32,000 bases of DNA, from contig JBBABY010000007.1 of NCBI GenBank assembly GCA_041657425.1, positions 30,001 through 62,000 on the forward strand, written 5' to 3'. The DNA is from an archaeon. Lineage in GTDB: Archaea; Iainarchaeota; Iainarchaeia; Iainarchaeales; CSSED10-239. Position 1 is the stretch's first letter. Every line of letters starts with the position of its first letter. A model generated the notes under the pieces. It made no database searches and was not told where the DNA came from. It saw only the letters and a program-made list of their open reading frames with translations. Both the position numbers and the translations under genes were made by a program. Positions 1 to 32,000 of the stretch are shown piece after piece.

Positions 1-1
1 A

Positions 2-211
2 GTAAATACAATGGGGTTATATGTTGGTATTTGTGAGGCAGTTGATAATTATGTAACTGCAGTAAAATTACAAAAACCAAGTTGGCCAAAAGATTACACA
101 AAAAAATATGCAAATATGCTAGTTCTTCAAAAATTAGGATTTGAATATAAGTTTGTTCCAGCAGAAGGATATAATATTTTAGATGAGGATATGGATTTTC
201 ATAAAATCTAA
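2..211 (+). CDS. hypothetical protein, probably the C-terminal part of a gene that starts before the window (first ATG at 11)
   Basis: ORF track 11..211. The frame stays open back to base 2. No recognisable motifs. Confidence 0.35.
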   Translation, partial: VNTMGLYVGICEAVDNYVTAVKLQKPSWPKDYTKKYANMLVLQKLGFEYKFVPAEGYNILDEDMDFHKI

Positions 212-216
212 GTATT

Positions 217-422
217 GAGTTGTACACAATATGTGTACAGCTGAAATTAATGAAACTGTGACAATTTGTCACGAGTTGTCCCCAATTTGGGTACAACTGA
301 AACTAATTGTTAGATAGCTTTAAAAAAAAGTGAGTTGTCGACAATTTGTCGACGGTTGTGATTAAGGATTATAATTTGAGTTGGTGACAATTTGTCACCA
401 GCTGTACGATAAAATCGTATAG
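217..422 (+). repeat. array of six short hairpin/palindrome units, five of them sharing the frame GAGTTG-N5-AAT(T/A)T-N5'-C(A/G)(G/A)(C/T)TG
   Basis: Units at 217-243, 258-272, 273-299, 332-358, 378-404 and 402-422. The N5 arms differ between units but stay complementary. No credible coding frame. Confidence 0.75.
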
Positions 423-571
423 TTGATTTTTGATTTTGTGAAATCTCGATACCTTTAAATTCAAATTTCAAAAATACAAAGAAAAGTAGATAAAACCCGC
501 ACTGGACAGCTACCCTCCCGAAAATAACCCTTCTTACAAAAACAATATATTTGCAATGGGAGGTTGTTTTT

Positions 572-1408
572 ATGGAGGTAAATAATTCAGTTGCTATTTT
601 TGAAAGCAAAAAAATAAGAAGATTGTGGCAGGAAGAAGATTGGTGGTTTTCTGTAGTTGATGTGGTTGAGGCGTTGACTGATAGTCCTTTTCCAAAAACT
701 TATTGGAGGAAATTAAAAGATAAAGAATTTAATGAAATTCAACCGTACCCGATTTGGGTACCGTTGAAATTAGTAGCTGAAGATGGAAAATTAAGAGAAA
801 CAGATTGTGCAAATCTAGAAGGGATATTTAGAATAATCCAATCTATCCCTTCTCCTAAAGCAGAACCTTTTAAACTATGGTTAGCAAAAGTAGGTTATCA
901 AAGAATTGAAGAAAACTATGATCCAGAACTAGCAATCAACAGAGCAATGAGTACATATTTAAAAAAAGGATATTCAAAAGAATGGATAAATCAAAGATTG
1001 AAAACAATTGAAGTTAGAAAAGAATTAACTGATGAATGGAATAGATCAGGAATAGATAAACCCTCTGACTTTGCATCGTTAACAAATACTTTAACAAAAG
1101 CTTGGTCAGATAGAACAGTTAAAGAATATAAAGAATTAAAGCATTTAAAAAAAGAAAATCTAAGAGATAACATGACTAATATTGAACTAGTTCTTAATCT
1201 TCTAGCAGAAGCAACAACAACAGAAATTTCAAAAGTTGAAGAGCCGAAAGGATTTTTTCCAAGTGAAGATGTAGTTAGAGCGGGTGGAGAGATAGCAGGT
1301 AACACAAGAAAGAATATAGAGAAGAGACTAGGCAAAAGTGTAATCAGTTCAAGAAACGCAAAACACCTTTTAGAAGAAAAGAAAAAGAATCAAAATTTAA
1401 TTAAATAA
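572..1408 (+). CDS. BRO-N domain protein (phage/virus antirepressor-like DNA-binding family) with a conserved C-terminal helical region
   Basis: N-terminal FESKKIRRLWQEEDWWFSVVDVVEAL fits the BRO-N pattern. GGGAGG at 558-563 lies 8 nt before ATG 572. The track ORF begins at TTG 551. Confidence 0.65.
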   Translation: MEVNNSVAIFESKKIRRLWQEEDWWFSVVDVVEALTDSPFPKTYWRKLKDKEFNEIQPYPIWVPLKLVAEDGKLRETDCANLEGIFRIIQSIPSPKAEPFKLWLAKVGYQRIEENYDPELAINRAMSTYLKKGYSKEWINQRLKTIEVRKELTDEWNRSGIDKPSDFASLTNTLTKAWSDRTVKEYKELKHLKKENLRDNMTNIELVLNLLAEATTTEISKVEEPKGFFPSEDVVRAGGEIAGNTRKNIEKRLGKSVISSRNAKHLLEEKKKNQNLIK

Positions 1409-1411
1409 CCT

Positions 1412-1549
1412 CACTAATTATGGGGCGCGTCTTGCGCCAACCCGCCGAATGATATATATATATATATATATCGGTTCTCTTTTTTATATTAATTTAATTA
1501 ATTAACTAATGGAGATGATTAGAAATGGTAAAAGAAAATAATATAAAAT
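1412..1549 (+). repeat. copy A of a ~135-bp intergenic module: hairpin, (AT)n hairpin, T-tract, AT-rich promoter region, GGAGATGA, ATG plus the first 7 codons
   Basis: Aligns by eye with 13102-13236: CACTAATT, GCCAAC, GCCGAA-GATATAT..ATCGGTT, AATGGAGATGA, MVKEN(N)IK. Confidence 0.75.
1452..1471. repeat. (AT)10 microsatellite flanked by CCGA / TCGG
   Basis: Direct reading of atatatatatatatatatat between ccgaatg and cgg. Confidence 0.95.
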
Positions 1550-2025
1550 TAATAATTTGGGCAGTAGTTGCTTTAGTTATTGGAGTAGTAATTGGATTGT
1601 TACTAACGAATTTAGTTATTACGGGGCAGGCTGTAAATTTGAATGAAAGTAAAATGGTAAGGAGCGAAATAGATCCAAGATTTGGGACGGAAACATTTGA
1701 ATCTACTTTAAATCTTAAAGACCCATATCTCATATATGCAAATAAAGAAATAGAGGACTATATTATACAAAATAATATTGATCTTTCAAAAGGAACAATT
1801 TTTCGTGAGAGTACTGATGGCAAATTAGAGAAAAGTTCAAATATAGTATTTTATCCTGATACAGATTATATTTCTGAATTTAATGGAATAGATATAACTA
1901 TTTTAAATAGAGCAACAGGAGAAAATGTTACACCAAAAATGCGCAATTGTACGATTTATAATGGCAGCGGACGTCGGTCCTTACGTCATCAAAAATGGTT
2001 TAGATTCTGGAATTGGTTTAGGTAG
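1525..2025 (+). CDS. hypothetical membrane-anchored protein
   Basis: ORF track. Hydrophobic N-terminal segment IKLIIWAVVALVIGVVIGLLL. GGAG at 1511-1514 precedes the ATG. Shares its first 7 codons with ORF 13209. Confidence 0.55.
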   Translation: MVKENNIKLIIWAVVALVIGVVIGLLLTNLVITGQAVNLNESKMVRSEIDPRFGTETFESTLNLKDPYLIYANKEIEDYIIQNNIDLSKGTIFRESTDGKLEKSSNIVFYPDTDYISEFNGIDITILNRATGENVTPKMRNCTIYNGSGRRSLRHQKWFRFWNWFR

Positions 2026-2035
2026 TAAGTAGACT

Positions 2036-2059
2036 AAAAGAGGAGAACCCTTCTCTTTT
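2036..2059 (+). terminator. stem-loop ending in a T-run, 11 nt downstream of the ORF 1525-2025 stop
   Basis: AAAAGAG(ga)gaaccc(tt)CTCTTTT, a 7-9 bp stem. Confidence 0.4.
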
Positions 2060-2299
2060 AAAAACCTTTCTTTGCATTAAAGTATTTATGATATACAAAA
2101 TAGTTTTAGAGGATTCTGATTTAAAATCAAAACTTTCTGTAATTATCAATAACATTAATGGCCAGTAGGCCGTAACATCTTTATTCTGCAGTGTAGCTTT
2201 TGTCTTGTGTGATCTTTGGACATGCTTGACATTAGTGGTTTATTTTTAATATATTTGTTAGTCATTATTTAATAATTAAAATGGATGTGAATTAAAAAA

Positions 2300-3604
2300 A
2301 TGGAAAAAAAATATTTAAGTGTTAAAGGAGTTTTAGAAAGTAAAACTGAAGATATATCAATCAGAGGATGGGTATATAGAATAAGAGATCAAAAAGACAA
2401 CATCTTTATAACAATTAGAGATGAAACAGGAATAATTCAATTAGTTGCTTCTAAAGATAAACTTAAAGTTGAAGAGTTTGCAACAGCAAAAGCACTAGGA
2501 ATTGAAAGTTCAATAATTGTTCATGGAAAACTAAGAAAAGAAGAAAGATCTCCACAAGGTTATGAAGTGGATATTGATTCTTTAGAGTTAGTAGGAAAAT
2601 CAGAAAACTATCCAATCTCTAAAGACTTCTCTGAAGAGTTTCTTCTAGATGTAAGACATTTATGGCTTAGAAGTAGAAAGATGACTGCAATCTTAAAAAT
2701 AAGATCAACAGTTATTGGTGCAATTCATGAATACTTTAGAAAAGAAGACTTCTATGAATATCAATCGCCAATACTTCAATCTGTTCAATGTGAAGGCGGT
2801 TCTTCTTTATTCAAAGTAGATTACTTTGAAGAAGAAGGAGTTTTCTTAGCTCAGACTTGGCAACTATATGCTGAACCAGCAATCTTTTCTTTAGGAAAGA
2901 TTTATACAATTGCTCCATCTTTTAGAGCAGAGAAAAGTAAAACATCAAGACACCTTACAGAATACTGGCATGCAGAGATGGAAGGGGCATGGATTGATTT
3001 CGAGCAACTTCAAGATTATGGAGAAGGATTAATCAAGCATGTAATCAAAACAGTTCTTTCTAAACATAAAGAAGATTTAGAAATATTAAAGAGAGACACA
3101 AAGCTTTTAGAAACTGCAATAGGAAAACCGTTCATTAGAATGACATATACAGAAGTCTTAAAACTTTTAAAAGAAAAAGCAGATATGGAAGTTGAATGGG
3201 GAAAAGACTTGAGAACAATTGAAGAAGATAAGTTAAGTAAAATGCACGACACCTTTACAATTGTTACAAGATATCCAAAAGTTGTAAAAGCTTTTTATAT
3301 GAAAGAAGATCCAGTAGACAGTAAAGTAGTTCTTGGCTTTGATTGTATAGGTCCAGAAGGTTATGGAGAAATTATTGGAGCAAGTGAAAGAGAGCCAGAC
3401 CTAGAAAAGATAAAGAAAAGATTATTAGACGATGGAGAAGATCCAAAGCACTATGAGTTTTATCTAGACACAAGAAGATACGGTTCAGTTCCACATGCAG
3501 GTTTTGGTATGGGTGTTGAAAGACTTATCGCCTACATCACAGGAGTAGACAACATCAAAGACACAATTCCATTCCCAAGAACAATGGTTCGTTTCAAACC
3601 TTAG
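2300..3604 (+). CDS. asnS: asparaginyl-tRNA synthetase (class IIb, archaeal-size)
   Basis: N-terminal OB-fold region. Motif 2 FRAEKSKTSRHLTEYWHAEME and C-terminal GFGMGVERLIAYITG..IPFPRT are AsnRS-like rather than AspRS-like. Confidence 0.8.
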   Translation: MEKKYLSVKGVLESKTEDISIRGWVYRIRDQKDNIFITIRDETGIIQLVASKDKLKVEEFATAKALGIESSIIVHGKLRKEERSPQGYEVDIDSLELVGKSENYPISKDFSEEFLLDVRHLWLRSRKMTAILKIRSTVIGAIHEYFRKEDFYEYQSPILQSVQCEGGSSLFKVDYFEEEGVFLAQTWQLYAEPAIFSLGKIYTIAPSFRAEKSKTSRHLTEYWHAEMEGAWIDFEQLQDYGEGLIKHVIKTVLSKHKEDLEILKRDTKLLETAIGKPFIRMTYTEVLKLLKEKADMEVEWGKDLRTIEEDKLSKMHDTFTIVTRYPKVVKAFYMKEDPVDSKVVLGFDCIGPEGYGEIIGASEREPDLEKIKKRLLDDGEDPKHYEFYLDTRRYGSVPHAGFGMGVERLIAYITGVDNIKDTIPFPRTMVRFKP

Positions 3605-3637
3605 AAGATAAAGATTTTTTTTCTTTATTTTTCTTTT

Positions 3638-3711
3638 GCCCTAGTAGCTTAGCTGGTTAGAGCAACCGACTGTTAATCGGTAGATCGTAGGTTCAAATCC
3701 TACCTGGGGCG
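3638..3711 (+). tRNA. tRNA-Asn (anticodon GTT)
   Basis: Cloverleaf folded by hand. Acceptor GCCCTAG/CTGGGGC, anticodon arm ACCGA-CTGTTAA-TCGGT, T-loop GGTTCAAATCC. No encoded CCA. Confidence 0.9.
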
Positions 3712-3772
3712 CATATAAAAAAAGGAGATGAATAACTTATGAAAAAGTATCTACCCAACATATAAATCAAAA

Positions 3773-4762
3773 TTGGATTATTTTCAAACACAAGAAGCAA
3801 TTCAATTTATAAAAACTGATTTTGAAAAAAACTTATCAAAAAAACTTAATCTTTTGCGTGTAAGCGCACCGAAATTCTTGAAAGCAAACACAGGATTACT
3901 TGATGATCTTGCAGGAACACAAACTCCAGTTTCTTTTAAAGTGAAATTTTTAAAAGAAGATATAGAAATTGTACATTCTCTTGCTAAATGGAAAAGATTA
4001 ATGCTTGGAGAATTTAAGTTTCCAATAGGTAAGGGACTATATACAGATATGGACGCCATAAGAAAAGACGAAGATGTTGATTCTACACATAGTGTTTATG
4101 TTGATCAATGGGACTGGGAAAAAGTTATTACAAAAAAACAAAGAAATATTAAGTTCTTAAAAAAAATAGTTAAACAGATTTACTCCAGTATCTATAAAAC
4201 AAAATTAAAGTTAAATAAAAAATATAAACAACTAGAATATACAATCCCAAAGGATATACAGTTCATACATTCAGTAGATTTAGAGAAATTATATCCCAAA
4301 TTAATACCAAAAGAAAGAGAAGATAAAATTACAGAACAATTCGGTGCAGTTTTTATTATAGGAATTGGTGCAAATCTTTTGAACGGTAAACCACACGATA
4401 TTAGGGCAACAGACTATGATGATTGGTCAACTTTGGAGAAAGGTAAATCTGGACTTAATGGAGACATTCTTGTTTGGGATAAAGTTAGTGATAAATCACT
4501 GGAATTATCATCTATGGGAATAAGAGTTGATAAAGATTCTTTGTTATTTCAACTAAAAGAAAAAGAAGAAACACACAAATTAAAATTGGATTATCATAAA
4601 AAGATAATCTCAAGTAAAATCCCACTTTCAATTGGTGGAGGAATTGGACAATCGAGGCTTTGTATGTTTCTTTTAGAGAAAGCACATATTGGAGAAGTAC
4701 AATCTAGTGTTTGGCCAAAAACCGAAATAAAAAAATTAAAAAATAAATATTATATTTTATAA
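3773..4762 (+). CDS. asnA: aspartate-ammonia ligase (asparagine synthetase A), apparent TTG start
   Basis: Colinear with E. coli AsnA motifs: VHSLAKWKR, HSVYVDQWDWEKV, GLNGDILVW, LSSMGIRVD, GGGIGQSRLCMFLL. Confidence 0.88.
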   Translation: MDYFQTQEAIQFIKTDFEKNLSKKLNLLRVSAPKFLKANTGLLDDLAGTQTPVSFKVKFLKEDIEIVHSLAKWKRLMLGEFKFPIGKGLYTDMDAIRKDEDVDSTHSVYVDQWDWEKVITKKQRNIKFLKKIVKQIYSSIYKTKLKLNKKYKQLEYTIPKDIQFIHSVDLEKLYPKLIPKEREDKITEQFGAVFIIGIGANLLNGKPHDIRATDYDDWSTLEKGKSGLNGDILVWDKVSDKSLELSSMGIRVDKDSLLFQLKEKEETHKLKLDYHKKIISSKIPLSIGGGIGQSRLCMFLLEKAHIGEVQSSVWPKTEIKKLKNKYYIL

Positions 4763-4828
4763 TTGAGTTTCATTTTTAAAGTTATTGATTTACAATATAA
4801 TTATAAAATAAAAATAAGGTGATTATAA

Positions 4829-5284
4829 ATGGCATTAATAAAACCAACAGTAAAAAGACTAGCAAAAAGAATAATTACAGAAAAACGATTTCAAACAGGT
4901 GTGAAATATTTAGAAAATAATAAAGGAACAGTAATTCCTGCAAATAAAAAACCACTTGTTCAAAAAACAATAACTGAATTACAAAGAAAATATGGAATTC
5001 TTGAGAAAAAAGCAAATATTTTAAAAACAAAAATAAATAAATTAGATCTAGATAAAGACATAATTAGTGAAATTAATGAAAGTAGAAAAGCGGATGTTTT
5101 GCTTATTAAAAAAAGAATTAAAAGGCATATGTTTGAAAGTGTAAAGGACAGATTAGAAGAAGGGTTTTCTCCTGCAGAAATACTTGCTGCAGGGTATAGC
5201 CCACAAGAACTTGCACTTGGTTATTTTAGATATGAACAAGCAAATAAAGCAAATGTGAAAAAACCAAACTATAAGAATTTATGA
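4829..5284 (+). CDS. hypothetical protein (Lys-rich, helical)
   Basis: ORF track. AAGGTGAT Shine-Dalgarno-like site just upstream. The stop overlaps the next start (ATGA). Confidence 0.55.
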   Translation: MALIKPTVKRLAKRIITEKRFQTGVKYLENNKGTVIPANKKPLVQKTITELQRKYGILEKKANILKTKINKLDLDKDIISEINESRKADVLLIKKRIKRHMFESVKDRLEEGFSPAEILAAGYSPQELALGYFRYEQANKANVKKPNYKNL

Positions 5285-5604
5285 ACAAAGCAATCTGTTA
5301 TGCAAACTTGACTTTATGTCACAAAAAACACCCCTTACAGTTTACTGTTGGTATTGGTTTTCAAGGAAAACTAATTAATGGTAGAGTTAAAGGGGTGGAC
5401 CTAAATAAAGAAAGAGAATCACTTGAGAAATTTAATCAAACAATAAGAGATGAGGAACTTTTTGTTTTAATTAAAGATTATAAAGGAATGGAATCTCTTG
5501 CTCAATTTTATTTTAAAGAATTTAAAAATAAAAAAATAGATTTTGTAGTAATTAAAGAAAATAACACTGAAGAAGTATTGATTGAAAGAAAAGAATTAAA
5601 GTAA
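5281..5604 (+). CDS. hypothetical protein, translationally coupled to 4829-5284
   Basis: ORF track. ATGA start/stop overlap. Confidence 0.5.
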   Translation: MNKAICYANLTLCHKKHPLQFTVGIGFQGKLINGRVKGVDLNKERESLEKFNQTIRDEELFVLIKDYKGMESLAQFYFKEFKNKKIDFVVIKENNTEEVLIERKELK

Positions 5605-5615
5605 CTTTTTATTTA

Positions 5616-6599
5616 TTACTTTATGTCTATTGGAAATAAATTATACTTGAACTCTTTGTGATAATTGATGGTTTCATAATTTTTAATTATATCTGAGAAC
5701 TTACTTCTAATATCATTTAAAAATTTCATATATCTCTCTTCATCTTCAATGTATACATCTATCTCAATATCGTCTCCGCCAATTAAGTGTGTAGCGGACC
5801 ATATATTTTCTTGATATTGACAATAACCAAGAAGATCATTATATCTCTTAAGATTGAAATCTTTGTAATTCATATGTAGTTTAAAATAATTATAGCCTAT
5901 CTTGTTAATATCAATTCCAATATTGTAAGCTAAGATAATCTTTTTCCTCTCAAAATCTTTTATTCTTGAAAGAACTGTAGTTTCTGAAAGATTGACTTCT
6001 TTGGCAATATCGATAATCCTTGCTCTTGAGTTCTTAGCAAGTATTGACAGTATTTTAAAATCTGTTTTATCTAGTTTAATGTTTTGATCTTCAAAATTTT
6101 TCTTATAGTAATTATAAACTGGTATTTCAGTTAGATATTTAGGCAAAATAAAAGCTTTAGGATAAATATAGTACCAATCAGTTATTGTTGTTGATTTATT
6201 TTCTATGTGTTCTCCAAACTTAATATAAAATTGTCCCCAAAAGGTAGTAAATTCATAAATATCTCTACACCAAAAAATGAAATTAATATCCCACCTCCCA
6301 ATAATTGTCACTCCCCAACCAACTTGCGAAGTTTTTTTAAGATAATTAATTATCTCTTCTTCTTTAGTTTTATCTAGGTTACATAATCTTAAGAAAGTTC
6401 TAAAAGCAATAACTCCAAGTCTTGAGTAATCAATAATACAGGTGAAATTTGTAATTATTCCTTCTTGTACTAATTTAGTTATTCTATAATTTACTACTTC
6501 TTTACTTAAGTTTACTTTCTTAGCTATAATTGAATAGCTTTGTCTTGAGTTTAAGTCTAATTCTAGTAATATCTTTTTGTCTTTCAAATCTATATCCAT
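5616..6599 (-). CDS. Lrp/AsnC-family transcriptional regulator with two tandem HTH-plus-effector modules
   Basis: Two AsnC-type HTH segments: DKKILLELDLNSRQSYSIIAKKVNLSKEVVNYRITKL and DFKILSILAKNSRARIIDIAKEVNLSETTVLSRIKDF. Confidence 0.75.
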   Translation of the reverse strand: MDIDLKDKKILLELDLNSRQSYSIIAKKVNLSKEVVNYRITKLVQEGIITNFTCIIDYSRLGVIAFRTFLRLCNLDKTKEEEIINYLKKTSQVGWGVTIIGRWDINFIFWCRDIYEFTTFWGQFYIKFGEHIENKSTTITDWYYIYPKAFILPKYLTEIPVYNYYKKNFEDQNIKLDKTDFKILSILAKNSRARIIDIAKEVNLSETTVLSRIKDFERKKIILAYNIGIDINKIGYNYFKLHMNYKDFNLKRYNDLLGYCQYQENIWSATHLIGGDDIEIDVYIEDEERYMKFLNDIRSKFSDIIKNYETINYHKEFKYNLFPIDIK

Positions 6600-6733
6600 A
6601 TTTTATCATATGATTAAAAGTATTTAAAAATATAGTGTTTTGATAAAAATTAATAAAATTACTTTTATTAATACTAAAAAATATAAGTTACTTATTAATG
6701 AAATAACTTAATTAAATGAAAAGGAGCGATTTT

Positions 6734-7855
6734 ATGAAAACTAAAAATAAATTGTTAGTTGTTTTAATGGCTTTAGTTGTTGTAGTTTTAATTGGATTTT
6801 TAATAACAATTAATTCAGGAACAACTGGTTTATTTTCTTTAAATAAAAAAGAATACATAGAAGTTGGTTATATTTCTGCACTTTCTGGAGATGCGGGAAT
6901 TTGGGGTCAATCTTTAAAGAAAGGTTTTGATTTTGCTGTAGAGGAAATTAATTCAAAAGGAGGAATTAATGGAAAATTAATAAAACCAGTTTTTGAAGAC
7001 GATATGTGTGATCCTAAAACTGGAATAAATGCTTATACAAAAATTATAGAAGCAGATAATGTAAAAATAATTACAGGAACAGTTTGTTCATCAGTTGCTT
7101 TGTCAGTTGCTCCTATTACTCAAGAGAATAGGGTGCTTTACTTAGCATCAGGAGCAACCCACCCAGACGTTACTAAACAAGGAGATTTAATATTTAGAGT
7201 GTGGGTTTCAGATGCTTATGAAGCAAGAGCAGTAACTGAGTATGCAATTAATAACTTAGGAGTAAACAGTTTTGGAATAATATATATGAACGACACTCCT
7301 TCAGGAGTTTCTGTTAAAGATACAATTGAAAAAGTAGTTGCCGAGAATAACAAAACAATAACAATAGAAGAAGGATTTTTGTCAGACACTAAAGACTTCA
7401 AAAGTATTGCAACAAAAGTAATTGCCAACAATCCAGAAGCAATATACATTATGAGCACGCCAGAGAATATGCCATTAATAATAAATGAATTAAAAACATT
7501 GAACTACAATGGAAAAATATTTGTTTATGGCCCATCAATATTGTCTGAAGGAACATTAGCAAAAATAAATGATAAGACAAACATCTATTACCCTTTGCCA
7601 ATAACAAAACAAGAAACCGATTTTTGGAGCAATTATAAACAAAAGACCGGAACAGAGGCAGATATTATTGTTGCCGGTGGTTATGATTCAATGATCTTAA
7701 TAGCAGACGGATTAAAAGAATGTGGAGAAGATAATGATTGTATAAGAAACTATTGGTTATCATTAGAAGACTATAAAACAACAAGAGGAGACGTTTCTTT
7801 TGATAAAGAAAGAGAAATAACTGGAGTGGAATATGAAATAAAAGAACTTAATTAA
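6734..7855 (+). CDS. ABC-transporter substrate-binding protein, LivJ/branched-chain amino-acid family, membrane- or lipid-anchored
   Basis: IEVGYISALSGDAGIWGQSLKKGFDFAVEEINSKGGINGK is typical of the Peripla_BP_6 family. AAAGGAG at 6719-6725 favours ATG 6734 over ATG 6716. N-terminal hydrophobic anchor. Confidence 0.75.
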   Translation: MKTKNKLLVVLMALVVVVLIGFLITINSGTTGLFSLNKKEYIEVGYISALSGDAGIWGQSLKKGFDFAVEEINSKGGINGKLIKPVFEDDMCDPKTGINAYTKIIEADNVKIITGTVCSSVALSVAPITQENRVLYLASGATHPDVTKQGDLIFRVWVSDAYEARAVTEYAINNLGVNSFGIIYMNDTPSGVSVKDTIEKVVAENNKTITIEEGFLSDTKDFKSIATKVIANNPEAIYIMSTPENMPLIINELKTLNYNGKIFVYGPSILSEGTLAKINDKTNIYYPLPITKQETDFWSNYKQKTGTEADIIVAGGYDSMILIADGLKECGEDNDCIRNYWLSLEDYKTTRGDVSFDKEREITGVEYEIKELN

Positions 7856-7866
7856 AAGTTATTTAT

Positions 7867-9312
7867 TTACTCATAATGCCAAGTAGTTCCTGTTGTTGAA
7901 TCACTTAAGATAACTCCTTTCTTTTCAAGTGTGAGTCGAACATTATCTGCTTCTTCCCATTTCTTTAATTTTCTAAATTCATTTCTTTTGTTTATTTGTT
8001 CTTCAATTTCTGGCTTTTGAATTTTTTGTTTTCCTTTTGGAACAGTTTCTTCAAAATTAAAGATTTTAAAAACAAGATTTACTTTTTGTAAAAAATCAAG
8101 TATTACGTTTGCTTCTTCTTTTGATAATTGATTAAGATCCATTAATCTATTTGTTTCTTTAACTAAAAACCAAATATTAGCCCATGCAGAAGGTGTGTTA
8201 AGGTCATCATTCATTGCATTTTTAAAATTCTCAATTGTATTATCAATTATTTCTTTTCCGTAATGTGTATCTTTTTCAATTGCAACTTGTTGTAGTCTTT
8301 TAATATATTTATTTAATCTATCAATTGCAATTTCAGAATCCTCAATTGCTTTTTCTGTATAGTTTTGTGGTTTTCTATAATGTCCAGTACTGAAAAGATA
8401 TCTTAAAGATTCTGCAGAATGATTTTTCAAAAAATTTTCAATAGTAATGAAATTTCCAAGAGATTTTCCCATTTTTTTTCCATCTACCATTAATAAGGCA
8501 GTATGTACCCAGTAATTAACAACATCTTTGCCAAAGTATCCATAATTTTGAGCAATTTCATTTTGATGATGTGGGAAAAGATGTTCAATTCCTCCGCCGT
8601 GCATATCAAATTTTTCTCCTAGATATTTTGTACCCATAACAGAACACTCTAAATGCCAACCTGGATATCCTTCTCCCCAAGGAGATGGCCATTTAAGTAT
8701 GTGCTCTGGTTTTGCTTTAATCCATAATGCGAAGTCTCCTGAGTTCTTTTTTTGTGGATCATTCTCAAATCTTGTATTCTTTTCAAGTTCTTCAATATTT
8801 CTATTTGCAAATTTTCCATAATCTTTAAATTTAGAAATATCATAATAAACATTTCCATTTACTTCGTATGCAAAACCATTTGCTAAAAGTTTTTTTATCC
8901 ACTCTTGCATTTCTGGAATGTGTGCAGAAGCTGTTGGTTCTAGATTTGGTCTTGAAAGTTTGAGGTCATCAAAATACTTCCACATTCTGTGACTATATTT
9001 GTAAACTAATTCCATTGGGTGCATTTTTCTTTCAGTTGCTCTTTTCTCAATCTTATCTTCTCCAGAATCAGTTAGTCCATCATCAGTTAAATGACCAACA
9101 TCAGTTATATTTCTAACATAAAGTATATCAGAGTCTAAAAAATATTTAAAATAATTAATTAATATATCATAATAAATATATGAAAAAGCATGACCTAGAT
9201 GTACGTCATCATAAATAGTTACTCCACAAACATAAATCTTCAAATGGTTTGGAGTTATTGATTTAAAAGATTCTTTCTTTTTAGTTGCAGTGTTATAAAT
9301 TTTAATACTCAT
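7867..9312 (-). CDS. cysS: cysteinyl-tRNA synthetase
   Basis: VCGVTIYDDVHLGHA (HIGH region) and KMGKSLGN (KMSKS region). Length is typical. Confidence 0.9.
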   Translation of the reverse strand: MSIKIYNTATKKKESFKSITPNHLKIYVCGVTIYDDVHLGHAFSYIYYDILINYFKYFLDSDILYVRNITDVGHLTDDGLTDSGEDKIEKRATERKMHPMELVYKYSHRMWKYFDDLKLSRPNLEPTASAHIPEMQEWIKKLLANGFAYEVNGNVYYDISKFKDYGKFANRNIEELEKNTRFENDPQKKNSGDFALWIKAKPEHILKWPSPWGEGYPGWHLECSVMGTKYLGEKFDMHGGGIEHLFPHHQNEIAQNYGYFGKDVVNYWVHTALLMVDGKKMGKSLGNFITIENFLKNHSAESLRYLFSTGHYRKPQNYTEKAIEDSEIAIDRLNKYIKRLQQVAIEKDTHYGKEIIDNTIENFKNAMNDDLNTPSAWANIWFLVKETNRLMDLNQLSKEEANVILDFLQKVNLVFKIFNFEETVPKGKQKIQKPEIEEQINKRNEFRKLKKWEEADNVRLTLEKKGVILSDSTTGTTWHYE

Positions 9313-9383
9313 AGATAATTCACATATTAATATAGAAATTAGATAATATAGTTATTAAAAATATATCTTAATTATATATATTT

Positions 9384-10394
9384 ATGGTAAAGAATAAAAT
9401 TTGTCTTGGAATTGAAAGTACAGCTCACACGTTTGGTGTAGGGATAATTGATTCCAAGGGAAAGATTTTAGCTAATTGTAAAAAACAATATGTAGTTACA
9501 GATAAAGCAGAAGGACTTAAACCTTTTGATGTTTCAATACATCACTATAATTGTGCAGTTGATGTTGTTAAAGAAGCTTTAGTTGTTGCAAAATTAAAGA
9601 TGAAGGATATAGATGTTATTTCTTTCTCAAAAGGTCCTGGACTTTCGCCATGTCTTGCAGTTTCGGCAACTGTTGCTAGATGCTTGTCTGATAAATACAA
9701 TAAACCAATAATTGGAGTTAATCATTGCGTGAGTCACATAGAAATTGGAAAAACAATCCTTAAGTGTAAAGACCCATTAGTGATTTACACTTCTGGAGCA
9801 AACACACAAATTATTGCTAAAGATAAAGGATACTATAAAATACTTGGAGAAACACTTGACATTGGGATTGGAAATTTATTTGATTCATTTGCAAGAGATA
9901 TTGGTTATGGTTTTCCAGGCGGGCCAGTTTTGGATAAAGCATATATGGAAAACAAAAATAGACGCTATATTGAACTTCCATATTCTGTTAAAGGAATGGA
10001 CTTAGCATTTTCTGGTCTTCAAACTGCAGCAAAAAGAAAGATTGCTACAGAAAAAAAAGAAGATCTTATTTATTCATTTATGCATACGGCTTATGCAATG
10101 CTTCTTGAGGTAACAGACAGAGCATTATCGTACACCAAGAAAAAAGAAGTAATTGTTATTGGCGGAGTTGCTGCAAGTAGGGCCTTAGGAGAAATGCTTG
10201 AAAAATTATGTAAGCAAAATAAAGTAAAATTGTACATTCCTCCTGCAATTGTTTGTCTTGACAATGGTTTATTGATTGCAGATCTTGGTATTAAGCATTA
10301 TATTCACACATATAAAGGCAAAGGCGGAATGAAACTAGAAGAAACAATAATCAACCCCAAGTTTAGAACAGATCAAGTGAAAATAGATTGGTGA
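9384..10394 (+). CDS. kae1: tRNA N6-adenosine threonylcarbamoyltransferase Kae1 (not fused to Bud32)
   Basis: LGIESTAHTFGVGII N-terminus, VNHCVSHIE metal-site region, GGVAAS near the C-terminus. Confidence 0.85.
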   Translation: MVKNKICLGIESTAHTFGVGIIDSKGKILANCKKQYVVTDKAEGLKPFDVSIHHYNCAVDVVKEALVVAKLKMKDIDVISFSKGPGLSPCLAVSATVARCLSDKYNKPIIGVNHCVSHIEIGKTILKCKDPLVIYTSGANTQIIAKDKGYYKILGETLDIGIGNLFDSFARDIGYGFPGGPVLDKAYMENKNRRYIELPYSVKGMDLAFSGLQTAAKRKIATEKKEDLIYSFMHTAYAMLLEVTDRALSYTKKKEVIVIGGVAASRALGEMLEKLCKQNKVKLYIPPAIVCLDNGLLIADLGIKHYIHTYKGKGGMKLEETIINPKFRTDQVKIDW

Positions 10395-10401
10395 AAATGA
10401 A

Positions 10402-11430
10402 ATGGAATCAGAGGATTTAATATTTGATTTAATATATGATGCTCTTAAAACAAAAGATAGAAGGAAAAAGATATTATTTAAAGATAGAGAACATAATATA
10501 TCAGAATACGAATTAGAATCTATTAAAAAATATTTACTAACAATTTCACCAAATTATTCTAAAAAATTTTATTCTATCGTTAAGGAATTTAATGCAAATC
10601 AATTGGCTGTATTATTAGAGACAATAAGAAGTTTTAGAAAACAAGAAAGGCCCGCAAATCAATTGATTAGGGAGATAAAAGATATACACAAGGGAATATT
10701 TCCAAGGCATATAAGTTATAAAACAGAATATACTTCTGGTTGTTTAGAAACATATTCTGGTTTTATTAGAGCACTAAATTCAGGAACATTGTATACTGCA
10801 AAAGTTAAGATAAATGGAGAATTAAAAAGAGTTTTTATAAAAACACCAATTGGGCACGTATATAAAAATAGCTCTAATAACCAAGGATTTTTATCATTTG
10901 CAATAGATCCAGAAACAATGAATGTTTATTCTTATAGATTTAACGAAAAAGGGAAAATACATAATGGTTCTTTAGAAGAAGTTTATAATTTTAAAGAATA
11001 TGAAACACAAATGGTCGAACAATATTCTGATGAATCAAAGACGAATTTTAAACAAAATTATCTGGATTTCAGAAAAGAACTTCTTGATAGAATTGATGCA
11101 GTTTATGGAATTGAAAGGGTAGTAGATACCTTTTTAAGAATGGGTGGAAAGGTTGATCCCGAAAAATATTCTAATCCAGAATTTAGAGAAGAAATGATAA
11201 ATTATCTTGAAGAAAAGTTTGGAACTGATAAACTTCTTAATTGGGTTTCAAAAATTAAAGATTCAAAAAAGGCAGCAGAAGTAAAACTTGAGATTTTAAA
11301 AATTCTTTCTATGAAATTTAGACCAGAATTTAGGAAAGCATATAACTCTGAAAATAAAATTGCTGCAAAAGAATATATCAATAGTTTTTCTAAAAGAAAG
11401 ATTATTATTAAACCAAGAAAACCTCTATAA
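10402..11430 (+). CDS. hypothetical protein, starts 7 nt after the kae1 stop
   Basis: ORF track. No kinase or other motif recognised. Confidence 0.55.
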   Translation: MESEDLIFDLIYDALKTKDRRKKILFKDREHNISEYELESIKKYLLTISPNYSKKFYSIVKEFNANQLAVLLETIRSFRKQERPANQLIREIKDIHKGIFPRHISYKTEYTSGCLETYSGFIRALNSGTLYTAKVKINGELKRVFIKTPIGHVYKNSSNNQGFLSFAIDPETMNVYSYRFNEKGKIHNGSLEEVYNFKEYETQMVEQYSDESKTNFKQNYLDFRKELLDRIDAVYGIERVVDTFLRMGGKVDPEKYSNPEFREEMINYLEEKFGTDKLLNWVSKIKDSKKAAEVKLEILKILSMKFRPEFRKAYNSENKIAAKEYINSFSKRKIIIKPRKPL

Positions 11431-11516
11431 AGAAATCTCTTTTTAAACTTATTTGTCTTATTTTTATTAGAGATAAATATATTTTAAAGAATATTAAAAA
11501 TGAGGAGTGAAAAAGA

Positions 11517-11867
11517 ATGAAAGCAAAATTTCATATGGTGAAAAAAGTAGTAGATATGGAAAATCCAAAAAAGAATTCTAAAGAAGAAAAAGATATAGTT
11601 GTTTCAATTGATGAACAGTTTGAATTAGAGGGTGGAATTTATGTATTTAAATTACTTGCAGCTAGATCAAATGGCGCACAAGTAGAATATGATAGACATT
11701 TTCTTGTAAAGGAAGAACACAAAGGTTACGAGTTTAATACATTGTTTTATATGGGCGAACCAAAACAAATAACATCAATGTGGGGAAAGAACCAAATCAC
11801 CTACACAATGACATATCAAGGAACAGTTTTAGACGGTTCTCCAGAAAGTACAGAAAGATTCGAATAG
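11517..11867 (+). CDS. hypothetical protein
   Basis: ORF track. GAGGAGTGA Shine-Dalgarno-like site upstream. Confidence 0.55.
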   Translation: MKAKFHMVKKVVDMENPKKNSKEEKDIVVSIDEQFELEGGIYVFKLLAARSNGAQVEYDRHFLVKEEHKGYEFNTLFYMGEPKQITSMWGKNQITYTMTYQGTVLDGSPESTERFE

Positions 11868-11891
11868 AAGAGTAAAAACAATTTTACTCTT
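11868..11891 (+). terminator. perfect 10-bp stem-loop followed by a T-rich run
   Basis: AAGAGTAAAA-acaa-TTTTACTCTT directly after the stop of ORF 11517-11867. Confidence 0.5.
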
Positions 11892-11921
11892 TTCTCTAGT
11901 TTTAATAATAAAGGAAAAAAA

Positions 11922-12269
11922 ATGTATAAACAAGTTATTATTTTTAGAAACGATTTAAAACTTGGTAAAGGAAAGATTGCTGGTCAAGTAGGCCATGCAG
12001 CAGTTGAATCTTATATTCTAACTTCTAAGAAAGACCCTAATGCCACAGAATATTGGTTAAGAGAAGGTCAAAAGAAAGTTGTTCTAAAGATTGATTCCAA
12101 AAAAGAACTACTTGAATTATATCAATCTATAAAAAATAAATTTCCTTGTGTGTTAATCAAAGACGCAGCATTAACTCAATTACCAGAACCAGACATCACT
12201 TGTCTTGGGATTGGCCCAATTAAGGAAACAGAAATTGATCAATTTACAAGAAAATATAAGCTTTTGTAA
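11922..12269 (+). CDS. pth2: peptidyl-tRNA hydrolase, archaeal Pth2 type
   Basis: 115 aa. KLGKGKIAGQVGHAAV and the C-terminal ITCLGIGP..KYKLL pattern. Confidence 0.85.
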   Translation: MYKQVIIFRNDLKLGKGKIAGQVGHAAVESYILTSKKDPNATEYWLREGQKKVVLKIDSKKELLELYQSIKNKFPCVLIKDAALTQLPEPDITCLGIGPIKETEIDQFTRKYKLL

Positions 12270-12400
12270 ATCTTCTATAGTTGTTAACTATTTCTTCAGA
12301 ATTACAAAAAATTCAATAGGTAGTTTATTATTGTTTAAAATCCTTTATTGTATATATAGATTCCAAAAAGAAAAGAATATAAATACTTATTCATATATAT

Positions 12401-12420
12401 TATTTACTAAATAGTAAATA
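12401..12420. promoter_or_regulatory. 9-bp perfect inverted repeat (TATTTACTA aa TAGTAAATA), candidate operator of the toxin-antitoxin operon
   Basis: Read directly. Ends 10 nt before ATG 12431. Confidence 0.5.
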
Positions 12421-12430
12421 AGTGATACAT

Positions 12431-12751
12431 ATGAATAAAGAAAAAACAAAGAAAATAATAAAAGAGAAAGTAACAAAAACAATTAAAGAGAAATACTCTC
12501 CAACATTAAATACAATCTTGATGGTAGAGAAAACATTACAGGAAATGCCAGATAGTGTGATTAAGATTTCAGAATTAAAAAGGTTATTACCAAAGCAAGT
12601 AAACCATAATACTCTAAAAAATATATTAGAATATTTACAAGAAAGCAATAAGATATTTATTGGAGTAAAAGGAATTGTTTGGATACACAACGATAGTCCT
12701 AAATTAAGAAAAGCAATACTAGATGCTGAAAGAGATGGGCGAATACTATGA
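12431..12751 (+). CDS. putative antitoxin / winged-helix DNA-binding protein
   Basis: Upstream partner of a RelE/ParE-like ORF with a 4-nt ATGA overlap. The track ORF starts at GTG 12422. Confidence 0.5.
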   Translation: MNKEKTKKIIKEKVTKTIKEKYSPTLNTILMVEKTLQEMPDSVIKISELKRLLPKQVNHNTLKNILEYLQESNKIFIGVKGIVWIHNDSPKLRKAILDAERDGRIL

Positions 12752-13101
12752 CAAAACAAGTAAAAATTCGTTATTCAGAAGAAGTAAAAATTGCATTAAA
12801 TTATTTAATAAAAACAAAAGAAAAAAATAAAGTTAATAAATCAATATACAATTCCTTTCTTAAAAAAATAGAATTGATTAAGGAAAATCCGGTGTGTGGA
12901 GACCACATCCCTAAGACCCAAATACCTAAAGAGTACATAACTAATTATGACATAAATAATCTATTTAGATTAGAGCTTGCAAATTATTGGAGGTGCCTAT
13001 ATTCTTTGACTGATAAAAAAGAAAACAAAATAGAAATTATTGCATTTGTAATTGACTTCTTAGATCACAATAAGTACAATAAGAAATTTAAATACAAATA
13101 A
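12748..13101 (+). CDS. RelE/ParE-superfamily toxin-like protein
   Basis: C-terminal pattern LFRLELANYWRCLYSL..ENKIEIIAFVIDFLDHNKY resembles the RelE/ParE core. Confidence 0.55.
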   Translation: MTKQVKIRYSEEVKIALNYLIKTKEKNKVNKSIYNSFLKKIELIKENPVCGDHIPKTQIPKEYITNYDINNLFRLELANYWRCLYSLTDKKENKIEIIAFVIDFLDHNKYNKKFKYK

Positions 13102-13236
13102 CACTAATTCTTGGACACTTTGTGAGCCAACTTGCCGAAGGATATATATATATATATCGGTTTTCTGTTTATTTATAAATTAATAATTAAAAATGGAGAT
13201 GAGCTTAGATGGTTAAAGAGAATATAAAATTTAAGG
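13102..13236 (+). repeat. copy B of the ~135-bp intergenic module (see 1412-1549)
   Basis: Same order of elements as copy A. Begins directly after the toxin stop codon. Confidence 0.75.
13142..13157. repeat. (AT)8 microsatellite flanked by CCGA / TCGG
   Basis: Direct reading. Confidence 0.95.
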
Positions 13237-13643
13237 TAATATCTACTGTAATTAAAAGATTAGAAGAAAGAAAAGCAGAAGACATTTTAAGAGTTAGAAG
13301 AGCTGAAGAAAGAGCTGAAGAAAACGCAAGAGTTAGAAAAGCAGAAAACATTTCAAAAGCCAGAAGAGCTGAAGAAAACGCAAGAGCCAGAAAAGCAGAA
13401 GACATTTCAAAAGCCAGAAGAGCTGAAGAAAAAGCAAGAGTAAGAAAAGCTGAAGACATTTTAAGAGACAGAAGAGCTGAAGAAAAAGCAAGAGTAAGAA
13501 AAGCTGAAGAAATAATAAGACAAGAAAAAGCAAGACTAATAAAAAAACAAGAAGAATTAGACAGACAAAAATACGAATTTCAAGCAAGACAAAGACGAGA
13601 AGAACAGAGAAAAAAGATTATTAATAGAAGATTATATAAATAA
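13209..13643 (+). CDS. highly charged Arg/Glu/Lys/Ala repeat protein (probable single long helix or coiled coil)
   Basis: Five RKAE(D/N)I..(R/K).RRAEE.AR. units. The antisense ORFs are repeat shadows. Confidence 0.6.
   Translation: MVKENIKFKVISTVIKRLEERKAEDILRVRRAEERAEENARVRKAENISKARRAEENARARKAEDISKARRAEEKARVRKAEDILRDRRAEEKARVRKAEEIIRQEKARLIKKQEELDRQKYEFQARQRREEQRKKIINRRLYK
13269..13530 (+). repeat. in-frame tandem repeat with a 54-bp (18-aa) unit, about 4.5 copies; the first copy carries a 12-bp internal duplication
   Basis: Units start at 13269, 13335, 13389, 13443 and 13497. Confidence 0.85.
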
Positions 13644-13647
13644 AAAC

Positions 13648-13804
13648 TATTTATTTATCATTCTTCTTTCTTTTAATTCATTTAGTGCTTTAAGAGCAGA
13701 TTCGTAAAGGCATCTATTTCTTATTTTCTAAAAATAACATTTAAATATCTGTCGCTTTATCATTTTAGTATAAATAATTAAACAATTTTAAATGGAGATG
13801 ATTA
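13648..13804 (+). repeat. copy 1 of a ~157-bp intergenic module (T-rich terminator-like part, TTTAAATA box, AATGGAGATGATTA)
   Basis: Nearly identical to 14647-14803, with about 5 substitutions by eye. Confidence 0.85.
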
Positions 13805-14575
13805 ATGATGGCAGGAGCACCAAAACCAAAAATAGGCATGGCTAAAACACAAATACCTAAAACAGGATCTAAATCAAAAGAAATAGTTGATCGTGTTAAA
13901 AAAGGGGCGGTTACAGGAGGTTTAATTATTGCAACATTATTAGCTAGTAATACTCTAAAGCGAGTTATTGTTAATGATGAGATTGATAAAAAATTAGGAT
14001 CCAAAATATTTCAATATGCCTCTGAATATAAAGCTAAAGGAGATCCTATTTTATTTAGTAAGAATGAAATAGATAAAGCGGTAGAAATATTAAATCAAAG
14101 AGCAAAACCAAACGTAATATTTTTCTTTGATGGATCTAATATAGATAGAATAATCTTGCCAAAATATGTAATAACAACTAGGAAAGCCTTAGGAATATTA
14201 CCGCAAAAATCCCAAGAAAGAATTCAATTAATATTAAAAAAAATAATTTTTGAAAATCTTCATTCTAAAACACAAGATTCTACACAAACTATGGTGGATT
14301 ATTTAAAAATTTTACAAACTGCAGATTATAATAAATTAGAAAGAAAACTTGGTAAAGAAAATGCATTATATTTACAAAAAGCTATAAAAGAAGAAATTTC
14401 TAAACTTTCAACAGATAAACAACTGTACTTAAAAAATATATGTAAAGATTCAACCGCTACCGGAAATAAAATGATGGTTTTTTCTTTTTTAACTTCGGTG
14501 TTTTTGGGGATTTTGTTTAAGCACGCCGCAAAAGATGGAAGTGGTGGTCATGGTGCTGTTGGAGTGTTTGATTAA
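13805..14575 (+). CDS. hypothetical membrane protein (hydrophobic segments near both termini)
   Basis: ORF track. GGAG at 13794-13797 lies 7 nt before the ATG. Confidence 0.55.
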   Translation: MMAGAPKPKIGMAKTQIPKTGSKSKEIVDRVKKGAVTGGLIIATLLASNTLKRVIVNDEIDKKLGSKIFQYASEYKAKGDPILFSKNEIDKAVEILNQRAKPNVIFFFDGSNIDRIILPKYVITTRKALGILPQKSQERIQLILKKIIFENLHSKTQDSTQTMVDYLKILQTADYNKLERKLGKENALYLQKAIKEEISKLSTDKQLYLKNICKDSTATGNKMMVFSFLTSVFLGILFKHAAKDGSGGHGAVGVFD

Positions 14576-14646
14576 TGAATTTATAAGATTTAAAAATCTA
14601 CATTTAGAAGAAGGTTAATAATTAGAAATGTATTAAAGTAAATAAT

Positions 14647-14803
14647 TTATTTATTTATCATTCTTCTTTCTTTTAATTCATTTAGTGCTTTAAGAGCAGA
14701 TTCATATAGGCATCTATTTCTTATTTTCTAAAAATTATATTTAAATATCTGTCGTTTTATCATTTTAGTATAAATAATTAAACAATTTTAAATGGAGATG
14801 ATT
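14647..14803 (+). repeat. copy 2 of the ~157-bp intergenic module
   Basis: See 13648-13804. Confidence 0.85.
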
Positions 14804-15088
14804 ATGGCAATCGCGGAAAAAAGTTTGGCTGATAAAATAAAGTTTTTAGAAAAAGCCGGAGCTGGGTGGGAAGACATATTATGTGGAACCACAACTGTAG
14901 GCGAATATGAGAAAGCTAAAGAAATTATCCTTAAAGATCCAATTATAAATAAGATTTTAAGAGAACATATAAAAGATTACAAAAAGATGACTGTGGCACA
15001 GATTGCAGGAAAATTAAGAGAATTAAAATTAAATAACAGACCAGCAAGAAGAATTCAAAAGCCTGTAATTAGAAGTAGAGCAAAATAA
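14804..15088 (+). CDS. hypothetical small protein
   Basis: The track ORF starts at 14792, but that ATG lies inside the AATGGAGATGATT leader. ATG 14804 is 6 nt after GGAG. Confidence 0.5.
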   Translation: MAIAEKSLADKIKFLEKAGAGWEDILCGTTTVGEYEKAKEIILKDPIINKILREHIKDYKKMTVAQIAGKLRELKLNNRPARRIQKPVIRSRAK

Positions 15089-15093
15089 GTGAA

Positions 15094-15172
15094 TTATTTA
15101 TTTATCATTCTTCTTTCTTTTAATTCGTTTAGTGCTTTAAGAGCTGCTTCATATAGGCATCTATTTCTTAAA
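15094..15172 (+). repeat. copy 3 (partial, ~79 bp) of the 157-bp module
   Basis: ttatttatttatcattcttctttcttttaattc(a/g)tttagtgctttaagagc.. is shared with copies 1 and 2. Confidence 0.8.
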
Positions 15173-15237
15173 CTTTTTTCTTTTTTTGCTTCTCTGTCAA
15201 GAGAGTTTATTATGTCTTCAAGTTCTAAGTATGCCAT
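15094..15237 (-). CDS. small 47-aa ORF (MAYLELEDIINSLDREAKKEKSLRNRCLYEAALKALNELKERRMINK), downstream of hjc
   Basis: Translated by hand; it is below the ORF-track length cutoff. Its last ~25 codons are the antisense of the three-way repeat 15094-15172. Confidence 0.4.
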   Translation of the reverse strand: MAYLELEDIINSLDREAKKEKSLRNRCLYEAALKALNELKERRMINK

Positions 15238-15304
15238 ATTTCTTCACGATTAAAAATATATTTTATTAATATATATTTATGAGAGAAAGAGTATTTAAAG
15301 ACAA

Positions 15305-15706
15305 CTATTTACTTTCAAATTCAGCTATGAACTTATCAAAATGAGTGCCTTTTTCTTTAATTTCTTCTCGTTTTATGGAGTAGGCTTTCTTTGTTTTGTT
15401 AAGCTTATCAATACCAATAAAGAACCATTGGCCTTTTGTTAGCCTCCAAGCAACAAGTGCCTTTAGGCCACTAAGTTTTTCCCAAAGTTGAAGTTCCTCT
15501 ACTTGTTCTTGCCTAATGTTTAAATATTCCCCCTTTTTTGTCTTGCATTCAATAGCTATCGCTTTACCTGCTTTAAAAGCTAAGACATCAGGCGTAGGAA
15601 GCTGAGAAGAGCCAGACCCTGCCACTCTAGACACTGCAAAACCCTTGTTAAATAGGTCAAATAATAGTTCTCTTTCAGCGTTTGAGCCTTTTTGCTTGTT
15701 TTTCAT
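15305..15706 (-). CDS. hjc: Holliday junction resolvase Hjc
   Basis: KGSNAERELLFDLFNKGFAVSRVAGSG, PDVLAFK, IAIECKTKK catalytic pattern. Confidence 0.85.
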   Translation of the reverse strand: MKNKQKGSNAERELLFDLFNKGFAVSRVAGSGSSQLPTPDVLAFKAGKAIAIECKTKKGEYLNIRQEQVEELQLWEKLSGLKALVAWRLTKGQWFFIGIDKLNKTKKAYSIKREEIKEKGTHFDKFIAEFESK

Positions 15707-15898
15707 AGTAATTTTCCATAATTAAAAGATTATTATTAAATAAAAAATAAGGGTTTTATTTATATACTTTTTCATATATTAATATATTATAGTAATATAA
15801 ACAAACAATAAATTTATATTTATATTCAAAAATTAAAAGATTAGAAAATTAGAATTAAAAGAAGATTTAACTTTTATAAGGAATTTGAGATAAACAAG

Positions 15899-16120
15899 AT
15901 GTTTACAAAGAGCCAAATAGTAAATTTACAAGTTATTTGTAATACAGATAAACAAGAACTACAAAAGATTGATGATAATACTTATAAACTAAAAATAAGA
16001 AGCCAAGCGTTAAAAGGCAAGGCAAACAAGGAAATCTTTGAGTTTTTCAAAGAGAAAGGATATAACATAGAGATAGTAAAAGGCGAAAAATCAAATAAAA
16101 AATTGATAAAAATCCTTTAA
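15899..16120 (+). CDS. DUF167/YggU-family small protein
   Basis: LKIRSQALKGKANKEIFEFF...IEIVKGEKSNKKLIKI fits the DUF167 pattern. Confidence 0.6.
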   Translation: MFTKSQIVNLQVICNTDKQELQKIDDNTYKLKIRSQALKGKANKEIFEFFKEKGYNIEIVKGEKSNKKLIKIL

Positions 16121-16212
16121 ATTTATGTCCTTTTAAAAGTTAAAAGTCTTCTATTTTTCTAGTGTCTAGTCTATTTTTGAATGTTACAAAAACAGAAAGG
16201 AGACATTTTAAA

Positions 16213-16563
16213 ATGGGAAAAACATATATAGAAACAATCAAGTACATGATTGTTGCTGATTTTGAAGTTAATGGTTTAGTTGAAAGACCAGATATAATTG
16301 GAGCCATTTTTGGACAATCAGAAGGTCTTTTAGGAGCAAACTTAGACATTAAAGAATTACAACAAAATGGAAAGATTGGAAGAATAGAAATAGAATATAC
16401 ACAGAATCAAAATAAAGTTAGAGGAATATTAAAGCTACCATGTAGTGTTTCTATGGTTGAAACAGCAATCATTGGTGCTTCAATTGAAACTATTGAAAAA
16501 GTTGGTCCTTGTGATGCTTATTTTAAAATTAAACAAATTGAAGACACAAGAGGACTTAAGTGA
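16213..16563 (+). CDS. dnaG: archaeal DnaG primase, N-terminal domain segment, ending at an in-frame TGA
   Basis: MIVADFEVNGLVERPDIIGAIFGQSEGLLG is the conserved archaeal DnaG N-terminus. GGAG precedes ATG 16213. Confidence 0.8.
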   Translation: MGKTYIETIKYMIVADFEVNGLVERPDIIGAIFGQSEGLLGANLDIKELQQNGKIGRIEIEYTQNQNKVRGILKLPCSVSMVETAIIGASIETIEKVGPCDAYFKIKQIEDTRGLK

Positions 16564-18252
16564 CAACAAATTAAAGAAAGAGCAATTGAGTTACTTGGAA
16601 GATTAATGCAAGAAGAAATTCCAGACACTAAGGAGTTAATGGAAGAAATAATGGATACTTTTAAAACAAAAGACATTATTTCATTTGGTCCAGATAAATT
16701 AGCAGCAGGTCCAACAGTTGAATCAAGTAAAGAATTAATTGTTGTGGAAGGAAGAGCAGATGTTTTAACTCTTTTAAGATATGGTTTTACAAATGCAATC
16801 GCAACAGGTGGAGCAAGAATACCAAAATCTTTAGAAGAGATATCAAGACTTAAGTCAGTAACCATTTTCTTAGATGGAGACCATGGTGCAGATATTCAAC
16901 AACAACAATTGTTAAAGTCAATTAAAGTTGAATACATTGCAAGAGCTCCAGATGGAAAAGAAGTTGAAGAATTAACACAGAAGGAAATTAATCAGGCTTT
17001 AAGAAGAAGAATAAAAGCAAGTTATGTAACCAGTGGTAATGGTACAAACAATAATGGACATATATCAACTAACCATCAAAGTACAACAGAACCTTTTGAA
17101 AACAAACAACAACCACAATTCAATCAATTAACAAAGCAACCAGGAATTGTTAAAGCCACAAAGTTTTCAACAACAAATGATCATAAAGTTGCTCCAAGAA
17201 CTTTTGAACCAAGAGGATTTGAAAACAATTCCAGATCTTTTGATAGTAAGCCGTCATTTGAGAATAGGCAACCTTTTGAAAATAGATCTCAAAATAAATT
17301 TTCTCAAAATTCAGGAAGTTACAGACAATCACAAGAACATAGTCCTGTAGCTGACGTGTTTAGTCAATTACTTTCCGAAATTCCAAATATCGAAAGAGTT
17401 GATATGAGTAGAGAAGATAGAGGCGGTTCAAGAGATCGCGGATCTAGAGACCATGGTTCAAGGGATAACCAAAGAAGAAATGGAGGAAATGATTTTTCAA
17501 GATCTCAAGGAAATAATCGTTTTGAAAATAATACAAGACCATTACAAGAAAAAACCAATTTCAACAGACCAGAAAAGTCAATTGTAGATATGGTAAGAGA
17601 AGAAACTGAAAGTTTCCATTCTAAATTAAATTTACCAATGGATAATTTCAAACCACAAGAAACAATTGTTCCACAGATAAGAGCAGAAAACTTACAAGTA
17701 AAATTAGATGTCCCACACACAAGAGGAATGGAAGTTCCAAACAAAGTAATGGACACTTCAAAAATACAACCTGCTGAGCAAATACAAGAAACAAGAGTAA
17801 TTTCAAAAACTACAATAAGTAAATCAGATTCTTCTGTAAAGCAAGACATTGTAAAAAAGATAACTGAGATTATTGAGAAGAAACAAATTGAAGAAAAGCC
17901 AATAATCAAAGAGGAACCAAAGAAGAAAGTAATTGCTCCTCTTTCAAAAATTACTGATGAAATCAAAACAAATCTTGGTAAGATTGTAGATGATATTAAG
18001 GATAAGAAAGAAGCAAGACTCTTAAATGAAAAATTCAGAAGGATAAGTAGCTGTAGTGCTGCTGATCTTGAGCACAAGCTAAGAGACTTTACTTCTGATA
18101 AGTTATTTGCTATAGCAGTAGATCAAGATATGAATGATACAATTAAAGACTTGGCAAAAGAAAAAGGTGCAAAGATAATAGTTGTAAGAAATTCAAATGG
18201 AGTAAAAGATAGTCAAATACATGTTCTTACATATCAAGAAATAAATAAATAA
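16564..18252 (+). CDS. dnaG: archaeal DnaG primase, continuation in the same frame (TOPRIM domain, long low-complexity insert, conserved C-terminal domain); first ATG at 16606
   Basis: QQIKERAIELL continues the DnaG homology directly after the TGA. TOPRIM motifs LIVVEGRADV and IFLDGDHGAD. Confidence 0.8.
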   Translation, partial: QQIKERAIELLGRLMQEEIPDTKELMEEIMDTFKTKDIISFGPDKLAAGPTVESSKELIVVEGRADVLTLLRYGFTNAIATGGARIPKSLEEISRLKSVTIFLDGDHGADIQQQQLLKSIKVEYIARAPDGKEVEELTQKEINQALRRRIKASYVTSGNGTNNNGHISTNHQSTTEPFENKQQPQFNQLTKQPGIVKATKFSTTNDHKVAPRTFEPRGFENNSRSFDSKPSFENRQPFENRSQNKFSQNSGSYRQSQEHSPVADVFSQLLSEIPNIERVDMSREDRGGSRDRGSRDHGSRDNQRRNGGNDFSRSQGNNRFENNTRPLQEKTNFNRPEKSIVDMVREETESFHSKLNLPMDNFKPQETIVPQIRAENLQVKLDVPHTRGMEVPNKVMDTSKIQPAEQIQETRVISKTTISKSDSSVKQDIVKKITEIIEKKQIEEKPIIKEEPKKKVIAPLSKITDEIKTNLGKIVDDIKDKKEARLLNEKFRRISSCSAADLEHKLRDFTSDKLFAIAVDQDMNDTIKDLAKEKGAKIIVVRNSNGVKDSQIHVLTYQEINK

Positions 18253-18269
18253 AAAAATAAAAGAGAAAT

Positions 18270-18656
18270 TTATCTCTTTTTCTTTTTTACAATTTTCTTA
18301 TTCTCAATAACTTTAGGAACTGGTTTTGTTTCTACATGTCTATGATAGAAAGCAGTACCAACTATTAGAATTGTGATTGCTAGTAGTGTTTTCATTAATG
18401 AATTTAAATATATCATTAGATACTGGCTTGTTGATAAATCTAATTGATTTTCTCTAATTTTAAAACCAAGTCCTGTTGATGCATTTTCTTTACATAATGC
18501 AAGTGTTGCGTCTGTATCTGAAATATCAATACAAGTTCTATACTCTGTAATGTAGTCCACTCTATTGAAAAGATCAACAAGTGAAAACACAAGTAGCAAT
18601 ATAGACAGAGTTATAATAAACGCGCCAATTGTTTTAGTTGTATTTAATTTATTCAT
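18270..18656 (-). CDS. hypothetical membrane protein (two hydrophobic segments)
   Basis: ORF track. Hydrophobic segments at both ends and a Lys-rich tail. Confidence 0.5.
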   Translation of the reverse strand: MNKLNTTKTIGAFIITLSILLLVFSLVDLFNRVDYITEYRTCIDISDTDATLALCKENASTGLGFKIRENQLDLSTSQYLMIYLNSLMKTLLAITILIVGTAFYHRHVETKPVPKVIENKKIVKKKKR

Positions 18657-18757
18657 AATTTCCCCCTTTTAATTAAATATAATAATATTATTATGGTGTT
18701 ATGTATTTAAATATTTTTTTGTTTTAGTATTATATATAGTTTCTAGTTTTTTAGAAA

Positions 18758-18830
18758 GGATCTGTGGTCTAGCGGTTATGATACCACCTTTACAAGGTGG
18801 GGGTCGGCGGTCCGATTCCGTCCAGATCCA
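18758..18830 (+). tRNA. tRNA-Val (anticodon TAC)
   Basis: Acceptor GGATCTG/CAGATCC, anticodon arm CCACC-TTTACAA-GGTGG. TATA-like tatatata about 27 nt upstream. Confidence 0.88.
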
Positions 18831-18920
18831 TTTTTATTTAACATTTGGTTTCGTATCAGTGAAGTGTAGTCAGTACCATATAAATTCTGGCTGGGCGCGA
18901 TCTGACCGCAACCGGCTCAT

Positions 18921-19002
18921 GCAGGAATTCCCGAGTGGCCAAAGGGGCACGGCTAAGAACCGTGTGCTTAGTGCTTCGCAGGTTCGAATCCTGTTTCCTG
19001 CA
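18921..19002 (+). tRNA. class II tRNA-Leu, anticodon reads AAG
   Basis: Acceptor GCAGGAA/TTCCTGC, discriminator A, anticodon arm CACGG-CTAAGAA-CCGTG, 13-nt variable arm, T-arm GCAGG-TTCGAAT-CCTGT. Confidence 0.8.
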
Positions 19003-19028
19003 TATTTTATTATTTAAATGGCTATTTT

Positions 19029-19751
19029 ATGAATAAAATTTATTCAGTCTATACTACAATGAATCTTTCTCGAATAAAGAAATATTCTAGGGCCAAATTT
19101 GGAGAATTAGATATTAACTTTTATTTTGCAGAAAAAATAAGTAAACTAATTTATAAGAACGTACTTTCTAAAAAAAAGAAATGCGTAATTTATTTTACAA
19201 AAAGAGAACCTAGAATTTCAATATATACTAATAATTCTGAAATTCTCGCAAAAATGGTTTCTAAAATTTTAAAGTTACCATGTATTATTGGTAAATATAA
19301 AAGAAGATATAATAAGAAACATTTTTATGATAATCAAATAAAAAGAAAAAGTATTGCTACAACTAGAATTAATGCAGAAATTAAAGAGAAATATAAGAAT
19401 TATACTGTAATTATGGTTGATGATTCAATACTTACAGGAACAGTTTTTAAAGCATCATTAAACGCACTTAAGTCTACGACTAAAGACGTGTATTTATTTA
19501 CCATCGCGAATTTAAAAGATTGTAAATTTTCAGAAAAAGAAGTTAATAACTTTTATTATTCTTTGAAAGGTATAGATTATTTAATTTTTCTTCTTAATCT
19601 GAAAAAACCAATTATTTCTGGACAATTGTTGAGAACAATTGATGATTTGAATAATACAGAAGTAAAAAGATTATTAAAAAATATTCCCGTTACAGAATCC
19701 AGTTTACTTAAAAAAGCATTTAAACACTATATTGGAAGAAAATTAAATTAA
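19029..19751 (+). CDS. phosphoribosyltransferase-domain protein (ComF-like?)
   Basis: PRPP-binding type motif YTVIMVDDSILTGTVF. Confidence 0.45.
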   Translation: MNKIYSVYTTMNLSRIKKYSRAKFGELDINFYFAEKISKLIYKNVLSKKKKCVIYFTKREPRISIYTNNSEILAKMVSKILKLPCIIGKYKRRYNKKHFYDNQIKRKSIATTRINAEIKEKYKNYTVIMVDDSILTGTVFKASLNALKSTTKDVYLFTIANLKDCKFSEKEVNNFYYSLKGIDYLIFLLNLKKPIISGQLLRTIDDLNNTEVKRLLKNIPVTESSLLKKAFKHYIGRKLN

Positions 19752-20393
19752 TTATTTCTTTTTCTTTTTATAGATTATATATGAGTAAATAAAGGTTATC
19801 AAAAGAACCGCAATGATTGCAATAAAGAAAATGATTGTAAAGTATTGAAGATAAAATACTGCAGTTAGAGTAACTATTCCAAGAATAATAAATAACCAGC
19901 CCCCAAGTTTGTGTGTCTTTTCCCAAACTTCTTGATTAAGTAATGTCCAAGGTGTTCTTATCCCAAAGAATGGATTTCTTTGTTTTATACCTCTAAGGAT
20001 AATTCCAAGAGCAATAAATAATGCAGCAGTTGCAGGGATAATAAAATAACTCATATTAAATTTTATCCCAACATTGTAAATTAAAGAAAGAATAGAAACA
20101 TAGAATAAAAATACCATTGTCATGATGATTGTCATATTTAGTTGATTCTTCATATCTTTGTTATCAAAGTATTCAGTTCTTGAAAACATTGCAAAAACCG
20201 CAAGTAAAATAATAAAGAAAATTGGTAAGATTGTTACTCCCCAAAACTTAGAAGAAAATCCATCAGCCACACCTTGGGCGTTCCAGTGTGTTGCAATTAT
20301 TTCAGGCATTGCAGGATAAAGACTGATTGCAAGTATAGAATATATTACTAAAAGCACCATAATTAATATTTCAACTTTATTTATTTTAAACAT
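19752..20393 (-). CDS. SdpI/YhfL-family integral membrane protein (DUF1648 plus SdpI)
   Basis: IATHWNAQGVADGF and GIRTPWTLLNQEVWEKTHKLGGW motifs. Multiple TM segments. Confidence 0.65.
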   Translation of the reverse strand: MFKINKVEILIMVLLVIYSILAISLYPAMPEIIATHWNAQGVADGFSSKFWGVTILPIFFIILLAVFAMFSRTEYFDNKDMKNQLNMTIIMTMVFLFYVSILSLIYNVGIKFNMSYFIIPATAALFIALGIILRGIKQRNPFFGIRTPWTLLNQEVWEKTHKLGGWLFIILGIVTLTAVFYLQYFTIIFFIAIIAVLLITFIYSYIIYKKKKK

Positions 20394-20469
20394 ATTTAGA
20401 TTAAATATAATTAGTATTATAAAATGTTGTTTCTTTTATTTTATCTATAACTATAGAAAGTAATTATAT

Positions 20470-21717
20470 ATGAAAAAATTATTATTAATTGTATTATTAT
20501 TAAGTTTATTATTAACTACGCTTTATGCAGAAGAAAATGATAATGCGTTAGGTTTTTCAGCAATGAAAACAAAGTATATATCTGTAGATATAAATATTGA
20601 ACTACCAATCTATTTTTCTGGGTACACTAGTAATGATGAATTCACATATAGAACTGCAGTATTTTATGATTCAATAGCACAGCAAGCAGATTTTGAAGCT
20701 TATTATTTGGATAATAATCAAAATAAAGTTTTTGCTGAAATAGTTTCGGAAAATGGAAACAAATATGCAGTATTTAAGATTAAACCTATAACTAGAGAGG
20801 AATATATTTTCTATGTGTCTGGGACTATAATTTCTGAAAATAAAATTGTATTAACAAATAGTACAGGAAATTTAAATGATGTTCCTGAAGACACAAAAGA
20901 ATATATTAAAGCAACAAGATTCATACAATCTGATTCTAGTGAAATAAGAACTGTTTCTAATTTTATAAAAGAAAGTGAAGATCCTTTAGAGAATTTAGTG
21001 GCAATTACTAATTGGGTGCATAGTTATGTTACTTATGATTTTGATTATGTTGAAGTTGTAAATGATTCAAAAAAAGTTTTAGCAGATAGAAAAGGAGTTT
21101 GTGATGAATTCGCGATATTAGAAGCAGCAATCTTAAGAGCCCAAGGCTATCCAGTAAAATATGTTGTAGGTTATGCAAATACTAGTCAAGAATGGGGGCC
21201 ACACGCGTGGTTAGAGGTTTATGTACCAGGACAAGAATGGATACCTGTTGATCCAACATATAATGAAGTTGGATTTGTAGATTCCAGTCATATTGTTTTA
21301 GAAAAACTAAAAGATCCTGTAGAATCAAAAGACAGTGTTTCTTCAACAAATAAAGTGAGTGTAGTATTTGGAGAAAAAATTCAGGATTTTAAACACAATC
21401 AAACAAAAAATTTTGAAGAATATGGATATGGAAATGTAATTAATATGGATGTGATTGCTTCAAAAGACGCATTAATGGAAAGTCCATATATTGTTAAATT
21501 AAAATTACAAAATACCACCTCTAATCCTGTTGTAATATTAGTGGTTAGTCAATTAGCTGAAGATTTTGTTCAATTGTTTCCAGAATCTAGAAAAACTACG
21601 TATTACATTAAACCATTTGACAGTAAAGTTGTAGACTATTATTTCTTACTTCCAAAATTGGATAATTCTTATATTTATGGATTTGCATTTTCTTCTCAGT
21701 TTAATGGTGTTGAATAA
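20470..21717 (+). CDS. secreted transglutaminase-like cysteine protease-fold protein, ending at a TAA that is followed by an open same-frame continuation
   Basis: Signal-like N-terminus. RKGVCDEFAILEAAILRAQGYP...HAWLEVYVPGQEWIPVDPT (Cys-His-Asp core). Confidence 0.75.
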   Translation: MKKLLLIVLLLSLLLTTLYAEENDNALGFSAMKTKYISVDINIELPIYFSGYTSNDEFTYRTAVFYDSIAQQADFEAYYLDNNQNKVFAEIVSENGNKYAVFKIKPITREEYIFYVSGTIISENKIVLTNSTGNLNDVPEDTKEYIKATRFIQSDSSEIRTVSNFIKESEDPLENLVAITNWVHSYVTYDFDYVEVVNDSKKVLADRKGVCDEFAILEAAILRAQGYPVKYVVGYANTSQEWGPHAWLEVYVPGQEWIPVDPTYNEVGFVDSSHIVLEKLKDPVESKDSVSSTNKVSVVFGEKIQDFKHNQTKNFEEYGYGNVINMDVIASKDALMESPYIVKLKLQNTTSNPVVILVVSQLAEDFVQLFPESRKTTYYIKPFDSKVVDYYFLLPKLDNSYIYGFAFSSQFNGVE

Positions 21718-22239
21718 ACAGTTAATATTTTTAATAATAAAGGAGTATATCAAGAATTATTTTTTTCTTATAATCCGTTAGTGTATTATAAAAATAATTT
21801 GTTTTATTTTGAAGAAGAGTTTTTCAATTATACAAAAACAGATAAGCATATAGATTTCGAATTGGATTATAATGGAACAAAATATTCTGATAGCCGAACT
21901 ATTCCTAAGGGGGCTGGTATAACATATACTAGATCATTTACACAGTTAGAAAATATAAATTTTAATTACTCTATTTTAGGAGACTATAATGGTGCTAAAG
22001 CAATAGAAGTACTTTCAACAATAGAACCAGTAAAAGTTATAACTGAAAATAAAGAGCCAAGAACGGTAATTGAAGATTCAGAAAAAGATATTAATGAACT
22101 ATTTAAAAGAATTGATAGCCAAAAGATAGATGAAAAACCAAAGATAAATTATACAATTGTTGTTTTTATTTCTTTATTTATGATGTTTATTCTTTATTTG
22201 GTGATTTCTAAAAGCATAAGAACAGCAGGACTACAATAA
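21718..22239 (+). CDS. probable C-terminal part of the transglutaminase-like protein, with a TM anchor (track ORF from GTG 21781)
   Basis: Same frame as 20470-21717 with no stop between 21718 and 22237. No ATG or well-spaced SD. C-terminal INYTIVVFISLFMMFILYLVI anchor. Confidence 0.45.
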   Translation, partial: TVNIFNNKGVYQELFFSYNPLVYYKNNLFYFEEEFFNYTKTDKHIDFELDYNGTKYSDSRTIPKGAGITYTRSFTQLENINFNYSILGDYNGAKAIEVLSTIEPVKVITENKEPRTVIEDSEKDINELFKRIDSQKIDEKPKINYTIVVFISLFMMFILYLVISKSIRTAGLQ

Positions 22240-22283
22240 AAAACAATAGTTTATAAACATTTTTTATATTTATTATATAATAT

Positions 22284-22355
22284 ACGCCCGTAGTATAGTG
22301 GTTAGTATGGGAGCTTGCCAAGCTTTCGGCTCGGGTTCGAATCCCGGCGGGCGTA
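22284..22355 (+). tRNA. tRNA-Gly (anticodon GCC)
   Basis: Acceptor ACGCCCG/CGGGCGT, anticodon arm GGAGC-TTGCCAA-GCTTT, T-arm TCGGG-TTCGAAT-CCCGG. Confidence 0.8.
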
Positions 22356-22370
22356 CTTATTTGGGAAAAT

Positions 22371-22685
22371 ATGAATAATAAAGACGATTACAAGAAAAGG
22401 ATTTCTTTTTTAATTGATTTTGCTATTTCTGAATATAATTTAAAAACAGGAAATCCACACCTTAAAGAATATGTAGAACTTGCTTTTGATATTGCAAAGA
22501 AAATTAATTACAGATTTCCAAAAGAATTACATCTTAAAGTTTGTAAATATTGTTTTACAATAAGAACTACAAAAAATACAAAATATAGAACACAAGTAAT
22601 AATCAAAGATCATAAAAAATCAAAATATATGAAAATACATTGCCTAGAATGTAATAAAATAAAAAAACTAAAAACTAAATTGTAA
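22371..22685 (+). CDS. rnp4: RNase P protein component 4 (Rpp21/Rpr2 family)
   Basis: Helical N-terminus plus a zinc ribbon CKYC...CLEC. Sits in the conserved position upstream of S19e. Confidence 0.65.
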   Translation: MNNKDDYKKRISFLIDFAISEYNLKTGNPHLKEYVELAFDIAKKINYRFPKELHLKVCKYCFTIRTTKNTKYRTQVIIKDHKKSKYMKIHCLECNKIKKLKTKL

Positions 22686-22700
22686 TCTAGAGGCGAGAAC

Positions 22701-23444
22701 ATGAAAATTTCTAAATCCCAAATTAGAATTCCACGAGCTAAATTTTCTAAGTTGAAATCTAAAACTAAATTAAGTTCTGAAGAACAAATAAGAAAAGCAA
22801 TTTCCGAAATTCCACACCCTCCTGAATTTGTTACTGATCCAGAACGAATAAAAAAAATTAAGATGGTGTTTATAACTGCAAATTTAAAAATGTCTAAATT
22901 AAAAGACATCACAGATCCAATAAAGGAAAAAATAGCAAGAACCAATATTTTTTCTCAATTTGAAAAACAATTAGAAAAAGTGGATTTTGTAATTTCTTAT
23001 CAGAAAATTAAAAATTCAAAAATTCCGGCATCTGGATTATTTTTAAATATGCTTGTGAAAGACTACTATTATTTTGTTAATAAAGATTTTAGAACTGAAG
23101 AAACAATGTCTAAGTTGATAAGTGCAGTTAATAGAAAAATGTCTTTTAATAAATACACTGCCGATCAATTAAGAGAATATATAGAAAGATATTACTATGA
23201 ATCAATGTATTTTATTCAAGGAAAAATAATACATGATAGTTTTAAAACTCTGGAAAAAAGAGTGACAGACATTCCCAAAGAAATAAGGGTAGTTGTTACT
23301 GAATATTTAATGGACAGATATATCAATAATTATAAACCTCAAATAATTGAGCACAATAATTCCCAGAAAGTGCGTAGTGATATAATTCCAAATGCAAATG
23401 CAAATCTGTCTATAAGAATATCTTTTTTAGAAGACTTGCTTTAA
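22701..23444 (+). CDS. hypothetical protein
   Basis: ORF track. AGAGGCGA SD-like site upstream. Confidence 0.5.
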   Translation: MKISKSQIRIPRAKFSKLKSKTKLSSEEQIRKAISEIPHPPEFVTDPERIKKIKMVFITANLKMSKLKDITDPIKEKIARTNIFSQFEKQLEKVDFVISYQKIKNSKIPASGLFLNMLVKDYYYFVNKDFRTEETMSKLISAVNRKMSFNKYTADQLREYIERYYYESMYFIQGKIIHDSFKTLEKRVTDIPKEIRVVVTEYLMDRYINNYKPQIIEHNNSQKVRSDIIPNANANLSIRISFLEDLL

Positions 23445-23605
23445 AACAATACATATTTAAATAAAACTAGTCTATAAATATATTATAATACTTGTTTTTA
23501 GACAAAGCATAAGGTTTTGTCAAAAACTCAGCAGAAATGCGAAAATGTTTTCTATAGATACCAAAAGGGTGGTAGAAACAAAGTAAAAAAAGAAAAACAC
23601 TAGAG

Positions 23606-24169
23606 GTGAATATATTGGCTAATGTAAAGGACGTCCCTGCTCAGATAATGATTACAGAAATAGCAAAGGACTTAAAAACAAACAAAAAAGTTAAGATGCC
23701 TGAGTTTGCACAATTTGTAAAAACAGGATGTAGTAGAGAAAGAGCACCACAGGATGCTGATTGGTGGTTTATGAGAATGGCTTCTATTTTAAGAAAAGTT
23801 GCTATTAATGATAAAACAACTGTTAATTCTTTAAGAACATACTACGGTGGAAGAAAGAATAGAGGAGTTAAACCAGAAGAGTTTAGAAAAGCTGGTGGAA
23901 AGATAATTAGAGTATGTTTACAAGATTTAGAGAAATTACAATTAGTTTCAAAATCAGATGAAAAGAAAGGAAGAATAATAACTCCTGCTGGTCAAAAATA
24001 TTTAGATAAGATGGCTACAGAGATATTAAAGGACTTTGATAAATATAAGATAATTAAAAAAGAAAGAGAAATTGTAATTAAAGATACTAAAGAAAAATCA
24101 ACTTTTGATAATACTGCAAAAACAAAAGGAAAGAAAGATCAAAAGAAAAAGCAGGAAGAGGTTGAATAA
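23606..24169 (+). CDS. rps19e: ribosomal protein S19e with a Lys-rich C-terminal extension (start GTG 23606 or TTG 23615)
   Basis: DVPAQIMITEIAKDLK, DADWWFMRMASILRKV, YGGRKNRGVKP, LQDLEKL. Confidence 0.85.
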   Translation: MNILANVKDVPAQIMITEIAKDLKTNKKVKMPEFAQFVKTGCSRERAPQDADWWFMRMASILRKVAINDKTTVNSLRTYYGGRKNRGVKPEEFRKAGGKIIRVCLQDLEKLQLVSKSDEKKGRIITPAGQKYLDKMATEILKDFDKYKIIKKEREIVIKDTKEKSTFDNTAKTKGKKDQKKKQEEVE

Positions 24170-24171
24170 AT

Positions 24172-24483
24172 ATGGCAAGAAATAAAACCAGAGAGAAGAA
24201 AGAATTCTTAATTGCTCAAAGATCTAAAGTTGGTCCAGGTTATTTAAACACTCCTGTTTGGATTATCCAAAAAGCAGGAAAAAGAATTTGGAATAGAAGA
24301 CAAAAAAGAAACTGGAAACAAACAGAGTTTGGAGCAGAATTTACAAAATTACAATTAAAGAAAAAAGATGCTGTAAAGAAAACTGCAAGAATTAGTGGAA
24401 AGAAAGAAAAGACTTCAAGAAGAAGAGTAAGAAGTACAAGAAACACAACAATTGTAAGAAATCCAATAAAGAAGAAAAAATAA
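24172..24483 (+). CDS. rpl39e: ribosomal protein L39e with a ~50-aa basic C-terminal extension
   Basis: KKEFLIAQRSK...TPVWIIQKAGKRIWNRRQKRNWKQTEF matches the L39e core. Position between S19e and L31e. Confidence 0.7.
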   Translation: MARNKTREKKEFLIAQRSKVGPGYLNTPVWIIQKAGKRIWNRRQKRNWKQTEFGAEFTKLQLKKKDAVKKTARISGKKEKTSRRRVRSTRNTTIVRNPIKKKK

Positions 24484-24500
24484 TTAGGATGTGATTAATA

Positions 24501-24953
24501 ATGCCAAGTGAAAGTTATATTATACCTTTAAAAAAGGTATATGACAATAAACCAAGAACTAGAAGAGCTAATCATGCAATTACTGAAATCTTTAATTTCA
24601 TGAGAAAGCATACCAGAATGGAACCAAAGGATGTTATTATTTCAAAAGAAGTAAATGAAGTAATTTGGAAGAATAGCATCCAGAACCCTCCAAGAAAAGT
24701 TGCAGTAAGCATTAAGATTGATTCTGGAAAGTGCTATGTTTTCTTAAAAGATTCAAAAGAATTTAAAGAATTTGGAAAAGCTCCAGTTGAAAAGGAAAAG
24801 AAACCAAAGTTAACAAAAGAAGGGGTAACTAAAGCTGTTAAAGATGCAGTTTCTGGTAATACAGAAAAAGCAAAGAAACCTAAAGCAAGTACACAAAAGA
24901 AAATGTCTGCAAAAACCGAAAAAAGAATGGCAGCACAACAACAATCTGAATAA
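24501..24953 (+). CDS. rpl31e: ribosomal protein L31e with a Lys-rich C-terminal extension
   Basis: RTRRANHAITEIFNFMRKH...EVNEVIWKNSIQNPPRKVAV. Confidence 0.8.
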   Translation: MPSESYIIPLKKVYDNKPRTRRANHAITEIFNFMRKHTRMEPKDVIISKEVNEVIWKNSIQNPPRKVAVSIKIDSGKCYVFLKDSKEFKEFGKAPVEKEKKPKLTKEGVTKAVKDAVSGNTEKAKKPKASTQKKMSAKTEKRMAAQQQSE

Positions 24954-24966
24954 GGGGTAAATAAAA

Positions 24967-25641
24967 ATGAGATTAGATAGAGCAACGATATACAATTCAG
25001 CTTTTCTTAATATCTATGCATATTGTACAGAGAAAGTCTGTCTAATTCCTCATAGTGTTTTTCCTAAAGAAGAAAGAAAGATTGAAGATATCTTAAATGT
25101 TAAAGTAATTAAAGCAGCAGTGAATCGTTCATCTCTTTTAGGGGTTTATTTTGCAGGAGTTGGCGAAAAGTTAGTTATTGAAAAAAATAGCATACATGCT
25201 GATGAAATGGAAATCTTAGAAAAAGAAGGTTTAAAGATAAAAACTATTTCAGATGATAACAATGCATTTGGTAATCTTCTTGCAATCAATTCAAATTATG
25301 GGGTGGCAAGTCCTTTACTTGCAGTTGAAACAATTGCAGAGATGAAGAAGTTCTTTGGAGTTGAAGTTGAACAAAAGCATTTCGCTGGTCTTGACTTACC
25401 AGGAAGTTCAATATTTGTTAATGATTCTTTATTTTTAATTAACCCAATGGTTGATTTAAGAGAATTTAATTATTTTAAAAAGAAGTTTGGTGTTCCTGGT
25501 AAAGCAATAACAACAAATTACGGAGATGTGTTTGTGGGAAATGACGTTATTGGAAACAAGAACGGAATGCTTGTTGGAGAAACAACCAGTAATATTGAAA
25601 TGACAAAAATAGATGAATTAGTTTTAGATATTAAAGAGTGA
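24967..25641 (+). CDS. eif6: translation initiation factor 6 (aIF6)
   Basis: 224 aa, with a repeated pentein-like pattern. Conserved position after L31e. Confidence 0.8.
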   Translation: MRLDRATIYNSAFLNIYAYCTEKVCLIPHSVFPKEERKIEDILNVKVIKAAVNRSSLLGVYFAGVGEKLVIEKNSIHADEMEILEKEGLKIKTISDDNNAFGNLLAINSNYGVASPLLAVETIAEMKKFFGVEVEQKHFAGLDLPGSSIFVNDSLFLINPMVDLREFNYFKKKFGVPGKAITTNYGDVFVGNDVIGNKNGMLVGETTSNIEMTKIDELVLDIKE

Positions 25642-25647
25642 TAAATT

Positions 25648-26163
25648 ATGGCAAAAACAATTTCTAAACCGAAAATAAGCGCAGTAAATGGAGAAAATCA
25701 AGCAAAGGTTACAAAGACAATTAAGCTTGATAAAAATCAAACTGTAAAGTTATATCAAAATAAAGAAAAAGAATTACAAGGAATTACTCAAAGAGTAGAG
25801 CAAGTAGATAGTATTCTTTTAGAAATGAGTAAAGCAGAAATTGCATTAAAAGAATTAAAGAAACTTAAAGGATCAGAAAAATTACTTGTTAATGTTGGTG
25901 CAGGAGTTTTAATTGAATGTGAAGTTACAAATAAATCTGCAATTAAAGTAATGCTTCCTGGTAACATCATGAACGAAAGAAGTGTTGAAGAAGTTATTGA
26001 TGATATTGATAAGAGAAAAAAAGAATTAGAAGAGGCAAAGCAGAAATTAGTTACATCTTATAACCAAACAGCACAAATGCTTGATCAAATCTCAAGAGTA
26101 TTTAAGGAAATGCAAATTAGAGATTCACAAAAACAACAAGCAGCTTCAACAGCAATTGATTAA
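25648..26163 (+). CDS. pfdA: prefoldin alpha subunit
   Basis: Coiled coil, then beta hairpins (LLVNVGAGVLIECEV..KVMLPGNIMNERSVEE), then coiled coil. Conserved position before ftsY. Confidence 0.7.
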   Translation: MAKTISKPKISAVNGENQAKVTKTIKLDKNQTVKLYQNKEKELQGITQRVEQVDSILLEMSKAEIALKELKKLKGSEKLLVNVGAGVLIECEVTNKSAIKVMLPGNIMNERSVEEVIDDIDKRKKELEEAKQKLVTSYNQTAQMLDQISRVFKEMQIRDSQKQQAASTAID

Positions 26164-26199
26164 TTTCTTTATTTTCTTTTTTAAGAAGGTGTTTTAAAG

Positions 26200-27783
26200 T
26201 TGTTTGACTTATTAAAAAATAAATTTAAGAGTTTTACAGATAAATTATTTGGTAAAGCACAAGAAACCATTGCGCGCGAGCCTAGCGAAACAGGCTCTGT
26301 TGAAGAAGAAGTAAAAGAAGAGCAATTAACACAAACTATTTCTGAACAGGCTCAAGTACAAGAACCAACAACTCAAGACTTAATTGTAGAACCACAGCCA
26401 GAACTTGTTGTTGAAGAGGTTGCTCAAGAACCAGCAATTGTAGAAATTTCAAAATCTGTAGTTGTGGAAAAACCAAAAGAGAAAGAGGCAATTAAACCAG
26501 TTGAAGTCAAAGTACCTAAATTAGAGCCAATTAAATTTACAGAAGAAAAGAAAGAAATAGAAATTCATAAAATTGAAATTGAAGAAGAACCAAAGCTAGT
26601 AATTGCAGAAGTTCCAAAAGTAAAGAAAGAGAAAGACACACTAATTGTTGGACAAACTGAAGAAGTAAAATCAGTTGTGCGCGAGCTCAGCGAAACGGGC
26701 TCACCAAAGGAAAAGCATTCTATTTTTGATATTTTTAAACCAAAACCAAAACCAGTAGTTATTGAACCAGAAAAACCAAAGGTAGAAGCAATTAAAGTAC
26801 AGCCAAAACCAATTATTCAAGAAGAATTAAAACCAGTAGTGGTTGAAGTTCCAAAAGAAGAATTGGAAGATTTAACTATTAAAAAATCAACTGAAATAAA
26901 AAAATCTTTAGTTACTTCCATAAAAAGCATATTCTCAAGTAAAGTAAAACTTTCTGAAAAAGAAATTTCTGAATTCCTTGAAGAATTTGAATTGTCTTTA
27001 TTAGAAGCAGATGTTTCAATAGTTTCTGCAGAAAACATATGTAAAGATTTAAAAGAAAAATTAATACAAAGTTCTTTTTCTAAAGAAAATCCATTAGAAG
27101 ATATTAAAGAACATATAAGAGAATCACTTAAGACACAATTAGATATTGATTGTGATATTAATAATTATATAAATAAAACAAAAAAAGAAAATCAACCTTT
27201 TGTTATAATGTTTATTGGTCCAAATGGTGCAGGAAAAACTACAACTATTTCTAAGTTTGCTTATCATTACAAGCAAAAAGGAAAAGCAGTAGTTCTTGCT
27301 TCAGGGGATACCTTTAGAGCAGGAAGTATTGATCAACTAGAGAAACATGCTGATACGATTGGAGTAAAACTAGTTAAGCAAGCATATGGTTCAGATCCAG
27401 CAGCAGTTGCTTTTGATGCAGTAACGTCAGCTAAGTCCTCTAAAGCAGACTACGTCTTTATTGACACAGCAGGAAGACAAGAAAATAATATTAATCTAAT
27501 GCAAGAGCTAAAGAAAATCAAAAGAGTTGTTAGTCCAAATCTTACAATTTACATTGGAGAAGCACAAGCAGGTCAAGCAATAGTGGACCAAGTAAGTGGT
27601 TTTGAAAAAGAGATTGGAGTTGACGGAGTAATTCTAACAAAGCTTGACACTGATCCAAAAGGCGGAGTTGCAATTTCAATTCTAAATGAATTAAAAAAAC
27701 CAATCTTTTATGTTGGAACTGGTCAAACCTACAATGACTTAGAAGAATTCTCTCCTGAGTTCATAATTAAGAGAATTATTTAA
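26200..27783 (+). CDS. ftsY: signal recognition particle receptor FtsY with an unusually long acidic/Pro-Lys-Val-rich N-terminal region (TTG start)
   Basis: NG domain motifs GPNGAGKTTT, DTAGR, TKLDTDPKGG. Confidence 0.88.
   Translation: MFDLLKNKFKSFTDKLFGKAQETIAREPSETGSVEEEVKEEQLTQTISEQAQVQEPTTQDLIVEPQPELVVEEVAQEPAIVEISKSVVVEKPKEKEAIKPVEVKVPKLEPIKFTEEKKEIEIHKIEIEEEPKLVIAEVPKVKKEKDTLIVGQTEEVKSVVRELSETGSPKEKHSIFDIFKPKPKPVVIEPEKPKVEAIKVQPKPIIQEELKPVVVEVPKEELEDLTIKKSTEIKKSLVTSIKSIFSSKVKLSEKEISEFLEEFELSLLEADVSIVSAENICKDLKEKLIQSSFSKENPLEDIKEHIRESLKTQLDIDCDINNYINKTKKENQPFVIMFIGPNGAGKTTTISKFAYHYKQKGKAVVLASGDTFRAGSIDQLEKHADTIGVKLVKQAYGSDPAAVAFDAVTSAKSSKADYVFIDTAGRQENNINLMQELKKIKRVVSPNLTIYIGEAQAGQAIVDQVSGFEKEIGVDGVILTKLDTDPKGGVAISILNELKKPIFYVGTGQTYNDLEEFSPEFIIKRII
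26271..26298 (+). repeat. GC-rich hairpin element inside ftsY, copy 1 (GAGCCT-AGCGAAAC-AGGCTC)
   Basis: Read directly. Encodes AREPSETGS. Confidence 0.7.
26677..26703 (+). repeat. GC-rich hairpin element inside ftsY, copy 2 (GAGCTC-AGCGAAAC-GGGCTC)
   Basis: 22 of 27 nt identical to copy 1. Encodes VRELSETGS. Confidence 0.7.
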
Positions 27784-28324
27784 TTCTATATTTCTCAGTG
27801 CCAATGTTATAAAAATTATTTCCAAAAGAATCAATAATTACAATTGCAGGAAAATCTTTAACTTCTAATTTTCTGATTGCTTCTGTTCCAAGTTCCGGAT
27901 AAGCAATAATTTCTTGTTTGATAATTGTTTTTGCAATTAGTGCTCCTGCCCCTCCTGTTGCTCCAAAATATATTGCTTTATTTTTTATTATTGATTCAAT
28001 AACAGTATTATCTCTTTGTCCTTTTCCAATCATTCCTGAAAGTCCAAGTTCTAATAGTTTTGGAGTATAGGCATCCATTCTAACACTTGTTGTTGGTCCT
28101 GCTGGGCCAATTACATTTCCTGGTTTTTCAGGACATGGTCCTACATAATAAATAATTTGGTTTTTTATATCAAATGGAAGAGGTTTTCCTTCAGAGATTG
28201 TTTCAATTAGTTTCTTGTGTGCTGCATCTCTTGCAGTATAGATTGTTCCAGTAATAAAAACTTCATCTCCTGCTTTTAATTTAGTTGTTATTTCTTTTGT
28301 TAATGGTGTATTTATTGTTATCAT
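27776..28324 (-). CDS. class I Fe-S hydro-lyase (fumarate/tartrate) beta subunit
   Basis: GTIYTARDAAHK, GPAGPTTSVRMD, GMIGKGQR motifs. Follows the alpha subunit. Confidence 0.8.
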   Translation of the reverse strand: MITINTPLTKEITTKLKAGDEVFITGTIYTARDAAHKKLIETISEGKPLPFDIKNQIIYYVGPCPEKPGNVIGPAGPTTSVRMDAYTPKLLELGLSGMIGKGQRDNTVIESIIKNKAIYFGATGGAGALIAKTIIKQEIIAYPELGTEAIRKLEVKDFPAIVIIDSFGNNFYNIGTEKYRIK

Positions 28325-28330
28325 AGTTTA

Positions 28331-29170
28331 TCACAAAATGATTTCTGCATGTCTAGTTGCATGGCAATTAATATTAACAGCAACAGGAAGTCCAGCGATG
28401 TGTGTTGGAAATGTTTCAATATTAACTTTAAGTGCAGTAATTCTTCCCCCAAGTCCCATTGGTCCAATTCCAAGTTTGTTTATTTTCTCAAGTAATTCTT
28501 TTTCTAAAGTTTCTATGTGCTTTTCAGGATTATAAGTATTAATTGATCTTACTGCTGCAAACTTGGCAAGAATTGAAGCTTTCTCCATTGTTCCACCAAT
28601 GCCGACTCCAACAACAATTGGAGGGCAAGGATTTGATCCTGCAGTATCGATAGTTTCAATTACAAAGTCTGTAATTCCAGTAACCCCGTCAGATGGTTTT
28701 AACATTTTAATTTTACTCATATTCTCACTACCAAAACCTTTTGGAGCAACAATGATTTTAATGTTCTCTCCAGGGACAATATTATAATGGATTATTGCAG
28801 GAGTATTATCATTGGTATTTTCTCTTGTTATTGGATCTTTAACAACTGAGTTTCTAAAATATCCGTCTTTGTAGCTTTCTCTTATTCCTTGGTTGATTGC
28901 GTCTTCTAGATTTCCAGAAATATGCACATCTTGTCCAATATCAATGAACACAACAATCATTCCAGTATCTTGGCATATTGCAATATTTTCTGTTTCTGCG
29001 ATTTTATAATTTGCAATTATTTGGTTTAATGTATTTTTTCCTATTGGAGAAATTTCTATTTCCTGTGCATTTTCTAATGCTTGTTTAACATCATTTCCAA
29101 GTTTACAATTAGCAGCTAAGCACAATCCTTTAATTGCTTTTGTTATTTCAATGGAATTTATTTCTCTCAT
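28331..29170 (-). CDS. class I Fe-S hydro-lyase (fumarate/tartrate) alpha subunit
   Basis: ICQDTGMIVVF, PPIVVGVGIGGT, NINCHATRH motifs. Confidence 0.8.
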   Translation of the reverse strand: MREINSIEITKAIKGLCLAANCKLGNDVKQALENAQEIEISPIGKNTLNQIIANYKIAETENIAICQDTGMIVVFIDIGQDVHISGNLEDAINQGIRESYKDGYFRNSVVKDPITRENTNDNTPAIIHYNIVPGENIKIIVAPKGFGSENMSKIKMLKPSDGVTGITDFVIETIDTAGSNPCPPIVVGVGIGGTMEKASILAKFAAVRSINTYNPEKHIETLEKELLEKINKLGIGPMGLGGRITALKVNIETFPTHIAGLPVAVNINCHATRHAEIIL

Positions 29171-29224
29171 AATAATATTAGTAATAACAATTATTTAAAA
29201 TCTATTTGTTTATAATTTCTATAT

Positions 29225-29974
29225 ATGAATCCGAAATATAATGAAGTCGTAGTATTAGTTCATCCATTATATGATTTATTAAAAAGTGATTTTGCAAAAA
29301 GAGCATTAAAATTTAAATTAAATAAATCTTTGCCTAAAGAATATTCAATAGAGTATTTAATTTTACATAATGAGGCAAAAGCATTTAATTACCAGTTAAA
29401 GCACACACTTCAAGCTTATGGCGAAGAAATAAAGAAATATGTAAATAAACCAAAAACACTTGTTGTAATGTATCCGCCACATCCTAGTAATTTAGAAACT
29501 TATTTTAAAGAACAAGATAGTGGAGATACAAGAGAAGATTTAGCAAGAAGAAAAAAGCAATTTGAAGCATTAGCAGGAAAATTTGTAAATTTCAGTAAAA
29601 CTCAATTAAAGGAAAGATTTGTAATTGATAATATTTCTAAGGCATCTGATATCCCTAGATTCCCTGATACATTAGTATCAAATTTAGACAAAAATATTTC
29701 TTTAAAGCTTTTTGGGGAATATGGGGATTATTGCGTAATCAGGTGGAAAACAAATTTAGCTGCAGATTTAGAAAAGAAAGGATTTAATGTAAAATCAGAG
29801 ATTATTTCTGAAAAAACACTATATAGAGAAGAATCAGTATTAAGAAGAAAAGGAAAATTAGATTTAAGAGTTCTACCATTATCACATGGGAGACTTTCAA
29901 CAAGAACCTATAGACAAGATAAAAGAGAAAAAGGCAAATTGCCTCTAAAGCCCAAAAAGTGGGTTGCTAAATAA
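29225..29974 (+). CDS. hypothetical protein
   Basis: ORF track only. Confidence 0.5.
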   Translation: MNPKYNEVVVLVHPLYDLLKSDFAKRALKFKLNKSLPKEYSIEYLILHNEAKAFNYQLKHTLQAYGEEIKKYVNKPKTLVVMYPPHPSNLETYFKEQDSGDTREDLARRKKQFEALAGKFVNFSKTQLKERFVIDNISKASDIPRFPDTLVSNLDKNISLKLFGEYGDYCVIRWKTNLAADLEKKGFNVKSEIISEKTLYREESVLRRKGKLDLRVLPLSHGRLSTRTYRQDKREKGKLPLKPKKWVAK

Positions 29975-30032
29975 GTCTAAGGTTTTAAAGCTTTACTCTT
30001 CAATAATATTCTTATAAAGTAAGTGAGAAATT

Positions 30033-30251
30033 ATGAATAAAAAATTATTAGTACTAGGGATTATATTTTCTATATTTATTTTAGGACTATTTATGTCAAA
30101 TATAAATTTAGATAAAAATTCAAATGTTAGTTCTACGAAATATTTAAATTCTGTTATCGAACAACCAATACTTGAATTAGGTTGTGGTAGATGTTCAACT
30201 ACTTTTATCAAAACCTCAAGTGGAGGAATGATTGCAGTAATGCTTAAATAA
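30033..30251 (+). CDS. small hypothetical secreted or membrane protein
   Basis: N-terminal KKLLVLGIIFSIFILGLF signal-like segment. Confidence 0.4.
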   Translation: MNKKLLVLGIIFSIFILGLFMSNINLDKNSNVSSTKYLNSVIEQPILELGCGRCSTTFIKTSSGGMIAVMLK

Positions 30252-30330
30252 TTTTATTTCTGTAATTTGATTTTAATTAAAAACAAAGCAATAAATATAT
30301 ATTGTTCTTCTGTTAGTATGGAGATTTAGG

Positions 30331-32000
30331 ATGTCAAGACAAAAGAAATCTATATTAAAAGAAAAAAAAGCAATTGCTCCAATTATCGCAGTAGTCTTGC
30401 TTGTTGTAATTGCAGTAATCCTTGTGACAATAATTCTTTCATTTGGTAAAGGATTTGCAATAAAGTCATTAGATAAAGCAGGAGATATAAAAGATTTTTC
30501 TAAATCAGATGCTGGAAACTTTATTTATCCTAAAACTTTTAGTGATGGAGTTCTTCAAATAAATTATAATCCTGTGGGAGCTATAGGTCCTGTAGTAATT
30601 ACACATTATACCATACTTGGTTCAGATTTGTCGCCAGTTGAATTAACAACTCCAATAACATTAACTGCAGGTCAAAATATTATTAATCTAGAAAGTTTAT
30701 ATGGTTTTAATTCAATAAGTCCAGAAGTAGATATACAATTGATTACTTCAGATAATACCTATATAGATATAGGTGGCCAAATAGATAATGATCTGGTTTG
30801 TACTCCTGGAGGGACAGGAACACTAGTTGATCCAATAATTATTTGTGATGCAAGTGATTTAAACAATATAAGAAACGATTTAGATGCAAATTATGTTTTA
30901 GGAAAAGATATTGATCTTTATTCATTTTCAAGAATAGATGTTAATGGATGGTTACCAATAAATTCATTTACCGGGTCGTTTAATGGGAATGATTATGTAG
31001 TAAGCAATTTATATATTAATAGACCAGGAACTGATTATGTAGGATTATTTGGAAGTATTAATGGGTATTTAAGCTATGATGATGAGATTTGTAATTGTTC
31101 TATAACTACTGGCGCAACAATACAAAATTTAGGTTTAGAAAATGTAGATGTTATAGGGGGAGAATTTGTTGGGGGTTTTGCAGGATCTGTTGCTTATTTA
31201 ATTATAGATAATATTTATGTTACTGGAGAAGTATCTGGAGTAAATAATGTTGGTGGATTTTCCGGATATATCTCTTTTTCACAGATTTCTAATAGTTATT
31301 CAACTAGCAATATATCTGGCATTGGAGGGGGATTTGCAGGAATAATTTATGGAAAGAGTACAGCTATGAATAACGATGATTCTAACATTACTAATTGTTA
31401 TGCTACAGGAAATGTTGATAGTGGTGGAGGTTTTGCTAATTTTTTGTTAGGTGGGACAATCACAGATAGTTATGCAACAGGTTCAGTTGCAAGTGGAGAT
31501 TATGTTGGTGGTTTTATAGGAAATATAATGGAATTGTCAGGAGAAACTGGTTATACTGTTATAATTACTAATTGTTATGCAACAGGAAATGTAATTGGTG
31601 GAGAGGGCGTTGGTGGTTTTGCAGGATTTATAGATGGGACAATATCTAATTGCTATGCAACAGGGAATGCAACAGCAACAGGAGATTATGTTGGAGGATT
31701 TACAGGAGTATTTGTTCATATGGATAATGGAGCAGAAGATACATTGTCAAACGTTTATTCTGTAGGTGCAATTTCAGGAAGCGGGGATAATGTAGGTGGT
31801 TTAATTGGATATAGTGGTGGAGGCGTTTCAAATTCTTTTTATGATACAACAATTTCTGGTCAATCAGATAATGACGGAAGAGGTGTTCCAAAAATAACAG
31901 CATTAATGAAAAATGAAGATACGTTTACAGGTTGGACATTCCCTGGAACTTGGAGTATAACAGAAGGAACAACATATCCTTATCTTACAAGTAATGTTCA
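30331..32000 (+). CDS. surface protein with an archaeal type IV pilin-like (class III) signal peptide and GLUG-motif repeats; 3' end outside the window
   Basis: Hand translation: MSRQKKSILKEKKAIAPIIAVVLLVVIAVILVTIIL..., then repeated NCYATGNV..G..VGGFAG units and FYDTTISGQSDNDGRG. GGAG lies 7 nt before ATG 30331. Absent from the ORF track because there is no stop in the window. Confidence 0.75.
   Translation, partial: MSRQKKSILKEKKAIAPIIAVVLLVVIAVILVTIILSFGKGFAIKSLDKAGDIKDFSKSDAGNFIYPKTFSDGVLQINYNPVGAIGPVVITHYTILGSDLSPVELTTPITLTAGQNIINLESLYGFNSISPEVDIQLITSDNTYIDIGGQIDNDLVCTPGGTGTLVDPIIICDASDLNNIRNDLDANYVLGKDIDLYSFSRIDVNGWLPINSFTGSFNGNDYVVSNLYINRPGTDYVGLFGSINGYLSYDDEICNCSITTGATIQNLGLENVDVIGGEFVGGFAGSVAYLIIDNIYVTGEVSGVNNVGGFSGYISFSQISNSYSTSNISGIGGGFAGIIYGKSTAMNNDDSNITNCYATGNVDSGGGFANFLLGGTITDSYATGSVASGDYVGGFIGNIMELSGETGYTVIITNCYATGNVIGGEGVGGFAGFIDGTISNCYATGNATATGDYVGGFTGVFVHMDNGAEDTLSNVYSVGAISGSGDNVGGLIGYSGGGVSNSFYDTTISGQSDNDGRGVPKITALMKNEDTFTGWTFPGTWSITEGTTYPYLTSNV

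Follow-up and report, generated by a model that had tools for sequence, protein, structure and literature searches.

Genomic setting and features of the locus

The window (the whole stretch of DNA that was analysed, 32,000 nt in length) is part of a 46-kb metagenome contig with a G+C content of ~29% and a positive GC skew. Its gene content is that of an ordinary archaeal chromosome, with genes for aminoacyl-tRNA synthetases, Kae1, Hjc, ribosomal proteins, eIF6, prefoldin and FtsY. A Pfam scan of ~38 ORFs of the window, some of which gave no match at all, identified no integrase, Rep, terminase, cas or transposase gene, and none was present among the precomputed Pfam annotations of the 10 kb upstream. 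Close to the start of the window, an array of six short palindromes (units 1 to 6) is located between the gene of a 232-aa protein, which ends at position 211, and a BRO-N/DinD-like gene, which starts at position 572. The array is intergenic and non-coding, as had been noted in a first-pass annotation of this DNA. Homologues of the 232-aa gene were sought in order to locate an empty site; none was found, and the gene is an orphan. The features of the locus are as follows:

214–252, + strand: unit 1 with its flanks (palindrome at 217–243); in the frame of the gene it reads IELYTICVQLKLM
249–307, + strand: units 2 and 3, one patch (palindromes at 258–272 and 273–299); it reads NETVTICH-ELSPIWVQLKLI
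329–366, + strand: unit 4 (palindrome at 332–358), with the core GTCGACAATTTGTCGAC
375–425, + strand: units 5 and 6, an overlapping patch (palindromes at 378–404 and 402–422, the latter extendable to 399–425)
425–440, + strand: T-rich tract right behind unit 6; 399–425 plus ATTTTTGATT is terminator-like
432–571, + strand: conserved module aligned in relatives, the putative promoter and leader of the BRO gene
572–1408, + strand: BRO-N/DinD-like gene, 278 aa (Pfam Bro-N, E 6.6e-11)
738–768, + strand: in-gene palindrome TTCAACCGTACCCGATTTGGGTACCGTTGAA (codons 56–66), 12 of 13 pairs complementary; putative expressed cassette copy

At least 8000 homologues of the BRO protein were identified, at 55–82% identity, among Woesearchaeota, Nanoarchaeia, CPR bacteria, Bacteroidota, Firmicutes, Proteobacteria and other groups. 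The protein matches the DinD model of NCBIfam (NF008573) weakly, at 18.7 bits against a cutoff of 242 and over the C-terminal helices only, and is not a member of DinD at the equivalog level. Its structure model consists of a BRO-N domain and a helical domain, and the only match to the model was DdrC (Foldseek E 5e-5, TM 0.36–0.5), a DNA-binding damage-response protein; an alignment sequence search against the PDB gave chance globin matches only. The family is mostly chromosomal: collections of phages and plasmids gave 4 and 22 records, respectively. No neighbour of the BRO genes is conserved across loci, their contexts being varied, with only scattered recombinases and HsdM.

The 432–571 module can be aligned upstream of BRO and YhcG genes at five other loci (L002, L003, L007, L170 and L227). 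It contains the motifs TTTTGTGAAAT (434–444), TTTAAA (455–460), GCACTGGACAG (499–509), CCCTCCC (513–519) and GGGAGG (558–563). A structured 5' leader, one of the roles first suggested for the array, is unlikely, as the array is situated upstream of this conserved module.

The upstream array

All six palindromic units that the first-pass annotation had described within 217–422 were confirmed at their coordinates. Four of them have the full form GAGTTG-N4-CAAT[AT]TG-N4'-CRRYTG, starting at 217, 273, 332 and 378, and a repeat search returned these same four copies as a direct-repeat family with internal inverted repeats in each unit. The pattern AGTTG-N5-AATNT-N5-CRRYTG occurs five times in the 32 kb, against 0.04 occurrences expected, and four of the five are within the array. 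A scan for N4-CAA[AT][AT]TG-N4' showed the flanking four bases to be fully complementary in four units, whereas unit 3 has a single mismatch. Elsewhere in the 41 kb examined, no perfect site of this form occurs, and two unrelated sites have one mismatch.

On the + strand, the mismatched positions of the outer flanks read T:G or G:T; unit 1 has one of them, unit 4 three and unit 5 one. Unit 3 has a single C:T mismatch. Both findings are as originally reported. Units 2 and 3, and likewise units 5 and 6, do abut each other, and in this they resemble ‘double-unit’ alleles found inside some BRO genes. Unit 2 had been taken to be without flanks, which does not hold: an alternative in-gene flank, AATGAAACT, is present at 249–257. 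Both strands folded far better than shuffled sequences, with z-scores of −9.15 (+ strand) and −7.25 (− strand), as any set of palindromes would be expected to do. The orientation of units 1 and 3 is clear (+), whereas that of units 2, 4 and 5 is ambiguous because their extended flanks are themselves palindromic. Unit 6 and the T-rich tract behind it have the look of a terminator, which is a putative function.

A palindrome at a fixed position within BRO genes

A seventh unit, overlooked in the first-pass annotation, lies at 738–768 within the BRO gene itself. Across 170 distinct gene copies, a palindrome of 25–29 nt is found at this fixed position, its centre 104 nt before the KAEPFK codons. 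Its pairing averages 8.81 of 10, against 2.48 ± 0.74 elsewhere in the gene (n=170). At least eight of the ten pairs are formed at the site in 152 of the 170 homologues (~90%), which come from many bacterial phyla and from archaea; on inspection, most of the remainder were seen to hold a palindrome displaced by a small indel. The E. coli dinD gene has no palindrome of seven or more pairs. The in-gene palindrome is also present in BRO family genes of Chondrinema plasmids that encode another C-terminal domain; the palindromes of 11 such co-resident genes are all distinct, and their proteins are only 45–58% identical. RhuM genes carry a similar palindrome that is hardly variable and is read in another frame. 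Judging from motif resemblance, RhuM proteins appear to share the BRO N-terminal region.

Covariation was analysed in an alignment of 134 distinct in-gene segments of 35 nt. Paired cells make up 86.9% of the arms, compared with 58.7% in shuffled and 24–41% in slid controls, and double-sided changes number 488 compared with 167 in shuffles (covariation score 0.70 versus 0.20). Synonymous codon pairs covary as well: among alleles encoding E-L...Q-L, the combination GAGTTG/CAACTG occurs 21 times, GAACTG/CAGTTG 19 times and a mixed combination once. As these sites are synonymous, the constraint acts on the nucleic acid and not on the peptide. The earlier proposal that self-complementarity is kept, and not a fixed sequence, is thereby upheld in 134 homologous in-gene copies.

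The in-gene palindrome bears little resemblance to a typical conserved RNA helix. G-U pairs occupy ~10 of 1608 cells, one-sided changes number 5 against 488 two-sided ones, and among mismatches read on the sense strand G:U is rarer than A:C. The upstream units lean towards G:T on the + strand and the in-gene copies lean the opposite way. The argument from strand-specific wobbles, on which the first-pass annotation had relied in part, is weak, since the larger in-gene set is nearly devoid of G-U pairs and shows no sense-strand bias.

Selection for a hairpin or cruciform is one possible means by which the palindrome is kept up. Self-maintenance through template switching from arm to arm is another possible means, with which the rarity of one-sided changes agrees. 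No reading on offer accounts for the fact that every allele is palindromic. Recognition of the palindrome by the peptide that it encodes was considered as well and dropped as implausible for a dozen or more alleles.

Hypervariability and replacement of the in-gene segment

Conservation along the gene is lowest in the in-gene segment, with a nucleotide identity of 0.51–0.66 compared with 0.75–0.93 elsewhere. In the structure model the segment encodes a loop ahead of a beta-strand, namely the surface loop before the DGK beta-hairpin. The segment is both hypervariable and subject to mosaic replacement. Within a clade at 75% identity or above, at least 10 segment alleles occur, and in a rough NJ tree from which the segment was left out the same allele is found on branches that are not sisters. 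The homologues P0031 and P0128 fall in one 90% cluster and are ~98% identical past residue 68, yet their segments differ, with an indel of 5 aa.

Upstream units match in-gene alleles

A covariance model built from in-gene segments (R1) was run on the 32-kb window. Unit 1 (213–247) scored 39.5 bits (E 7e-7; 19.1 bits on the − strand), which is above the 37 bits of the window's own in-gene copy. Unit 3 (269–303) scored 31.5 bits and unit 5 (378–404) 25 bits, units 4 (336–354) and 2 gave weaker matches, and nothing else in the window was found at E <0.5. When 120 homologues were compared by tblastn with positions 1–571 of the window, the best 25 matches all fell on the units and their immediate flanks, and no match was obtained to any other conserved stretch, WFSVVDV for example. 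Decayed large fragments of the gene were rejected as a source of the units, no other part of the gene being detectable upstream.

The units correspond to alleles now carried inside the genes of other lineages. Unit 1 is the in-gene allele of the closest homologue, P0002 (locus L225), matching its residues 57–69 (VELYTICVQLKLI) by tblastn, and the DNA of the P0002 gene at this allele is GAACTGTACACAATTTGTGTACAGTTGAAATTAAT. Unit 3 is identical in 27 of 27 bases to the in-gene palindrome of L074, the C:T mismatch included, and the patch of units 2 and 3 was matched in tblastn by P0035, P0036, P0048 and P0073 (QLSPIWVQLKL). The 17-nt core of unit 4 is identical in orthologous units of L170, L007 and L225 and also to the in-gene core of L002; the in-gene allele of L007 matches it too. 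Unit 5 matches the in-gene alleles of P0013 and P0014, the core of unit 6 is the in-gene core of L169, L170 and L090, and the overlapping pair of units 5 and 6 matches a double-unit allele inside the P0016 gene.

The flanks follow the same pattern. The 3' flank of the archaeal units, TGAAATTAAT (L-K-L-I), is the in-gene flank of that archaeal clade. An independent array of six units in ~255 nt is present in Paludibacter (L057), and the 3' flank of its best unit, TGAAAAT (L-K-M), is the bacterial in-gene flank. These sequence matches make it very probable that the upstream units are copies of the palindromic hypervariable segment of the BRO gene, a relationship that had escaped the first-pass annotation. 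Like silent cassettes, the units are partial, promoterless copies of a variable segment and share its flanks.

The array in related loci

Absence of homologous arrays next to related genes had been named at the outset as evidence that would count against a structural element. Such arrays were found beside related genes at L227, L170, L007 and L057. The sister gene at L227 has a near-identical promoter. The left junction there is the same, and unit 5 (26 of 27 bases) comes immediately behind it; another palindromic allele occupies the slot of unit 6, and units 1 to 4 are absent. L170 and L007 share units 4 to 6 with the window array, and unit 5 shows a compensatory change, GTGAC/GTCAC to GTTAC/GTAAC; two compensatory changes were observed between orthologous upstream units. 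Units 5 and 6 are orthologous, as b-c pairs, in L170, L007 and L227, and unit c of L170 is decayed. In three cases the in-gene allele proved to be related to one of the units upstream of the gene (unit 3 of the window, unit c of L170 and unit a of L007).

These comparisons show an array that is partly common to related archaea, and they demonstrate its turnover, with units gained, lost and replaced. Upstream palindromes are lacking at 139 of the 163 loci. Outside genes, units of the family were found only at L057, L103, L136, L007, L170, L225 and L227, apart from orphan units in phage contigs. Truncated 5' copies of BRO genes lie directly upstream of full genes at L121 and L065, and tandem genes are present at L054 and L056, which indicates that partial duplication upstream of BRO genes recurs.

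A putative bank of silent cassettes

The explanation tentatively favoured here, with a probability that we put slightly below even, is that the array is a bank of silent cassettes, which short-patch recombination at the hairpin-forming palindrome would link to the in-gene segment. The upstream units, 35–60 nt each, would be alternative alleles of the in-gene segment that keep its short flanks (GAGTTG ... CARYTG AAATTAAT). Exchange between bank and gene would proceed by short-patch recombination or template switching and would be nucleated by the hairpin- or cruciform-forming palindrome together with the conserved flanks; the same process could produce growth and shrinkage of the array and swaps of its units. 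Diversification of a loop in a DNA-binding and possibly defence-related protein is a candidate benefit. The mechanism of recombination, its direction and any benefit are all putative. Donation from the bank into the gene is rather unlikely overall; set against one-way debris alone, it has about an even chance. Indirect pointers to such transfer are the mosaic genes, the spread of alleles against the tree, and the kinship of unit and gene alleles within one genome.

Several observations weigh against a bank. Arrays are rare, so a bank cannot explain variation of the segment in most lineages. At 6 and ~14 nt, the shared flanks are short for homologous recombination. A TGA after unit 4 and a TAG in unit 6 would make some units poor donors, and L170 unit c is decayed. 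The bank model also leaves the similar, hardly variable palindrome of RhuM genes unexplained, and a regulatory site would fit equally well at this location, just ahead of a promoter and beside the gene of a DNA-binding protein.

In a broader version, which seems unlikely as a whole, BRO-N genes would have a built-in recombination hotspot in the form of a hairpin-forming palindrome, and the palindromic cassette in a surface loop of the DNA-binding domain would be replaced repeatedly. Silent upstream banks, paralogues or incoming DNA would be the sources of cassettes, the palindrome would both trigger exchange and maintain its own symmetry, and RhuM genes may bear the same kind of element. If true, this would be a new, recombinase-independent mechanism of diversification common to bacteria and archaea, probably in genes of defence or plasmid-maintenance neighbourhoods.

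Alternative explanations

Operators or structure-specific binding sites are a possible and serious rival to the cassette bank, even if an unlikely one. Here the BRO-N/DdrC-like protein or a partner would bind the units as DNA sites, perhaps in cruciform or hairpin form, and the units and the in-gene palindrome would flank the promoter as an autoregulatory set. The BRO-N domain and the resemblance of the structure model to the DNA-binding DdrC are consistent with this, and so are the position of the array directly upstream of the conserved promoter module and the conservation of unit cores, which equals or exceeds that of the promoter in three lineages. The near-absence of G-U pairs points to DNA rather than RNA, a related palindrome occurs in another frame in RhuM genes, and on Chondrinema plasmids BRO family genes are found within rep-par modules. 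However, a single protein would need to recognise inner sequences of six kinds, and this diversity of units argues against an operator array for a single sequence-specific protein. Binding sites also give no reason why in-gene alleles of sister lineages should lie upstream with their coding flanks, the upstream site is absent in most homologues, and units are lost and swapped between the arrays of close relatives.

A second alternative, which we consider quite improbable, is that the units are one-way debris: functionless patches of older or foreign BRO alleles left by partial duplications or replacements, the arms of which stay complementary through intrastrand template switching and without selection. 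The truncated 5' fragments and tandem genes described above would be products of such duplication, and the rarity of arrays and the orphan units in phage contigs are compatible with it. Decay is also visible (the TAG of unit 6, the three wobbles of unit 4 and L170 unit c). Yet the better-conserved parts of the gene have left no trace in the window upstream of it, all six fragments would need to have been trimmed to the same 35–60 nt, and the unit cores are conserved across lineages that are ~20% apart in protein sequence. The two compensatory changes in orthologous non-coding units also count against debris.

A role as RNA is the weakest of the structural readings and is decidedly improbable. 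The units would form hairpins in a + strand transcript, acting either as a stabiliser or terminator in the 3' UTR of the upstream gene, or as a multi-hairpin small RNA that titrates a factor also binding the hairpin of the BRO mRNA, in the manner of a sponge or of ToxI. Every array follows a co-directional gene, unit 6 with its T-run is terminator-like, and the z-score of −9.15 was obtained on the + strand. By a tally made by eye, eight of the nine transition-type mismatches in upstream units are G:T on the + strand; this bias can, however, stem from strand mutation bias, the GC skew being positive. The scarcity of G-U pairs and of one-sided changes in the in-gene set (n=134) and its preference for A:C over G:U on the sense strand speak against an RNA, and Rfam gave no matching family, with E values of up to 5 allowed. 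Lying ahead of the conserved promoter module, the array is unlikely to be the BRO leader.

It is hardly credible that the array serves in replication (as an origin), in packaging or in the attachment of an integrated element, or that it is a degenerate CRISPR/REP cluster; some of these had been entertained in the first-pass annotation. There are repeated palindromes with an adjoining AT-rich stretch, and some initiator genes are known to contain an origin (lambda O, pT181 repC). However, the surroundings are housekeeping genes, and no integrase, Rep, terminase, cas or transposase gene was detected (with the scope given above), the units differ from one another and form a single cluster in 41 kb, and collections of phages and plasmids contain few members of the gene family.

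Comparison with known systems

Silent-cassette gene conversion is exemplified by pilE/pilS of Neisseria and vlsE/vls of Borrelia. As in these systems, one expressed site is accompanied by a nearby bank of promoterless partial copies, a variable core encoding a surface segment is enclosed by short conserved flanks, and alleles are distributed against the gene tree. The differences are that the cassettes here are only 27–60 nt long and each is palindromic, that banks are rare among homologues and are known from sequence alone, and that the protein is a cytoplasmic DNA-binding protein and not a surface antigen. By this analogy, the BRO arrangement would work most like a silent-cassette system on a miniature, palindromic scale.

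Cis-acting sites located in the gene of their own binding protein, or within another gene of the system, include parS in spo0J, the ori iterons in lambda O, the pT181 origin in repC, lacO2 in lacZ and galOI in galE. Such systems share with the BRO locus a palindromic element in a permissive coding part of the gene of a DNA-binding protein, as for parS/spo0J, lambda ori/O and pT181 ori/repC, with copies upstream. Their sites are conserved in sequence within a system, whereas here the element is hypervariable and only its symmetry is kept, and binding is putative.

The hrs of baculoviruses are arrays of two to seven imperfect palindromes of ~30 bp within direct repeats, in genomes rich in bro genes, which are themselves associated with regions of genome rearrangement (PMC2830988). 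The likeness to the present array is in architecture only: the palindromes of hrs are >90% conserved, occur at many loci per genome and act as origins or enhancers. Hrs are not known to have an in-gene copy.

REP/BIME elements and integron attC sites are likewise short, structure-defined elements clustered in intergenic DNA. REP/BIME elements have hundreds of dispersed copies, a GTAG motif and a RAYT gene, none of which accompanies the array: a single cluster was found within the 41 kb examined, the units start with GAGTTG or GAAACT, and no Y1 transposase was found in the window. Compared with attC sites (57–141 nt), the units are shorter (21–27 nt), with no cassettes or ORFs between them and no integrase (IntI) gene. 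The array is not a CRISPR either, its copies being 63–83% identical with gaps of 19–32 nt, one of which holds another unit, and no cas family was identified among ~38 ORFs of the window (some of them matchless) or the annotations of the 10 kb upstream. An iteron origin would have uniform cores and an initiator; here the cores differ, and neither the window nor the 10 kb upstream yielded a detectable Rep, Orc or Cdc6 gene.

The toxI part of type III toxin-antitoxin systems resembles the array in having tandem short structured units and a terminator-like hairpin upstream of a gene. It differs in its near-identical repeats, its pseudoknots and its toxin, an endoRNase; the repeats here are divergent, the protein encoded downstream is BRO-N/DinD-like, and the in-gene set is without an RNA-like wobble signature. 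It has been described that relatives of BRO can be toxic when overexpressed (PMC4257102). In the whole window, Rfam detected only four tRNAs at the gathering score, and at 150–900 nothing came near gathering at E up to 5. A literature search on Bro-N, DinD or RhuM with palindromes found nothing on such an element among the papers of the library searched.

Significance

The arrangement of an upstream array and an in-gene palindrome is to our knowledge undescribed; no Rfam family, known repeat class or paper in the library searched corresponds to it. A coding stretch of 27 nt is kept self-complementary across homologues of both prokaryotic domains while its sequence changes faster than any other part of the gene, a constraint at the level of the nucleic acid that neither annotation pipelines nor RNA-family libraries capture. 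Should the cassette reading be true, it would represent a new way for microbes to vary a protein loop; binding sites, if that is what the units are, would constitute a family of structure-specific cis elements inside the gene of their own binding protein. The palindrome offers a testable handle on the function of BRO-N, DinD-like and RhuM proteins. Such proteins are common in DPANN archaea and CPR bacteria, whose genomes are small, and also in defence islands and plasmid maintenance modules.

Palindromes within genes of other families

Palindromes similar to the one carried by BRO genes (a self-complementary, hypervariable segment inside the reading frame) were also identified in a second gene family. 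A perfect palindrome of 25-29 nt (for example, CAGTTGTTCGGAAATTCCGAACAACTG) occurs within the coding region of RhuM-family genes. Its outer arms are identical to those of the BRO-gene palindrome, but it is read in a different frame and lies nearer the DGK codons. Seventeen viral-contig homologues were fetched and the YNLD anchor was found in 12; the palindrome is present in all 12 of these, as well as in L059.

Positions of the RhuM palindrome
L059:1174-1208
L205-L218: about 60-70 nt 5' of the YNLD codons

In the few sequences seen of YhcG (DUF1016) genes adjoining BRO genes, a 19-nt perfect palindrome, GTCCAACAACTTGTTGGAC, lies within the VQQLVGQ codons; one divergent YhcG gene carries a different palindrome, GGAGACAGTGTCTCC, at the same position.

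Positions of the YhcG palindromes
L003:2216-2234
L007:2021-2039
L169: about 1219-1293 (YhcG gene offset 270-345)

A putative promoter/leader module

BRO and YhcG genes of this archaeal clade are both preceded by a conserved putative promoter/leader module, its elements being TTTTGTGAAATTGAAATTTTC, AAAGATTTATAT and GCACTGGACAGCTACCCC. Within the putative leader of the window, CCCTCCC (513-519) is complementary to the Shine-Dalgarno-like GGGAGG (558-563), and the two could pair.

Positions of the module
Window 432-571, + strand, 5' of the BRO gene
Also in loci L002, L003, L007, L170, L225 and L227

Duplicated BRO genes and palindromic units

Truncated 5' BRO copies are located directly upstream of the full-length gene in two loci (L121:305-600 and L065:2484-2928), and in both the palindrome allele of the truncated copy differs from that of the full-length gene. 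Two BRO gene copies each were found in L054 and L056, those of L056 being arranged in tandem. The gene of the homologue P0016 (L221:1254-1310) possesses two tandem palindromic units in its reading frame (ESVTNCNQL-NDKILQL), the doubling resulting in six extra residues. Units of the BRO palindrome type, single or paired, were also identified outside any intact BRO gene on IMG/VR phage contigs (L177-L190).

Examples of units on phage contigs
L188: 7400-7470
L179: 11640-11725

BRO family genes on Chondrinema litorale plasmids

In Chondrinema litorale (L191-L203), each of 11 co-resident plasmids encodes a BRO family gene, and the in-gene palindromes of these are all different (11/11). The gene lies beside ParA- or ParB-type genes in six of the 11 loci inspected, and in all three loci for which wider flanks were viewed an annotated replication initiator is nearby as well. 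Additional plasmids carry genes in which the C-terminal domain of these BRO family genes follows a DinD- or AntA-type N-terminus.

Predicted structure of the BRO protein and neighbouring features

Among solved structures, only those of Deinococcus DdrC, a DNA-binding protein of the DNA-damage response, were similar to the model predicted for the 572-1408 protein (probability 1.0, although with a TM score of only 0.36-0.5). Just 3' of the BRO stop codon, a G+C-rich hairpin, GGCGCGTCTTGCGCC, is followed by an (AT)10 microsatellite (window 1424-1471), an unusual combination for a genome of 29% G+C. Further downstream, consecutive genes for AsnRS, tRNA-Asn(GTT) and the aspartate-ammonia ligase AsnA form an asparagine-themed cluster (window 2300-4762).
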